DNA from: a virus
Taxonomy: Duplodnaviria > Caudoviricetes
Length of the DNA stretch: 64,000 bases
Reading direction: 5' to 3' (one strand)
Virus record (IMG/VR): IMGVR_UViG_2548877036_000005
Location: 1-64,000 of that record
Both the position numbers and the translations under genes were made by a program. A model generated the notes under the pieces. That model saw only the letters and a program-made list of their open reading frames with translations, was not told the origin of the DNA and searched no databases. Shown piece after piece: positions 1 through 64,000 of the stretch. Each line of letters opens with the position of its first letter. Position 1 is the first letter of the stretch.

Positions 1-129
1 AACCACCGTCCGGACGTGCCCACGTCTGTCGGCGGGTGTCGGTGTCGCCGGGGTTACTGGAGTCACCAAGAGCACCCACTAGTGGTGCGGAGACAGAGAT
101 ACAGAGACAGGTAAGAAAGGGCACGGACC

Positions 130-324
130 ATGTTTGAAACTCCAGTGACTGTGATCGGTTCCATCGTCGGGGACCTCAAGCGGCGCCAGGTCGGATCCGA
201 CGAGATGATCAAATTCCGCGTCGCCAGCAACGCACGCCGACGGCGTGAGGACGGCAGTTGGGTGAATTCGAACTCCCTCTTCATCAACGTCACGTGCTGG
301 GGCCGGAACGTTCGGAAGGGGTGA
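130..324 (+). pseudogene. 5' part of host single-stranded DNA-binding protein SSB-b (Rv2478c-like), truncated by prophage insertion
   Basis: MFETPVTVIG...FRVASNARRR...NSLFINVTCWGR matches the mycobacterial second SSB; similarity stops after WGR and a stop follows 5 codons later. Confidence 0.8.
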
Positions 325-325
325 T
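290..325. other. attL junction (approximate, crossover near 306)
   Basis: Point where ssb similarity ends, about 30 bp before the integrase start; attR not available to define the core. Confidence 0.6.
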
Positions 326-336
326 AAGCTTCCCCG

Positions 337-1722
337 GTGGAAGCAGTGATCTACACACGAGTCTCCGACGATGATTCAGGCAGGTCAAGGTCCACCGCAG
401 ACCAAGAAAAAGACTGCCGCGAACACTGCGCGAAACAAGGCTGGACAGTCAAAGCCGTCCTCTGCGACGAGGGCGTAGGAGCCTCGCGCTACTCCCGAGG
501 AGAACGCGAAGCTTTCAAGCAACTCGAAACAATCCTCCAACGAGGCAATGTTCTGGTCTTCTGGGAAGCGTCACGATCCCAGCGTGACTTGGCTGCCTAC
601 GTCAAGCTCCGCGACCTCTCAGCACGAATAGGCGCCTACTGGTGCTACTCCGGAAAACTCTTTGACCTGACAAGGGGCGACGACAGGTTCGTCACCGGAC
701 TCGATGCACTGCTGTCAGAGCGTGAAGTTGATCAATTCCGGGAAAGGGTGGAGCGGGGTCGGCGTTCGGCGGCGGCATTAGGTAAGCCTGGTGCCGGTCC
801 AGCTCCGTGGGGATACAAGCCTCTGCGTGATGATAGAACCGGGGATCTGATCAATTGGGTGCCGGACCCTGAGGAAGCGCGTCTTGTTAGGGATGCCGCT
901 AGATCGGTTTTGGCGGGGGAAAGCACAAGGTCGGTGTTGAAGCGCATTAATGCTGGCGGTGTGTTGCATCGCCGTAGGCCGCAGTCGTTGACCGCTTTGA
1001 GGCGTGCGCTGATGAATCCCCAACTCGTTGGACTCCGCAAATATCAGGGCGAGATCGTCGGGGAGGGAACTTGGGAACCCATCCTCACACGCGAGGACCA
1101 CGAGAAACTTGTAGCCACTCTTACCGCGCCTTCCAGAAAGACTCATCACGGCACGGAACCGAAATGGCTGTTGACTGGAATAGCGGTGTGTGGGGTTTGT
1201 GGCGCCAGTATGGCCACGAAGGACAACAAAAGCAGCCGCATCTACATTTGTAGGGCTAACAGGGGTTGCGTGGGCAGGAATGTCGAGTACGCGGACGAGG
1301 TTGTCAAGGAAGCCGCTCTCTATGTTTTGGAAAGGCTTGATCCCGCAATTTTCGGGGAAGATGACGGCTCAACCCGCGAGGTCTTAGCGGAACTTGCGGA
1401 GTCGGAGTCATTGTTGGAGGAGTACCGGGCGCTGGCGGACGCGAGGGAGATTTCTCCGCAATCCTTTGCAAGGTTTGAGCAGAAACTTTTGTCACAGATC
1501 GAATCGGCCCGTAGTCGCCTCTCAGCGTCTCAAAGGATGTCTGCGGCACTCGCTATAGCGGGGCCGGATGCGCGCCGGTTCTGGGCCAGTATGGAGGCCA
1601 ATGGGACGCAGGGGCTCTTGGATAGGCGGGCCATCGTCAGGTGTTTCCGGGTGACCATCAAACCTGTGGGGCGTGGCCAAAAGCTGATTCCCGAAAGTAT
1701 CGGGGTCGAACTATTGGGTTAG
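337..1722 (+). CDS. Large serine integrase
   Basis: IYTRVS catalytic motif, recombinase domain (PWGY), Zn ribbon CGVCG...YICR...C, coiled coil. Confidence 0.95.
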   Translation: MEAVIYTRVSDDDSGRSRSTADQEKDCREHCAKQGWTVKAVLCDEGVGASRYSRGEREAFKQLETILQRGNVLVFWEASRSQRDLAAYVKLRDLSARIGAYWCYSGKLFDLTRGDDRFVTGLDALLSEREVDQFRERVERGRRSAAALGKPGAGPAPWGYKPLRDDRTGDLINWVPDPEEARLVRDAARSVLAGESTRSVLKRINAGGVLHRRRPQSLTALRRALMNPQLVGLRKYQGEIVGEGTWEPILTREDHEKLVATLTAPSRKTHHGTEPKWLLTGIAVCGVCGASMATKDNKSSRIYICRANRGCVGRNVEYADEVVKEAALYVLERLDPAIFGEDDGSTREVLAELAESESLLEEYRALADAREISPQSFARFEQKLLSQIESARSRLSASQRMSAALAIAGPDARRFWASMEANGTQGLLDRRAIVRCFRVTIKPVGRGQKLIPESIGVELLG

Positions 1723-2162
1723 AGCCTGTTCCAGGGTTGGCAGCCGGAGGTTCGAAAGGTGCGGTCTGTGGCGGCTGTGATTGTGGCGAGCTGCTGTCCG
1801 GGGCCGGAGTTGTTGACCACTATCTCATCCGCTGGGCTTAGGCGTTCCCAGTAGCATTCGGGGCCGTTTCCGGTGGATCTGTAGGTTCCGGGCAGTATGT
1901 CGTAGCCGATGAGGAATATGCCGTCTCCGGGCATGGTGGTTCCAGGGTTGGGTCCGCTGGCGGGTTGGGGTGTGATGGTGACGGTTTTTGTCGTGGGGGT
2001 GTCGATCACGCCGCGCATCACGTTGCGGCTGTGTTCTTTGTCGAGTGAGGCGCCTAGTTGGCGCACTTCCTTGTTTTTGATGGTGTAGACGGCGCCTCCG
2101 GTGATGGCGCCGGATAGGACGGCGCCCGCGAGGAACGCGCTGACGACTGCACTGTTCGTCAT
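1719..2162 (-). CDS. Membrane-anchored secreted protein
   Basis: N-terminal TM segment; PGDG.F.IG.DI.PGTYRS...CYWERLS...TSGC.PW domain common in actinobacterial surface proteins. Confidence 0.7.
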   Translation of the reverse strand: MTNSAVVSAFLAGAVLSGAITGGAVYTIKNKEVRQLGASLDKEHSRNVMRGVIDTPTTKTVTITPQPASGPNPGTTMPGDGIFLIGYDILPGTYRSTGNGPECYWERLSPADEIVVNNSGPGQQLATITAATDRTFRTSGCQPWNRL

Positions 2163-2404
2163 TTCATCTCCTGTTCACCTGCGCTGTGGGAGTGGTTGGA
2201 CGCTACGCCCCTAAAGGATCTTGATCAACATGCATGTTTTCGCAGGTACTACTTTTGTAGTAGTCAAATCGAACGCGCCATCGTTACGATATTGTTATCT
2301 GGATACTTTCGTTCCCGCCTATCCCTGGTCGGTGGACAGGCGTACCGTTCGGCTCAACGTCGGGGGACGAATAGTTTCAAACCCGTTACCGTAGAAGGCA
2401 TTTC

Positions 2405-3151
2405 ATGACCATTGCCACAGTCATAACCGTAACCGTAGCAATCATGTTCTGGTCCTTGTGGATACGGCGAATGACATGGAAATGCAGCTACGAAGTCGCC
2501 GCCACCTTCAACATCACACTCCAGTGTCTAGCAGTAATCCTCATGTCTCCGTGGGCTTCTCACACCGTAGGAAGATGGTTGTACAACATCACAGGCGACC
2601 ACAACCTAGAGGACTACCTAGCACATGACCTCTACATCATCGCCGCCAGCGCAATCGCACTCAACGTGGTGGGGAAACTCGGACCCGAAGCTCAGGCGCG
2701 GTTTAAACGCGATGTTGAGATGCCCGCAACGCTGGCCATCCCCATCATGTTCCTAACCTTCACGGCAGGTGCGGGCGTGGACGAGTATCGATCAGATTTC
2801 TTCCGTGTCCCAACCGACGCATCCCTGTCCGTCTACTGGCTTGTAATGACGGCGGTGACAACGTATCTGCTGCTGTACTCGTGCCAGGCGCTCATTCCGC
2901 TGCGCCGAAACCCGGAGACGAGCGGGGTGGCCACGCTGTACATGCTGTTCGCGGGGTTCGGTGTCGCGGCATGCACGATCCGCGCCGTGACAGTTTTCCT
3001 GCCAGGTCACTTGCAGGACACGGCTACAGCATCATTTCCGGTGTGGCTGACGGCATGCGCTTGCGGAGCTGGATTCGCCCTGATTTCCGGTCTCCGCTGG
3101 AAGCAAATGTTGAGAGACTGGTTCACCAGCCGTGAGACTGTGTTGAGTTGA
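2405..3151 (+). CDS. Polytopic membrane protein
   Basis: About 7 hydrophobic segments; GAAGG RBS. Confidence 0.75.
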   Translation: MTIATVITVTVAIMFWSLWIRRMTWKCSYEVAATFNITLQCLAVILMSPWASHTVGRWLYNITGDHNLEDYLAHDLYIIAASAIALNVVGKLGPEAQARFKRDVEMPATLAIPIMFLTFTAGAGVDEYRSDFFRVPTDASLSVYWLVMTAVTTYLLLYSCQALIPLRRNPETSGVATLYMLFAGFGVAACTIRAVTVFLPGHLQDTATASFPVWLTACACGAGFALISGLRWKQMLRDWFTSRETVLS

Positions 3152-3800
3152 CGGATGAGTCACGAAGCTTGGTCTTCGTCTTCCGATCCGTCGCCACCGC
3201 TAAAGGGCGAGCGGCATCACTGGCAGCTTGCGCCAGCATCGTCAATGCCTCCCGTTCATCCTCGTATTGGCCTGGTAGCGCGATGCCCATGATGTCGATG
3301 CTGGCGTGTGCGATTTCGGAAAGGTATTCGCAACGTCCAGTGGGCGTGTTGATCCGGTCGCCCATGCCTTTGCGGTAGGCGGCGACAACATCAACGGAGC
3401 GTCGGACAGCGGCTTTGACTCCTAGTGGCGCTGTTGAGTTGATGACTTTGTTGGCGTTGTCGAGGAAGCGTTTTTCAACCAACTCCATGGAGGCGCTGTC
3501 GCCGCCTGCGGGTGTGGCGGGTTTGTAGCCGGATTCGAGGAGTTCGGCGGAATCGTCGCGCCCTACTCCGCGTAGCTCTAGTGCGGAGGCACCAACAACC
3601 CCGGCCATGTCTGCGAGGGTTTGGGCTGATACGGGGATGGGTTCACGGTTCCGTCCGCTGCCTCGGTATCCGGCTTCTCGTTGAGACCACCACGATACGG
3701 ATTTGCCGATTCGTTCGGCGGCGGCTGCTTGGCTGAGTCCAAGCTGTTCACGCAGCCGCTGTATCAGCGCCCCTTCGGGCGGTTGCGTCGCGTCTGTCAT
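3123..3800 (-). CDS. Xre-type HTH immunity repressor (candidate)
   Basis: LREQLGLSQAAAAERIGKSVSWWSQREAG HTH; divergent from early operon; ATG at 3800. Confidence 0.8.
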   Translation of the reverse strand: MTDATQPPEGALIQRLREQLGLSQAAAAERIGKSVSWWSQREAGYRGSGRNREPIPVSAQTLADMAGVVGASALELRGVGRDDSAELLESGYKPATPAGGDSASMELVEKRFLDNANKVINSTAPLGVKAAVRRSVDVVAAYRKGMGDRINTPTGRCEYLSEIAHASIDIMGIALPGQYEDEREALTMLAQAASDAARPLAVATDRKTKTKLRDSSVNSTQSHGW

Positions 3801-3935
3801 GTGGTTGATCTTGCACCTTGTACTCATACCTTGTCCATACCTCTGTATTGATCTGTGCCGATAGTTTACGTGTCTGCGCCAGCTTGCCGCCCGCCAGATC
3901 GGCCCCGCTGAAGGCATTAATGCGCAGGTCATAGC

Positions 3936-3993
3936 CTGTACAGTGGATGTATTCACACAAAGTATTGACTTGTATCAATACATCCAGTACAGT
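3936..3993 (+). promoter_or_regulatory. Early rightward SigA-like promoter with operator-like repeats
   Basis: TTGACT (3965-3970), 17 bp, TACAGT (3988-3993); inverted repeat TGGATGTATT/AATACATCCA; TGTAYYMAYAC copies at 3819, 3948, 3971. Confidence 0.7.
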
Positions 3994-4001
3994 TCCTAAA
4001 C

Positions 4002-4121
4002 ATGACGCAGATCACGAGCAAGGAGCCGGTGGATCTCTCAGACCGCCGCTCGGAACGTCAACGCCGGATCGAGGAGTGCAAGGCCCGTCATCCGTCCAAC
4101 TATTTGAGGAGCATGAAATGA
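4002..4121 (+). CDS. 39-aa basic protein, probably leaderless
   Basis: ATG 8 nt after the -10; stop overlaps next start (ATGA). Confidence 0.55.
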   Translation: MTQITSKEPVDLSDRRSERQRRIEECKARHPSNYLRSMK

Positions 4122-4651
4122 CCGACTTCCCCCAACCGCTTCGCCTCGCTAAGGGCTCGCATAGGCCGGGTTCCGGCAGGGGATGTGCGATGAACGTGGT
4201 GTCGTACACGAACGGCGACACAGTGATCACCGATTACCCGAAGTGCTCAGCCAGGCCCCTGGCATCCCTCGTGCAGATGGTCAATGACCTGCTTGCCGGT
4301 GACGACGGGTTCCTTTCCCCGGAGAATAGTGTGATCGCACTGAATTTGGGGTGGCGCACCGTTGGCACCGCGAACACACTTTACGGTCTGCACACGGAAT
4401 GGTGGAAGGAACTCACCGGGCAGGAAATCCATCTGGTGTACTGGAAAACGTCCCACATGCCGGAAGAGGCAGAAAAGTATCTCACCGAGATCTTTTTCTA
4501 CGGCCATAGCTACCCTGATTGGAACACTGAAGGATTGATCGCCTTCGCTAATCGGGCTATCGATAAATGGATCGAACTCATGCCTATTGCACCGGCTGAA
4601 CCGATCACTCAGGCCCAGATTGAGTATGCGATGGACAGGATCGGGCAGTGA
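4118..4651 (+). CDS. Hypothetical actinophage protein (LAKGSH...GCAMN...D.P.C motif)
   Basis: GAGGAG RBS, ATG 4118. Confidence 0.7.
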   Translation: MTDFPQPLRLAKGSHRPGSGRGCAMNVVSYTNGDTVITDYPKCSARPLASLVQMVNDLLAGDDGFLSPENSVIALNLGWRTVGTANTLYGLHTEWWKELTGQEIHLVYWKTSHMPEEAEKYLTEIFFYGHSYPDWNTEGLIAFANRAIDKWIELMPIAPAEPITQAQIEYAMDRIGQ

Positions 4652-4928
4652 CGTTCGCCCTCGGTATTGCGACGGGGGTTGCGGGCACGATCATCCTTAT
4701 TGCTCTGGTTGTAGCTTTCCTGGATTGGGAGCTTAACCGCATTGAAGCTAGGGATGAATGATGTGCGGCGGGACGCGGGAGATGTTCCCGGATGATCTCT
4801 GAAGAACAACGCGCAGACATTCAAAGATACATTAGGTCGCTTAATCTTGGTGTACCGAATGCTGCCGCTCAACAGCTGGTTGTGAACATTTTCCGCCGTT
4901 ACCAGTCTATCAGTGAGGAGTTAGCTTC

Positions 4929-5144
4929 GTGACTACTACGGAGAAGCCGAAATACAATTTTGTTGGTGTGGAACCGGATTATATGCATGCTGGTTATGAC
5001 GAGGTGGAGAAGGTTCCGTTGGTGTTCTTCGGGGTGAAGGATACGCGCGATATTTTTGTTATCCACCTGGATGTTGAGAACGCGGCCCGCATCGGCTGGG
5101 ATCTTGTTGATAACGCGGCTAGGGCTGCTGTTGAAGAGGGTTGA
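4929..5144 (+). CDS. Hypothetical protein
   Basis: GAGGAG RBS, GTG start. Confidence 0.6.
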   Translation: MTTTEKPKYNFVGVEPDYMHAGYDEVEKVPLVFFGVKDTRDIFVIHLDVENAARIGWDLVDNAARAAVEEG

Positions 5145-5374
5145 TGGGATGCCCGCCTTTTTGGGGGTGGGGGTGGCGGGCATCCCTGGTGAACCAACGA
5201 CTATCCCTATGGAAGGGCAGTCACGATGATTGTACAGATAGCGTGGGTTGTTGCGCTACTTATTGTGGGGACTGTTTTTGCCGCCTTCGTGGTTGCGGTG
5301 TTCTTTGAGCTGGTTGTGCGGGCGGTTGGCCGTCTTGCGGACTGGTTTGAGCAGGCGCTTTTTGGAGGTGAACT

Positions 5375-5590
5375 GTGACCTCGGCAAGGTTTCAGGCAGT
5401 TAAAGATCCCCGCCAGCACCGCGAGGTAGCTGTTCTCGCTTACACGATTGAAGACGGTTTCAAGCCTTGGTTGTCGGTGCTAGTTTCCAGCCTCCGGCAT
5501 GACACCACGTTCCGACTGTCGCTGGATGAGGCGACGGACCTGATTGGCGCTCTTGTGAAGGGCATTGCCCACGCCGAAGGGGGCCAATAG
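5375..5590 (+). CDS. Hypothetical protein
   Basis: GGAGG RBS; coupled to next ORF. Confidence 0.6.
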   Translation: MTSARFQAVKDPRQHREVAVLAYTIEDGFKPWLSVLVSSLRHDTTFRLSLDEATDLIGALVKGIAHAEGGQ

Positions 5591-5946
5591 TGACCGCCCC
5601 GACGAAAGTGCATAACCCTGGTTGGGCCAACGTTCAGCGCTCTGACTCGATGTTGCGCGCCAAGTTCGCCCACGATCACCGTCAAAGACGCCTCTGGTTG
5701 GCCGACTACAGCCACCTAGTGGATTGCGGACTCACTCTGGAGCAGATAGCCCCCAAAATGAAATACAGCAGCAGTGAGGGCTTGTTGCGTCGGCTCCGTA
5801 GTTTGGAGAAGCTTGGCTACGACATCCCTTGGCCACAGTTCCCCTCCCCGGAGTACGACTTTGAACGTATGCAGTGGTGGTTGGGGCGCCAGAAAAAATC
5901 CTCTGAAAAACTTTGCCGGATGCGTTCGGGATTGTCAGGTATCTAA
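5590..5946 (+). CDS. Putative HTH DNA-binding protein
   Basis: GLTLEQIAPKMKYSSSEGLLRRL resembles an HTH. Confidence 0.5.
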   Translation: MTAPTKVHNPGWANVQRSDSMLRAKFAHDHRQRRLWLADYSHLVDCGLTLEQIAPKMKYSSSEGLLRRLRSLEKLGYDIPWPQFPSPEYDFERMQWWLGRQKKSSEKLCRMRSGLSGI

Positions 5947-5963
5947 GCTATGCTTCAACGTGA

Positions 5964-6412
5964 AGGGATTAGCCAGATGGTTCCGTTTCAACACGTTGGG
6001 ATTCGGCGGGGGATGCTGGTTCAATTTCTAATCCTGTAGTTGGAAGGCCCTGCAAGGGCCTCCTACGGGTTTCTAAACTTTATACCGGGCTGCTTTAGCG
6101 GCTGGTGTTGAATATAGTCTTGTGAACTTTTGAAAGCAACAATTCGGCTGTATGGGTATATCCCCGGCATTCGTGCACGGACCCCCTTTTGGGGAGGAGT
6201 AGACCTTTTTGTTGCGGCAGCCCACAGAAACGTATGAACCCCATTTTGGGGTTGTTTCTCGATGCCCAGGTGCGATTCCTGGGGTGGGCGCGAGCCGGTA
6301 GGGGTTGAGCGACCGTTTTTGGGGGACCTGACGGGATGTTTACTCCTTTCTGCCTGTCAGGGCGGTGTATAGGGCGGTTGCTCCCCCTATCGGCGGTAGT
6401 TGTTCCGGGGTA
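5964..6412 (+). ncRNA. Structured intergenic region including a D-armless tRNA-like element (6220-6290) and a 100-nt hairpin (6294-6394)
   Basis: GGGATTAG/CTAATCCT, AGGCCCT/AGGGCCT, GCCCAC/GTGGGC with CCAGG-TGCGATT-CCTGG T-arm, GCCGGTAGGGG/CCCCTATCGGC. Confidence 0.45.
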
Positions 6413-6428
6413 CTGATTGGAGGCTTGT

Positions 6429-6656
6429 GTGGCGTCTAGAAGTGTTCGGCAACGTAAAGAGCGGGCTCGCCGCGAGTGGGAGGCCCGTAAGGAGTTGGAT
6501 TGTCTGCCGGAGTTGGCGAGGTGGAGTGGGCTTTCTGCCCGTGAACAGGGTTTGGTTTCAGGCTGGTTGAACGGCTCCGGGTATCGGTGTGAGCCGAGGT
6601 TGGATGTGCCCCCGGATAGGGCGCGCAGGGTTGTCGCTAGAAAGGCGTGGTCATGA
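6429..6656 (+). CDS. Hypothetical protein
   Basis: GGAGG RBS, GTG; stop overlaps DUF2828 ATG. Confidence 0.5.
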   Translation: MASRSVRQRKERARREWEARKELDCLPELARWSGLSAREQGLVSGWLNGSGYRCEPRLDVPPDRARRVVARKAWS

Positions 6657-8047
6657 CGTTCATTTCTTCTCTACAGCAGAAGTTGAACTCTACGTATACC
6701 GAGAATGGTGCGTTGGCGGAGAAGTCGTCATTTGATCCGATTGTGGATTTCTTTGCGTTGGCTGGGGCGATGCGTGATACGCCGTCCGGGGCTGTGAAGT
6801 TGTTTGAGCAGGCTTTGTACGCTGATCAGCAGACCGCGTTGCGTACCTTGTTTTATCTGCGTGATGTGCGTGGTGGGCAGGGGGAACGTGAGGTGTTCCG
6901 GGCCTGCTGGCGCTGGTTGACGGCTTTCAGTCCGGAGTTGGCGGGGCGACTGTTGGCTTTCATTCCGGAGTATGGGCGTTGGGATGATGTGTGGTCGGCG
7001 GGGGTGACCCGGGAAGTGTTGGGGCTGGTTAGGGGCCAGCTCGCCTCCGATGTGTCGTCATGGCCAAAGGTGTCACTGTTGGGGAAGTGGCTTCCTTCTG
7101 AGAAGTCCGCCGAGTCCGATATTGCTCACCAGTTTATGCGGGGATTGGGTATGTCGCCCCGCCAGTATCGTCAGCGTTTGTCAGCGTTGCGTCGGCAGAT
7201 CGGACTGTTGGAGTCCCAGATGTCCACGAACGACTGGGACAACATCGAGTATGGAAAGCTGCCCTCACAGGCTCACCGTAAGCATGTGAAGGCGTTTTGG
7301 CGGCATTCGGAGCCCCGCTACCAGGAATATTTGGATGCGGTGGACCGGGGTGAGGCGAAGATCAACACCTCCACTTTGTACCCGTATGAGGTATATGACT
7401 TAGCGGAGCGTGGTGATCGGGCTGCGGACACGATGTGGGCGAATCTGCCGGATTACACGAACGGCACGGACGCTTTGGTGCTGGCGGATGTGTCTGGCTC
7501 GATGTGGGGTCGGCCTATATCGGTGTCAGTTTCTTTGGCTTTGTATTTCGCGGAGCGCAACACGGGAGCCTACAAGGGCTATTTCATGTGTTTGGAATCC
7601 GCGCCGCATTTGGTGAAGGTGTCGGGTAGGAATCTGCGAGAGCGGTTGGCTTCTATCCAGAACTCGACACGCTGGTGTGGTTCTACGAACCTTGAAGGCG
7701 CTTTCAACGCGATCCTTGCTGCGGGGGTCCAGTCGGGTGAAGTTCCGAAGGTTCTCTACATCGTCTCGGATATGCAGTTCGACCAGGCGGTGACTGGCGG
7801 CTCGGACACGACGTTCCGGAACGCTAAGGCGGCGTTCGCTGCGCATGGGTTGGAGTTGCCTCATGTGGTGTTTTGGAACGTGAATGCTCGCCAGACTCAG
7901 GTTCCGGCCACTATTCGTGATGGTGCGGTGACGTTGGTGTCGGGTTGTTCACCGACTGTGTTCGGCATGGCGGTGGAGGGTAAATCTCCGCGCGAGCTGG
8001 TCGATGAGGTTGTGAATGCGGAGCGGTATCAGGTGATCGAAGTATAG
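6653..8047 (+). CDS. DUF2828-family protein: helical N-terminal region plus C-terminal vWA/MIDAS domain (Ro60/TROVE-like architecture)
   Basis: TENGA, LRDVRGGQGER, PEYGRWDD, KWLPSE, LYPYE motifs; MIDAS DVSGSM...STN...SDMQFD; VFWNV. Confidence 0.85.
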   Translation: MTFISSLQQKLNSTYTENGALAEKSSFDPIVDFFALAGAMRDTPSGAVKLFEQALYADQQTALRTLFYLRDVRGGQGEREVFRACWRWLTAFSPELAGRLLAFIPEYGRWDDVWSAGVTREVLGLVRGQLASDVSSWPKVSLLGKWLPSEKSAESDIAHQFMRGLGMSPRQYRQRLSALRRQIGLLESQMSTNDWDNIEYGKLPSQAHRKHVKAFWRHSEPRYQEYLDAVDRGEAKINTSTLYPYEVYDLAERGDRAADTMWANLPDYTNGTDALVLADVSGSMWGRPISVSVSLALYFAERNTGAYKGYFMCLESAPHLVKVSGRNLRERLASIQNSTRWCGSTNLEGAFNAILAAGVQSGEVPKVLYIVSDMQFDQAVTGGSDTTFRNAKAAFAAHGLELPHVVFWNVNARQTQVPATIRDGAVTLVSGCSPTVFGMAVEGKSPRELVDEVVNAERYQVIEV

Positions 8048-8056
8048 ATATTTTTT

Positions 8057-8095
8057 TGGGCGTGTACAGCAATTACACTTGGATAAAGGCGCCCA
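8057..8095 (+). ncRNA. ACAGCAATT stem-loop unit 1
   Basis: TGGGCGT/GCGCCCA stem enclosing GT-ACAGCAATT...TGGATAAAG. Confidence 0.65.
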
Positions 8096-8105
8096 GTTGG
8101 TTTTG

Positions 8106-8213
8106 TGGACTCACACAGCAATTAAAATGCCACGGTTAGAGGTCGCGGGTTCGAATCCCGCCAATCCTTCGGGGTTGTAGCTCAGTTGGGTAGAGCGCTA
8201 TTAAATGAGTCCA
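8106..8213 (+). ncRNA. ACAGCAATT unit 2 containing a circularly permuted tRNA domain (Y RNA/YrlA-like topology)
   Basis: TGGACTCA/TGAGTCCA closing stem; T-arm GCGGG-TTCGAAT-CCCGC precedes an acceptor stem capped by cTTCGg, then TA and D-arm GCTC-AGTTGGGTA-GAGC. Confidence 0.85.
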
Positions 8214-8218
8214 GCTTT

Positions 8219-8266
8219 AGGGCACGTACAGCAATTTAAATCCTTCGCAATGGTTAAAGGTGCCCT
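8219..8266 (+). ncRNA. ACAGCAATT stem-loop unit 3
   Basis: AGGGCAC/GTGCCCT stem enclosing GT-ACAGCAATT...TGGTTAAAG. Confidence 0.65.
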
Positions 8267-8544
8267 GTTCATTCTTCCCGGTCGCGCCGGGATGTGCCCC
8301 TGATACGTGCTGACCTATCAGCCAGGGGAGCGTGGCCGCTACACACACATAGCGCTTAACCCACACCAGTAGATAGCCCGTGAAGAGTCTGGTGAGTTCT
8401 GCCGTAGGGGAGGTGTGTCCCCTGAATGCCCGGAGTACCGGATTTTTATGCGATGACCCTGCTCGACGGAGCAAGCCCATACGCATCGGCGTTTCCCTAG
8501 CGGCTGGGGATTCTGCACGAAAAGACTTTAGAGAGGAAATTGTA

Positions 8545-8739
8545 ATGCTTGGACCTAACGCCCTTAAGGCGGCGACGGATCTGGCCAGTGCCATGGGGGA
8601 TTTTCCGGACGACACGCGGGGCGAGGAAATTACACCGATAGTCCTAACCCAGATCGCTATCACGCTAGCCCAGATTTTAGATGTGCTGTCTGAGCATTTG
8701 TCTAAGGAATACGACGATTCCACGGCACCTAAGGATTAA
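8545..8739 (+). CDS. Hypothetical protein
   Basis: GAGAGG RBS before ATG 8545, preferred over GTG 8380. Confidence 0.55.
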   Translation: MLGPNALKAATDLASAMGDFPDDTRGEEITPIVLTQIAITLAQILDVLSEHLSKEYDDSTAPKD

Positions 8740-8742
8740 TTC

Positions 8743-9651
8743 TTGTCCGAGAAGGTAACCATCTCCGCGACTATCCCTGTTGCCCAGTACGGGAATATCC
8801 AGCCTACGTTTGAGACTGAGGGGGAGACGCATGAAGCGGCGATGGAGTTGGCGTTGCAGCGCATCAAAGATGTGTGGGACCGTACCGCGCCGAAGTCTTT
8901 GGAGGTCCGCAAGATAGATACCCCTCGCCTCATTTTCGGGGAGGAGTTGAGGTGCTGGGCTTCCGGTACACGTGTCACGTTCGATGAAGTTTCGCATGTG
9001 TATTCGACGGGCGATGGACGGAAATGGCTTTCAGGTTCCACGTTCGCGGGCCGATACAAGTCGGATTTCAATGCTCCTCTGGTTGCGGGGAAGATGGCCT
9101 CCAAGTATGAGGTGGATGCCGCCGAAATCATTGAAATGTGGGAGTTGAACAATAGTGCTTCACAAACGGTGGGTACGGCTGTGCATAAGGCGTTGCAGTT
9201 GCGTGGCGAGTATGGGGATTTGTCGCGTGCTGTGAAGGATGGCACGCTTGAGTCGGCGCTGTCTAAGAATGAGATTCTGCGACCTATTGTGGAGTCGTTT
9301 TTTGAGTCCCGTGAGCATGAAAATGCCGCCTATGAGGTGTTTGTGGCTGATCCGGTGCGGGCGCATTGCGGGTTTATTGACCGCCTTGTCATTGAGGATG
9401 ACGGGGTGTGGGTTGAGGACTACAAAACTAACGCTGATTTGTTGAAGAAAGAGACCATCAAGGTTCCGTTTAAGGATTTGGTTTCTAACGACAAGTTGGG
9501 GGCGTACTGGTTGCAGTTGTCCTTTTATTCTCGGATTCTGATTGCCCATGGCTACACGGTTAAGGGTTTACGTATTCATCATTGGGTGGATGGTGCCTGG
9601 AAGACTTATGAGCATGGGGTTATTGATCTTGATGCGGCTTTTGCGCGTTAG
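8743..9651 (+). CDS. PD-(D/E)XK exonuclease (RecE/Cas4-like)
   Basis: GTAVHKAL, GFIDRL, EDYKT, YWLQLSFY motifs. Confidence 0.85.
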   Translation: MSEKVTISATIPVAQYGNIQPTFETEGETHEAAMELALQRIKDVWDRTAPKSLEVRKIDTPRLIFGEELRCWASGTRVTFDEVSHVYSTGDGRKWLSGSTFAGRYKSDFNAPLVAGKMASKYEVDAAEIIEMWELNNSASQTVGTAVHKALQLRGEYGDLSRAVKDGTLESALSKNEILRPIVESFFESREHENAAYEVFVADPVRAHCGFIDRLVIEDDGVWVEDYKTNADLLKKETIKVPFKDLVSNDKLGAYWLQLSFYSRILIAHGYTVKGLRIHHWVDGAWKTYEHGVIDLDAAFAR

Positions 9652-9656
9652 GGGGA

Positions 9657-10064
9657 GTGATGGCTGAAGGTTTGATTCCGTTTTCTCGGGTGATTGAGCG
9701 TGTCCGGAAGTTGGCGAGTGATGAACCCGACCGGATCGGGGCGTCCCAGTACTTTAACGATGAAGACGCATGTCCGGAGGATATCTTCGGGATCGTTTTA
9801 GAAGAGTTAGGCGCAACTTTCGAGCCGGACGACATGGGGGGAAATATCTGGGGTAAGCGGCGCGAAAATGGAACGTATCCCTTTATCGGACGATCTAATC
9901 GTTGGCCCCAAGACCTACATTGGGAGGAACTGGGGGTATCTGAGCCGACTGAAGATGAATCTGCATGGGTTAAGGCCGTCGCTTGGGAGCAGGACGAGAT
10001 AGCTTGGGGTTTCGCTGTCGGTTCTGTTGATGAGGATTTTAAACGTCGGGGGATCACTGTATGA
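9657..10064 (+). CDS. Hypothetical protein
   Basis: Operon-coupled ORF with RBS. Confidence 0.6.
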   Translation: MMAEGLIPFSRVIERVRKLASDEPDRIGASQYFNDEDACPEDIFGIVLEELGATFEPDDMGGNIWGKRRENGTYPFIGRSNRWPQDLHWEELGVSEPTEDESAWVKAVAWEQDEIAWGFAVGSVDEDFKRRGITV

Positions 10065-10714
10065 CAGTGGCCGTTAACCGCGAAGATCTTTTCAAACGTT
10101 TGAGGGAACCGTTCCCCGATAATCAGGTTGGGAAACTTCCCAAGCCCTATAAAAAGGATTCCCCTAAGGGTAAGTGCGGGGAATGCGGCGGCTATCACGG
10201 TCTTCCTGCGGTGCATCTTGATTATGTGGGGCACGCGGCGCTGACTGATCGGCTGTTGGAGGTTGATCCGGAGTGGACGTGGACACCGATGGCGCTTGAT
10301 GAGCACGGTGCCCCGAAATTGGATCAGCATGGCGGTATGTGGATAAACCTGACGGTGCTTGGTGTGACGCGGCCCGGCTACGGGGATGCACAGGGCAAGT
10401 CGGGCGGGAACGCGGTTAAAGAGGCTATCGGTGACGCCCTGCGTAATGCGGGGATGCGGTTCGGTCTGGCGCTGGATTTGTGGCATAAGGGTGATCTACA
10501 TGAGCAGGAAGAGGGGCGCGGTGCACCTCCGGATGAGCGGGAGTTGGCTCGCCAGGAGTTGATTGAGCTGGCTAGGGAGAAAGGCTGGGGGATGGCGGAT
10601 GTTGCTGCCAGGTACGAGTCTGACAATGACCATAAATTGAGGGACGCGACCGTGGACGAGTTTAAGGCGTATACGGCGATGCTGAGGTCGGGGGCTGTGA
10701 CCGTTGGCGGATGA
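10061..10714 (+). CDS. Rad52/Sak-like ssDNA annealing protein
   Basis: LDYVGHAALTDRL...LTVLGVTR.GYG...KEAIGDALRNAGMRFGLALDLW. Confidence 0.8.
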   Translation: MTVAVNREDLFKRLREPFPDNQVGKLPKPYKKDSPKGKCGECGGYHGLPAVHLDYVGHAALTDRLLEVDPEWTWTPMALDEHGAPKLDQHGGMWINLTVLGVTRPGYGDAQGKSGGNAVKEAIGDALRNAGMRFGLALDLWHKGDLHEQEEGRGAPPDERELARQELIELAREKGWGMADVAARYESDNDHKLRDATVDEFKAYTAMLRSGAVTVGG

Positions 10715-11066
10715 GGCGCCGGAGGATTGGTCTACTCCTGTCGGTATTGAGCGGGTCATCCGGGACACTGCGGCCAGGTTGGAGAAGTCGGCCCACATTA
10801 TGTATGACTTGCAGCGTGCAGCCCAAGAGGCCGATTTGGCCTTTGATAAGGCGTTTGCGCTGGCGGCTAATGAGGCCACGGGGTCACAGGAACAACGTAA
10901 GCGTGACGCGCTGATTGCGACGGAGGCTTTGCGTGACGCCCGTGATATTGCGGAGGCTCAGTATCAGCGGGGTAAGGCTTTAGCGAGGGCGTTGGAGCAC
11001 AAGTTGGAGGCTGCGCGTTCGGCGGGAGCTTCTGTGCGCGGCGCATACCAGAATGTGGGCAGATGA
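10704..11066 (+). CDS. Coiled-coil hypothetical protein
   Basis: Ala/Glu/Arg-rich helical sequence downstream of the annealase. Confidence 0.6.
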   Translation: MADEAPEDWSTPVGIERVIRDTAARLEKSAHIMYDLQRAAQEADLAFDKAFALAANEATGSQEQRKRDALIATEALRDARDIAEAQYQRGKALARALEHKLEAARSAGASVRGAYQNVGR

Positions 11067-11190
11067 GCCGGTATAAGGATGAGGCTTTGGCCGATTACAA
11101 CTATTATTGGCGTGATTGTGTTGTGTATTGGTCGCCGTTTGAGGGTGTGTTTGTTCGGGATTTCAGGTATTGGTTTTCAGAGGTGATTGA

Positions 11191-11448
11191 ATGAATGACT
11201 TTGTTTTACCCGAGCTCAATCATGGCTACGAGTGGACTTTCGAGCTGTCCGATGATGCAACAAGATTGAAGCTAGCTGTCAGCGACGGTTACGAAGACCT
11301 GTTTTGCAAATGGGTTTACCTGTCTGGCCACCCCCTTTCTGATGCCTCACTCCTTGTGTCAGAGGCGCATGCGCTCCAGAGTAGGCAGCACGCCTTTGTA
11401 GAGTTAGCCGAATTGCTGCAACGTCAACCTCATCCCGAAAAGATTTAG
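11191..11448 (+). CDS. Hypothetical protein
   Basis: GAGG RBS, coupled. Confidence 0.55.
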   Translation: MNDFVLPELNHGYEWTFELSDDATRLKLAVSDGYEDLFCKWVYLSGHPLSDASLLVSEAHALQSRQHAFVELAELLQRQPHPEKI

Positions 11449-11774
11449 TGGCAGAGGATATAGGACATCTGGATTTCGAACACACAATCACTTGTGAAGG
11501 CATATTAGGTGACGAGCAGTGTGAACACCCTGCCGAATACAAGTTTCTGATTCACGAGTTGGATCAGTGCACAGCTAACCCTAAAGAGATGCGGGTTTTG
11601 TTGTTGTGTGGCTGGTGTGCGTCGAAACGGTGGATGGATGTCAAAACCTTGTATTCGGGGTACGCGAAGGTGTGGCCTCATTGGATTCGTCGTTGCAGTA
11701 CATGCGGCCTGATTATTAACGATATTAAGGTTCTTGCTCAGTATCAGGAGTTGCCGAAAACGGGGGATGAGTGA
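11448..11774 (+). CDS. Cys-rich hypothetical protein
   Basis: CxxC pairs; coupled. Confidence 0.55.
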   Translation: MAEDIGHLDFEHTITCEGILGDEQCEHPAEYKFLIHELDQCTANPKEMRVLLLCGWCASKRWMDVKTLYSGYAKVWPHWIRRCSTCGLIINDIKVLAQYQELPKTGDE

Positions 11775-12121
11775 GTGCGGAGTTCACTGCTAAAGCTTTG
11801 GAGTTGATGCAGGCCCGTTGTGGCGGTGACTGTGAAGTGATGTGGCCTGGTGTGTGTGGCGGTGGAGTGCTGCAATTCCACCATCGGAGGACTCGGGGCA
11901 TGGGTGGTACTAAGCGCCTGTCTTCTAAGCATGCGTCGAATGGGCTGGCTGCTTGTCTGTGGTGTCACGGGCATCTGGAGCACGGCGAGCGGTTAGAGGC
12001 CCGTGAATTCGGGTTTTTGGTGTCGCAGTCTGCGGAACCGGCGAAGGTTCCCGTGTTCTACCGATTTTCGCGGTGGGTTCTGTTATCCGATGATGGGACG
12101 GTCGAGTCTTGGCTTTCTTGA
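11771..12121 (+). CDS. HNH-like endonuclease
   Basis: RCGG.CE...HHRR.RGMGG...SN...CLWCH. Confidence 0.75.
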   Translation: MSAEFTAKALELMQARCGGDCEVMWPGVCGGGVLQFHHRRTRGMGGTKRLSSKHASNGLAACLWCHGHLEHGERLEAREFGFLVSQSAEPAKVPVFYRFSRWVLLSDDGTVESWLS

Positions 12122-12357
12122 TTACTTTTTGGCTGGTGTTGTCAGCGTTTATCACGCTGCCGATCTTTATCAATTTTTGGTTGATCACTGAGGATTGGTG
12201 GGATGGTGTGGCGGCTCGGAGTGAAACGTTGGCGTGCACGATGTTTGTGGCGTCTTTGCTGCCGGTATTTGTGGGCATTATGGCGGTTTGGCCTTTCATT
12301 ATTGGTCGCAAGATTCTGACGGAATTACGGGAGTCCAGTGTTCAAAAAGGGCGATGA
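12109..12357 (+). CDS. Small membrane protein
   Basis: Two hydrophobic segments. Confidence 0.55.
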   Translation: MAFLITFWLVLSAFITLPIFINFWLITEDWWDGVAARSETLACTMFVASLLPVFVGIMAVWPFIIGRKILTELRESSVQKGR

Positions 12358-12538
12358 CGTAATAGTTGAATTTGAGGGTGTTGAGCATGTGGGTGAGGTT
12401 ATCGCGGAGGAACGTGGCTGGGTCCGGGCAACTATTTTGATTGATCCTGAGCTTGATTATGGCTCGGGTACGGAACGGTTAGCCCCCACTCAGACGGTAA
12501 TGGTTCGGACTGGTTTTGTGGAGCATAGAAATGCGTAA
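12338..12538 (+). CDS. Small SH3-like hypothetical protein
   Basis: FKKGDDVIVEFEG.EH.GEV pattern. Confidence 0.6.
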   Translation: MFKKGDDVIVEFEGVEHVGEVIAEERGWVRATILIDPELDYGSGTERLAPTQTVMVRTGFVEHRNA

Positions 12539-12700
12539 TTTACCTCGTCTCGGTGAGATCATGTATGCCGACTCCAGCGGCTCTAAGCCGGTAAAGATTG
12601 TTCATGCTGACGGCTATCTGGTGTGGTATGTGCCCGCCGGGACTGAAGTCCGCGTAACCAATAAGGGTAATCTATACGACTCTAACGGCGGTAGCCCCTA

Positions 12701-13102
12701 TTGGGAGTAGTCGATTCCGCTGAGCTGGTGGGGCGGATAGTTCCGGATTCGCAGCCTCTATCTATTCGCCGTGAACTGGAATGGATAGTTAAGGAACTTC
12801 TCGGCCAGGATATCTGCCCGGATGATATTTCTGAGGGTTTGCGTTTGTGGCTTGTTTCTCCGTATGCGCCGTCGTCTCTTCCAAAGTTTGTGTCTCAGGT
12901 TCAGCGTGAGGGGTCTGGATCTCGGATTAACGCTTTGAGGCAGGCGTGGGTTGATGGGGATGTTTCTCGTTTGAAGCCGTTTGGTTTGTGGTTTACGCCG
13001 GGGCCTGCTTCGGGTGTGGCGGATAAGGATTTGGCGGCTTTCCGTAAAGCGGAGAAACGCGAGTGGATTGAGGGGATTGTTCGTGAAGCTGGAACCAACT
13101 GA
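12701..13102 (+). CDS. Hypothetical protein (possibly replication related)
   Basis: Coupled ORF upstream of DnaB; PSSLP helical motif. Confidence 0.5.
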   Translation: MGVVDSAELVGRIVPDSQPLSIRRELEWIVKELLGQDICPDDISEGLRLWLVSPYAPSSLPKFVSQVQREGSGSRINALRQAWVDGDVSRLKPFGLWFTPGPASGVADKDLAAFRKAEKREWIEGIVREAGTN

Positions 13103-14372
13103 AGCGCAGCGGAAAGCGATGGCTGAAGTAGGCGCAAGCGGCCCAACCGCAGGCTGGAGTGATCGTGTCAACGATTGGTTTCCCGTAGTTCATCGCATGA
13201 TCGCTGCCGCTAACAGCATCCCTGAGGGGCCACCTGTTGGCACCATCGCACGACGACCAGACGGGGAGTGGATCGCGGTTCGGCGCGAGAGGCACTGGGG
13301 TTACCGCTGGCTCAAGGGAGGCGGTGTGCTGAGCGGGCCTCCGCCGAATCCCCGTGACGCCGACTCTTGGCCTGTCATCTACGACCCGGACGAGTACCAC
13401 GAAGGTGATAATCCGCGACTTGAGCGGCTGATGCGGGAACCGTCTGTGTTCGACGGTGACGAGGACGAAGTTGAGGAACTAGCCAAGTGGTTATCCATCC
13501 ACATTGGAACGTGGCCAGAAGATGAGTGGGAGTTGAGGTCTAAGCCCAACTACTACCATGACCGCGCTCAACAGCTATTGGATTTTGGGTATCGGAAGGT
13601 GTCCGACCCGGAAACGGGTCTGCATTGGTTCAAGCCTGGTGAGGAGCCGCTTGTGCCCCGACCCGACCCTGGCTCGAAGGACGCTGGCGACTGGATAAAG
13701 GCTCAAGTGGTGCACAGTGGCGGCAGTCTCTGGCGCAGGGACGGCTACATGTGGCGCGGCGTTGGACACACAGGAGGGCGCAGCCCACTCCCTAGCCTTG
13801 CAAGACCGGGCGTTGCAGTGACGGTTGTAATAGATGATGACGGCGAGCTGGTCTCCGATCTATCCAAACTAGCGTGTATCGACGGCGATGTTGAGGAACT
13901 GCTTGCAGAGCATGGGCTTCTACCTGACCCAACAGCACAACAGGAACCGGCGACTACGCATCCCGTATCTCCCGAGAGTACGAATTGCGTACCCAAGCCC
14001 CGCACACCCCGTGTCGTTAACTGTCTAGGGGTAGACGAGCAGGGATCGCGTTGGCGGAACCGCTGCGGTGAAGTCCACGAGTTTAGGGACGGGTGCTGGA
14101 AGTACAAAGATGGAAGGCGCTGGTTCCCAAGTTCGCTCTCATTCCCCGAGTACACCGAAATCGTTGGGCCTCGTGTACTTCCGAGCCTGGATTGTGAAGA
14201 CGCACGAGACGGCACAGTGTGGGAAGAGCCTGAGGGTTGGCGATTCTGGTTTAACGGCGGTTGGCGTACCGATAATGGTTTAACAGGCATGGACTTTGAG
14301 CTGCACGAACCAGGTCTCCTCGATTTGGCCCCCCATCGTTATACCGAGGTATTGCCAGATGTGGCCTCCTGA
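13083..14372 (+). CDS. Mosaic hypothetical protein with tandem Trp-rich repeats
   Basis: GAGGGG RBS, GTG 13083; two PRV..L..D..G..W...YTE units at C-terminus. Confidence 0.6.
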   Translation: MKLEPTEAQRKAMAEVGASGPTAGWSDRVNDWFPVVHRMIAAANSIPEGPPVGTIARRPDGEWIAVRRERHWGYRWLKGGGVLSGPPPNPRDADSWPVIYDPDEYHEGDNPRLERLMREPSVFDGDEDEVEELAKWLSIHIGTWPEDEWELRSKPNYYHDRAQQLLDFGYRKVSDPETGLHWFKPGEEPLVPRPDPGSKDAGDWIKAQVVHSGGSLWRRDGYMWRGVGHTGGRSPLPSLARPGVAVTVVIDDDGELVSDLSKLACIDGDVEELLAEHGLLPDPTAQQEPATTHPVSPESTNCVPKPRTPRVVNCLGVDEQGSRWRNRCGEVHEFRDGCWKYKDGRRWFPSSLSFPEYTEIVGPRVLPSLDCEDARDGTVWEEPEGWRFWFNGGWRTDNGLTGMDFELHEPGLLDLAPHRYTEVLPDVAS

Positions 14373-14477
14373 AATTCCCGAAGGCCCCGCTGTACCAGAC
14401 TGGTATTGGGCGGAAGACCACATTTGCGCAATTGTTGGCGAGCAGGTCCCGGAATGTACTTCTTGTAAGGATTAACA

Positions 14478-15761
14478 TTGGGTGATGGGGAGTATGGTCC
14501 GCAGCCCCCTAATAGTGAGCAAGCCGAGCAGTCCGTTTTAGGGGCGATGCTTCTTTCCAAGTCAGCTATCGCTGAGGTTGTGGACAAGATTGCAGGTAAG
14601 GATTTTTACCGCCCGAATCACCAATTGATTTTCGACACCATTGTTTCTATGTGGACGGCGGGGGAGCCGGTTGACCCGGTAACTGTGAGCCATGCCCTGG
14701 ACGAAATCGGGCAGCTGTCTAGGGTTGGCGCCCCGTATTTGTTGACGTTGTATCAGACATGTCCTACAGCGGCGAATGTCGGCTACTACTCCAACATTAT
14801 CGTTGAGAAGTCGAAACTTCGGAAGGTGATTGAGGCCGGTACACGACTAGTCCAGTTCGGCTATGCGGGCGAGGCGGGCACGGATGTGGATGAGATCGTT
14901 AGTAGGGCCGAACGGGAACTTAGGGGGCTAACCGAGCCCTCTAAGGACGGCTTGTGGTTCGCGGGAATGCTAGACGATTTCCGAACCGCAGACCAGTTCC
15001 AGCCCATCCCAACGCCGTGGGGGTCCATCAACAAGGTCCTGAATGGCGGTTTGCGGCGCGGAAAAGTGTGTGCAATAGGTGGGCGTCCGGGGTTCGGGAA
15101 AAGCGCTTTTGCGTTGAATATAGCGGCCAATTCTGCGGAACATAAGTATAGAACCGCTGTTATCTCCATGGAGATGCCTCACCGGGAAGTAACTAGGCGA
15201 ATTTTGGCGGCGGGGGCGGGCGTGCAGTTCTCCAGGCTGATCACTGGCAGGTTGGACTTAGATGATGTTCGCCTGATAGCGGAGTATGAGGATTCTCATC
15301 GGGATATGCCGCTGTATGTGAATGATCGGCCTGAGCAGACGGTTGAGCAGATTGTTGCGGATTGTCGGGCTAATGGGCCGTTTGACCTGATTATTGTTGA
15401 TTATCTGCAAATGGTGCGGGGTACTGATTTGCGTGTATCTAAGCGGGATCAGGTGAACCATATTTCTCGTGCGTTGAAGATAGCGGCGAGGGAGCTGGAT
15501 GCGGCAATTGTTGCCCCCGTGCAGTTGAATCGCGGCCCGGTTGATGCGAGAACGGGAAAGATGCGGGCTCCTGTGGAAACCGATATTGGCGAGGCCGATG
15601 GCATCAGCAGAGATTCTGATGTGGTGTTGCTGCTACATCAGGACGAAAACGACCCCGATTTCACGAATGTGATTTTCGCGAAGCATCGCGACGGCGCCCG
15701 CCCGAATGTTCCGCTTCGTTTCGATAAACATATACAGAGAGTGACGCAGAAGGCAACATGA
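14478..15761 (+). CDS. dnaB: DnaB-like replicative helicase
   Basis: PP...AEQSVLGAML N-domain, GRPGFGKS, SMEM, IVDYLQ, QLNR, KHRDG. Confidence 0.95.
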   Translation: MGDGEYGPQPPNSEQAEQSVLGAMLLSKSAIAEVVDKIAGKDFYRPNHQLIFDTIVSMWTAGEPVDPVTVSHALDEIGQLSRVGAPYLLTLYQTCPTAANVGYYSNIIVEKSKLRKVIEAGTRLVQFGYAGEAGTDVDEIVSRAERELRGLTEPSKDGLWFAGMLDDFRTADQFQPIPTPWGSINKVLNGGLRRGKVCAIGGRPGFGKSAFALNIAANSAEHKYRTAVISMEMPHREVTRRILAAGAGVQFSRLITGRLDLDDVRLIAEYEDSHRDMPLYVNDRPEQTVEQIVADCRANGPFDLIIVDYLQMVRGTDLRVSKRDQVNHISRALKIAARELDAAIVAPVQLNRGPVDARTGKMRAPVETDIGEADGISRDSDVVLLLHQDENDPDFTNVIFAKHRDGARPNVPLRFDKHIQRVTQKAT

Positions 15762-15876
15762 ACTTTCAGCAGGATATTGATACAGATAATCGTTGTATCA
15801 GGAGTGATCTGATTTGTTCTCAGTGTGCTCATTGTCGCGGGGTTGAGCTTGATTTTGATCCTTCGGCGTTGGCCGA

Positions 15877-16149
15877 GTGACTGATTATGCGGATGAGCGT
15901 AAATATTCCAGGTTGATGCGGGACGCGGACGGGCATTGGTCTGAGCGTGGTTCTTGTCAGGGGGATGGCCGTTTCACGTTGCCTTTGGATTGGCTTGATT
16001 CGGCAGAGTTGAAGGAGATGCAGTCTGTTTGTTTGGGCTGCGATGTTTTCGAAAATTGCTTTGATTGGGCTAAGTGGTACGGCGACCATGTTTTCGCCGC
16101 CGGAGAGTATTGGGAGCGGGCATGGCCGGAATCGGATTCGCATCAGTAG
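15877..16149 (+). CDS. WhiB-like protein
   Basis: W...GSC...VCLGCDVFENC four-Cys spacing; degenerate GVWGG. Confidence 0.55.
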   Translation: MTDYADERKYSRLMRDADGHWSERGSCQGDGRFTLPLDWLDSAELKEMQSVCLGCDVFENCFDWAKWYGDHVFAAGEYWERAWPESDSHQ

Positions 16150-16439
16150 ATACTGATGTTTCCAGTTTAGTGAATGCGGCATTCAATGAGCTGGATTGCA
16201 CGAGTTGCCGCAAGCACGAGGTTCCTTGTGGGGGTGCTGTAGCGGCGTACTCCTTGGGCCATGCGTGTCCAGTGAGGAACAACGATGGTCCCCGCTGCGA
16301 GGCCCATTACAAATACTTTTTAGACGTTCTATCGCCACGTTGGCGTGAGATAATCGGCGTCCATGGGCACATCCACTGTGCCCAGTGCGGGCGGGCGTTT
16401 CCCGGCATTGATGAGTTCTGTAAGACGGTCCCGCTGTGA
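16122..16439 (+). CDS. Cys-rich hypothetical protein
   Basis: Multiple CxxC. Confidence 0.5.
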   Translation: MAGIGFASVDTDVSSLVNAAFNELDCTSCRKHEVPCGGAVAAYSLGHACPVRNNDGPRCEAHYKYFLDVLSPRWREIIGVHGHIHCAQCGRAFPGIDEFCKTVPL

Positions 16440-16581
16440 TTATCGATGACTACTTTTTCGGGGAATCCCCGGCTGTCGGCTGGTGGTGTGTTTACCCGAC
16501 ACAGCGGGCGGCAGTGGCCGCGTATTTCGGGAAATCTGTTGACGATCTGATTAAATCTTTGGGCTTATAGGGGCTATAAAA

Positions 16582-16770
16582 ATGATCAAGCTTGGTATAG
16601 GTCTGCTGGCCGTGGCTGTACTTGCCTCCGGTTGCGTAACTGCTGGCGGCGTGACCGGGGATGAACAATTTATGGTGAAGGTTGTTCATGTGGGTAACCG
16701 TGATGTGCCGTGTGTGGTTTGGATTAGTCCGGGCGCGAAGGCGTCTGGTATGCAATGTGACTTCCGGTGA
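16582..16770 (+). CDS. Small lipoprotein
   Basis: Signal peptide with LASGC lipobox. Confidence 0.6.
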   Translation: MIKLGIGLLAVAVLASGCVTAGGVTGDEQFMVKVVHVGNRDVPCVVWISPGAKASGMQCDFR

Positions 16771-16979
16771 GTTTCGTGGCGTGTTCACCCCGCCACCACC
16801 ACTGCTCACCATCACATTCACGCCTCGTCTCTGATTACAGGCTGGAGCGTGAACGTCAAATGGTGGCTTTGGAGTCTGTTACTGGCGGTTATGTGGGTGA
16901 TTACCGGTTTTGGCGGGATCAGGGCGGGCGTCTGATCGATTTCCGCGACTGGCTGAAATTTAGCAAGAGGACAGTATGA
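16767..16979 (+). CDS. Hypothetical protein
   Basis: GTGA/ATGA coupling. Confidence 0.55.
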   Translation: MSFVACSPRHHHCSPSHSRLVSDYRLERERQMVALESVTGGYVGDYRFWRDQGGRLIDFRDWLKFSKRTV

Positions 16980-17890
16980 CGATTTTGACCTGCATGAGGG
17001 GATACGTTGCGAGTGGGAAGTCGTCCCGTGCCCGTGAAATTGCAGAGGAGACGGGCGCGGTTGTCGTCAATAGGGATTTGTTGCGTCTTCAGCTTCTCGG
17101 CACCTACTGGACCGGCGACCAGGACGATGAGTGGCGGGTGACTGTAGCTGAGGAAGCCCAGGTGTTGGCGTTGATGCAGGCCGATATCCCGGTTGTTGTG
17201 GACGCTACTCACCTGATGCCGTCGTATCTACGGAAGTGGGCTCGCTGGGCTACCCGTTACGGCTGGGACTTCGCCGTCGAGGACGTGAAGACCCCGATGG
17301 ATGTGTGTTTGGAGCGGTTGCGGCGCCGGAACCTCGAATCGGATCGGATCATTGAGGCTTCTGTCCTGTTTAATCAGGCTAAGCGGTACCCGATTAATCG
17401 TTGGCCGGTGATTGAGAAGCGGAAATTTAATCCGGTACCAGTGGAGCGCGACAATGCTCTACCGAAGGCGGTCATTGTTGATATAGATGGCACCTTGGCC
17501 GAAAAATGCGACCGGAGCCCTTATGACTACACCAGGGTAGGCGAAGACCGTTTACACTGGGACGTGACCTGGCTGGTGGATTTACTGGCACTGGATGACT
17601 ACCACGTGCTCATTGTTTCAGGCCGGGATGATACATGCCGCGTAGATACCATAAATTGGCTGGATGACAACGGCGTCCCTTACGACCACCTGTTCATGCG
17701 GGACACCGTGGCGGATGTTGACGTGTTCGGCGGAAAACTACCGGATTACGAAGTCAAGTATCGACTGTTCAATTGGCATATCCGAAATAAATGGTGTGTC
17801 CATTATGTGATTGATGATCGCCGCCAGGTTATCGATATGTGGCGAGGCATCGGTCTACGGGTACTTGATGTAGCTGGAAATAACTTTTAG
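16976..17890 (+). CDS. Polynucleotide 5'-kinase/3'-phosphatase (T4 PseT/Pnkp-like)
   Basis: GYVASGKS P-loop, NRD..R, HAD DIDGT, SGR, DDRRQV. Confidence 0.92.
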   Translation: MTILTCMRGYVASGKSSRAREIAEETGAVVVNRDLLRLQLLGTYWTGDQDDEWRVTVAEEAQVLALMQADIPVVVDATHLMPSYLRKWARWATRYGWDFAVEDVKTPMDVCLERLRRRNLESDRIIEASVLFNQAKRYPINRWPVIEKRKFNPVPVERDNALPKAVIVDIDGTLAEKCDRSPYDYTRVGEDRLHWDVTWLVDLLALDDYHVLIVSGRDDTCRVDTINWLDDNGVPYDHLFMRDTVADVDVFGGKLPDYEVKYRLFNWHIRNKWCVHYVIDDRRQVIDMWRGIGLRVLDVAGNNF

Positions 17891-18052
17891 GGGAATTAAA
17901 TGAGTGGATTAAGCATATTTGGTAACTGGATTGCGGGCGCGGGGTTCGGAATCTGTCTAGTTGGGTTGGTATCGGGCACGACCCTGGCCATGAGTTCTTT
18001 GGGGTTTGGTTTGGCAACGCTTGGGCTTTTGTGCGTAGTGGTGGGATGATTT

Positions 18053-18235
18053 ATGCCTAAAAGTTTGAAGGATAAGCACAGGAACCGGTTGTGGTGGGAT
18101 GCGGATGGTTCACTCTGGTTGTTCGATGCAGTCCAGAAAAGATGGAATGTGCTCTTGGAGTCATTCGGTGGCCATGACATTGTATTTGAATGCCCCGATG
18201 AAATGTGGGGGCCGTACCGCGAGGCCAAGAATTAA
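18053..18235 (+). CDS. Hypothetical protein
   Basis: Operon ORF. Confidence 0.5.
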   Translation: MPKSLKDKHRNRLWWDADGSLWLFDAVQKRWNVLLESFGGHDIVFECPDEMWGPYREAKN

Positions 18236-18238
18236 GTA

Positions 18239-18616
18239 ATGGGCCGGAGTAGAGCATCGGCTAAACAGGCTGGAACAGCGTTCGAAACCGCAATCGCGAA
18301 ATATCTTGCCGAGACGCTAGACGATGACCGTATAGAGCGTAGAGCACGGTCGGGCGCCCAGGATAGGGGCGATATTGGCGGTGTGCGTGTTCATGGTCAG
18401 AGACTTGTTATAGAAGCCAAGGATTACGGCGGGCAAATCAAGGCTGCCGAGTGGACCAGAGAAGCCCAAATTGAGATGGGCAACGATGGCGCGCTAGCGG
18501 GGGTTGTGGTGGCTAAGCGTCGGGGTACTCGTGACCCTGGGGCTCAGTGGGTATTGATGACCGTCAACGATTTAGTTGCATTCCTGTCTGGAAGTAGGCC
18601 AGATAGCGACCTGTAA
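18239..18616 (+). CDS. Holliday junction resolvase-like PD-(D/E)XK nuclease
   Basis: K..GTAFE...DRGDI...IEAK. Confidence 0.8.
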   Translation: MGRSRASAKQAGTAFETAIAKYLAETLDDDRIERRARSGAQDRGDIGGVRVHGQRLVIEAKDYGGQIKAAEWTREAQIEMGNDGALAGVVVAKRRGTRDPGAQWVLMTVNDLVAFLSGSRPDSDL

Positions 18617-18630
18617 ATGGGGATTATTTT

Positions 18631-19041
18631 ATGAAGCCTGTTGGCACTTGTATGACTATGGATTTATCTGAGGTCGATAGGCTGTTTTTTCCTCATAGGC
18701 CGGATGCTCAGACTGCGGAGCGGGCGAAAAATATTTGTCTGGAGTGCCCGATTGTTGTGGAGTGTCGGGAGTCGGTGTTGGCGGGGGAGAAGGCTCGTGG
18801 TGAGCGTGAGCGCGGGGTGTGGGGCGGTCTTAAGGAAACTGAGCGTCCTATTCCGGCTGTGGTGATGTGTCAGTCGCGGCGGCATTTCAGGGATGAGCAT
18901 TGGGATTTTGATGCTGGTCGTTGTATGGCGTGTTATGCGGAGGCTAATGCGCGGGCGGATTCGAGGAAGGTTCAGGATCGGCAGGATTCGCGGACCGATT
19001 GGTGGGATTCGGAACCTTCCATAGGGGAGCTTGTTTCATGA
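18631..19041 (+). CDS. WhiB family transcription factor
   Basis: C...LFFP...AKNICLECPIVVEC...GVWGG. Confidence 0.88.
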   Translation: MKPVGTCMTMDLSEVDRLFFPHRPDAQTAERAKNICLECPIVVECRESVLAGEKARGERERGVWGGLKETERPIPAVVMCQSRRHFRDEHWDFDAGRCMACYAEANARADSRKVQDRQDSRTDWWDSEPSIGELVS

Positions 19042-19168
19042 CGGAAATTAGTCTACTAGGAATATTGATCGAGGTTTGGGCCGTCCTCTTCGGGGTGTTG
19101 GGGCTTCCGTTGGCGATTGCGGCGCCCATCTATCTGTTGGGGTTTGTGTTGTGGGCGGTGTACCTGTA

Positions 19169-19783
19169 GTGGACGTTGTTCACCGCTGCCTATCAAAGCA
19201 GGACTGCGTGAACCTAACCGGGGATAAGGAACCGGCTGCCACTAAGAAACCGGACACTCTCTGCCACGGCTGCATAGAGCAAATCCAAGGCTATTTGGGG
19301 AGGCTGCCTCATCTGGTGGAGGCGTTGAGAACGGCCCTGAAACGCCCGCTGGGGTCTTCGTTGGGCGGGGGAAGGGTATCGGGCTCTAAGGAGCCTCCTG
19401 CGCCTTACGACGTGAATGTGGACGCTGAGATTGTCGCTGTTTTGGAGGCTGTGTTTCGGGCGGGCGGCTGGAAGGTTCAGATCCGGGATCTGGTGAGTCG
19501 TCCTGTGGAGCCGTTCGATGTGTGGCGTAAGGGTGCGATGCTCCGAAATTTCCCTCTGTCGGGGGTGGAGCGGGCTCTTGATTTGCGCCGGATTCATAAC
19601 CGCGTGGATCAGATGGTGGGTTTGACGCGGGTCTGGATGCGCCGCCAGGCAAGGTGCCCCGAATGTGACTTGAGGACCCTCGGCATGTGGTCTGGGGACG
19701 ACACGATTCGTTGCACAAATTCTGATTGTTCTGCGGTTATTCCGCTAGATGATTATGAAGAACTTTGTAGGAGAAGTAAATAA
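19169..19783 (+). CDS. Zn-binding hypothetical protein
   Basis: LCHGC, RCPEC, RCTNSDC; start uncertain. Confidence 0.6.
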   Translation: MDVVHRCLSKQDCVNLTGDKEPAATKKPDTLCHGCIEQIQGYLGRLPHLVEALRTALKRPLGSSLGGGRVSGSKEPPAPYDVNVDAEIVAVLEAVFRAGGWKVQIRDLVSRPVEPFDVWRKGAMLRNFPLSGVERALDLRRIHNRVDQMVGLTRVWMRRQARCPECDLRTLGMWSGDDTIRCTNSDCSAVIPLDDYEELCRRSK

Positions 19784-20197
19784 ATGGCGGAAAGTTCCGT
19801 TACATTCATTGGCCGCTTGGGCGGCGACGTTGATCTTAAGTTTCTATCTGGTGGTAATACGGCTGTAGCCAATTTCAGTCTTGCTCATACGCCCCGTAAG
19901 AAGGAAGGCAATGAGTGGGTTGATGCCGGTCCGACTACATGGTTGAACGTGAAGTGTTTTAAGGCTGTCGCTGAGGGCGCAGCTGATTCTTTGGGGCGCG
20001 GCGATGAGGTTGTGGTTGTCGGGAAACTCCGTACGGAGGAGTGGATCGATAAGGATACGGGCGGTAAGCGTTCAAAGATCGTTTTGTTGGCTGACACTGT
20101 TGCTAAGTCGGTGAAGCCGAGGAGTCAGGGGAGCGGTTCGCATTCTGCAACCACTAATAACGGCTGGGATGGTTCCGACGAGGAACCTCCTTTTTGA
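19784..20197 (+). CDS. ssb: Phage single-stranded DNA-binding protein
   Basis: IGRLGGD..L.F...AVANFSLA OB fold; acidic DEEPPF tail. Confidence 0.93.
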   Translation: MAESSVTFIGRLGGDVDLKFLSGGNTAVANFSLAHTPRKKEGNEWVDAGPTTWLNVKCFKAVAEGAADSLGRGDEVVVVGKLRTEEWIDKDTGGKRSKIVLLADTVAKSVKPRSQGSGSHSATTNNGWDGSDEEPPF

Positions 20198-20352
20198 AAA
20201 AGGGGGGAATAGATGTTTCGTTGCAGTGAGTGCCGTAAGCCTATTGGGTTGATGGTTGATCCTAAGGGTAGGCCGGAGTTGTTTAAGTGTCCGCGTACAC
20301 GCCGTGTGGGTCATATGGTGGATGAGCGCGGGTATGCGGTGAAGGTGACAAT

Positions 20353-20739
20353 TTGAGTTACGCGAAGGCTATCGCCGGTATTGGTGTTGTACCGATCATT
20401 CAGACGAATATCGGGTACTACCAGGGAGACTGGGTTGCGGTAGTTAAAGACACGGATAGATGGCCCTCCAGCCTCGGCTTTCTGTGCTACGGGTATGGAT
20501 CGTGCAGTGGATGCGATGAGTGGGAAGGCGCCGATAATGCCATAGAGCGCGCCGAGATCGTGGTGAGGATGGCGAAATCGATCCGCTGGTTCGAAAAGCC
20601 TGCGGACCTGAAGGCGTGGCTGAATTCCGATGATCGCTGTGAGGACTTGTACATCTATCACGATGACGAATGGCGCGAATTTGTCGACTCCGTGCTCGCG
20701 GTCAGCGATAAAGAACTGGAACAGATGCGAAATGACTAA
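20353..20739 (+). CDS. Hypothetical protein (YQGDW...YGSCSGCD family)
   Basis: Recognisable phage motif. Confidence 0.65.
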   Translation: MSYAKAIAGIGVVPIIQTNIGYYQGDWVAVVKDTDRWPSSLGFLCYGYGSCSGCDEWEGADNAIERAEIVVRMAKSIRWFEKPADLKAWLNSDDRCEDLYIYHDDEWREFVDSVLAVSDKELEQMRND

Positions 20740-21070
20740 TTTGAGTAAAGAGTTTATCGCCCCCACGGAATCTGTGTTGCGTGCTGTGGCGGAGGAGCGT
20801 GAAGCCCAGGATGCGAAATGGGGTGAACAAAACCACCCCGATGCTATCTATGACGCGGGATATTGGATTGGTCCCGCCCGTATATATCGAAATATTACCA
20901 ATGATCGCGCAGCCAGAGGGTTCGTAACTTACGCGGACATTCTTCTCGAAGAAGTCGCGGAAGCTGTAGAAGAGGCGCTTTCCGGGGATAAGAACGCACT
21001 GATTGACGAGCTTATTCAGGTGGCTGCTGTGGCTGTTGCTTGGGTAGAAAAGATTGACCGGGGACATTGA
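20732..21070 (+). CDS. MazG-like nucleotide pyrophosphohydrolase
   Basis: QDAKWGEQ...LLEEVAEA..E...ELIQVAAVAV. Confidence 0.7.
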   Translation: MTNLSKEFIAPTESVLRAVAEEREAQDAKWGEQNHPDAIYDAGYWIGPARIYRNITNDRAARGFVTYADILLEEVAEAVEEALSGDKNALIDELIQVAAVAVAWVEKIDRGH

Positions 21071-21331
21071 GTGAAGTTTGACGAAGCCTCGCATCTGTGG
21101 GCGGAAAAAGAACTCGCACACCGAGGTATTCAAACATCAAGTATTGATTATGTCTGGTTTGAAGCCAACTCGCGATACGAGTGCGATACGTGCGGCCGAG
21201 AAACATATATTGAGGTGTCCATAGGCTTCACTGATTGGGAAGGCCAGCACGGGTTTTATCGACTGGAATTCCAGGGCCTTGAAGGGGTCATGGGCGGGCT
21301 TTTCGAGGTGAGTGAGAATGGCGCAACTTAA
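21071..21331 (+). CDS. Hypothetical protein
   Basis: CDTC motif; operon ORF. Confidence 0.55.
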   Translation: MKFDEASHLWAEKELAHRGIQTSSIDYVWFEANSRYECDTCGRETYIEVSIGFTDWEGQHGFYRLEFQGLEGVMGGLFEVSENGAT

Positions 21332-21575
21332 CTATCAGGGAAACATAGAACTTGACCCTGATCTTATTTTGGGGCCGGATATGTATAGCGCCTATTACCG
21401 CCCCAAGGAAGCCGTATATGACCCGGAGAGTGATGTTACGACTATCAAGTTCAGTCCGGGGTCGTATGCGAAGCATGCCGCTGATGTTTTGAGTGGCCGT
21501 ACGGATGAGCAGTTGGGGCAGGTTCGCCGTAATGCTCTGGGGGTTTCTTTTTGGCGTAGTCAGCGAGGGGAATAG
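21318..21575 (+). CDS. Hypothetical protein
   Basis: GAGG RBS. Confidence 0.55.
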   Translation: MAQLNYQGNIELDPDLILGPDMYSAYYRPKEAVYDPESDVTTIKFSPGSYAKHAADVLSGRTDEQLGQVRRNALGVSFWRSQRGE

Positions 21576-21580
21576 GGACG

Positions 21581-22867
21581 ATGACTAAGTTTGATGTACC
21601 GAAGAACGCTAATTATGTGGCCACGATTGTGGCTGTTCCTGAGCCGGTGGATTTGCCTGGCTTGGATAATCTTGTGGGGATTCCGCAGTTCGGGTACCAG
21701 GCGTTGACTACACGCGGTATCAGTAAGGGCGACCTTCGGGTGTTGTTTACGGCAGAAACTCAATTGTCTGCCGAGTATGTGTACGAAAATTCTTTGTCGC
21801 GGGACAAAGAGCTGAATAAGTCTGATGAGACTGGCTATATCGAGAGGCATCGCCGCATCCGTGCTATTAAGCTGCGGAAACACCAGTCAGACGCTTTGTT
21901 GATGCCGTTGGAGTCTCTAGCCTACACAGGCTATGACGTGTCCACGTTGAAGCCGGGGGATGTGTTCGACACCCTGAATGGGTTTGAGATTTGCCGTAAG
22001 TATGAGTTGCCGAAGCAGGCCCAGCCGAAGGCTTCGGGGCCGAAGATACGGCAGCGGGTGGATCAAAAGCTGTTCCCGATGCATCTGGACACTGAACATC
22101 TGTTCCGGAACTGGGACGTGTTCCGTGAGTCAAAGTGGGCTGTGATCACGCAGAAGCTTCACGGAACTAGCATCCGTATCGGTCGTGTTCCGGCGTTGCG
22201 GGATAAGGGCTGGCTGGAGCGTGTGGTGGTCAACAAGTGGCTGCGCATCCCTACTGCTGATACCGCATATGAGGATGTTGCGGGCTCACGTCGGGTGATT
22301 AAGGGCCGCGACGATAACAACCACTACTACGAGTCTGATATTTGGGCTGAGTATGCGAAGCGTCTTGAGGGGATGATCCCGGAGAACTTTGTCGTGTACG
22401 GGGAGTTGATCGGCTGGGAGTCCAAGGATAAGCCGATTCAGCGGGGCTACACCTATGACCTGGAGCCTGGTGAGCGCGAGTTGTACGTGTACCGGGTGGC
22501 GATGGTGAACGGTCAGGGTGTGATCGCGGATTTGTCGTGGGATGGCGTGGAGCAGTTCTGCGCCTCTATCGGCTTGAAGACAGTTCCCGTTCTCTGCCGC
22601 CCATGTATCGACACTGGTTACGGCACAGATGACCGCGATATGACCGCGCTGTACGCGTCAAGCTATCTCAATATTCAGTTCGCTGGCGGGCCGTTCTGGG
22701 AGCAAACACCCGTGCCGCTGTCCGACCCTAAGACTGTGGATGAAGGTATCTGTGTCCGCATTGAGGGGCGGGTTCCACAAATATTCAAGGCGAAGTCTCC
22801 TCTGTTCCTGGAGCATGAAACTAAGTCGTTGGATGCCGGTGAGCTGGATTTGGAGAGTGCGGCTTAG
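21581..22867 (+). CDS. RNA ligase (Rnl2/DRB0094-like) with N-terminal OB-like domain
   Basis: Nucleotidyltransferase motifs QKLHGTS, YGELIG, DEGICVR, FKAKS. Confidence 0.85.
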
Positions 22868-23835
22868 TGGGGCTTGACGAAGCGTTAGCGAATATTGATA
22901 AAAGCTTCGGTCGTGGCGCTGTCATGCGGTTGGGGGACGAGAATCGGACCCCTATCGGAGTGTTCTCCACGGGTTCGCTGGCGTTGGATTCAGCGCTTGG
23001 TATAGGTGGGGTTCCTCGGGGCCGGATCGTTGAGATTTACGGCCCCGAGTCGTCCGGTAAGACAACGGTGGCGTTGCAGATCGTGGCTAACGCTCAACGT
23101 GAGGGCGGTACGGCGGCGTTTATTGATGCTGAGCATGCGTTGGACCCCGAGTATGCGGCGAACCTTGGCGTGGATGTGGGGCAGCTGTTGGTGTCTCAGC
23201 CGGATACGGGTGAGCAGGCTCTTGAGATTGCGGACATGCTGATCCGGTCCGGGGATATCCGGGTGTTGGTGATTGATTCTGTGGCCGCGCTGGTGCCTCG
23301 CGCCGAGATTGAGGGCGAGATGGGTGACGCCCATGTGGGCCTGCATGCGCGGTTGATGTCTCAGGCTATGCGGAAGATCACGGGTCCGGCGAAGAACAAT
23401 GACACGACGGTGATCATGATCAACCAGTTGCGTCACAAGATTGGTGTGATGTTTGGTTCGCCGGAGACAACTACTGGCGGCATGGCGTTGAAGTTTTATG
23501 CGTCGGTTCGTTTGGATGTGCGGCGCATTGAAACGTTGAAGCAGGGCACAGAGGCGGTCGGTAATCGCACGAAGGTGAAGGTTGTCAAGAACAAGTTGGC
23601 GCCTCCTTTCAAGCTTGCAGAGTTCGATATCCAGTACGGCAAGGGTGTGTCCCGGCTGGGGGAGCTGGTCGATCTCGGGGTTGAGCACAAGATTGTGGAT
23701 AAGTCGGGTTCGTGGTTCAAGTATGAGGGCACCCAGTTGGGGCAGGGTAAGGCTGGCGCGATGTCTGCCCTGGACGCTTCACCGGAGTTGGCTTCTGAGA
23801 TTGAGTTGAAGATCCGCGCAAAGTTGGGGATTTAA
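22867..23835 (+). CDS. recA: RecA recombinase (phage copy, no intein)
   Basis: [39 protein letters not shown]. Confidence 0.97.
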
Positions 23836-24554
23836 TGGGTATTGCTCGTAAAAAGAAGCAACAGTCTGAGCGGTTATTTCGGAGCGACCAGGGCGAGGAT
23901 TTCACGGTGTCTGAAGCTTTGGACTTGCTGGATATTGATTGTAAGCAGGCTAAAGCGCGAAGAGATTATGCGGAGGCAGAGCTTTTCGAGACAGAATCAG
24001 CGCTGATTTCACGTGCAATGCAGCTGTCGTTGGATAGTGATAAGTTCTTTGAGTATCACTTTGACGGTTGGGTTGATGAGGATACTGTTACTGATTGTTT
24101 GACTCGGTTGAAGTATTGGGACCGGATGGACCCGGTGTGCCCGATGAATATCGAATTGACCTCGGGGGGCGGTTCGGTGTGGGAGGGCACTCGCCTGTTT
24201 GATTATTTGGCGGGCTGGTCGATTTGGGGTGGCGGTACCCATGAGGTCACTATCCGTGTTCGGGGTGTGGCGGCGTCTATGGGTGCTGTGTTGTTGCAGG
24301 CTGCCGATCATCGTCTCATGGGACGTGGGTCGATCATGATGATTCATGAGGCCGCTACTGGTACGTGGGGCAAGTCTTCTGAGTTGAAGGACACTTTGCG
24401 GTCTTTGCAGATTGAAGACGAATGGTGTACCGGGGTGTTTGTTGAGCGTTCAGGTATGGACCCGGACGCGTTTAAAGCATTGTATGAGCGCCGCGATTTG
24501 TGGTTGTCGCCTGCTGACGCTCTGGGCTTTGGATTTATTGACGGGATCGGTTAG
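23835..24554 (+). CDS. ClpP-like serine protease
   Basis: SGGGSV, AASMG (Ser), MIHE (His), RDLWLS, GFIDGI. Confidence 0.85.
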   Translation: MGIARKKKQQSERLFRSDQGEDFTVSEALDLLDIDCKQAKARRDYAEAELFETESALISRAMQLSLDSDKFFEYHFDGWVDEDTVTDCLTRLKYWDRMDPVCPMNIELTSGGGSVWEGTRLFDYLAGWSIWGGGTHEVTIRVRGVAASMGAVLLQAADHRLMGRGSIMMIHEAATGTWGKSSELKDTLRSLQIEDEWCTGVFVERSGMDPDAFKALYERRDLWLSPADALGFGFIDGIG

Positions 24555-24560
24555 ATATTT

Positions 24561-24908
24561 ATGGATTCTTTGAGTGCCTTCATTAGGGGTGAGGCGTCGC
24601 GCGGGAACCGTGTGCGTGTTTTCGATTGGGTTCGCGCTGCGGAGATCATTAGGGACGAGAAGCCGGAATATGCGTCGGCGGGGTTGGGTATGGATTGGGA
24701 GTATACAGGCGGATGTATTTACCGCGATGGCGCACCTGTTCCGCCTGATGATACGTATACGTATTTAGCTTCCACATGGGCGGTCCCTGAACTGGATATT
24801 GATGGTGATGTTAGAGAGTGTTGGACCTATGCCGACGAGTCGGGATGGGATTCGAAAACGTATTGGCCTGAGGAGGCCCTTGCGGCGCTTAATGGCGGGG
24901 CGTCTTAA
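24561..24908 (+). CDS. Conserved phage hypothetical protein
   Basis: VFDW..AA...AGL..DWEYTGG...YLASTWA.P. Confidence 0.65.
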   Translation: MDSLSAFIRGEASRGNRVRVFDWVRAAEIIRDEKPEYASAGLGMDWEYTGGCIYRDGAPVPPDDTYTYLASTWAVPELDIDGDVRECWTYADESGWDSKTYWPEEALAALNGGAS

Positions 24909-24910
24909 GT

Positions 24911-26480
24911 ATGTGGTTTCTGGGGGAGTTGATCAATTGGTATCGGGCTTGGTGGTCGTGCCGTAAGCGGTTGGGTCGGCCTCCTACTTCTGCGGAGTTG
25001 CTGACTGGCCGGGATTATGACGCTCTCAGCAGATCAGTGGAGGCCGGTGACTACAACGTTGTCGGCCCGGTCGAGGTGTTGCCGTGGAATCGTCGGAGGG
25101 CTGACGATGAGGGCTGATGATCCGCTAGCGGTGGCAATCCGTAAGCAGACCGGAAACAATGTTTGTATCTGGGTTGGGGAGCAACTGTTTGTACTCAAGT
25201 CGTGGACGCTGAAGGATCAGCGGCTTGATACCGCGTGGGAACCTGCGTCGGTTGTGACTCATAGTGTGCTTGAAGAAAAACATAGTTACATCCAGTGGCT
25301 TAGGGGCGCACTGGTAGTGGAGAAGGCGCGTAACGATGGCTGACTATTATCAGACCGGTTTCGAACGGGATGTCTTAATTGCTTTGGGGGAGATAAGGGA
25401 CACCCTTAAAGAGGCTCTGGAAATCCAGAAGCAGGCGTGGACCAAATTAAATGCACCGACGATTAATGTTCAAAACAGCGTCCACACTGAATCTGCGCAG
25501 GAATATATGGATAAAACACAAGACTTTCAGGGGAACCGGCTGAGATGAGTAATTCAACTAAGAGTGTGGTGGTGAACCTGTGGCCGCTATGGATCTTTAC
25601 AACGACAATATTCTTCATTCTCAAAATGGCCGGAACTGTCGCGTGGTCTTGGTGGTGGGTGTTCGCTCCTCTGTGGATACCGCTGTCAGTCGCCGGGACA
25701 CTTGTTGTGGTTGTGGCATTGGTGGCGTTTCTTTTGACGCTATTGGGGGTTGATCTTGACTGAAAGTAATGGTTTCGATCTTGATGTGCATATTAATGAC
25801 GATGATGTGCATATCGAGGTGTCGGGCTTCGGGGATGTTCGGAACGCTCTTGCCGCGTTGGTGAAGGTGTTCACCGATAAGGATTATGTTGCCGAATTGT
25901 GGGCGACGCTGGTCGAGGGCGACTGGGAGACCGACAACGATGACGGCTGGGATGACCATGACTGAGTACCGGATGCCTGACCCGCCCGAAGGATACGATT
26001 GGAGGATTTGCCCCAGGGATTGGCGCGATCTAGGCTGGGCCATCTGGGTCTACTTAGATGGCAAGAGTAAGAGCTATAGCAATTACTGTGTTGTCAAATC
26101 TATTAAAGATGAAGAGTGCAACGCTCGCGTTGCTATAGCTGTGGCTAACTCAATATTAGAGTTCTTTCACAATCCGCCACCACCTAAACCCCAGCCGTCA
26201 TTCAACGGCTTGACGGGATACCGCCGTGGGTGATTTGTTACGTCTGGATGCGGAGGAAACATGTCGGGCCGCTGCGAAAATCTGGTTTGATGAGTTTCTA
26301 GAGAAAGTCGTCATTCTGGACCGGTTCGGTGCAGAGGTCGCAGAGTTTGGAATTGTAGCCTCACATTGGGGTGCGGGCCTCGCGCACGGGCATCTTCACG
26401 CACTTGAGTACGACTGGAAAATCTATACCGCCGACTATCCCGATGATCCGGATGACGAGCCTGATTGGGAGCCGTGGTGA
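24911..26480 (+). other. Run of seven small coupled hypothetical genes (24911-25117, 25107-25343, 25336-25548, 25545-25763 membrane, 25750-25965, 25958-26233, 26226-26480)
   Basis: Overlapping start/stop codons, same strand. Confidence 0.55.
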
Positions 26481-26827
26481 CATGGCCGTGGCCTGAACCT
26501 GAGTCGGACCGTCTGCGCCGCATAATCGACTACTACCGTGACGCGTTACTAGAGGAAGCCCCTACCCGCTGCCTGGAGATTGATGCGGTGATGGCCGAGT
26601 ACGGGCAGGGCTGGATTACCGATAATGAGATTATTGATGTCAATCAGTTGATGACCGCTCGTGAAGTATCGGAATATATTCAGGCCAGGTTTGGTGAGGA
26701 TGTTTCGGTGTTTGATGTGCGTAATTGGGAGCGGGCGGGATCATATTCTGGGATTTGGCGTGGGTCGCGTAAGTATTTCCGGTTGGGGGATGTGCTGGTG
26801 AAGGCCAGAAACACAAAGAAACCCTAG
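26477..26827 (+). CDS. HTH-like DNA-binding protein
   Basis: LMTAREVS...VRNWERAG...YFRLGDV. Confidence 0.6.
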   Translation: MTWPWPEPESDRLRRIIDYYRDALLEEAPTRCLEIDAVMAEYGQGWITDNEIIDVNQLMTAREVSEYIQARFGEDVSVFDVRNWERAGSYSGIWRGSRKYFRLGDVLVKARNTKKP

Positions 26828-26861
26828 AATTCGTAGTATATACTCAGATTGTTGGGGAAAA

Positions 26862-27248
26862 GTGTATCCGCATGAAGAATGGTATCCGATTCGCGGCATT
26901 CCGGGTTATGAGATTACTACTGATGCGCAGGTCCGTTCTCCACGTAAAATTTTGAAGCAGTGGGTCGGTAGGGACGGCCTGAAACGCGTCCAGATCCGCG
27001 ATAAGCCTCATTTGGTACATATCCTTATGTTGACGACGTTTGTGTCTCCACGGCCCGATGGGGGGCGTGCAAGGTTCAAGTCTGGGGATACTGCGGATTG
27101 TCGTTTGGAGAATCTGCGGTGGCGGGAGCCTAAGCGCTCTGTGTCGGTGTCTCGGCTGTGTTCTAAGGGTCATGACATGTCTGGTCGTGTGTGTTGGGCG
27201 TGTGTCGAGGGCGCGCCGCCTGTGGTGGATCTACCTGACGTTATCTAG
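26862..27248 (+). CDS. NUMOD4/HNH-like protein, probably degenerate
   Basis: EEWYPIRG.PGYEI...VH.LML.TF...NLRW, with catalytic H/N replaced. Confidence 0.65.
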   Translation: MYPHEEWYPIRGIPGYEITTDAQVRSPRKILKQWVGRDGLKRVQIRDKPHLVHILMLTTFVSPRPDGGRARFKSGDTADCRLENLRWREPKRSVSVSRLCSKGHDMSGRVCWACVEGAPPVVDLPDVI

Positions 27249-27394
27249 ATTTTGCGGTTTGGCGCACCCTGTGGGGTTCCTTGTGGTGGGGAATCAGGTT
27301 GATGCGCCGGGCGGGGCTGTGCCTACTGGTTGAATTCGCGCGTTCCGGTAGAGGCCCCGCCGTCTAACTTCAATTAGGGGAAAGGTGCTGGCGG

Positions 27395-27679
27395 GTGAAC
27401 GCTAAGCATGCATGGGCGGCTATTGCCGGTTGGGTGTTTACGTGGAACTTTTACGCTTTAGTGAATTCCGCCAAGCCTGATAAGCCTAAAATGTTGTCTG
27501 AGCAGATGAATGAGTGGCGGGTTAAGTATCCGTGGCTTGTGTATCCGCTGATTTTCGCTGTCGCCGGTCATTTGGCGCGTATGTTCGGTAACCGGCATGA
27601 TCCTATTACGAATAGTTTTGGGTATGCGGGTGTTCTTATTGACTTGTTTAAAACTGTGTTGAGGGGCCATCATGGCTAG
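27395..27679 (+). CDS. Small membrane protein
   Basis: Hydrophobic segments; HL...DP motif. Confidence 0.55.
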   Translation: MNAKHAWAAIAGWVFTWNFYALVNSAKPDKPKMLSEQMNEWRVKYPWLVYPLIFAVAGHLARMFGNRHDPITNSFGYAGVLIDLFKTVLRGHHG

Positions 27680-28238
27680 GGTTGGTGTTGATCTTGATGG
27701 TGTCCTCTACGATTTCGGTGGAGCGTTCCGGGAATATCTGGTTAGGAATTATTCCTGGAGCCGTAGTTGGTGCCCCGATCCTGTTCGGTGGGAATTCTAT
27801 GAGGACTGGGGAATCAGCCTGATCGGGTTTCTTAACTTATGCAATAGAGCAGCGGACCAAGGCGCACTGTGGGGGCAGAGCCTTATGGGCGGGCGCGCCG
27901 TGCCGGAGCATTTGTGCCGATTGCGAGCTGCTGGACATTCTATCCATATTATAACGAATCGTTCTTTTGGTTCACATCCTGGCCGTTCTCAGGCCGATAC
28001 GGCTAGGTGGCTACAGGCGTGGGGCGTGCCGTACGACACGCTGACGTTCTCTGCGGATAAAACGATCATTCAGACCGATTTGATGATCGAGGATAACGCC
28101 GACAACTATTTGGCTTTAGAGAAGGCTGGGTGTAGGTCGGTACTTATTAATCGTCCTTGGAATGAGCATCTTGCGTTTGCGCACCGGGTGGATTCCGTTT
28201 CTGAATTTGTTGATTTGGTTTTGGGGGAAACCGCGTGA
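27672..28238 (+). CDS. HAD 5'(3')-deoxyribonucleotidase-like
   Basis: VDLDGVL, ITNR, IED, PWN. Confidence 0.85.
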   Translation: MARVGVDLDGVLYDFGGAFREYLVRNYSWSRSWCPDPVRWEFYEDWGISLIGFLNLCNRAADQGALWGQSLMGGRAVPEHLCRLRAAGHSIHIITNRSFGSHPGRSQADTARWLQAWGVPYDTLTFSADKTIIQTDLMIEDNADNYLALEKAGCRSVLINRPWNEHLAFAHRVDSVSEFVDLVLGETA

Positions 28239-28681
28239 GTGAAGAGGTTCGTGTTACGTCCAGTACGGGCGGGGAGAAGGGCTCGAAGTTGGCCCGATTT
28301 GATCTCGTGCCGGTTCGCCCCCTGACGGAGCTGGCTGAGCTGTACGGGCGTGGGGCGGCGAAGTATGAGGACCGGAACTGGGAGCGCGGGTATGACTGGG
28401 GGCTGTCGTATGCGGCTCTGTGTCGTCATCTGACGCAGTTTTGGGCTGGCCAGGACCGTGATGAGGAGACTGGCGCGAAGCACATCATTGCGGTTGCTTG
28501 GCATGCGTTTGCGTTGGCCCAGTTCATGGAGACCCATCCGGAGTTCGACAACCGGCCCAGTGGGGCTGTCGCTGATGCTCTTGGGGTTGATTTGGAGACC
28601 CGTAAGGATCTGGTAGAACGCGCTAAGAAAGCTGCCCAAGAGACCTGGAATAACTACTATTGGGGTGGTTCTGTTGGATAG
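28235..28681 (+). CDS. dATP/dGTP diphosphohydrolase (DUF5664-like)
   Basis: K.RFDLVP...GAAKYEDRNWERG...RH...D.ETG..H. Confidence 0.85.
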   Translation: MSEEVRVTSSTGGEKGSKLARFDLVPVRPLTELAELYGRGAAKYEDRNWERGYDWGLSYAALCRHLTQFWAGQDRDEETGAKHIIAVAWHAFALAQFMETHPEFDNRPSGAVADALGVDLETRKDLVERAKKAAQETWNNYYWGGSVG

Positions 28682-29222
28682 CCCTGAGGTTTGGCGCCCC
28701 ATTCCCGGATATGAGGGTCATTACGAGGTGTCTAACCTGGGGCGGGTCCGGTCGCTGGATCGGTATATAGAGACGAAGCAAGGGCTTCGATTCCGCGCAG
28801 GGTGTATCCGTAAATTTGGCAAGCATGTTGGTGGGTACCTAGAGTTGCCGTTACTGCTGGATGGTAAGCAAAAGATGTTTACGGTTCATAGGCTGGTAAT
28901 GCTTGCATTCGTCGGCGAACGACCTGAAGGCTTTGACATCTGTCACAATGACGGTGACAAAACTAATAATGAGCTATCTAACTTGCGGTACGACACTAAG
29001 AAGTCGAACGCTCAGGATTCGATACGCCATGGCACCAATTGGCAGCTGAGTAAAACTAGTTGTGTAAACGGTCACGAATTCACGGTCGATAACACCGGGT
29101 ATAACGATAAGGGTCAACGCTGGTGTAAGGCTTGTAGGCGTGCGCAGGTTCGCGCGCACTATTACAATAACCCGGAATATTATAAGGCTCGCAGTGAGCG
29201 TAGACGAACGAAGGTATCCTAA
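28665..29222 (+). CDS. NUMOD4-HNH homing endonuclease
   Basis: WRPIPGYEG.YEVSNLGRVRS; VHRLV; CHNDGDKTNN..SNL. Confidence 0.9.
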   Translation: MVLLDSPEVWRPIPGYEGHYEVSNLGRVRSLDRYIETKQGLRFRAGCIRKFGKHVGGYLELPLLLDGKQKMFTVHRLVMLAFVGERPEGFDICHNDGDKTNNELSNLRYDTKKSNAQDSIRHGTNWQLSKTSCVNGHEFTVDNTGYNDKGQRWCKACRRAQVRAHYYNNPEYYKARSERRRTKVS

Positions 29223-29996
29223 TTGTCGCCGCGTGTGCTCGTTATCGACGTGGAGTCTCAGAGGGCTGTAGTCGAGTCGTTTAATTTGTTTCCTAAGTAC
29301 ATCACAATTGATCGGGTCATTCGGCCTACACGCCTGCTGTGCTTCGCTGCTAAGTTTGTAGATGAAGACCGCGTGCGATTCTTTCCCGCTTGGGATGATG
29401 ATGACCTGCCCGCGTATGAGCGCATGGTACACGCGGCTTGGGCGTTGTTGGACGAGGCTGACATTGTTGTCGGGTGGAATAACACCCGTTACGACGATAA
29501 GTATTTTAATGCAGCATTCGGTAAGATGGGCTTGGGGCCGGTCTCCCCATATAAGTCTTTGGACTTAATGCAGGTGGCCAAAAAGAACTTCGCGGCAGGC
29601 GAGCTGAGCCTCAAATTGGATTGGTTCTCGCGTATGTGGCTGGGGGACGCGAAAACAAATCACGGCGGCACAGACCTGTGGCACGACATAAGGTATGGCA
29701 CGCGAGCAGAGCGTCGCGCCGCCCAGAAAATCATGCGTACGTACAATATCCACGATGTCGAGTTGACCGCAGAGCTTTATCATAAATTCTTGCCGTGGTC
29801 GAACATCAATATGGGTATTTACCATGATGATGGTGTGCCGCATTGTTCTAAGTGTGGTGGGACTGATTTGCGGCGTTCTGGGTTTCATTATACGTCTGCG
29901 GGGAAGTTTCAGGAGTATCGTTGCCGGGATAAGGATTGTCGGGGTTGGTCTCGTGGTTCTAAGCGGTTGGCGACTACTGAGTTGAGGTCGGCCTGA
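29223..29996 (+). CDS. DnaQ/RNase H-like 3'-5' exonuclease with Zn ribbon
   Basis: IDVE, GWN...YD, YNIHDV, CSKCG...YRC..C. Confidence 0.85.
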   Translation: MSPRVLVIDVESQRAVVESFNLFPKYITIDRVIRPTRLLCFAAKFVDEDRVRFFPAWDDDDLPAYERMVHAAWALLDEADIVVGWNNTRYDDKYFNAAFGKMGLGPVSPYKSLDLMQVAKKNFAAGELSLKLDWFSRMWLGDAKTNHGGTDLWHDIRYGTRAERRAAQKIMRTYNIHDVELTAELYHKFLPWSNINMGIYHDDGVPHCSKCGGTDLRRSGFHYTSAGKFQEYRCRDKDCRGWSRGSKRLATTELRSA

Positions 29997-30293
29997 TGGC
30001 TCATGGGGCTTCCTATGTAACCGTGATCGTTGATTTTGGTTTTGATCCTAATCCGTTCCGTTGGGACGTTTTGGAAACTTGGATGATGGTTTCATTTTAT
30101 GACGAGTTGAGGCTGATCAATTGGCTGCTAGAGGGTCGATAAAGCCGCTGCCTGATCCTGCCCGGAACATCATGTTGGAATTCAAGCAGTCTGAGCTTCT
30201 GCGGATGGTTGATAAAGCTGCGTCTGCTGGGGTGTCTACGCATGAATGGGCTCAGGAGGCTTTGATCGTCGCCTGTAAGTAGGGGGTGGTCAT

Positions 30294-30722
30294 ATCGCAG
30301 GGAATCTGCGTCGGAAAGCTGGCCCTGATGCTGCCCGTACCGATCGTGAGTATCAGCGCGCGCGGCGTATAGCTCAACGTAGGTCTTCTATCTGCACTGT
30401 GTGTCGTCAGGCTGTGGATATGCGTTTGAAGCCTATTTGTAGGTTTGTGGATACTGATGGTTTTCCGGTTGAGCGGGCGCATGAGATTCCGTTGGAGTGT
30501 GGTGACCCGAATTGTCGGGCAGGGCACTCACGTAAGCCTAATCCGTGGTCGTGGTCTGCTGGGCATAAGGTTCCGGTTGCGAAGTTGGCTCCGGATTCTC
30601 CGTTGTTGACTGATCCGAATAACCTCGAAACGCAGCATTTGCGCTGTAATAAACAGGTCGGTGATCGTGATACCGGCAAATCGGATACTAGCTGTAAGGT
30701 TTCTCGTGATTGGTTCCTGTAA
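30294..30722 (+). CDS. HNH endonuclease (packaging-associated type); start appears to be ATC
   Basis: ICTVC...HKVPV...NL...HLRCN; reading frame open back to ATC 30294 after AGGGGG. Confidence 0.7.
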   Translation: MAGNLRRKAGPDAARTDREYQRARRIAQRRSSICTVCRQAVDMRLKPICRFVDTDGFPVERAHEIPLECGDPNCRAGHSRKPNPWSWSAGHKVPVAKLAPDSPLLTDPNNLETQHLRCNKQVGDRDTGKSDTSCKVSRDWFL

Positions 30723-31039
30723 AGATTTTAGTCCGTTGTTGGACAGGTTTGAGTGTGTTGAATGCTTAGACAGGTTCCGTGTTGTTTATCCGGCGAAATG
30801 GATGCTTCAGGTTCACCAGTTGACGCATGGGCATATGGCTTGGCGTGTGGTGGGCGAGGATTCTGATTCTGTTGAATGGGATAATTCCTGATGCCCCGGC
30901 CCAATGGCGAGCCGTTCTGGTTTGAATCCTATTCTTCGCCTCTTCCCCAGTTTGGGGAGCGTCGGCCTGTCTCGGAGGGTTGGCCGGAGGTTCCGGAGGG
31001 ATTCGATTTCGAGTTGTGGCGTGACCGGGAGCGGTATTG

Positions 31040-31240
31040 ATGTCTGATCTTCCTAAGTATTCGGTTGTGTTCTCAGATGAGGACAATGAGTGGGTTGCGA
31101 CGTGTGATATTTTTCCGTCGTTGTCTTGGCTTGATTCTGATCCAGTTGAGGCGCTTGAGCAGTTATGTAATTTGATAGATGACGTTATCGATGACTTGGT
31201 TTATGCCGAGTTTCCGGGGCATTTGAGGTTGGTGAAATGA
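31040..31240 (+). CDS. HicB-like antitoxin domain (solo)
   Basis: YSVVFSDEDNEWVATC..FPSLSWLD..P.EAL. Confidence 0.75.
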   Translation: MSDLPKYSVVFSDEDNEWVATCDIFPSLSWLDSDPVEALEQLCNLIDDVIDDLVYAEFPGHLRLVK

Positions 31241-31357
31241 CTGATTCCGAGGATGATGCTGTTGAGGTTCCGGAATTTTCGGAGCGGCGTCGAATGTATG
31301 GGATGCCAGCTTGTTGTGATGCGAAGTCGGTTGAGGATTTTCTGAGGCAGTGGGGTA

Positions 31358-31558
31358 ATGGCTGAGGAATGGTCTGAGGATCGTATTCGGGGGATTGTGC
31401 GGGATGAGTTGGCGGCGGCTGAGGCTGAGGCGTCTTTGATGATTGCTACTGAGCAGGCGTTGTATAAGGCTGTTTTTGACCAGTTTTTGGCTGATTCTGA
31501 TCTTCCTGATGATGTGCGTGCGCAGTTGTCTAAGTTTGTGGATGATCTGCTTGGCTGA
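31358..31558 (+). CDS. Hypothetical protein
   Basis: GGGG RBS, helical acidic protein. Confidence 0.5.
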   Translation: MAEEWSEDRIRGIVRDELAAAEAEASLMIATEQALYKAVFDQFLADSDLPDDVRAQLSKFVDDLLG

Positions 31559-31563
31559 GTTCG

Positions 31564-31637
31564 GCTGCCTTAGCTCAATCTGGTAGAGCAGCGGCTTTGT
31601 AACCCGCAGGTTGGCAGTTCAATTCTGCCAGGCAGCT
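31564..31637 (+). tRNA. tRNA-Thr(TGT)
   Basis: GCTGCCT/AGGCAGC acceptor, D-arm, TT-TGT-AA loop, GGCAG-TTCAATT-CTGCC; C31-C39 mismatch; no CCA. Confidence 0.9.
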
Positions 31638-31640
31638 CAA

Positions 31641-31746
31641 TGTGGGGTGAGGATCAGTGGGAGGGCCAGGGAAAGCTAGCTAGTACCTGGTGGCCGTGAT
31701 CGGCGCATAGGGCGCAGGCAGCGGGTTTAATTCCCGCCGCCCCGCA
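31641..31746 (+). ncRNA. tRNA-like element (acceptor and T-arm, no canonical D/anticodon arm)
   Basis: TGTGGGGTG/CGCCCCGCA, GCGGG-TTTAATT-CCCGC, internal GATCA/TGATC and CCAGG/CCTGG. Confidence 0.6.
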
Positions 31747-31751
31747 GGTTT

Positions 31752-31823
31752 AGCGGTGTAGAGCAGTGGTAGCTTGTCGGGCTCATAACCCGAAGGTCGC
31801 ATGTTCGACTCATGCCACCGCTA
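31752..31823 (+). tRNA. tRNA-Met(CAT), initiator-like
   Basis: AGCGGTG/CACCGCT, GAGC/GCTT D-stem, TCGGG-CTCATAA-CCCGA, GCATG-TTCGACT-CATGC. Confidence 0.92.
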
Positions 31824-31971
31824 CGTAGGGAAATGGTGACGCCCCCGGTTTGATTCCGCGAATGGGTTGCCGGTGTCAGCCTTCTACCTGAGTGAAGGTC
31901 GAGCCACCTATGTTCCGGTGACTATTCAAGCCTTTTGGTTATGGACTCCCGGTGCAACAGTTCAGGTGGCC

Positions 31972-32045
31972 GCAAGGGTGTAGTTTCAATCAAAATACTG
32001 GGAGTCCAACCCCGGAGATGCAGGACGATCCTGCTGCCCGCGCCA
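31972..32045 (+). pseudogene. Degenerate tRNA-Gly(TCC)-like element ending in CCA
   Basis: GGGTG-TA-GTTT, CTGGG..TCC..CCCGG, GCAGG-ACGAT-CCTGC, TGCCCGC-G-CCA. Confidence 0.45.
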
Positions 32046-32085
32046 ATAAAAATGATATGTGCGTGATGCACGGAAAGAAGGCGTG

Positions 32086-32364
32086 ATGCCTAAAGAGTAT
32101 ATTGGTAGGGAACCACAAGAGCGTGGCTCTGTTAGTGTGTCGTGGGGCCGGGACCATTGTATGGTGCAGTTGTCTGTGGCCGGTCCAATCGGGTGGAGAA
32201 GCGACCGCTTGCCGTCGCCCGATCCCAAGGGTGTGCAGGTGTGTGGCTATTCACCTGATGAAGATTTGGATTGGCATTTTAGCGTTAAGCACCGTAATGA
32301 GATCAACGATTTGATCCGTGTGCTTCGTAAGGCTCGTGATCAGGCTTTTGGCCGGGACGAGTAA
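32086..32364 (+). CDS. Hypothetical protein
   Basis: GAAGG RBS; MPKE...V.WGRD...R.EINDLIRVLRKARDQAFGRDE. Confidence 0.65.
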   Translation: MPKEYIGREPQERGSVSVSWGRDHCMVQLSVAGPIGWRSDRLPSPDPKGVQVCGYSPDEDLDWHFSVKHRNEINDLIRVLRKARDQAFGRDE

Positions 32365-32603
32365 ATAGACTTCGGGTTAGGCTACCCGCGATCCTCCTTT
32401 GGGTCGTGCCCACTCCTTTGGGGGCAACAAAAGGCCCCAGTAACGGTTGTATCGCCGTGCCCGTCTGGCCAGTTAGGGTGAATGATCCGCTGTTGTCATC
32501 GTTAGGGACATAAGCGGGCCGACGCTGACTAAATATCGGCCACCTAAAATGTGCCCAGGTGGGGTGCCTTCCCTGTTGAAATATCCTACCTAAGGAATAA
32601 GTT

Positions 32604-32807
32604 ATGCAGCGTATCGGCATTGAGCGCTACAAGCGGGAGTTACACGATAGCCCGGACGGATGGCCCTATTCGGGGTTGATTGAGGGTAGTCGAGATGATG
32701 GTTCCCGTTGGATTATGTGGCTTGATGAGCAGGGCAGCCCCGCGTTGTTCTACGCGAACCGTGATGAGTACGGTGGCGTGGTTGGTGACCCGGTGGCTTT
32801 GCAATAA
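32604..32807 (+). CDS. Hypothetical protein
   Basis: TAAGGA RBS. Confidence 0.6.
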   Translation: MQRIGIERYKRELHDSPDGWPYSGLIEGSRDDGSRWIMWLDEQGSPALFYANRDEYGGVVGDPVALQ

Positions 32808-32811
32808 ATCT

Positions 32812-33650
32812 GCCCACCTGCATGCAAGGTGGAGCTGTAAATCCAGACGTGCATAGAAGCTGCACGGTCATGAAAGAGCACATACCGGCTGCTGGTGTCG
32901 GGTGTGTGTGCGCCTAGCGGATGGTGCGAAGATGTCCGCAGACGGCCACGCATGTTTTATCTGACGTGGTTGGGGTGACACCGCTTTTAGGTGGTGAAGA
33001 AACCCGTGAGGTGTAAACGTGTCTGCCCTCCGCTGTGATAGCCGACAGCAGAGCGGGCGTGAGTGGAGTTTCCGACAGGGCGCTCATGCTTTCACCTTGT
33101 TAAGGTTGGACACCTTCGGGTAGGTGGAGAGGTTAACTCTGCGAAGCTAGGTGTCGTGCGGGAATAGGCCCCCCGTATTTTCTACCCAAAACCTGCTAGC
33201 CGGGATAGAAGTGCTAGCCCCATATTCCGAATGGGTTACGGAGGTAGTGATACCACCACTGTGGAACCCCAGAACCGTCCCTGTAGCCCTCTTTTTTTTA
33301 GAGGGCAGATCAAACGGCTGGGTAGTTGCGCTGTGTCTATCCGTCTGGGGTTCTACGGCCCTGGGGTGATAGATGTGTGGCGAATGAGCTAATTCGTCAC
33401 AGCTTGGCAAGCTAATCCTCCCAGCCCCCCCGTCCAGGGTTCTGCACTGGCTGGGTTTTAGGTTGCCCGTGATCCTAAACGGGCCGACTTGGCTCCCCGT
33501 TACTTGTTGCCCGGCATTCCCTTCTGTCGTCAACCCGAAGGATTAACTTGTGGGGATTGGGTGTCCCCGTACGCGACCAGGCTCTCGCGTCTGTTCAGTA
33601 GGGTGAACGCACGGAAACCGCCCAATCTTAAACGGCAAACGGTCATGTGC
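32812..33650 (+). ncRNA. Candidate large structured ncRNA (about 850 nt)
   Basis: No credible ORF; about 20 consecutive stems, including 15-bp 33259-33273/33344-33358 with G-U pairs on + strand. Confidence 0.5.
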
Positions 33651-33659
33651 CCGCAATCT

Positions 33660-33740
33660 TCACCTGTGCGCTCAAATGGTTAGAGCGGCTAGCGGTACCC
33701 AATCCGGCAGTGTGTCTCGGTTCAATTCCGGGCAGGTGAT
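33660..33740 (+). tRNA. Atypical tRNA with elongated anticodon arm (identity unclear)
   Basis: TCACCTG/CAGGTGA, GCTC-AAATGGTTA-GAGC, CTCGG-TTCAATT-CCGGG; loop TACCCAAT. Confidence 0.65.
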
Positions 33741-33899
33741 CAGGGGATGCAACCTTTTCCAGAGAATGCTGCATCATCGCGTGGGTGCTGGAAACACCGC
33801 GAGGCGACGGAATGTAGGACTCACCCACCCGGCCTAAAAAAAGGGTGAACGGGAGGTAGATATTTCTACGATCACGCTGGGTCCGTTAAGCCCATCTCA

Positions 33900-33958
33900 T
33901 AGACGACTCTGGTGGGGCCGGATACAGGTTGCGGAGGTTCGATTCCTTCATCGTCTAC
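33900..33958 (+). ncRNA. Mini tRNA-like element
   Basis: TAGACGA/TCGTCTA with GGAGG-TTCGATT-CCTTC T-arm and one internal hairpin. Confidence 0.55.
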
Positions 33959-33960
33959 AA

Positions 33961-34088
33961 GGCATGGTTGGTGGTTCGAATCCGCCTGCGGTTATTGCCC
34001 TCTATGCATGGAGGGAGCTGGGTCTTAGTTCGCGCGAAAGCCACCCGGTGCGGTAATACGTATACGTCTCAATTGGTAGAGCGGTGCC
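33961..34088 (+). ncRNA. Second circularly permuted tRNA-like element with extended acceptor arm
   Basis: GGCAT/GTGCC closing stem; T-arm GGTGG-TTCGAAT-CCGCC first, D-arm CTC-AATTGGTA-GAG last. Confidence 0.65.
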
Positions 34089-34170
34089 CCTCTACTTCCA
34101 CCTTTCCCAGTCCCCTAACTCGCTGCGGATGCGCCAAGGATTGTGTTGGCGCTGAAAATGGTGGACCAAT

Positions 34171-34243
34171 GTCTGGGTAGCTCAATTGGTAGAGCGGTGG
34201 TCTCCAAAGCCACTGGTTGCAGGTTCAAGTCCTGTCCCATTCG
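34171..34243 (+). tRNA. tRNA-Trp(CCA)
   Basis: GTGGT-CTCCAAA-GCCAC, canonical D and T arms; two mismatches in acceptor stem. Confidence 0.85.
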
Positions 34244-34396
34244 CGGTTGCGCGGGGCAGGCGTTGGGCGGAACCGACCGTTCACCCCGCTCGCGTCCCGG
34301 CGCGGTTACGGCAGCACGTAAGGATCTGCCGATCCGGGCATAACTTTCTAGCTATTTAGCCCAGCTTGGCGTATTAAACCATGTGCAAAGTGAAAC

Positions 34397-34612
34397 TCAT
34401 TCGGTGATGTTGAATCGTACGTTTTGACCGTTAACTATTTTCTGCACATTGGGGAATGGGATGCCGTATTGGTCAGCGATTTTGCGGTATGACCATCCCT
34501 CATTGTGGAGTTGTCGGATGAGTTCGTGGGATTGTCGGTAGAGTTCACTGGTTTCATCCATTGAGCTTTTGAGTTCTTTGATTATTTCGGCCATCAGGTC
34601 AGGTGTGGTCAC
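34397..34612 (-). CDS. Small HTH DNA-binding protein
   Basis: EGWSYRKIADQYGIPFPNVQKIV. Confidence 0.7.
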   Translation of the reverse strand: MTTPDLMAEIIKELKSSMDETSELYRQSHELIRQLHNEGWSYRKIADQYGIPFPNVQKIVNGQNVRFNITE

Positions 34613-36351
34613 ACTTGTACCGCTTTCAGGTCGTGTGGATGCCATTGCCCCCATGTTTCGGCCCATGCTGTTTGGGCTGCGCTCTTGGTTTTGAATACGG
34701 CTACTTTGGATACTGTGATGCCGTTTGGTAGTTCCCAATCCAGGGTTGGGTACCATTCTTCATCGAATGCGGGGCCTCCCCAGTAGTGGCCGTCGAGGTT
34801 TTGGATTACCCAGCCTTTTTGTCCGTGGTAGTAGGTGGTTTTCTGCCAGAGTGAGCGTGCTGGTTTTTGGCCTTGTCTAATTTTTTCGGTGCGATAGATT
34901 GTTCTCACTTGAAAAACTCCCAGCTTGGCGGATTTAAAGCTGTGCAAAGTAGCGGCGTGATTGGGTTATGGGATGGTCCAGTAGTTGCAGCTACTTGTGG
35001 ACGGGTTGCATGCGATGGCGGGACCGCTGTTGGTGTATGGCGGTGTCTCCCAGGTGGGCATGAGTGGCCCGTTGTATCCCGGCTGGTATTGGCAGACGTT
35101 GAATTGTTCGCAGGGCGCGGTGTAGATGGCTAGCGCGAGTAGCGTGGTGATCATGGTTTGTTCTTTTCTGCGATTCTGTCGAGTATTTTGTCGATCCACG
35201 TCGGCTCGTCAGGGAAGCCGCGCCGCATATCCGGCCTGTAGGGTTTATATCCGGGCTGTAATGTCACACTGGTAACCAAGTCGCCGTAAGCGCTCATGCT
35301 TGTTCCTTGTGTTGCTGTAGGTAGGCGATAACCTCTATTTCGCGCTTGCTCCAAGCCCTACCAGGACAGATTGAACCACCGACAAATCGGTTGTCATAGG
35401 ACTTAATCGCCGTCCTGACCCGACCGCTCGGGTAGTACTCCAGGTATAGCTGCGCGCCTTCGGGATGTTGGTATTGCACTGCGAATCGATCTGGTTTCCA
35501 CCAAACATGTCTAGCCTCTATAAGGCTCCAGCCGTTTTCTTTGGCTGCTTGTTCTATACGCTCACGCCCGGTCATAGTGATGTCTCGCAAGTGCATGGTG
35601 TCGGATACCCGCAGTAAGAGCACTTGTCTAGGCTGTCCCAGATGGCATCAAAGTCATAGGTCTCGGTGCTCATTGTTCTTCCCTTAGGTATGAGAGAGCT
35701 AGACGGACACCTTCAACCTTGCCGCCGAGTCTGCGAACCTCGGCGATATCCACGTCGCCAGGGTGTAGAGATTTAGACTTAGCGGCGGTGTGCATGGCCA
35801 CCAGTTCAAGTTCGGCTTTCTCTAGCCGTTCTATTACTGCATCGATATCGGTCATAGCACTGTCCAACCATCCGGTCCACTCTGCTCTAGACGTTCAAGC
35901 CATTGGCCCATAACGGACTGTGCAATCGAATTTATCGCCGCACGCACCGCTTCCTCGCCAGGATATTTCTCGGGCTCTGAGTAGAGTTTACCCACGGGCG
36001 TCTGGTACACGTATCGAATCATCGTCCCTCCTTGTTTAGTAGTTCTGTAAGGTAATAGGCATGCGGTCGTCTAGAACGCGCGTACGGAGCGTGTCAGCCA
36101 TTGCGAGACCTCACATACTCGCTAGCCGCCAATAGTGCGCGCGCTAAGGTCTCGGCATCGTCTGCGTTCTCAATCACGCTACTGACTCCAGACATGCCGA
36201 TCCTGCCGTCCGTTCGGCGGATGAAGATCTCACCGGCATGTATTCCAGTGCGCTTAGTTCCTGTCATTGAACAGGTTACCGGCACTTCCCAGGATGCTTC
36301 ATAAAAATCGCTGGGCACCTTTTCAGGTAGCTCTACCGTCAATGTGCTCAC
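34609..36351 (-). other. Leftward small hypothetical genes (34609-34947, 34966-35154, 35151-35297, 35294-35575, 35670-35855, 36094-36351)
   Basis: Coupled minus-strand ORFs with RBSs. Confidence 0.55.
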
Positions 36352-36380
36352 TGTTCTAGTTCTCCTTAGTGAGTAGGTAG

Positions 36381-36779
36381 TCAGAGCCGGTCAACATTGT
36401 GGGCGACGTGATCGAACTTGTCGGAACCGCCGAACAGGGTTACTACCCCGTCAACCTGCGCCCCCACCTGGTTGTAAAGTTTCTCCGCTTTACGGGAATC
36501 GCTGTCATAGCCGAATTCGTCGGCCCAAGACTCAAAAGATCCTGCGTCACGATATGCGCTGACCTCACTAACCAGTGAGTCTGCCACTTCTTCAGCGCTG
36601 GGGCGGGTAGTGATTGCCATACCTGCACGCCATGGGGTAGTGAACCTAAAGCCATCGGCATTTTCAAGTGTCACAGTGTAGGCGCGGTGGTCCCAACCAT
36701 CCTCGTCACGCGCGTACCCGTGATCTTCAATATTGACGATACCGATGTCGTTGACTTCGATGTATTCCGTGATGTTCAT
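36381..36779 (-). CDS. Hypothetical protein (FESWADEFGYDSDSRKAE family)
   Basis: TAGGA RBS; recognisable phage early-gene motif. Confidence 0.7.
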   Translation of the reverse strand: MNITEYIEVNDIGIVNIEDHGYARDEDGWDHRAYTVTLENADGFRFTTPWRAGMAITTRPSAEEVADSLVSEVSAYRDAGSFESWADEFGYDSDSRKAEKLYNQVGAQVDGVVTLFGGSDKFDHVAHNVDRL

Positions 36780-37111
36780 TTCTTGTTCCTATCTATTAGT
36801 TGGTATGTGGGTTACTTGGCGCTCAGCTGTAAGAAGACCGCGCGCCACCGCGCTTCACAGAAGGTCCGGGTCCATCCGCAACGTCCGTCACAACTCTTGT
36901 CGTGTTCCATTGTTTCTATCCTTGGTATGTAGTAGGGGATTAGTAGGGTAGGTCGGTCAAATCGTCTGAGTAGTGTTCGGCATAGTTGACCTCGTGCCCG
37001 ACAAGCGCGGCTGCGTGCTCGGCGGCCTCGCATTCACTGCTTGCGATGACGTAGATGTCTTCATCTCCGGTGTCTACGACATACACGGCGCTCATCTATC
37101 TAGTCCTTATC

Positions 37112-37312
37112 TCAGTCTATTCTGACGATATGCCCGACTACATTGCCGTGCCCGTCCTGCACGTCCAGTGCGTGATCGATCGTTTTACTACCGGCCATAA
37201 TCACCGGGTTATGCCACAGCTTGCGTGTCATTACTAGTGCGGATCTCAGTGCTTGCACACCTTCACCGGACCACAGCCGGGCACCCTTGCTGGTAAGGAT
37301 TACTTGCCTCAT
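37112..37312 (-). CDS. Hypothetical protein
   Basis: ATG within start-associated repeat. Confidence 0.65.
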   Translation of the reverse strand: MRQVILTSKGARLWSGEGVQALRSALVMTRKLWHNPVIMAGSKTIDHALDVQDGHGNVVGHIVRID

Positions 37313-37316
37313 CTAT

Positions 37317-37703
37317 CTAGTCCTTATCCAATGGACGGTAGGCAATCCACCAACCGTATCCCCGGTCATCGTCTTCAAATTCTGGCTGAGAGCCATCCTC
37401 TCGGTACCCGTTGGCGACCAAGCACACGTAGTCACCTGGCGTCTCCAGAATGTGCCGTTCAAGTCCGCCACCGACAAATTCGGACTGGTGAAATGTGGGG
37501 CCGTGGTAGTTGTACTGGCCGCTAAAGCCGCGTAGCAGCTCCCACCCCTCGGGAATGCCCTCTATGCGGTCCAGTGAGCTGCCATCTGGCGTAAGTACTT
37601 CCTCCACGCTGTCAAAGTGGTCATTGCGTGGGGAGTCAATCACAGCACCGCCAGGTAACACTCTCACGATGTGATCGAATTGCATTTTATCGTTGAGGTT
37701 CAT
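37317..37703 (-). CDS. Hypothetical protein
   Basis: TAAGGA RBS; GFSGQYNYHGP..H.SE.VGG motif. Confidence 0.7.
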   Translation of the reverse strand: MNLNDKMQFDHIVRVLPGGAVIDSPRNDHFDSVEEVLTPDGSSLDRIEGIPEGWELLRGFSGQYNYHGPTFHQSEFVGGGLERHILETPGDYVCLVANGYREDGSQPEFEDDDRGYGWWIAYRPLDKD

Positions 37704-37707
37704 TGCT

Positions 37708-37908
37708 CTAGTCCTTATCGGTAGTAGGGTCTGTAACCACTTGCTCGCGCTCACGGTCTGTGAGAGATGACAGAAACCCGACTACGGAATTCTCAGTCGT
37801 GAGGGCTACTGGATACGTTGAATCTCCGTCTTTCATCCAAACGACGTACTGCAACTTCCCGCCCTCGGTTAGACCCTCGTAATACGGCAGGCCCTTGTAT
37901 GTGCTCAT
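37708..37908 (-). CDS. Hypothetical protein
   Basis: TAAGGG RBS, first gene after promoter. Confidence 0.65.
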   Translation of the reverse strand: MSTYKGLPYYEGLTEGGKLQYVVWMKDGDSTYPVALTTENSVVGFLSSLTDREREQVVTDPTTDKD

Positions 37909-37942
37909 TTCCCTTATCCCTTGCTCTTGCGCCGATACATAG

Positions 37943-37971
37943 ACTGTATCTATTGGATACGCGACTGTCAA
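37943..37971 (-). promoter_or_regulatory. SigA-like promoter with palindromic operator
   Basis: TTGACA-17-TACAGT; GTATC-N5-GATAC across spacer and -10. Confidence 0.8.
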
Positions 37972-38134
37972 GACCATCTGTCGAAAATCTTTTCCACTGC
38001 ATCATGTTCCCCACGGGCACACGCCACGGTGGCTGTGCAGCCAGGGGAGAACAGGCGCGCTACCCAACATCCGCATTCCACATCTAAACGCGCCACACGC
38101 CCATCTGGGAGCCTTTTATGCCCCGTCCTGGTGA

Positions 38135-38461
38135 TCATGACGACTCGCCCCATACGCCACGCCACACGTCAGCTTCGGGCACATATTCGGCCATATGGTC
38201 AAAGAACCCGATGGCCTCACCCGGATAGTGGGCATGCACTAGGTGTGCGACTGTCCATCTGTCCGCATTCCATGTAGACCGGCCTTCGCCTAGGTCTTCT
38301 ACTCCATGGTCTGCGAGATGGTCGCATGCCTCCCATGCCCACTGTGGGCTTCCTGCTATGCGGGCCATGGCGTACACCTCGGCTAGGTCTTCTGACCGCA
38401 TGGTGTGGATGTCCCATCCCAGTTCACGTATTGCCTGGTCTATGTCTGACATTGCGCTCAT
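38135..38461 (-). CDS. Hypothetical protein (leaderless)
   Basis: ATG 6 nt after the -10. Confidence 0.6.
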   Translation of the reverse strand: MSAMSDIDQAIRELGWDIHTMRSEDLAEVYAMARIAGSPQWAWEACDHLADHGVEDLGEGRSTWNADRWTVAHLVHAHYPGEAIGFFDHMAEYVPEADVWRGVWGESS

Positions 38462-38467
38462 ACCACC

Positions 38468-38496
38468 GTTGTATCCGACAGATACACCACTGTCAA
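38468..38496 (-). promoter_or_regulatory. SigA-like promoter with palindromic operator
   Basis: TTGACA-17-TACAAC; TGTATC-N5-GATACA. Confidence 0.7.
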
Positions 38497-38551
38497 CCCC
38501 TAATCAACACATTAGGGGAATACACACACCCCCTAACACACAGGAGGCCCT

Positions 38552-38716
38552 ATGAGCACAGTGCACGTACTACCCAACAACGACCTCATAGACCACGAAG
38601 ACGTAGGCACGGGCTGTGTGTGCGGCCCTACCACCACACCCGTACCTAGGGATGACGGCACATATGGATGGGTGATCACCCACCACTCACTAGATGGCAG
38701 GGAACTACACGAATAA
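38552..38716 (+). CDS. 54-aa His/Cys protein (missing from ORF track)
   Basis: AGGAGG RBS; MSTVHVLPNNDLIDH...CVCGP...HHSLDGRE. Confidence 0.7.
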   Translation: MSTVHVLPNNDLIDHEDVGTGCVCGPTTTPVPRDDGTYGWVITHHSLDGRELHE

Positions 38717-38719
38717 CCC

Positions 38720-39030
38720 ACACACGGCACATAGTCAGCCATGTTTGCTACACACACTGATACAGCAACCACACATACATGCATTGACATGGACTGACAC
38801 AACACAAGCAACACACACCACTTCACACAAACACCACACCCAAGCAACCAACACCCCAACCCCCACCCGAAACAACAACACACCCCTGACCTGCACAAAC
38901 ACAACCCCCTGGGGGGTAACCCCAGCAAACACGCAGGCCCCGCCACGCACAGCAAGCGGGCGCTCTCTCTCCGGGGTTTTCAGACGTAAAAAGTGCCTTG
39001 TTTTGGGTGCGACCTGCTGTTTTCGAGCAT
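38720..39030. other. Probable virion genome end/packaging region
   Basis: Extreme C/A-rich tract switching to G/T-rich near 38960; CCCCC-T-GGGGGG, CTCTCTCTCC; upstream of terminase. Confidence 0.5.
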
Positions 39031-39045
39031 TTTTGGGGGATTTTG

Positions 39046-39303
39046 ATGGCTTCGGATTGGATGAAGCATTACAGGGTGAAGAAAGTGCCCGCTCAATTCG
39101 ATGAATGGGGTTGGTCGTCGGCGCATTGGGCTGCGTATGCCCCGTGTAGTTGGGAGCCTAGTGGCCGGTTTTATAGCTGGACTGAGGCGATGGCTTGGGT
39201 GAATGCGAAGATATTAGATGCGGGGCTGGCGGTGGTGGACTTTATCGGTTCCAACGGGTTCCGGTATCGGATTTCGGGGGGCGAGGCCCTAGAAGGATGC
39301 TGA
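39046..39303 (+). CDS. Hypothetical protein
   Basis: GGGGGA RBS, ATG 39046. Confidence 0.5.
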   Translation: MASDWMKHYRVKKVPAQFDEWGWSSAHWAAYAPCSWEPSGRFYSWTEAMAWVNAKILDAGLAVVDFIGSNGFRYRISGGEALEGC

Positions 39304-39375
39304 CTTAACAATCACTTTTCGGCGCTGGCCGGATTAACAAAAGTTCACGGACTGTATTCAACACTGGGGGGTGTT

Positions 39376-39726
39376 ATGTCTGAAGTACCTGAGGGTTTAG
39401 GGCTTGCTGGTGCGGCTTTGTGGGCGGATGTATGCCGGGGGCGCCAGTTGTCGGCTGCTAATAAGATTCTGCTGCTTAATGCGTGTCGTATTGCCGATAA
39501 TTTGGATAATTTGGCTGCTGAGACACCTAAAGAGCGGGTTATTTCGCGGAATCATTTGGACACCGAGTCTATTCATCCGACTATTTCGGAGTTCCGTCAG
39601 CAGGCTACGGCTTTGCACACGATGTTGACGAAGTTGGGTGTCGCGGATATGCCTGCCGAGTCTGGTAATGGCGGCGGGTTCTTTGATCAGTTGGCGGCTA
39701 AACGCAAGGAGCGTGAAGCCGGGTGA
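39376..39726 (+). CDS. Terminase small subunit
   Basis: P.GLG.AG.ALW...ACRIAD.LD...HP.I.E.RQ; directly before large subunit. Confidence 0.85.
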   Translation: MSEVPEGLGLAGAALWADVCRGRQLSAANKILLLNACRIADNLDNLAAETPKERVISRNHLDTESIHPTISEFRQQATALHTMLTKLGVADMPAESGNGGGFFDQLAAKRKEREAG

Positions 39727-41246
39727 CGTTGGCGCTGGATAGCGGCCTGATTGGCTGCCAAACCCCGCGCCTATTCCACTACCCGGACACTAGCTTTCCG
39801 CTGTATAACACCACCCTTGCTGATGATGCTGTTGATTGCGCTTACGTGCTGGGCTATGACCTGCTGGACTGGCAGGAAGACCTGCTTCGCCGTTCTTACG
39901 GGCGTAATGAGCGCGATAAGTGGGTTGCCCGCTCCGTTCTGCTGATTATCACTCGCCAGCAGGGCAAGACGGAGCTGATTGAGGTTCGTGAAGCCACCGG
40001 CTTGATTCTGCTGAATGAGCGGATCTTTCATACGTCGCAGCAGGCGAAGACGAACTCCCAGGCGTGGTTGTCGCTGCGGAACCGGTTGTACACCGTCCCG
40101 GATTTGGCTGCTCTTTTAGATAAGCCGAAGAACGGTGGCGAGGAAGTTTCGATCCGCCGTGCAACGCTGAAACGCGGTGATCCTGGTGGTAGGCCGGGGG
40201 ATGAGGGCGGGTTTGTCCGCTATATCTCTCGCAACAAGGATTCTGGTCGCGGTTTCACGGAAATCGATCTCGTTATCTATGACGAGGCGTACGCGCTGAC
40301 AGATGTTGAGATGGGTGCTTTGAAGCCCACCCAGTCGGCTTCGCGTAATCCGCAGACTTGGTATGCGTCTTCAGCCGGTACGGAGGATTCGGAGGTTCTG
40401 ACCAGGCAGCGTGAAGCGGGCATGGCGGGGTCTAACCCGCAGCAGCTTTATGCGGAGTGGTCGTTGCCGGAGGGTTCTGATCCGACTAAGCGGGAGTTGT
40501 GGCCTACGGCGAAGCCTTCGCTGGGCGCGGATTTCTGTCCAGTTGAGAACTTGGAGTCCGATTTCCAGGAAATGGACTTGAAAGAGTTCGCTCGCGAGCA
40601 CATGGGCATGTGGGATGACCCGCGCATGAACTCGGTGATCGATCTGAATGCGTGGGATGAGCGGACGGAGCCTGATGTTGATGGTGTTCCCCCGGAAATT
40701 CCGGTCGATTGGATTGTTGCTGCGCTGGATGTTGCGCCGGATCGGTCAAGTTGGTCTGCGACTATTTGTGGGAAGCGCCCTGATGGCCGTCACCATGGCG
40801 AGGTCGTTGCGCACGAGTCGGGCGGCACGACGGGAATTCTGCCGACGTTCCAAAAGCTAAGAACGTCTTCTAATGCTCCGCGTGCTGTGGCTGTTCAGGC
40901 TGGTGGCCGCGCCGGGGATTTCGGGCCGGAGCTGGAACAAATCGGATTCAAGGTTGTCTATTTCGGGTCTCGCGAGATTGCGAATGCGACCGGCCAGCTA
41001 GAAGACGATGTTACGGGCGGCAAGTTGTCGCATTTAGATGATCCTTTCCTTTTCGATGGGCTCGCTGGCGCCACTAAGTATCAGATTGGTGGCGATGAGG
41101 AGCGTTCCGGGGGTTGGGGTTGGCTGCGAAAGAATTCTGCGGTCGATATTACGGGAATTGTTGCGTTTTCGTACGCAAATAGGCTTTTGACGTTGGAGTC
41201 CGTTGAGGAAACTTTGGCGAAGAAGAAAAGGCATAGGATGTGGTAG
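39723..41246 (+). CDS. Terminase large subunit
   Basis: RQQGKT Walker A, IYDEA Walker B, LDVAPDR nuclease. Confidence 0.93.
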   Translation: MTLALDSGLIGCQTPRLFHYPDTSFPLYNTTLADDAVDCAYVLGYDLLDWQEDLLRRSYGRNERDKWVARSVLLIITRQQGKTELIEVREATGLILLNERIFHTSQQAKTNSQAWLSLRNRLYTVPDLAALLDKPKNGGEEVSIRRATLKRGDPGGRPGDEGGFVRYISRNKDSGRGFTEIDLVIYDEAYALTDVEMGALKPTQSASRNPQTWYASSAGTEDSEVLTRQREAGMAGSNPQQLYAEWSLPEGSDPTKRELWPTAKPSLGADFCPVENLESDFQEMDLKEFAREHMGMWDDPRMNSVIDLNAWDERTEPDVDGVPPEIPVDWIVAALDVAPDRSSWSATICGKRPDGRHHGEVVAHESGGTTGILPTFQKLRTSSNAPRAVAVQAGGRAGDFGPELEQIGFKVVYFGSREIANATGQLEDDVTGGKLSHLDDPFLFDGLAGATKYQIGGDEERSGGWGWLRKNSAVDITGIVAFSYANRLLTLESVEETLAKKKRHRMW

Positions 41247-42701
41247 TTGTCTATTATTGAGTTACCGGCACAAATTACTGCGGGGGACGTAAAAGAATTT
41301 GTGACCGAGGTAATGTATCCGGAATTTACCCGCATCAAACATGAGTTAGATAAGTTTCGTCTGTGGGTGACTGGACGGCAGCCCTACTATTTGGCTTTGC
41401 CTGCGGTTTCTAAAGAGAAGCAGGCCCTTCAGGAGTTGGCGCGGACTCCCTGGCTCGGTTTGGCTGTTAATACGCTGGCTCAGTGCCTTTTCGTGGACGG
41501 TTATAGGTCGGATGGTTCGGATAAGAACTCTGAGGGGCCATGGCGGACTTGGAATGCTAACGATTTTCAGACTCAGCAGATAGGCATTCATCGTGCGGCG
41601 CTAACGTACGGGTATTCGTATGCGCGTGCTTTGCGGGGTACAGCGTTTGACGGGTCTAATCAGGCTGTTTTTAAGGCTTTGTCTCCTCGTAGGGCGCTGT
41701 GTTTCTACGAGGACCCGGTTAGTGACCCGTATCCTCTGTATGCGATTGAGATTCTGCCGAATAATCGCGGTGTCCGCATGTATGATGCGAACGTTTACTA
41801 TGATTTGCCGTTTCCGTTCAAGAATTTGAATGAAATCACGATCACACCGGTTGAGCACAATGTTGGTGTTACACCGTTTGTGCGGTATGTGAATCAGGTC
41901 GATTTGGATGGGTACTGCATGGGTGAGGTTGAATATCTAATTCAGGCGGCGTCTCGTATCGATAAGACTGATTTCGATTTGATGTTGGCTCAGCATTTCA
42001 ACTCGTGGAAGGTTCGTTGGGCGACAGGTATTGATGACCTGGACTCGGGGGCTGAGGAGTTCAGTGCGGAGGATGCTGAGCGCGCGAAGATGATCCTTAG
42101 CCAGGATTCCACGCTGGTGCACGGCAACAAAGACGCCAAATTTGGGACGCTCGATGAGACGGACCTGTCGGGGCTGATCTCGGCGCACGACTCCTCGGTG
42201 GAATCGTTCGCGGCCAACGCTCAGCTCCCGGCTTACGCGTTCGGGCATATGTCGAATCTATCGGCGGACACGCTGGCTGCGGCGAACTGGGGGATGACCC
42301 AGAAACTTTTCGAACGCCAGATGACTTTCGGTAGTGGCCACAACAAGCTGAATCGGCTGGGATGCCACATCGAGGGCGATGTTGAGGGCGCTAAGGATTT
42401 CTCGGCGTCGTGCACGTGGCAGGACATGTCGGTGAGGTCGCTGGCTCAGGCTGTTGATGCCTGGGGCAAGGCGGCGACGATGCTCGCAGTTCCGAAGGAA
42501 GGGCTGTGGCCGAAGCTTCCGGGTGTCACCCAGTCTGAGGCGAAGTCTTGGAAGGCTATCCAGGAGTCGAATGATCCGATGGCGGTGTTTAACCGTTATT
42601 GGGGTGCGCAGGCTGGTGTTGACCTTGATGGGAAGTTGATCAAGAGCGCCCCTGCGGAGCAACCTAAGGGCGTTCCAGGTAACGACCCTAGCTCTCGCTA
42701 G
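41247..42701 (+). CDS. Portal protein
   Basis: Position, size, actinophage SPP1-like portal motifs. Confidence 0.9.
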   Translation: MSIIELPAQITAGDVKEFVTEVMYPEFTRIKHELDKFRLWVTGRQPYYLALPAVSKEKQALQELARTPWLGLAVNTLAQCLFVDGYRSDGSDKNSEGPWRTWNANDFQTQQIGIHRAALTYGYSYARALRGTAFDGSNQAVFKALSPRRALCFYEDPVSDPYPLYAIEILPNNRGVRMYDANVYYDLPFPFKNLNEITITPVEHNVGVTPFVRYVNQVDLDGYCMGEVEYLIQAASRIDKTDFDLMLAQHFNSWKVRWATGIDDLDSGAEEFSAEDAERAKMILSQDSTLVHGNKDAKFGTLDETDLSGLISAHDSSVESFAANAQLPAYAFGHMSNLSADTLAAANWGMTQKLFERQMTFGSGHNKLNRLGCHIEGDVEGAKDFSASCTWQDMSVRSLAQAVDAWGKAATMLAVPKEGLWPKLPGVTQSEAKSWKAIQESNDPMAVFNRYWGAQAGVDLDGKLIKSAPAEQPKGVPGNDPSSR

Positions 42702-42712
42702 GGGGTTACCTG

Positions 42713-43693
42713 TTGGCGTCTCAGAATCAAAATCAGGGCCGTTTGGAAGCCGCTCCGGCGTTGGCTTCGTATCTTTCTGTTCAGCAGCAGTTGGTGCAGC
42801 AGCAGATTGCTGCGGATGTTGCTGCGGGCATGTTGCTGTTGTGGCCGATTATTGCTTTCAACAGTGTGGATGCTACGTCCCAGCCGTGGCTGCATGCGGC
42901 TATGTTGCAGGTGCAGTCGGGGTTTGATCGGTCTGCGCGTGTGGCTGCCGAGTTTGTGCAGAATTCGTTGTGGGCGGTGGAGCCTGAGGCTTTGGTGTTG
43001 CCGGATGTGCCGGTTGGTTTTCCGGCTGGTGATGTTGCGCGGGCTTTGATGGCTACGGGGCCTGGTGGCGTGAAGTCTCGTATGCCCGCTCCGGAGGAAG
43101 AGGTAATGCCTAAGGCGTTGGCTGATTCGACGGGGGCCGGTGTTTCGAAGGCTATGGATGGTGGCCGGTCGAAAGTGATCGCGACTGTCCGCGACATGGC
43201 ACCGGCCCGTAAGGCTCGTAGGCGTGCGATTGGGTGGGCTCGGGTTACAGACAACGATCCCTGCTATTTCTGCGGCCTGCTGGCGTCTCAGGGCGCCTTT
43301 TATGTGCGTGAAGACTCGTTTAAGGCGAGTAACGCAAAGTTTGTTGGCGATGGTGTTGCGAAGGTGCATGACCATTGCCGCTGCTCGCTTCGTCCTGTGT
43401 ATTCGACTAAGGATGACATGGATGAGCGGGCCAATTACTTCCTGAATCAGTGGAATGACGCTGAACCTGATCCGTCGCGGCTTGGTGATACGAAAATGAA
43501 GGCTTATCGACGGAATTTTATAGCGCCGCCTGATTACAGGTTGGGTGATGTTTTATCTCTTGATGAGCGGCGGAACATTGTTGATGTTGCTCGTCGTAAC
43601 CGTGATGTTTTGTTGTTGGGTCGCGGGTTGAGGGAAGATTCCCCTCAAGTGGCTTTCTGGGAGTCACAAATCAGAAACCTAGAAGTTATCTAG
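42713..43693 (+). CDS. Capsid maturation/MuF-like head protein
   Basis: WARV...PCYFC.LLASQG...HDHCRC. Confidence 0.8.
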   Translation: MASQNQNQGRLEAAPALASYLSVQQQLVQQQIAADVAAGMLLLWPIIAFNSVDATSQPWLHAAMLQVQSGFDRSARVAAEFVQNSLWAVEPEALVLPDVPVGFPAGDVARALMATGPGGVKSRMPAPEEEVMPKALADSTGAGVSKAMDGGRSKVIATVRDMAPARKARRRAIGWARVTDNDPCYFCGLLASQGAFYVREDSFKASNAKFVGDGVAKVHDHCRCSLRPVYSTKDDMDERANYFLNQWNDAEPDPSRLGDTKMKAYRRNFIAPPDYRLGDVLSLDERRNIVDVARRNRDVLLLGRGLREDSPQVAFWESQIRNLEVI

Positions 43694-43718
43694 GGCGCGG
43701 TACAGACACGCGATTTCA

Positions 43719-44405
43719 TTGTCTGGTTATTTTGAAGGAAGTTCACAAACAGTAATGAGTAATGAAAATTCTCCAGTAGACCTGAATGGTGTTGGCGATA
43801 AGGTTGACGCGGTTTTCGATGAGGTGCTGGGCGCCGAACCGAAGGCTGATCCGAAGCCTGCCGAACCTGTCGAGAAGTCGGAACCTAAGCCCGTTAAGGA
43901 ATATGTTCCGCCCGCGTCGCAGGAGGCTCTTGACAAGATTATTAACAGCCGACTTGATCGCGCTACGTCTAAGTATAAAGACTACGACGACATCAAGAAG
44001 CAGTTGGATGATCTGCTTTCCGAGAAGGAGAAGGCCGAAACGGCGAAGCTTGACGACGTTGAGAAGGAAAGGCGTCGGGCAGAGCAGGCCGAGAAGCGTG
44101 CTGCCGAGTTGGAGGCTGCTGCCGCGAAGCGTGACCGGGCTGACCTGGTGCGCGATATAGGTGACGAGCTGGGCTTGCCGCCGAAGCTGCGAGGCCGGGT
44201 TCAGGGCGAAACTGATGAGGAGATTAGGGCTGATATTGCTGAGCTTCTTGAAGGATTGCCGCAGGCGGATAAGTCTGCGCCTGCTGGTCCTCCGGCGTCT
44301 GCACCTAAAGAGAAGGTGAAACTTTCCGCTAATGGCATTGAGCCTCCGGAGGTTACGTCGGATGACATTTTGGATGCTGTAGGCCGGGGCGGTCTACATT
44401 TCTAG
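43719..44405 (+). CDS. Scaffolding protein
   Basis: SQEALDKII..RL.R...KYKDYDD coiled coil; before capsid. Confidence 0.85.
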   Translation: MSGYFEGSSQTVMSNENSPVDLNGVGDKVDAVFDEVLGAEPKADPKPAEPVEKSEPKPVKEYVPPASQEALDKIINSRLDRATSKYKDYDDIKKQLDDLLSEKEKAETAKLDDVEKERRRAEQAEKRAAELEAAAAKRDRADLVRDIGDELGLPPKLRGRVQGETDEEIRADIAELLEGLPQADKSAPAGPPASAPKEKVKLSANGIEPPEVTSDDILDAVGRGGLHF

Positions 44406-44453
44406 TTTTCTGTAAACACAATTTAATAACATAATTTAATAGGGGGAATCTTC

Positions 44454-45626
44454 GTGCCTGATCATGAAGTTCTTAAGTCTAGTCTTGTCATTGACTCGGC
44501 TTTGAAGCTGCTGCGCCGTGAGCGCATTTTGGCAGCGATGGTCACTGACCATGGTGTGTCTAACTGGGGTGGTTCTGAGGGCGACACGATCACTATTCGC
44601 GTGCCTGGCGTCATGCGTGCAAACCAGCGCGGTATTCGCGATGCGAACCGGACGCTGGCGGAAAGCTCGATTGTCGAGTACCCGGTCCCCGTGACCATTG
44701 ACCAGCACCTTTACCAGGCAGTTCCGATGAAGGATGAGCAGCTTTCGCTGGATATCCGCGATTGGGCTCGCCAGGTGCTTTTCCCGATGGTTCAGTCGAT
44801 TGGCGAACTCAATGAGTCGAATCTTGCGAGCCTGATTGAGACCGCTCCTTACCAGGAGACTATCGCTATCGATCCTACTGACACCTTCAAGGCGTTTTCG
44901 ACTGCGGTTCAGCGTTTGTCTGAGACCAATGTTCCGAAGCCTGGCCGTGTGCTGGTTGTGGGTTCTGCCGTTGCGACTGCTCTGCGCAATGACACCCAGT
45001 TCCGTCACGCCGATTTCTCGGGTGACGCAGCGAACTCTGCTCTGCGCGAGGCGTGGGTTTCTCGTATCGCTGGCATGAATGTGATTGAGTCGCAGTGGAT
45101 TTCGCAGGATTCTGCGTACATCTTCCACCCGACCGCGTTCCTGGTCACCTACCAGGCTCCGGCTGTGCCTCGTGGCGTTTCCTACGGTTCTTCGGCTGCG
45201 GTTGATGGCCTGGCGCTTCGGTTCCTGGCTGACTACAACTACGGCGGCCTGAATGACCGGTACGTGCTGGACACCTACGCGGGCTACAACACCATTTCTG
45301 ATCCCGATCAGGGGTTTGTGCGCGCGGTGAAGCTGCGTCTGGCGATGACTGGAAACATCAACGTGGTTTCTGCTGGTGGCACCACTGTGTCTATGGCTGT
45401 TGGCGATACCTTGCAGCTGAAGATCCGTGACGACAACGGCGCTCTGATCACTGATCGTTGCACCTTTGTTTCGGGTACTCCGGCCAAGGCGACTGTCACT
45501 GCTGGCCCCGGCTACGAAAATGGTGGTCTGGTTACCGCTGTCGCGGTCGGTACTTCGGCTATCACTGTCACTTACGCCGGTCCTAGCGGTAATAAGACCG
45601 CGACCGTGAACGTGACGGTGGCTTAG
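44454..45626 (+). CDS. Major capsid protein with C-terminal Ig-like domain
   Basis: GDTITIRVP, VP..GR.LVVG; Big_2-like tail. Confidence 0.9.
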   Translation: MPDHEVLKSSLVIDSALKLLRRERILAAMVTDHGVSNWGGSEGDTITIRVPGVMRANQRGIRDANRTLAESSIVEYPVPVTIDQHLYQAVPMKDEQLSLDIRDWARQVLFPMVQSIGELNESNLASLIETAPYQETIAIDPTDTFKAFSTAVQRLSETNVPKPGRVLVVGSAVATALRNDTQFRHADFSGDAANSALREAWVSRIAGMNVIESQWISQDSAYIFHPTAFLVTYQAPAVPRGVSYGSSAAVDGLALRFLADYNYGGLNDRYVLDTYAGYNTISDPDQGFVRAVKLRLAMTGNINVVSAGGTTVSMAVGDTLQLKIRDDNGALITDRCTFVSGTPAKATVTAGPGYENGGLVTAVAVGTSAITVTYAGPSGNKTATVNVTVA

Positions 45627-45631
45627 CAGCT

Positions 45632-46138
45632 ATGCGAGCAGGGTTAGCGAGTATTGATGACCTGCAAACCCTGATCAAGCGGACGTTAGCGGGGGACGAT
45701 CTGGAGCAAGCGACTTTGCTGCTCCAGATCGTTTCTTCGTGGGTTCGGGTTTTAGCAGGTAAGTACGGCGTCGAGGACTGGCCGGATGCCCCTGTGGGGG
45801 TGCCGGATGATGTGCAGTCTGTGGTTTTGTTGGCGGTTGCCCGAGAGTTGGGTAAGCCCGTGGGGGAGCGGATTACGCAGAGGGTGATGGGGCCGTTCGC
45901 GGTCACTTTCGCTCCACCTCCGGACGGGTTTTTTCTGCCTGCGGAGTTGCAGATTTTGCGCCGGTTCCGACCTAGTTCGGGTTTACGGGCTGTTGGTACG
46001 TCTCGGGGCGAGACTGGCCGACCGTGGATTGGCCGCTCACGTCTCGGCGTGAATGGTGTCCCGTATCCGTGGAGTGATGTGCCTCCGGGCATGGCCTGGT
46101 GGGAGTCCGATTATGACTGGGCTGATTGGCCATGGTGA
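45632..46138 (+). CDS. Head-to-tail adaptor
   Basis: LAS.DDL...GPF; position. Confidence 0.75.
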   Translation: MRAGLASIDDLQTLIKRTLAGDDLEQATLLLQIVSSWVRVLAGKYGVEDWPDAPVGVPDDVQSVVLLAVARELGKPVGERITQRVMGPFAVTFAPPPDGFFLPAELQILRRFRPSSGLRAVGTSRGETGRPWIGRSRLGVNGVPYPWSDVPPGMAWWESDYDWADWPW

Positions 46139-46470
46139 CTGAGACGGTACAGGTCAAACGAGGCGGCACTGACCGTATGGGGGTGCCGAATAAGTCTGCA
46201 CACGGCACTGCTGAGGTGGTGTTTGCGTGGGGTGCGGGTTCTAGGTCGGTTGGTTCGTTTTCCCGGAAGGGTGAGCGCGGCGAGTCTGCGGCTATCACCG
46301 GCCAGATTTATGTGGCGCGCGGCGAGGATCTGGAGGCTCGTGACCGCATTGTGCGGTCTAACGGCGAGGAATACGTGATTGTCGGGCATGCCTTGTGGGA
46401 TCAGAATGACCCATTCGGCGGCTATGACTTTGGCTGGATGGTCTTCCAGGTGGAGTCATATAATGCCTAA
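46132..46470 (+). CDS. Head-to-tail stopper
   Basis: TDRMG.P...DL.ARDRI....EEY.IVG. Confidence 0.7.
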   Translation: MVTETVQVKRGGTDRMGVPNKSAHGTAEVVFAWGAGSRSVGSFSRKGERGESAAITGQIYVARGEDLEARDRIVRSNGEEYVIVGHALWDQNDPFGGYDFGWMVFQVESYNA

Positions 46471-46840
46471 TGATCATTTCTTGACTGACGTGAATGTGTA
46501 TAAGCCGAATAAGGCTTTGGCCGCGATTCTGTCGGGTGTCGAGGGAAATCTTGAGGGATTTCTTTTGGTGCAGGGCGCCAAGTTTGTTGCCGCGTATCAG
46601 GCGAGGGTCGCTAAGCGTACCGGGCGTTTGGCTGAGTCCGCTGTTGCGCATGTGGTGGCAAATGGTGGCCACAAACATGACCGTCTGGTGGGCAAGGTCA
46701 CTGTCGGTGGCGAGACGGTACGGAATCCGCGTGGCGGGTTTGAGTACACGTTGCTGCATGAGTTCGGCGATAAGGACAAAGAACATCCTGCCGCTAAGGA
46801 TCTTCGCGCCATCGCTCGGGAGATGTGGGGGACTACATGA
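46463..46840 (+). CDS. Neck/tail completion protein
   Basis: KRTGRLA.S...HEFG. Confidence 0.7.
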   Translation: MPNDHFLTDVNVYKPNKALAAILSGVEGNLEGFLLVQGAKFVAAYQARVAKRTGRLAESAVAHVVANGGHKHDRLVGKVTVGGETVRNPRGGFEYTLLHEFGDKDKEHPAAKDLRAIAREMWGTT

Positions 46841-47346
46841 GTTTGATACCCGACTGGCTTCCGGACTGGTGGGAAGACAACTACGTCGATCAGGAACGTC
46901 TGTTGATTGGCCTGTTCGAACAGTTGTTACCTGATGTGACGTGCGGCAGATGGAAGTCTGACGATTATCTCGATGAGCAGGGTCGGCCTGTGGATATCGC
47001 GGTGCCAGAGTTGTGGTTTTGGCGGCAACCAGGTGGCGTTGAGGATTACCAGCGCGGCCACGATATCGGCGTCATTGAGGTGACTGCCGTGTCTGGGCAT
47101 CCTGATTATTCGAATAGGCTGCAAGATTTCGTCCGATCAATCCTTATCCCGATTGAGGGGCAGAAGGTGAAGATGGAGGACGGGTTCGTTGCAACTATTC
47201 AGTGTGTTGAGGGTCTGACTGGCGGTCCTCAGATGTCTCTTCCGGGGCAGCGTATTGACGAACGAATTTCCACTTACCTTTACAAAATCACAGTTGGGCT
47301 TCGGTCTAGGAAACGCTACGGCGATAAGCTACGCGAACTGCTTTAA
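46837..47346 (+). CDS. Tail terminator
   Basis: Position before major tail; LPDWW. Confidence 0.7.
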   Translation: MSLIPDWLPDWWEDNYVDQERLLIGLFEQLLPDVTCGRWKSDDYLDEQGRPVDIAVPELWFWRQPGGVEDYQRGHDIGVIEVTAVSGHPDYSNRLQDFVRSILIPIEGQKVKMEDGFVATIQCVEGLTGGPQMSLPGQRIDERISTYLYKITVGLRSRKRYGDKLRELL

Positions 47347-47382
47347 GTCGCGATTTAACAACTAAATATAGGAAAACTTAAT

Positions 47383-48282
47383 ATGGGTGATCTTGACACA
47401 TTCAAGGACCCTCGGCCCGATCTGGCCCTGGCTCCTCTGAATCTCACCATCATGTTGGCGGATTTCGACAAGGCTCCGGCTACGTCGCTTGAGTCGCCCA
47501 CTGATGGTTCTCTTCTGATTCCGGTCGATTACGAGTCGATGGGTCATTTTGAGAAGAAGGCCGGTGCCACTGTCGGTATCGAGATGGACGGTAAGGACAT
47601 TGAGGCGTATGGCGAGCTTGATCCGATTCGTCGGATTATCTCCAAGCGCACCGTGACTTTGCAGGCGTCTTTCTTTGAAAACAAGGCCCGCGTGCTGGGT
47701 GTTGTGTGGACTGAGGACTTCAAGAACGTCGATCCGTCTGATTTCGGTGGCGTGCTTCTGAAGGCTCCGAAGATTCCGAAGAACATCTTCTATCGGTGCG
47801 CTCTGGTTGGCCTGGATACTCGTGGTGCCGACGATGTTTACGTTTACTGGCTGCTGCCTAAGGTGCAGCTGGATTCGGTGGAGAACATCGAACTCAATGA
47901 CGACAATGTTGTTGAGTACAAGGTGAAGCTGAAGGCTTTCGTTGACCCGGCTCTCGGGTATTCGGTGGCTCAGGGCTTCGCTGGTCCGGGTTGGCGTGCG
48001 CTGGTGGATCAGGCTGGCTTTGCGGAGGCTCTGACTGCTATTTCGTCTACTCCGTCTTCGGTGTCGGTGACTGCGGCCACTGGGGCGTCTCACACCGCTC
48101 AGCTGGTGATTCATGGCGATAACGACATCAACTACACCCCGGATTGCACGTTCGTTTCGGCTGATCCTTCTAAGGCAACCGTTTCGGCGTCCGGTTTGGT
48201 GACTGGTGTTGCTACTGGTTCTACCAATATCACGGTTTCGAAGGGTTCTCTCACGGCCACTGTCGCTGTGACTGTTACCTAG
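47383..48282 (+). CDS. Major tail protein with Ig-like domain
   Basis: G...K.AG...YG...P.R; C-terminal Big_2-like. Confidence 0.9.
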   Translation: MGDLDTFKDPRPDLALAPLNLTIMLADFDKAPATSLESPTDGSLLIPVDYESMGHFEKKAGATVGIEMDGKDIEAYGELDPIRRIISKRTVTLQASFFENKARVLGVVWTEDFKNVDPSDFGGVLLKAPKIPKNIFYRCALVGLDTRGADDVYVYWLLPKVQLDSVENIELNDDNVVEYKVKLKAFVDPALGYSVAQGFAGPGWRALVDQAGFAEALTAISSTPSSVSVTAATGASHTAQLVIHGDNDINYTPDCTFVSADPSKATVSASGLVTGVATGSTNITVSKGSLTATVAVTVT

Positions 48283-48291
48283 TTCGATCTT

Positions 48292-48328
48292 GGGGGTGGG
48301 GGCTTCTTTTTCGGGGCTCCCACCCCTC
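48292..48328 (+). terminator. Hairpin terminator after major tail gene
   Basis: GGGGGTGGGGGCTTC/GGGGCTCCCACCCCT followed by AT-rich tract. Confidence 0.6.
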
Positions 48329-48358
48329 TAATTATTTTACTTTTAGGGGAAACATTTT

Positions 48359-48661
48359 ATGGCTGCTGCACGTCGCGCTAAGGCGAATGTCGCTACTAAG
48401 TTTGATGAAATTTTGGCTTCGGCTGCCGGGCCTGAGCCTATTGTGCTGGATGGCGGCAATATTGTTGCCGAAGCACCGACTGTCGATCAACTCGAAACTT
48501 TGCAGTCCGTTGAGTCGGATGATGCGGCTCGCGAGATCATGTTCGGCGAAGATGCGGAGAAGGCTACCGCCTATTTCAAGAAGCAGCCCCCGCACGTTTG
48601 GGTTGCTTTTCTGAAGATGTATTTTGAGCATTGGCTTAATTTCGAAGATCTGGGAAAATAA
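48359..48661 (+). CDS. Tail assembly chaperone (G)
   Basis: Position; ends LGK* on GGGAAAA. Confidence 0.85.
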   Translation: MAAARRAKANVATKFDEILASAAGPEPIVLDGGNIVAEAPTVDQLETLQSVESDDAAREIMFGEDAEKATAYFKKQPPHVWVAFLKMYFEHWLNFEDLGK

Positions 48662-49131
48662 CGCAGATCGCAGAGCTGGTAAATCGTTACTGGCCTGCGA
48701 TCTCCTGGGATTTTCAAACAGTGCTTCACGTCAACCCGTTGGAGTATTTTTCTAACCCTCAGCGTCCGTGGGACCAATTTCTGATGTTCTACGGGTTCCT
48801 TGCGCAGCGCCAGGGGTCGGCTTGCCGCGCGTGGCTTATGAAGGACCCGGAGATGATCGAGGAGTTGGCGGCGATGCCAGAACCTACTGGGCCTGCCGCC
48901 GCCCCGGATCTCTTTGAATGGGACCCAGTTTTGGACAAGTTGACTGACATAGCCGACTTGTTGCAGGTGGATATTTTCCGGGATAAGGCGCGGCCCGCTA
49001 AGCGCCCCGTGTATCCGTTCATTGCGGAACGCAAACGGCGTGGGCGTAAGCGTCAGGCTGATGCTATTGAGCTGGCTCAGCAGAGGGCGCGTGAGCAGGA
49101 TGAGGCCCGCCGCAAAGCGAATGAGTCCTGA
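48652..49131 (+). CDS. Tail assembly chaperone (GT) via -1 frameshift
   Basis: Slippery GGGAAAA 48652-48658; -1 frame open to 49131. Confidence 0.85.
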   Translation, partial: GKITQIAELVNRYWPAISWDFQTVLHVNPLEYFSNPQRPWDQFLMFYGFLAQRQGSACRAWLMKDPEMIEELAAMPEPTGPAAAPDLFEWDPVLDKLTDIADLLQVDIFRDKARPAKRPVYPFIAERKRRGRKRQADAIELAQQRAREQDEARRKANES

Positions 49132-49180
49132 TTTTTTATAGCTCTTTATAACTTAATATTGTCTTTTACGGGGGTTATTC

Positions 49181-52100
49181 GTGGCTGAATTTGTTGCCGC
49201 ACAAGCTGCGGTACTCATGGTGCCCTCAATTAAGGGTTTTCACTCTAAGTTGAAAGCCGCCTTGGATACGGTGCGTCAAGACTTGACTATTCAGGTCAAG
49301 GCGCAAACCAAGGAAATGTTGGCTGAAATTCAGGCTGCCAAGAAGGCAGCCGAGGCCAACGCTATAGATTTACGTGTCAAGGTTCATGACAAAGAGTACA
49401 TAAAGCAGATCACCGAGATTCGCCACAAGTACGAGAATCTTCAATCACAGTTCGTTAAGGGTTTGAAGCTTAACGTGGTGGTCACGGGTGCGCAGCTGAT
49501 TCCGCAGCTGGCGGTGGCTGTCGCAGCTCTGAATGAGTCGATTGTTTCGCTGTCGCAGAATGCACTACTGCTGCCGGGCGTGTTCTCTGCTGCTGCCGCT
49601 TCTATCGGCACTCTGCTGCTGGGTACGCGTGGACTGAAGGACGCCTTCACGGCATATGGGGAGGCGCAGAAGTCGGCAGTTGATGATGCCCGCCGTCTGC
49701 GTGACGCTCAGAGGGCTGTAACAGACGCGAACCGTGACTATGCGCGGGCGTTGAAGGATTCGCAGCGGAACCTTCGCGACCTGAATTTGGAGATGAAGGG
49801 TGCCCGCCTCTCGGAGGCAGAGGCGATCCTTAATGTCCGAGAGGCCGAGGAGGAGGCCCGTAAGGCTTACGGGAAGTCGGCGCTGGACCGCCAGCGCGAC
49901 ATTCTGCGGGTACAGCAGGCCGAACAGCGGCTAGCTGAAGTTCGTAACCGTAATGCCGACCTGGCACAGGACACTGCCGAAGCGAACGCTAAGGGTGTCT
50001 TGGGCGCCGACAATGTGGCGTCCGCTATCGACCGCCTAACGAACGCCAACGAGAAGCTTAAAGACTCATCAAAGGGCAATCAGGGCATCGCTACGGCGAT
50101 GGCGAACCTGTCGCCTAACGCCCGCTCATTTGTTGCTGCGGTGCAGGAGCTACGCGGCACGTACGGCGGGTTGCGGTCCGACATTCAGGACCGCATATTC
50201 GCGGATCTTGATCATGATGTTGTTGCTCTTGCAGGCAGGTCACTGCCAATGCTGCGGCGCGGTTTGGGCGGTATCGGTGATGCCTGGAACCGAAACATTC
50301 GCACCTTGTTGTCCGAGTTGGGGACCGGCTCCAATCAGGGGTTGGTGAGCCGGATTCTCGGTAACACCGGGGAGGCGCAGTCGCGGCTATCGAATGCGAT
50401 CAGGCCGTTCCTGAATGCTTTCCTGCAACTCGGCGCAGTCGGATCTGATGTTTTGCCGAGGCTGTCCACCGGATTCACGCAGTTGATGAACCGCTTTGAT
50501 GCGTTCGTTCGCCGGTCCGAGGAATCCGGCAAGCTCGATGAGTGGATCAACCGGGCTATTGAGGCGGCGAAGGACTTCGGTAACTCGCTTCTCAATATCG
50601 GTTCGATCATGAACTCGCTTACCGAAATCTTTCTCGATGGCGGCGGTAAGGGATTTTTGCAGTGGTTCCAGGAAGCTACCAAGCGTACAGCTGATTATTT
50701 GAAGACGGCTGCTGGCCAGGAGAGGGTTAACCAGTTCTTCCGGGATGCGCGCGATGTTCTGCGGGAGTTCCGGCCACTACTGTCCGCGTTGCCTGATTTG
50801 TTCCGGGCCGCTAAGGACGGCGCCCAGCTGTGGGCGTCTATCTTGTTGCCGTTCCTGAATGCTGCCGGAACTTTGTTGTCTAGGCATCCCGGATTGGTTA
50901 CCGCAGCTGTTACCGCGTATTTGGGTTTCAGGACGGTAGCGCCGATTCTGAAGGTTATTAATGCTGGCCTGGATGTTATGGTCGCTCGCCTTAATGCCCA
51001 GAGAATTGCGGCGGGGCAGGCCGCATTGCAGACCGGGGCGTTCAATTCGCGGATGACCGCGCTGAACGGCATGGTTGGCGGCGCGGCTGGCGGTGTCATC
51101 GGTGTCGGTTTGGCTGCTGTGGCCAGCATTCTCACGTACAAGTACATCCAGGCGCAGGAGCGTGCCGCTGGCGCTGTCCAGGACCACGTTAATTCGGTCA
51201 ATCAGCTTAAGGCTGCGCTGGATGATGTTACCGGCGTCATGGATAAGGCTGGCTTGGCTCAGCTCGGTAAGGAGCTTACCGACTATTCGTCTAGTGGTGG
51301 CGCTGGTCAAAAGCTTGACCATGTGAATGCGTTACAGCTGGCCGAAAAGGGCGGCGTGGATCGTGGCGCCTACCTAAATTCGTTTGTTGGCGAGAATAGT
51401 AAACTTCGCGGCGACACCCTTAAGAAGATGGACGATATTGTCCAAAACGATTTGGTGGCCAATGAGTGGTGGCAGAAGTACGGCCACTTCTTTAAGGAAG
51501 CGGGTATACCGCCTGACTTGATTGCCCGCGCCTTGAATGGTGATCAAGGTGCGATGCGGGAATTCGAGCAGAAGGCAAAGAATGGTAACCCGTTCACTCA
51601 GACGAATACGGATCTGTTTCAGCTTCAGAATAAGCTTGGCCAGCAGGCGCATGACGCGTCTACGGCTGCCGGTATCTTGCGTGAGCGTACTGATACTGGT
51701 CTTGGTGTTGCTGATGATTTCCGGAAAACCAATGAGGCGCTAAATGGCAAGGCGACGCTTGATCAGCGCGGTCTAGATCGTTTCAACGCTTTCGGTAATC
51801 CCCGCGCGTCCGCGTCGCCTGACGGCGGCATGGACATCGTTGTGGATCGGATGCCGGATGCGCCGTTTGTGGCGAATGTCCGCAAGAACGGCGGCGATGT
51901 CAAGGAGACTGCTGGCGGCGGCGCTCAGATCCATCTTCCTCCCGATAGGGCGCGACTGTATGGGGCGGTGACCCCGCCTGTGCGTCGCGCTGGCGGCGGA
52001 ATGATGTCTGGGCCTGGTTCTGGCACTTCGGATTCGATCCTTGCGCGGCTGTCGAACGGCGAGTTCGTCACGAAGGCCGCATCTGTCGCCAAATACGGTC

Positions 52101-54157
52101 CGGATCTGTTCCACGCATTGAATGCGGGGCAGATCGATCCGAGTCTGCTGCCTGGTTTTGATGAGGGTGGCCCCGTGTTCGTGGGGCCGAAGAACCCTTA
52201 CCCGTATACGCCTCCTAGCCATGTGGAAGCGCCGAGTATTCCGAATGCTGCTAATCCGGGGTTGTTTGATCCTGCGACCGGCACGTATTCGAATGCGCCG
52301 ACTCCGGCTCCCGCCCCTGCCCCTTCCCCGAATAGCCCGATTGATACTGCCCGTTTGACGGGGGGTACTTCAACGCATTCGGGTTCGGGTGCTGCCCCGG
52401 GGCCTGATCCGTCAACGATCCTGCCTGAGATTCCTGCGTACGCGCCGGAGATTGCGCAGGATATTGCGCCTCAGGGCTTCGGGTTCGGGATGATCAATGG
52501 TTTGCCAGACAACATTCAGCCGGTGAACATTCTCGCTCAAATCGGCGAGATCCTGTTGGGTGCGGTGTTGTCGTTCTTCGGTATCGACCCAACCTATTTC
52601 AACCTTGGTAAGCAAGCTGTGCAGGGTGTCGCTAAGCAGATGAACCTGTTTGGCGGTGGGGCTCGGGACCCGCAGGTAGATGAGTTGCTGAAACCGGGGG
52701 CGTTGCCGTCCAACGTGGCGAATAAGTCGCCGCTGTCGCCAGAGAACCCAATCTATGACGGTTTGGGTTCCGGATCGATGCAGGCTATTGAGTTCGCTCA
52801 GCAGCATGCGTTGGGGCAGAAGTATGTCTACGGCGGTGTCGGGAACTTCGACGGCAAGGGCGTAGACGGCTATGACTGTTCCGGTATCGCCTCGGCGCTC
52901 TACGCGGCTGCGACTGGTAAGCCGCAGGGGACAAGGTATTTCACTACCGAATCTGATTTTGAGAAGTTGGGCTTCATTCCCGGCAACAAGCCGGGTGCGT
53001 TGAACATCGGCGTCATGCGCGGTGGCGGTGGGCCGAACTCCCACATGGCAGTGACCCTGCCTAACGGGGTGAATGTTGAATCCGGTGGTTCACACAATTC
53101 TACAGCGTATGGTGGCCCCGCCAGAGGAGCGTCTACGTTCCCGTTGCAGTGGTATTTGCCACTTCCTGAGAATTTTGCTACAGGCGGGAAGATTCACGGC
53201 CCCGGTTCGGGTACTTCCGATTCCATCCTTGCCCGCGTATCTAACGGCGAGTTCGTTACCCGTGCGGCTTCGGTCGCCAAATATGGTCCGGATCTATTCC
53301 ACGCCCTGAATGAGGGGCGGATTGATCCTTCGTTCCTGCCTGGTTTCGATAGTGGCGGCATTATCGACATTCCTGGTTTGCCTACGCCGACGCCTGATCC
53401 TCAGGCGCAGGGGCCGATGGAGGTCTCAGAACCTCTGCCGACACCTGAGCCGATGGTTGAGGCTCCTGGCGCTGCGCCTGCACCGTCAACTGTGGGCGGG
53501 CCGACTGAAGGCCAGCAGGCGCCTGCTCCGATGCCTACGGAGCTTCCTGCGCCTGATGCGGGGGCGGCTGCCCAGACGGAGGCCGCAACGGATTCTGTCG
53601 GTAAGGCGATGACCGGTATCGGTGGCGCCTTGAAGGGTGTCGGCGGTTCGGTGGCGCCTGGCGCTAAGGGGCCGACTGGGGCTAGCCCTGAGAAGGACCC
53701 GCGTTCTGTGTTGGGTGCTGCTCCGAAGAATCAGAACCACAATGCGCCTGCGGTGCAGAAGGGTATCGAGGGTGCTGCGTCTGCGATTGGTGGGGCGCTT
53801 TCGACTGCTATTTCTGCTGCGGCGTCGGCTGGCTCGTTTGGTGCCGCCGGTCCTGCTGCTGGTGCGGCGGGGTCTATGGCTGCTGCGGGTGTGCAGATGG
53901 CCGGTCAGGCTGTCGCTGGCGGCGTGAACGTTCTGTCTTCGTTGCTTGTTGGCACGTTGACGGGCGGTTCTACGGCGAATGCGTCGGGTACTCCGATGCT
54001 GCCGAAGGAAGGCGCTCAGCCAGGTCAGCGTGGACCGATGATTCAGAACGTATTCAACGGCGGTGTTCATACATCGAATTTGGACCAGTGGAATCAGAAT
54101 CAGCAGCGTAGGGAACAGCAGCAGGTGGCGGCTTATCAAGGTACGCCCGTGCGCTGA
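49181..54157 (+). CDS. Tape measure protein with NlpC/P60-like peptidase domain
   Basis: 1658 aa; YVYGG...DCSG...HM flanked by two GPGSGTSDSI.A..SNGEFV repeats. Confidence 0.93.
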   Translation: MAEFVAAQAAVLMVPSIKGFHSKLKAALDTVRQDLTIQVKAQTKEMLAEIQAAKKAAEANAIDLRVKVHDKEYIKQITEIRHKYENLQSQFVKGLKLNVVVTGAQLIPQLAVAVAALNESIVSLSQNALLLPGVFSAAAASIGTLLLGTRGLKDAFTAYGEAQKSAVDDARRLRDAQRAVTDANRDYARALKDSQRNLRDLNLEMKGARLSEAEAILNVREAEEEARKAYGKSALDRQRDILRVQQAEQRLAEVRNRNADLAQDTAEANAKGVLGADNVASAIDRLTNANEKLKDSSKGNQGIATAMANLSPNARSFVAAVQELRGTYGGLRSDIQDRIFADLDHDVVALAGRSLPMLRRGLGGIGDAWNRNIRTLLSELGTGSNQGLVSRILGNTGEAQSRLSNAIRPFLNAFLQLGAVGSDVLPRLSTGFTQLMNRFDAFVRRSEESGKLDEWINRAIEAAKDFGNSLLNIGSIMNSLTEIFLDGGGKGFLQWFQEATKRTADYLKTAAGQERVNQFFRDARDVLREFRPLLSALPDLFRAAKDGAQLWASILLPFLNAAGTLLSRHPGLVTAAVTAYLGFRTVAPILKVINAGLDVMVARLNAQRIAAGQAALQTGAFNSRMTALNGMVGGAAGGVIGVGLAAVASILTYKYIQAQERAAGAVQDHVNSVNQLKAALDDVTGVMDKAGLAQLGKELTDYSSSGGAGQKLDHVNALQLAEKGGVDRGAYLNSFVGENSKLRGDTLKKMDDIVQNDLVANEWWQKYGHFFKEAGIPPDLIARALNGDQGAMREFEQKAKNGNPFTQTNTDLFQLQNKLGQQAHDASTAAGILRERTDTGLGVADDFRKTNEALNGKATLDQRGLDRFNAFGNPRASASPDGGMDIVVDRMPDAPFVANVRKNGGDVKETAGGGAQIHLPPDRARLYGAVTPPVRRAGGGMMSGPGSGTSDSILARLSNGEFVTKAASVAKYGPDLFHALNAGQIDPSLLPGFDEGGPVFVGPKNPYPYTPPSHVEAPSIPNAANPGLFDPATGTYSNAPTPAPAPAPSPNSPIDTARLTGGTSTHSGSGAAPGPDPSTILPEIPAYAPEIAQDIAPQGFGFGMINGLPDNIQPVNILAQIGEILLGAVLSFFGIDPTYFNLGKQAVQGVAKQMNLFGGGARDPQVDELLKPGALPSNVANKSPLSPENPIYDGLGSGSMQAIEFAQQHALGQKYVYGGVGNFDGKGVDGYDCSGIASALYAAATGKPQGTRYFTTESDFEKLGFIPGNKPGALNIGVMRGGGGPNSHMAVTLPNGVNVESGGSHNSTAYGGPARGASTFPLQWYLPLPENFATGGKIHGPGSGTSDSILARVSNGEFVTRAASVAKYGPDLFHALNEGRIDPSFLPGFDSGGIIDIPGLPTPTPDPQAQGPMEVSEPLPTPEPMVEAPGAAPAPSTVGGPTEGQQAPAPMPTELPAPDAGAAAQTEAATDSVGKAMTGIGGALKGVGGSVAPGAKGPTGASPEKDPRSVLGAAPKNQNHNAPAVQKGIEGAASAIGGALSTAISAAASAGSFGAAGPAAGAAGSMAAAGVQMAGQAVAGGVNVLSSLLVGTLTGGSTANASGTPMLPKEGAQPGQRGPMIQNVFNGGVHTSNLDQWNQNQQRREQQQVAAYQGTPVR

Positions 54158-54246
54158 CAATTGAATATAGATGTTCGGGAAAACCCGGTGTTCTGCTGGC
54201 TGCGGAATTGCCGGGTTTCCTGAACGTTGGGGGGACAACTGAATAA

Positions 54247-55143
54247 ATGCCCGCGATTGAGTATTTCGACAATCTCAAGATAGAGATTGTGGGGCGGGAC
54301 GGCTCATATTGGTGTGTGTCTGGCCCCGGCATGGCGGAACAGGGCGTGTTTATGCTGCCGAATCCGCAAGGTATTTACGACGCCGAGTTTAAGACCTTGT
54401 TTGTTCCTGGCCCGTTTGGTGACGAGTATGTCGGTAAACGCAGCCAGAAAAGGGAAATGATCATCCCTCTGTACGTGTATGCGGATGATCCGCATACGTG
54501 GCGCACTATTGATGCGCAACTTCGGTGGGCTTTCGACTATGACGAATTGGCCACTATATATGTGACGACTGCTGACGGTACCCGATGGTTGAGGGTCCGG
54601 ATGCAGGAGGCGCCGAAGTACACGTACGAAAAAGATCCGCATTTACTTTCGGAGAATCCGGTTGTTTATACGTTTGCAGCCGAGTTTCCGTTTTGGCAGG
54701 ACGATCCTGTCGAGACGGTGTGGGAAACACTTAATACGCAGGATCTGCACCGTTTTCATGTGGAGAATCCGGGCGATATCCCGGTGTGGTTGAAGTGGAC
54801 TTTAACCGATAGAGCGTTGTGGACGTTGCCTGATTTTTCGTGGGGCAATGACATGTATTCGCGGGGTGAGCAGGACTGTGGCCGCACCATTCCGCTACCG
54901 GAGTTGAAGGCGGGCGAGGACATTGAAGTCGATTCCGATCCTCGGGTTCAGACGATTATCGCCGCGAACTCTTCCCCTGTTCAGCACCGATGGAAGGGCA
55001 ATGACCTTCTGTATCCGCTGATGCCGGGTAAGCATGGCGAGATCCCGGTTCAGGTGAAGAACGCCGAGTTCGGTGGGGCGTTGAAGCTGACGGTGCCGCG
55101 TTGGTTCAGTCGCCCGTGGTCGCATCCGTGGGCGATTCTGTGA
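54247..55143 (+). CDS. Minor tail protein (Dit-like)
   Basis: Follows TMP; NPGDIPVW.KW. Confidence 0.85.
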   Translation: MPAIEYFDNLKIEIVGRDGSYWCVSGPGMAEQGVFMLPNPQGIYDAEFKTLFVPGPFGDEYVGKRSQKREMIIPLYVYADDPHTWRTIDAQLRWAFDYDELATIYVTTADGTRWLRVRMQEAPKYTYEKDPHLLSENPVVYTFAAEFPFWQDDPVETVWETLNTQDLHRFHVENPGDIPVWLKWTLTDRALWTLPDFSWGNDMYSRGEQDCGRTIPLPELKAGEDIEVDSDPRVQTIIAANSSPVQHRWKGNDLLYPLMPGKHGEIPVQVKNAEFGGALKLTVPRWFSRPWSHPWAIL

Positions 55144-56861
55144 CCGCCGTACAGGACCGGCTGAACGCTATCAGCCGGAGAACTGACGCCGTGCGCGCCG
55201 AACACAAGTCGTTACGTCGCGCAAAGCCAGAAATCTATCTGTACATGAATGACCCTACGGGGAATCAGCAGGCAATTTGTGTCGGCCATATCGACTACGA
55301 CACCACTTTGAAGGGGTCGTTCCCGTTCAAGAACAATACCCCAACTCAGGGGATTCTTGAGTTGCCTGATGACCATTTCATGGCGATTTGGTTGAAGGCG
55401 CTGCCTAATGATCCGGAGCTGAAAAAGAACGTCCTTATCAGGGTGGACTTTTATGGTGGACGGAAACGGTGGACCGGGCTGCTGGATAAGTGGACGATCA
55501 AGTCCAAGGGTGGGGTTAAGTATTTAGAGGTCACGTTCGATGATGACCTGAAATTCCTGCAATACCTCCTCTGCCCGCCGAATCCTTTGCTGCCCATACC
55601 AATTTTCCAGTTCCCACGCATTTTCGGAATAGCTGGACCGGCAAAATGGTGTATTTCCATGATAATTCTTATCAACCTAATTCGGGTTGAGGGGAACCTG
55701 TGGACTTTACCGGATGATCCGTTCGATATAAACAGTTGGGTTGGTGGGTTCAACTGGAATACGTGGCAATGCTTCATTAGGTGCAAGTCTTTCCTCTTGG
55801 ACGATTCGTCACTGTGGACTTTCTTGGCGTCCCGAATGAATCCAATTGACTCGGTTATCGCGGATTCGCTGGATGATGCGCAGCTGACTTTGACGTATCG
55901 CCGCATTTTCACCGACGACGACGAGTTCGGCGATGTTCCTGGTGTGTCGGCTATGCGGAACGGCGCTCTCGTGCTTGAGGTCGTGGATAACTCGGATGCT
56001 CACGCGCTGGGCGGCACGTTCCTTGAGGGCACCATCGTTGATGGCTTCGCGCGTTCGGTTGCCGTTTACGGCGGCGGGTTCATTGAGGACTCGTGGAACA
56101 TGGTTGACGACTCCGAAACGTTGCAGCCTGACGAGTACTACCAATCGGGCTGGTTGGCGTCTATGGCTAAGCAGCCGTGGCTGGTGGTCCGAGATTCTGA
56201 ATGGACACCGATTGAGTCGGGGGATTTATCGTGGGGGCCTGCAAAGAATGCCTCCGTGGTGGTGGGTGGCGATAACCCTGCCGCTGACGCTATAGCGAAA
56301 CTAGTCATCGAAACCACGGGGAATCTGCTTGGCTACTTTTTGTTGGCTGGTTTCTCATCTGCGGGCACTATTGCGGCGGACATCATTATGCCGTTCATTG
56401 TTGGCACCATTGCGGCGTGGCTGCATTGGAAGAACACTGGGCGTGCCACGAAGCTGGGTTGGATTCACTACTGGGAGCTGTACCAGCAGGGCGCCGAGAA
56501 TAACGCTTGGTCGTTGTCTGCGCTGGCTGCGCTGCGGGGCGGTTTCTTGGCAGGTAGGGCCGAGACAACTCATTTGTTGGCTATGCATGATTCGTGGGTG
56601 ATCCCCGGTTTGCATATCGATATCGGGCAGCGCATGGGCTCCACCGTCAATTCTAAGGGCGTCGAGTCGATTATTTGGGTTAACCAATTGGAGGAGATGA
56701 ATCCTTCGTGGGATCACTCTGATTCTTTGCAGCCGTTGTCTTGGGTTTTGAAGGCCGGTAAGTCGGAGCGGGCTATGTCTCTGGGGGAGAGGTCCGCGCG
56801 GTTGGCGAAGAAATTGACGGAAGCCACCAGGAATGTTGGTTTCCAGTTGATTGCGGCTTAG
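55140..56861 (+). CDS. Minor tail/baseplate protein
   Basis: NPLLP...QFPR, mycobacteriophage minor tail motifs. Confidence 0.85.
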   Translation: MTAVQDRLNAISRRTDAVRAEHKSLRRAKPEIYLYMNDPTGNQQAICVGHIDYDTTLKGSFPFKNNTPTQGILELPDDHFMAIWLKALPNDPELKKNVLIRVDFYGGRKRWTGLLDKWTIKSKGGVKYLEVTFDDDLKFLQYLLCPPNPLLPIPIFQFPRIFGIAGPAKWCISMIILINLIRVEGNLWTLPDDPFDINSWVGGFNWNTWQCFIRCKSFLLDDSSLWTFLASRMNPIDSVIADSLDDAQLTLTYRRIFTDDDEFGDVPGVSAMRNGALVLEVVDNSDAHALGGTFLEGTIVDGFARSVAVYGGGFIEDSWNMVDDSETLQPDEYYQSGWLASMAKQPWLVVRDSEWTPIESGDLSWGPAKNASVVVGGDNPAADAIAKLVIETTGNLLGYFLLAGFSSAGTIAADIIMPFIVGTIAAWLHWKNTGRATKLGWIHYWELYQQGAENNAWSLSALAALRGGFLAGRAETTHLLAMHDSWVIPGLHIDIGQRMGSTVNSKGVESIIWVNQLEEMNPSWDHSDSLQPLSWVLKAGKSERAMSLGERSARLAKKLTEATRNVGFQLIAA

Positions 56862-56942
56862 TTCAGTTTTCTCTGCTGTTCAGATTTTCTGAACAGTGGG
56901 GTGGATTGAACACGCGTTTTTATTAATGGGGGAATTAAAGAA

Positions 56943-57410
56943 TTGTTGTCACAGGACGATTGTGATCCGGATGACCCGCGTACGGCTTTTGCGTGGATGT
57001 TCGCGGGAGGTATCCCGGACCCGCGTGAGACGGGTACCGAGAAGCGATTCCATAATCAGCCGCTCATTCCGCCGCAGTGCTTTGAGGCTGTGTCGCAAAT
57101 GTTGTGGGATTTCGGGTGCCGGTTCCATCCAGACTTGCAAACCAAGTGGATTAAGGCCGGGAATGGTCCTCTCAAGAATTTCGAGGTGTGGGACACCGTT
57201 ACTGAGCGTCCTGTGGATATTTCGGGGGATGCGGCGGCGATGCTCGCTGATATTGCGCCCGATGTGGCTGCCGAGATTGATGCGGCTGCGCAGTCCCCTG
57301 AGAAGCACGCGGAGGCGCTGAAGAAGTTTGAGAAGCAATTCCAAAGCTCTTTGGCCCGTCTAGAAGCGGCTCGTCAGCGCATGGAGGGGAAGGGGGGTGA
57401 TTCGTCATGA
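56943..57410 (+). CDS. Minor tail protein (DUF2744-like)
   Basis: QDDCDPDDP..AFAW...S..LWDFGCRFHP. Confidence 0.75.
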   Translation: MLSQDDCDPDDPRTAFAWMFAGGIPDPRETGTEKRFHNQPLIPPQCFEAVSQMLWDFGCRFHPDLQTKWIKAGNGPLKNFEVWDTVTERPVDISGDAAAMLADIAPDVAAEIDAAAQSPEKHAEALKKFEKQFQSSLARLEAARQRMEGKGGDSS

Positions 57411-60400
57411 GTATGCCAAATGGGGAAGACGGTTTAGATCCGGGCGGCTGGCTTTTCCCTTTCATCAATAAAGCTGACATGACGAAGCTTCCTGCCCGAA
57501 CCCAGGATGCGATTACGGAGTATTTCGCTAATCAGGTTCAGAATGATACGGGCTGGAATGCGGCGTCATCCACTTTCTTTGACGTAATTCTTCACGGGTT
57601 CCGAAACCTTGGCGAGTTCATCACACTGATTGTTCAGGCTATTACGGGCGCCCCTGGCGGTTTAACGAATCTTCAGGAGTTTCTGTCTGACCGCTGGGCT
57701 GATGTCGCAGCTGGTATGGAAGCGGCGCTTGAAGCGCTGGAGAAAATCGCCGCCCTGTTCGGGCTGGACGGGTTCATAAAGAAATCCATTCTGCCTCTGA
57801 TTGGTCTTAGCCAGATTACGGATGAGGAAGATAACATTCTGGTTGCCGGTAATTTCGGCCCAGATAGCGTGGCGGGGAATCCGGTCTGGTCGTATGAGTC
57901 CGGGGTTTCTCACACCGCTGACGGCACTGGCAGTGTGAAAGTCGTTGCTGATGGGACTAAAAAGTCTCTGCGGTCGAACGAGATCAGGGTTAACCCTAAG
58001 CAGAGCTTGTCCCTTGAAATGTTCGTTATGTGGTCGGGCTATTCCGGCACTGGCTCGCCTATCAAATTACAGCTTGTCGAATATTCCGGCTACGGCGACA
58101 CCGCCGTCCAGACCGGCATTAAAGACATTGCGACTTTGAATCCTCCGGCTAGCGCTGGCTCCTGGCGCCTCATGTCGGGCAACTATGTGGTCCCGGATGG
58201 TGTGCAGTCAGTAAAGGTCCGCATATTCATCACGCGCGATGCGCTCACAGGCACATTCAACTTTGATGACGGTGTTGGTAAAAAGACCAATAAGATTCAG
58301 CAGAGCTGGATTTCCGGGTTCGCCGAGACATTACAGCAGGTCACCTCTCAGTGGCAGTTGTTACTTGACACGATTGTTAACGCACTCGGCCTGGGCGGCG
58401 CTTTACATACATTAGAAGACCTCGCTAACGCAATCAAGAATATACCGCTTTTCAATATTCTCGGTTTCGGCGGTCCGAGCGATGCGCTGACCTCCTTCCA
58501 GGATTTCTTGTCTCACCTGCTTGGCGGTTTGCAGGGCAGCGGCACACCCAATACGACTGGCGGTTTCGCGGACCTGCTTAATGTCACGAACATTCTCGCC
58601 GCCATGGCGGGGATGGGTGAGTCGGCGTTCCAAATCTTGAGTAACCGCAATAACACATCTATCGATTCTGGGCTACTGCCTTCAGGTAGATCAAATTACG
58701 GTTTAACGAGCGCTAATACAACTATCACGGCAACCCAGGCAGCGTCGCGTATTGCTGCGCTGCGTATTGAGCAAGATATAGCCGTTGGCGTTATTTCCTG
58801 GCTGGGTGCAGGAACGTCTGGTATGTCCGCCTTCTATATCAATATTTGGAAGATGAACGCCGATTCCGGCGACCGGGCTCTGGTTCATCATTCCCCTAAT
58901 ATTCTTGCGGATATTGTGCCCGGAACCACTCCGGGATGGAATTTCTATCAGCTGGATACGCCGTTTGACTGGAAAGCCTCAGAAACTTACGAAATTGAGT
59001 GGGTTCCGGTAGGCGGAACTCACTACATGCGTGGTATTTCCACCGAAGACAACATACCTGACCATCCTTTCGCAAAGGTTCAGGGTCTAGCTTCTACACG
59101 CGATAACTCATCTTCGCCGAATTCGCCGCCCACGTCTATTTCTAAGGACAGCGTTGTTCGGTCTGGCGATATTCCGTGGGTTGAGATCGCGATAGATACA
59201 GGTAATGGCGCTGGCTATTACGACCCGATCGGTGGCTACGTAGTCGATTCCGGGGACATTCAGATTCCGGCTTGGGTGAATTTCGTGGATGTCACCGCTG
59301 TTGGTGGTGCTGGTGGCGGGCAGATGGGCCTGACGTTGGGTTTCCATGGCGAGCCGGGATCTCCGGGTTTGTATCAGTCAACGACTTGGCAGCGCGGAGT
59401 CCATTTCGGTGACGACGCTGTTATCACCTTCACGAAGGGTGTCGGCGGTCTCGGCGGACATCTAGGCCATGACGACGGCGCTGACGGTACGGCGAGCACG
59501 TGGTCTATTCCGGGTTACAGCATTACTGCCGAGCCAGGTGTTGGCGGCACGGAGTTGCAGTTCGGCGGGAATCCGATTGGTCGCGGCCCTGGCCCGTACT
59601 CGTATAAGGGCGAGCCCATTGTTGCCGGTGGCGACCAAAGAATTCCCGGTGCCGATGGCGTGTCGCCAGGTGGTGCCGGTAACGGCGGAAACAACCTCAC
59701 TTTCCAGTCCGCTGGTAAGGGCGCGGACGGTGCCGGTTGGTACCGGTTCCGGCAGAACCCGCTAGAGGGTGAAGAGGTTGTTGGCGGTCCGGGCCAAATC
59801 CATGTGGCCGGTATTGAATCTGCCGAGGCGTTCGGGAAGCCCGTCATGTCTGGCGGTCTATCGATGCTGCCTTTGGAGGACCAGGCGGCTATCGATGCGA
59901 TAGTGGCGGCGAACTTGACCGCACCTGGCGCTGTTTTGGCAATTCAGTCTCCGGACGGCTACTACACGAAAGCCTACGGAAAGGTTTCCACTGCTGCTGG
60001 CGCGCGCGCGGTTACACCAGCTGACCATTTCCGCATCGGGTCGTGCACTAAATCGTTTACGGCGACCATGATTTTGCAGGCAGTTGACCGTGGCTTGTTG
60101 TCGTTGGATGACCCGCTGGAGAAGTTCCTTCCGGGCGTCCCTGGCGGGACGAAGATAACCATCCGGCACATGCTGTCTCTGCGGTCGGGTCTGTTCAATG
60201 AGCAAACTGACCTCGGCATGATGATGCGCTACTTCCTGATGCCGACTTCCGATTGGACGGATGCGGAAACGCTGGCGATTGTCAAGCAGCACGAACCGGC
60301 CTTTGAGCCCGGCCAAGGTTGGGCGTATGTGAACTCGAACTATTTCCTGCTGGGAATGATCGTTGAGATTGTTAATGGGCGCCCTGCCCGCGATGTGGTG

Positions 60401-61585
60401 CAGACGGACATTCTTGATCCGTTGGGTTTGACGGAAACCAGTTGGCCTACAACGGCGAAGATGCCGGAGCCGTATGCGAACGGGCATGCGTGGGCGACCG
60501 GAATATTCGGTGGTGGGGCGTGGCAGGACGCCACAGAAACCGGGCCGGGGTATGCGAGCGCTGCCGGTGTCATGATTTCGACAGCACCCGATCTGCTTCT
60601 GTGGGCTAAGGAGCTGCGGGACGGGACTTTGTTGAGTCCCGAGTTGCACAAGATCCGAACTCAGTACTACTGGCCTGTCCCGTGGGGCAATGATGATCAG
60701 CTGAATTTCTATGGCTACGGGCACGGCATGTTTGAGCTGGGCCAATGGCGCGGCCACGGTGGTTCGTGGCGCGGATACGAATGCTCTGTCTACTACCTGC
60801 CGAACGGCACATTGTTCGCGATGGTGGAGAACGCGCAAACCCCAGTCGTTGAGGTTGAGGTTTCGATGATGTTCAAGATAGGCAAGTATTTGTATCCGGA
60901 TTCCTTGGATGAGCAGGATTACCGGGCCAATAACCTGGTATTCGGTATTCCGTCGCGGGAGTCCGTTGGTAAGCCCCTGTTCGGCGATATTGATGTCAAG
61001 TTCGATAATAAGAGTGACACCGATATTAGCATGGCGTCAATTCCGGAATTTACTATTGCGGACGACGCGAACCTGGTATTCGCGTATGTCACCGCTGATG
61101 GTGGTACAGATATTTCTGGTATGTCACTGAAGATTGGTGGCGTCACCATGAATAGGCTGCCCGACATAAAAGTTGGTACCAGTAGTTTGTTGGTGTTTTG
61201 GATGTTAGATCCGCCTACTGGCGCGAGGTCAATAAAGATCATCGGGGCCGGATACGGCGTCTACTATTCCACCGGCGCTGCCTCGTATAAGTTGGCTGCT
61301 CCTGCCGGTATTGGTACGCCTTCGGTGGCTACCGGGTATGGGTCGTCGGCTTCTGTGACTACTACATCGAATGCCCATGGCATGAGTGTCAACGCCTTCT
61401 TTTATGACGGGGTTCGTACTACCTATAACAAGACCGAGCGGGGCTATCGGGATGCTGTGGCGTTCAAGAATAAGGGCCTCATTTTCGGTGATGCTCCTGG
61501 TGGACCTGCGACATTCACAACAACTTTGGCGGCGGACGGCAAGTGGCTCGGTGTAGCGATACCAATTATTTCTAACGCTGAATAG
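57407..61585 (+). CDS. Minor tail protein with Gly-rich region and serine beta-lactamase/D-Ala-D-Ala carboxypeptidase domain
   Basis: FRIGSCTK (SxxK), YVN (YxN), GHGG. Confidence 0.88.
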   Translation: MSMPNGEDGLDPGGWLFPFINKADMTKLPARTQDAITEYFANQVQNDTGWNAASSTFFDVILHGFRNLGEFITLIVQAITGAPGGLTNLQEFLSDRWADVAAGMEAALEALEKIAALFGLDGFIKKSILPLIGLSQITDEEDNILVAGNFGPDSVAGNPVWSYESGVSHTADGTGSVKVVADGTKKSLRSNEIRVNPKQSLSLEMFVMWSGYSGTGSPIKLQLVEYSGYGDTAVQTGIKDIATLNPPASAGSWRLMSGNYVVPDGVQSVKVRIFITRDALTGTFNFDDGVGKKTNKIQQSWISGFAETLQQVTSQWQLLLDTIVNALGLGGALHTLEDLANAIKNIPLFNILGFGGPSDALTSFQDFLSHLLGGLQGSGTPNTTGGFADLLNVTNILAAMAGMGESAFQILSNRNNTSIDSGLLPSGRSNYGLTSANTTITATQAASRIAALRIEQDIAVGVISWLGAGTSGMSAFYINIWKMNADSGDRALVHHSPNILADIVPGTTPGWNFYQLDTPFDWKASETYEIEWVPVGGTHYMRGISTEDNIPDHPFAKVQGLASTRDNSSSPNSPPTSISKDSVVRSGDIPWVEIAIDTGNGAGYYDPIGGYVVDSGDIQIPAWVNFVDVTAVGGAGGGQMGLTLGFHGEPGSPGLYQSTTWQRGVHFGDDAVITFTKGVGGLGGHLGHDDGADGTASTWSIPGYSITAEPGVGGTELQFGGNPIGRGPGPYSYKGEPIVAGGDQRIPGADGVSPGGAGNGGNNLTFQSAGKGADGAGWYRFRQNPLEGEEVVGGPGQIHVAGIESAEAFGKPVMSGGLSMLPLEDQAAIDAIVAANLTAPGAVLAIQSPDGYYTKAYGKVSTAAGARAVTPADHFRIGSCTKSFTATMILQAVDRGLLSLDDPLEKFLPGVPGGTKITIRHMLSLRSGLFNEQTDLGMMMRYFLMPTSDWTDAETLAIVKQHEPAFEPGQGWAYVNSNYFLLGMIVEIVNGRPARDVVQTDILDPLGLTETSWPTTAKMPEPYANGHAWATGIFGGGAWQDATETGPGYASAAGVMISTAPDLLLWAKELRDGTLLSPELHKIRTQYYWPVPWGNDDQLNFYGYGHGMFELGQWRGHGGSWRGYECSVYYLPNGTLFAMVENAQTPVVEVEVSMMFKIGKYLYPDSLDEQDYRANNLVFGIPSRESVGKPLFGDIDVKFDNKSDTDISMASIPEFTIADDANLVFAYVTADGGTDISGMSLKIGGVTMNRLPDIKVGTSSLLVFWMLDPPTGARSIKIIGAGYGVYYSTGAASYKLAAPAGIGTPSVATGYGSSASVTTTSNAHGMSVNAFFYDGVRTTYNKTERGYRDAVAFKNKGLIFGDAPGGPATFTTTLAADGKWLGVAIPIISNAE

Positions 61586-61611
61586 CGTATTTTTGGGGGA
61601 AACAATTTCAT

Positions 61612-62010
61612 ATGGTTAATGCTCTATACGATAAGGGGCGCCAGGCGTTTCTGGATGGCCAGATTAGTTGGTCTAGCGACAATATTAAGGTCGCGGCGGT
61701 TGATGCGACGTATACGCCGAATATGGCGACACACCAGTATTTGTCTGACATCACTGGTGTTGTCGCTACTTCGGCGAATCTTTCAGGTAAGTCGAGCACT
61801 GGTGGTGTCGCGGATGCTGCTGATATTACGTTCCCATCTGTTACGGGTCCAACAATTGTGAGGCTCATTGTTTACAAAGACACAGGAACGGCTGGCACTT
61901 CTCCGCTCATAGCGGCTATTGATACCGCCACTGGTCTGCCTGTCACTCCGGACGGCACGAATATCAGTGCCACTTGGTACAACGGCGCTGAGCGCCTGTT
62001 CAAGTTGTAG
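61612..62010 (+). CDS. Tail-associated protein
   Basis: NALYDKGR...DAADITF...GLPVTP.G.NI. Confidence 0.7.
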   Translation: MVNALYDKGRQAFLDGQISWSSDNIKVAAVDATYTPNMATHQYLSDITGVVATSANLSGKSSTGGVADAADITFPSVTGPTIVRLIVYKDTGTAGTSPLIAAIDTATGLPVTPDGTNISATWYNGAERLFKL

Positions 62011-62018
62011 GGGGCGTT

Positions 62019-63410
62019 ATGGCTACTGGCTGGTGGGTTGAATTCTTTTGTTCGCCTGTAACAGCCACTATCGCCGTTTCGGGCGGGGTTCCTGGCGTGA
62101 GTGTCACGCGCGACAATTACGTGTTCCCGGCTCCGGCGACTCTGGTGGTCGCTGGAGCCGAGCCCGCGATTATTGGTCCGCCGCTGCGGCCCGGATCAGC
62201 CGATTTGGTGCTCACCCCTGGGGCGCCACTGGTTCGGGTTGGGCAGGTATTGACCCCTGATGATGCGGAGCTGGCGGTTACTGGCGGCTCCCCGGTGGTG
62301 GTGCAGTCCAGCAATAACCTGATCATTCCGGCAGGCGGAACGTGCGCACTGGCTGGCGGCGCCCCGACCGTACTTACCGGGCTGGTACTCACCCCGACTG
62401 GTGCGACTCCGACCCTTACGGGCGGAACACCGCTCATCGCGGCTCGTATTGTGCCAGCGGGCGCTTCACCGACTCTTACGGGTGGGCGCCCGTTGATCAA
62501 CGTGAATTATCCGCCGCCTACGGTGCAGCTCACCGTTACGGGTGGCCGTCCGCTGATCCTGACGGGTGTGGCTCCTGGGGGTGCTACAGCAACCCTTACG
62601 GGTGGCGCGGGATCAGTCGGCCTGGGTGTCACTGGGGCACCTGTTTCACTGACGCTGACAGTTGGTTCGCCGCGTATTGCATCCACGATTGCCCCGCCTG
62701 GGGCTACTCCGACACTGACTGGCGGAAGCCCACGAATCGATACGAAGATAGCCCCAACAGGGACATCCGCGTCGCTGACCGGTGGTACCCCGATTGTGAC
62801 GAACGTGTCGAACGCTTCGTACATTTCGTCGGCTGGGGCTGCGGCCTCCTCGGTCACCATCCCCACCCATTCGGTTGGGGATCTGATCGTTCTGTTCGCG
62901 TACAACCCGTTCTCAACTCATGCCCCCACTAAGCCCGCAGCGGGTGGGACGGTACCTGACTGGGAATACATAGATCCCGGTGATAGTGCTAGCGGGTCAG
63001 GTTGCGTGACGGCGATGTTCAAAGCCACAGCAACGAACACCACGTCAGGGTCGTGGGGTACCGCGTCGCACTTGATTGCGGTAGTGGTGCGGAATCAGAA
63101 CGCAACGTCACCGATTGGTGGTCATGCTAAACAGGCCGGTTCTAGTGCTACATCCACGGCCCCTTCAGTACCTATGAGTCACACGGATGGGTCGTCGGTC
63201 CTGTTGCATTTCCATGGACATTCAAATCTTGGTTCAACCGGGTGGGATGCGGCACCGGCTGGTTATACACGGGGCGCAACATCGGGTGCCGCTTTTAGTT
63301 CGGCGACGGCACTGAATTACAAGAACATAACAACTTCTGATGGCTCTGTGGGTCAAACGGGCGGGCAGAACACGAGTTATGCGGCTGCGACTGTGGAAGT
63401 CATCAATTAA
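62019..63410 (+). CDS. Minor tail protein with LTGG.P repeats
   Basis: About 20-aa beta repeats; IPTH.VGDLI C-terminal domain. Confidence 0.75.
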   Translation: MATGWWVEFFCSPVTATIAVSGGVPGVSVTRDNYVFPAPATLVVAGAEPAIIGPPLRPGSADLVLTPGAPLVRVGQVLTPDDAELAVTGGSPVVVQSSNNLIIPAGGTCALAGGAPTVLTGLVLTPTGATPTLTGGTPLIAARIVPAGASPTLTGGRPLINVNYPPPTVQLTVTGGRPLILTGVAPGGATATLTGGAGSVGLGVTGAPVSLTLTVGSPRIASTIAPPGATPTLTGGSPRIDTKIAPTGTSASLTGGTPIVTNVSNASYISSAGAAASSVTIPTHSVGDLIVLFAYNPFSTHAPTKPAAGGTVPDWEYIDPGDSASGSGCVTAMFKATATNTTSGSWGTASHLIAVVVRNQNATSPIGGHAKQAGSSATSTAPSVPMSHTDGSSVLLHFHGHSNLGSTGWDAAPAGYTRGATSGAAFSSATALNYKNITTSDGSVGQTGGQNTSYAAATVEVIN

Positions 63411-63446
63411 TACAACTGAATAAATATAACTGAATAGGACAATTTA

Positions 63447-63878
63447 ATGACCGCTGGTAACTGGACGTTCACTAATGGCGGGCGCACTAGGCTCCTTAAT
63501 GGCACTTTCGATATCGACTCGGATACTTTCCGGGTCGCTCTTGTCACCTCTACATCGAATATCGGTGCATCGACTACCACTTGGGCTGGTGTCACAAATG
63601 AGGTGGCCAACGGTAACGGATACACCACTGGTGGTATTGCTGTTACTTTGGTTCTTTCTGGAACTACGAGTGTCACTGCATCGTTTTCGTCTAACCCAAC
63701 TTGGACTGCTTCGGGTGGAAGTATTACCGCGCGATGGGCGGTGTTGTATGAGCTTGGCGGGGATGTCTTGTGCTATGTGCTATTGGATAACACGCCCGCT
63801 GATGTGGTTACCACTAATGGTAACTCGCTGACGATTGACAGTGACGGCTCGCCTGCACCTGTATTTACGTTGGCTTAA
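63447..63878 (+). CDS. Tail-associated protein
   Basis: D.DSDTF.VAL...NEVANGNGYTTGG. Confidence 0.7.
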   Translation: MTAGNWTFTNGGRTRLLNGTFDIDSDTFRVALVTSTSNIGASTTTWAGVTNEVANGNGYTTGGIAVTLVLSGTTSVTASFSSNPTWTASGGSITARWAVLYELGGDVLCYVLLDNTPADVVTTNGNSLTIDSDGSPAPVFTLA

Positions 63879-64000
63879 AGCGTATGAATGTGTTCGCTGG
63901 CCCGCCCGAATTGCATTGCCCGATTTGTGATGGGCGTGTTGGTTGGGGCGGGCATGAATCAAGTTTCCGGCATCGTACGCACCTGCTTTTGATGGCAGCT

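What the first reader, a model, noticed from the sequence alone, without database searches (positions are those of the whole stretch)
6653..8266. DUF2828/vWA protein coupled to an array of ACAGCAATT RNAs: candidate Ro60-Y RNA-like system
Seen: three units start 10 nt after the stop codon (8057-8095, 8106-8213, 8219-8266). Each is closed by a different 7-8 bp stem (TGGGCGT/GCGCCCA, TGGACTCA/TGAGTCCA, AGGGCAC/GTGCCCT). Each has ACAGCAATT 1-2 nt inside the 5' strand, TAAA near the 3' strand, and a second motif YGGWTARAGG (8080, 8133, 8251). Stem sequence varies while pairing and loop motif are kept, which is how a protein-bound RNA family looks. Known: Ro60/Rsr (TROVE+vWA) genes sit beside Y RNA genes and RNA repair genes. 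Inference: this helical+MIDAS protein is a Ro60-like RNP hub and ACAGCAA is its binding site. I do not see the canonical Y RNA Ro-binding helix and know of no characterised RNA partner for DUF2828.
Basis: partly seen in the sequence, partly recalled or inferred. Interest (0 to 1): 0.92.

Follow-up and report, generated by a model that had tools for sequence, protein, structure and literature searches.

The report
Phage Ro60-like protein with handle RNAs
A prophage gene for a ring protein shaped like the RNA-binding autoantigen Ro60 is followed by three small RNA genes that share one conserved "handle", one of them carrying a tRNA look-alike. This pairing recurs across many phages and looks like an undescribed branch of the Ro60/Y-RNA particle.

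Summary

**RNAs.** Three RNA units start 10 nt after the stop codon. Each is closed by a 7-8 bp helix with ACAGCAAUU just inside. A covariance model built only from other loci finds exactly these three units in 64 kb. Unit 2 carries a permuted tRNA-like body that hits Rfam YrlA below threshold (47 vs 69 bits). The handle matches no Rfam family.

**Association across loci.**
- In 90 relatives' loci, ACAGCAA occurs 261 times on the gene strand and 22 times opposite.
- 95 of 102 units covary in the helix.
- Starting from the RNA, 21 of 27 contigs with confirmed units encode DUF2828, against 1 of 51 controls.

**Context.** The provirus also encodes PNKP and an RNA ligase.

**Gaps.** Binding and expression are untested.

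**Prior knowledge.** I found no paper describing this RNA. The nearest in print are YrlA and Dictyostelium Class I RNAs, which share the motif. This scan has already noted the same system on other DNA (499 notes, at least 332 genomes).

The parts
6653..8047 (+). Gene for a 464-aa Ro60-fold protein: a helical TROVE-like ring plus a C-terminal vWA domain with MIDAS residues. Pfam families DUF2828 and DUF7788.
   Evidence: Pfam: DUF2828 1.6e-32 and DUF7788 3.5e-28; no TROVE match at E<=1. PHROG 850 'RNA-binding protein', 2.1e-140. AlphaFold2 pLDDT 85.8. Foldseek and VIA-align to Ro60. Invariant D279, S281, S283, T345 and D373 in 35 homologs.
8057..8095 (+). Handle RNA unit 1: a 7-bp closing helix, ACAGCAAUU at 8066-8074, and a 16-nt cargo.
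   Evidence: R1 hit 8056-8096, 25.7 bits, E 0.0028.
8106..8213 (+). Handle RNA unit 2: an 8-bp closing helix, ACAGCAAUU at 8115-8123, and a permuted tRNA-like cargo (T arm, UUCG-capped acceptor-like hairpin, D arm).
   Evidence: R1 hit 8105-8214, 25.3 bits, E 0.0034. Architecture shared by 26 units.
8137..8201 (+). tRNA-like module inside unit 2. It gives a partial, sub-threshold match to Rfam YrlA.
   Evidence: RF02553: 47.2 bits (gathering score 69), model positions 23-86 of 114.
8219..8266 (+). Handle RNA unit 3: a 7-bp closing helix, ACAGCAAUU at 8228-8236, and a 25-nt cargo.
   Evidence: R1 hit 8218-8267, 34.9 bits, E 2.5e-5.
8276..8292 (+). GC-rich hairpin after the array, with no U-tract. 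It may mark the end of the transcript, but the support is weak.
   Evidence: Fold of 8268-8310: 7-bp stem, z -0.35. Not called by the terminator scan. Krypton555 has a clear terminator at the equivalent place.
16976..17890 (+). Context, not shown to be part of the system: polynucleotide kinase-phosphatase (PNKP).
   Evidence: Pfam HAD_PNKP 4.5e-40 and AAA_33 2e-19. PHROG 505 polynucleotide kinase, 9e-92.
21581..22867 (+). Context, not shown to be part of the system: RNA ligase.
   Evidence: Pfam RNA_ligase 3.6e-14. PHROG 968 RNA ligase, 2.3e-114.

Best explanation
The locus encodes a divergent Ro60-type ribonucleoprotein of a temperate actinobacterial phage.

**The protein.** It is a Ro60-fold ring (a TROVE-like helical repeat plus a vWA domain with a complete MIDAS). 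Its sequence belongs to a separate family, DUF2828/DUF7788.

**The RNAs.** The three RNAs just downstream are its Y-RNA-like partners. They are probably made from the same transcript, since only 9 nt separate the stop codon from unit 1. Each RNA has two parts:
- A 'handle': a 7-8 bp helix joining the two ends, with a conserved R-G-A/G-C : G-U/C-C-Y core, single-stranded ACAGCAA(UU) 1-2 nt inside the 5' strand, and an A-rich 3' side.
- A variable 'cargo': in unit 2 a circularly permuted tRNA body without a free acceptor end; in units 1 and 3 only short loops.

**How it likely works.** By analogy with Ro60, which binds the conserved stem of Y RNAs on its outer surface, I infer that the handle is the protein's docking site. 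I further infer that the cargo presents tRNA-like shapes to other factors. These could be tRNA-targeting host nucleases or other defence proteins (as decoys), host exonucleases, or the phage's own PNKP/RNA-ligase repair pair.

**Shown.** The fold; conservation, covariation and strand bias of the RNA; and a two-way genomic association.

**Inferred.** Binding, co-transcription and processing, and the role in the conflict over tRNAs.
For: **Protein.**
- All 12 Foldseek PDB hits at E<=1e-3 are Ro60/TROVE.
- The MIDAS-type residues D279, S281, S283, T345 and D373 are invariant in 35 homologs.
- GenBank annotators call the cluster L homologs 'Ro-like RNA binding protein'.

**RNA in the window.** R1, built without window sequence, finds only the three units in 64 kb on both strands.

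**RNA family.**
- In 90 non-redundant loci around homologs, ACAGCAA occurs 261 times on the gene strand and 22 times opposite. 104 decoy permutations average 47.
- 192 of the 261 have a closing stem of at least 7 bp, against 26% for decoys.
- Upstream consensus is R-G-A-C at -8 to -5.
- Non-circular covariation test: anchored only on RGAC..ACAGCAA and the first downstream GTCYWG, 95 of 102 distinct units pair at both variable positions. Partner shuffles average 28.4 with a maximum of 45. The R:Y pair is A-U in 67 and G-C in 35, with no exception.
- R1 over 89 loci gives 139 hits at E<=0.01, all on the gene strand, in 70 loci by my count of the table.
- Same three-unit layout (hairpin, tRNA-like, hairpin) in Krypton555 and a Mycolicibacterium sphagni prophage.

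**Reverse test.**
- Of 78 viral contigs picked only by a 15-nt handle pattern, 27 have an R1-confirmed unit. Of those, 21 encode DUF2828.
- Of the 51 without a confirmed unit, 1 does. Fisher p = 1e-12.
- Among records at least 90% complete the split is 5 of 5 against 0 of 7.
- Base rate in complete phage records is 710 of 50,697.

**Cargo.**
- 26 tRNA-like units share a T arm, a capped acceptor hairpin and a D arm. 11 of 14 predicted pairs show compensatory changes.
- Short units are enriched for 7-nt loops: 22 of 57, against a shuffled mean of 2.5 and maximum of 7. U at position 2 plus a purine at position 6 occurs in 12, against 0.23.

**Context.**
- PNKP and RNA ligase lie on the same strand of this provirus.
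- An RtcB-like ligase lies 1.3 kb from the Listeria phage homolog.
Against: **No direct evidence of transcripts or binding.**
- No RNA run holds the stretch.
- Four runs with the same species labels laid 0 reads, which is no test.

**Protein similarity is structural only.**
- No Pfam TROVE match at E<=1.
- phmmer and a 35-sequence profile hit no solved Ro60, including the phage phiLo Ro60.
- TM is about 0.5 and rmsd about 5 A.

**The RNA evidence has gaps.**
- 19 of 89 homolog loci have no R1 hit within about 2.5 kb, mostly the most distant homologs. Default filters under-detect long units.
- 6 of 27 contigs with confirmed units lack DUF2828. All six are incomplete (9, 17, 20, 48, 54 and 80% complete).
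- In some phages the units are scattered among tRNA genes rather than beside the gene (Sf14), so another reader of the handle is possible.
- The window's units 1 and 3 carry GGGC/GCCC instead of the commoner GGAC/GUCC core.
- Units 1 and 2 score only E about 0.003.
- Single-sequence folding z-scores are modest.
- The bare 7-mer is at chance window-wide.
- My first, stricter three-position covariation test gave only 56 of 119 fully complementary, against a shuffled mean of 14.3. The helix length beyond GAC varies.
- The pair counts on A2 (95.8% paired) come from units chosen for having a stem, so they lean towards the structure.

**Function.** LeBron gp53 is toxic when overexpressed alone. The protein may therefore act without its RNAs.
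Confidence: 0.72

Rival explanations
1. The handle is read by something other than the DUF2828 protein. Candidates are a processing nuclease that excises units from tRNA-type transcripts, a host RNA chaperone, or the phage PNKP/ligase. On this view the DUF2828 gene is linked to the units only because both sit in the phage's tRNA/RNA-repair gene neighbourhood.
For: Units lie among tRNA genes, up to 1-2 kb from the gene, in Sf14 and several metagenomic phages. 19 of 89 homolog loci have no unit nearby. 6 of 27 unit-bearing contigs show no DUF2828. PNKP, RNA ligase or RtcB co-occur. Binding is untested.
Against: The units are tightly adjacent to the gene, on the same strand, in very different lineages. 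The side differs: downstream in actinophages, upstream in Listeria, Campylobacter and Enterococcus phages. All five near-complete records with confirmed units have the gene, and none of seven without units do. This provirus has no tRNA within 20 kb of the array. The Ro60 fold is known to dock the terminal stem of partner RNAs (Chen 2014 passages).
Confidence: 0.13
2. This is simply a diverged copy of the already described bacterial/mycobacteriophage Ro60 (Rsr)-YrlA system. Unit 2 is a YrlA, units 1 and 3 are YrlB-like, and nothing is new.
For: Unit 2's T arm, acceptor and D arm match RF02553 at E 2.8e-9. It lies next to a Ro60-fold gene on the same strand, as Chen 2014 describe for 254 bacteria and 22 phages. 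Annotators already call the gene 'Ro-like'.
Against: The score of 47.2 is below the gathering score of 69 and covers model positions 23-86 of 114 only. The Ro-binding ends of YrlA are not matched. None of 14 related loci gives a YrlA hit at the gathering score. The GNCGAAN0-1G motif is absent, replaced by RGAC plus ACAGCAA. The protein matches neither Pfam TROVE nor any solved Ro60 by sequence, and Chen 2014 collected genomes by TROVE annotation. I could not see their supplementary Table S2, which lists the 22 phages. Cluster L phages might be in it.
Confidence: 0.1
3. The units are not functional RNAs. They would be tRNA-gene debris, integration scars, or terminator or repeat hairpins.
For: Unit 2 looks tRNA-derived. 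One related unit is called a weak tRNA by Rfam (L090 4962-5036, 30.0 bits against a cut-off of 29). Single-sequence z-scores are modest.
Against: The handle is conserved with covariation across phages with 23-64% protein identity. Strand bias is absolute: 139 hits on the gene strand, 0 opposite. The single-stranded 7-mer is invariant in 78 of 78 aligned units. The prophage's integrase and end lie 6 kb away.
Confidence: 0.03

Closest known systems
Ro60 (Rsr) with YrlA/YrlB Y RNAs of bacteria and mycobacteriophages (Rfam RF02553; Chen et al. 2014, PMC4201824, passages read)
   Same: A ring-plus-vWA protein fold. Small RNA genes lie beside the protein gene on the same strand. A terminal stem carries a conserved 5'-side motif. 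One RNA carries a tRNA-like T arm, capped acceptor and D arm module, and other RNAs lack it.
   Different: The protein belongs to a different sequence family (DUF2828/DUF7788, not TROVE). The handle is RGAC:GUCY plus ACAGCAA instead of GNCGAAN0-1G. Unit 2 scores below the Rfam cut-off, and only on the cargo. Arrays of up to 5 or more units occur, with swappable cargo.
Thermus phage phiLo Ro60 with Yrl1/Yrl2 (PMC12135203, passages read; PDB 9KOP, 9L5Y)
   Same: A phage-encoded Ro60-fold protein with adjacent partner RNAs. It is the best Foldseek hit of the model (E 8.6e-7).
   Different: No sequence-level similarity. The Yrl RNAs are defined by a CGAA motif, not ACAGCAA.
Bas63 gp130 (PhageMaP preprint 10.1101/2024.10.10.617714, passages read)
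   Different: The authors only guess that 'some tRNA genes are possibly Y RNAs' and describe no handle RNA. I did not verify that gp130 is a DUF2828 member. FelixO1-like phages do carry DUF2828 genes.
Dictyostelium Class I (type-I) ncRNAs (Kjellin et al. 2021, PMC7919456, passages read; Fragrep paper PMC5054030, passage read)
   Same: A short stem joins the 5' and 3' ends. A conserved, unpaired motif sits directly inside the 5' strand, followed by a variable remainder. Length is about 60 nt and genes occur in clusters. The published search pattern is GTTGRC-CTT-ACAGCAA ... GTCAAC-TG, which has the same ACAGCAA and the same GAC/GUC at the inner end of the stem. The five near-invariant positions (T, C, C, A, A at 3, 6, 9, 10, 11) fit the R1 consensus ..gCUAACAGCAA.
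   Different: They are eukaryotic genes with their own DUSE promoter. The known binder is an RRM protein (Rnp1A/CIBP). They are reported as unique to Dictyostelia. No link to Ro60, DUF2828 or tRNA-like cargo is made in that paper. The window's own units match 4 of the 5 positions, because position 3 is G or A.

Membership tests
Ro60 / TROVE protein family | Ring of helical (HEAT-like) repeats followed by a vWA domain (overall fold) | tested here: met
Ro60 / TROVE protein family | Sequence match to Pfam TROVE or to solved Ro60 proteins | tested here: not met
   Pfam reports only DUF2828 and DUF7788 at E<=1. phmmer and a 35-sequence profile against PDB sequences hit no Ro60.
Ro60 / TROVE protein family | MIDAS residues in the vWA domain (DxSxS...T...D; the motif definition is recalled, not from a call) | tested here: met
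   D279, S281, S283, T345 and D373 are invariant in 35 aligned homologs.
Ro60 / TROVE protein family | Binds Y RNA stems and misfolded RNA ends | not testable with these tools
YrlA (Rfam RF02553) | Score at or above the curated gathering score (69 bits) | tested here: not met
   47.2 bits, model positions 23-86 of 114. No YrlA hit at the gathering score in 14 related loci.
YrlA (Rfam RF02553) | tRNA-like domain: T arm, acceptor-like hairpin, D arm | tested here: met
   Alignment to the model. Shared by 26 units with compensatory changes.
YrlA (Rfam RF02553) | GNCGAAN0-1G motif near the 5' end (proposed Rsr contact; Chen 2014) | tested here: not met
   Not present in the 5' parts of units 1-3 on reading the sequence. 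That place is taken by (U)GGRC...ACAGCAAUU.
YrlA (Rfam RF02553) | Encoded within 4 kb of, and on the same strand as, the Ro60 gene | tested here: met
   The units start 10 nt after the stop codon, on the + strand.
   Three hits at E 2.5e-5, 0.0028 and 0.0034, and nothing else below E 4 in 64 kb.
   Unit 2 has GGAC/GUCC. Units 1 and 3 have GGGC/GCCC, a paired double change also seen in L015, L016, L019 and L022-L026.
Dictyostelium Class I RNAs | Short stem joining the ends, plus an 11-nt motif with T, C, C, A, A at positions 3, 6, 9, 10, 11 | tested here: inconclusive
   The stem is present. The window units match 4 of 5 positions each (position 3 is G, A, G), read. The family consensus matches 5 of 5.
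Dictyostelium Class I RNAs | Eukaryotic gene with a DUSE promoter about 60 nt upstream; 42-65 nt long | tested here: not met
   This is a prophage locus directly behind a coding gene. Unit 2 is 108 nt.

The most novel reading that the evidence does not exclude
DUF2828 proteins and ACAGCAA-handle RNAs form an ancient second lineage of Ro60/Y-RNA particles, found in phages, other viruses, bacteria and eukaryotes. The abundant Class I RNAs of dictyostelid amoebae have had no explained function for 20 years and have been thought unique to that group. On this reading they are its eukaryotic members and are bound by a DUF2828-type protein. In phages the handle acts as a universal adaptor that loads interchangeable tRNA or anticodon-arm mimics onto the ring. 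These mimics serve as decoys or sensors in the conflict over tRNAs with host defence nucleases, working alongside the phage's PNKP/RNA-ligase repair.
Probability: 0.3. Interest if true: 0.92.

Novelty: new variant of a known kind. Interest (0 to 1): 0.8.

Why it matters
Ro60 and Y RNAs are a classic RNP with a still unclear core function. Known bacterial and phage examples rest on TROVE-annotated proteins and YrlA.

This locus has a second, sequence-unrelated protein family with the same fold. That family is present in about 1.4% of deposited phage genomes (710 of 50,697). It has its own, sharply defined RNA docking module and carries swappable tRNA-like cargo.

The system offers:
- a simple, testable binding code: GAC:GUC plus ACAGCAA;
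- a way to annotate small RNAs that are now unannotated or can be mistaken for weak tRNAs;
- a candidate mechanism for a reported anti-defence activity (the Ppl counter in Bas63);
- a concrete hypothesis for the protein partner of Dictyostelium Class I RNAs.

In this prophage the system sits with a PNKP/RNA-ligase pair. That makes cluster L mycobacteriophages in M. smegmatis a practical laboratory model.

Tried and rejected
**Sequence-level link to Ro60.** phmmer and a 35-sequence profile against PDB sequences gave only noise.

**DNA similarity of the array to phage records.** Only the tRNA-like piece, plus a weak 61-nt match in Krypton555 and Whirlwind, was found.

**Expression.** No RNA holder was listed. 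Four RNA runs with the same species labels laid 0 reads on 6300-8700. This is no test, because the prophage is evidently absent from those strains.

**Promoter and terminator scan of 6300-8800.** Nothing useful on the + strand near the array.

**A genuine YrlA for side-by-side comparison of the Ro-binding stem.** None scored above the cut-off in the three host genomes reached through L002, L003 and L006, so I compared against the motif as stated in Chen 2014.

**RtcB in the provirus.** None.

**ESM Atlas.** It returned only DUF2828 clusters of viruses and bacteria, and gave no information on eukaryotes.

**First covariation test.** The version with three fixed variable pairs was too strict, because helix length varies. 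It gave 56 of 119 against a shuffled mean of 14.3. I replaced it with the two-pair test.

**First unit finder.** With a minimum stem of 6 bp it was unspecific: 17 of 22 opposite-strand motifs also got a 'stem'. I tightened it.

**Rows dropped.**
- L008 and L031 were removed from the counts as duplicates of the window and of L001.
- In one search, 96 short units were thinned to 80 by k-mer similarity.
- I then dropped 2 by judgement (L004:5326-5376 and L037:3081-3137, which looked like chance stems, one of them inside coding sequence). This left 78 in A2.
L096 was not held. L165 lies on the same contig as L119 and was left out. So 78 contigs were tested.

**Literature searches for a prior description.**
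- 'DUF2828': 5 papers, on plants and a tardigrade.
- YrlA + phage.
- Ro-like + mycobacteriophage.
- Ro60 + phage + Y RNA.
- TROVE + RNA repair + phage + vWA.
- ACAGCAA + tRNA-like: 6 unrelated papers.
- Ro60-like / Ro60 homolog / TROVE-like.
- Class I RNA + Y RNA + Dictyostelium: 0 papers.

None describes this RNA. Subscription journals and supplements are not covered. Supplementary Tables S1 and S2 of Chen 2014 could bear on whether cluster L phages were already listed.

**Not used.** Complex prediction, because it does not model RNA partners.


Full report
**What is there.**

The window is the first 64 kb of a 78.7-kb provirus record. A serine integrase sits at its left end (337-1722). An early or recombination gene block follows: PD-(D/E)XK exonuclease, single-strand annealing protein and DnaB.

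The gene at 6653-8047 (+) encodes 464 aa. The N-terminus MTFISS fits the homologs' consensus. It matches Pfam DUF2828 (1.6e-32) and DUF7788 (3.5e-28), with no TROVE match at E<=1, and PHROG 850 'RNA-binding protein'.

Nine nucleotides after its TAG stop, three units follow on the same strand: 8057-8095, 8106-8213 and 8219-8266. ACAGCAATT occurs three times in the window, only here (expected 0.46).

**The protein has the Ro60 fold.**

I built an AlphaFold2 model from 35 homologs (pLDDT 85.8, pTM 0.77).
- Its Foldseek PDB hits at E<=1e-3 are exclusively Ro60/TROVE, 12 of 12. They include Thermus phage phiLo Ro60, Deinococcus Rsr and Xenopus Ro.
- MIDAS-type residues are invariant.
- At the sequence level there is no link. 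phmmer and a family profile find no solved Ro60, not even the phage one.

This is a Ro60-fold protein of a separate sequence family. The family is common: tblastn finds it in 710 of 50,697 phage records. Hosts include Escherichia, Mycobacterium, Salmonella, Vibrio, Listeria, Staphylococcus and Campylobacter. The nearest relatives are cluster L mycobacteriophages (64% identity), annotated 'Ro-like RNA binding protein'.

**The RNAs are a conserved family.**

Krypton555 has the same three-unit array (hairpin, tRNA-like, hairpin) followed by a clear terminator. It lies in a 373-nt stretch with no annotation. A Mycolicibacterium sphagni prophage has three units, an Acidimicrobiales MAG has one, and a contig binned as Saccharibacteria has at least five. 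In Enterococcus, Listeria and Campylobacter phages the units lie upstream of the gene. In Shigella phage Sf14 they lie between tRNA genes.

Counts over 90 non-redundant loci:
- ACAGCAA occurs 261 times on the gene strand and 22 times opposite. Decoy permutations average 47.
- 192 of the 261 have a closing stem of at least 7 bp ending 0-3 nt before the motif, against 26% for decoys.
- The 5' strand has R-G-A-C at -8 to -5, and the 3' strand reads G-U-C-Y-W-G.

A test that does not select for pairing anchored only on those conserved words and took the first downstream 3' anchor. It finds 95 of 102 distinct units complementary at both variable positions, against a shuffled mean of 28.4 and maximum of 45. 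The R:Y pair covaries perfectly: A-U in 67, G-C in 35. A stricter three-pair version gave 56 of 119.

On an alignment of 78 short units, all 7 helix pairs show double changes. That set was chosen for having stems.

Model R1, built from it, contains no window sequence. It finds exactly the three units in the window. Over 89 loci it gives 139 hits, all on the gene strand, in 70 loci.

**Reverse association.**

A 15-nt handle pattern pulled contigs from the viral collection without reference to any protein. Of the 78 tested:
- 27 have an R1-confirmed unit, and 21 of these encode DUF2828. The six that do not are 9-80% complete.
- 51 have only the bare pattern, and 1 of these encodes it. Fisher p = 1e-12.
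- Taken alone, the raw tallies (16 of 49 and 6 of 29; among near-complete records 3 of 9 and 2 of 3) look weaker. All seven near-complete negatives lack a confirmed unit, so those are likely chance 15-mer hits.

**Cargo.**

Unit 2's interior (8137-8201) aligns to Rfam YrlA positions 23-86 of 114 at 47.2 bits. This is below the gathering score of 69 and covers the T arm, capped acceptor and D arm only.

Twenty-six such units share this layout, with compensatory changes in 11 of 14 pairs. Most also have an anticodon-arm-like hairpin before GAGGU. The cargo is therefore a tRNA opened between the D arm and the anticodon arm. In this window that hairpin is weak.

Short units elsewhere are enriched for 7-nt loops with U2 and R6.

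The window's units 1 and 3 have very short cargo (16 and 25 nt). They share with unit 2 the local word YGGWTARAGG, which is not a family feature. I infer they may be local, truncated derivatives of unit 2.

**Comparison with what is known.**

- Chen et al. 2014 (passages read) define YrlA by adjacency to TROVE-annotated Ro60, a GNCGAAN0-1G motif near the 5' end and the tRNA-like domain. Here the motif is absent, and Rfam's threshold is not met in the window or in 14 related loci.
- phiLo Ro60 binds Yrl RNAs defined by CGAA.
- A preprint notes the Ro60-like fold of Bas63 gp130 and its role against the Ppl defence. It only guesses at partner RNAs.
- LeBron gp53, a cluster L homolog, is moderately toxic on overexpression. 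LeBron also has an RNA ligase and a PNK. This provirus likewise encodes PNKP (16976-17890) and an RNA ligase (21581-22867) on the same strand.
I checked this in print. The architecture is the same. The published search pattern holds the same GAC...ACAGCAA...GUC. That literature makes no link to Ro60.
- Eight literature searches found no description of the handle RNA (see Tried and rejected).

**Verdict.**

The most likely mechanism is a Ro60-type ring that docks on the handle and displays tRNA-like cargo, probably as part of the phage's dealings with tRNA damage and defence.

Binding, transcription and function remain inferred. No expression data could be obtained.

It is a new variant of a known kind. 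This scan has met the same system repeatedly on other DNA. I used those notes as leads only.

Noticed in passing
window 16976-17890 and 21581-22867 (+): The provirus encodes a T4-type RNA repair pair on the same strand as the Ro60-like gene. PNKP has kinase plus HAD phosphatase domains. The RNA ligase matches PHROG 968. RecA follows directly at 22867-23835.
   Followed up: partly
window 8291-8299: A second possible 3' partner (ATGTGCCCC) exists for the 5' strand of unit 3, beyond the GC hairpin at 8276-8292. It would give an alternative 8-bp closing helix spanning 8220-8299.
   Followed up: partly
window 8268-8544: A 277-nt non-coding stretch lies between unit 3 and the next likely gene (ATG at 8545). 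It has several GC-rich hairpins and a weak CCGG...CCGG-U5 element near 8428-8448. It gives no Rfam hit.
   Followed up: no
window 31564-34244: Three tRNA genes (Thr-UGU, Met-CAU, Trp-CCA) lie in the middle of the record, far from the array. Whether they are phage-borne or host flank was not examined.
   Followed up: no
window 11990 and 13692: Two further matches to YGGWTARAGG lie outside the array, inside ORFs. They are probably chance.
   Followed up: no
L090 4960-5079 (Shigella phage Sf14): A handle unit with tRNA-like cargo is called a marginal tRNA by Rfam (30.0 bits against a cut-off of 29) and is unannotated in the record. Four handle units sit in the gaps between annotated tRNA genes, so such units can be missed or mistaken for weak tRNAs.
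   Followed up: partly
L089 5346-6503 (Listeria phage LP-064): An RtcB-like 'tRNA splicing ligase' and a metal-dependent phosphohydrolase lie 0.6-1.3 kb downstream of the DUF2828 gene. Three handle units lie just upstream of it.
   Followed up: no
L003 3806-3904 (Acidimicrobiales MAG): A bacterial SRP RNA gene lies about 300 nt downstream of the single handle unit. This DUF2828 locus may therefore sit in host chromosome context rather than in an obvious prophage.
   Followed up: no
phage records Sparky and Farewell (H41-H43): An unannotated 66-nt stretch is 85% identical to the tRNA-like core of unit 2, in mycobacteriophages that were not among the listed DUF2828 hits. It could be another tRNA-like or Y-like RNA.
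   Followed up: no
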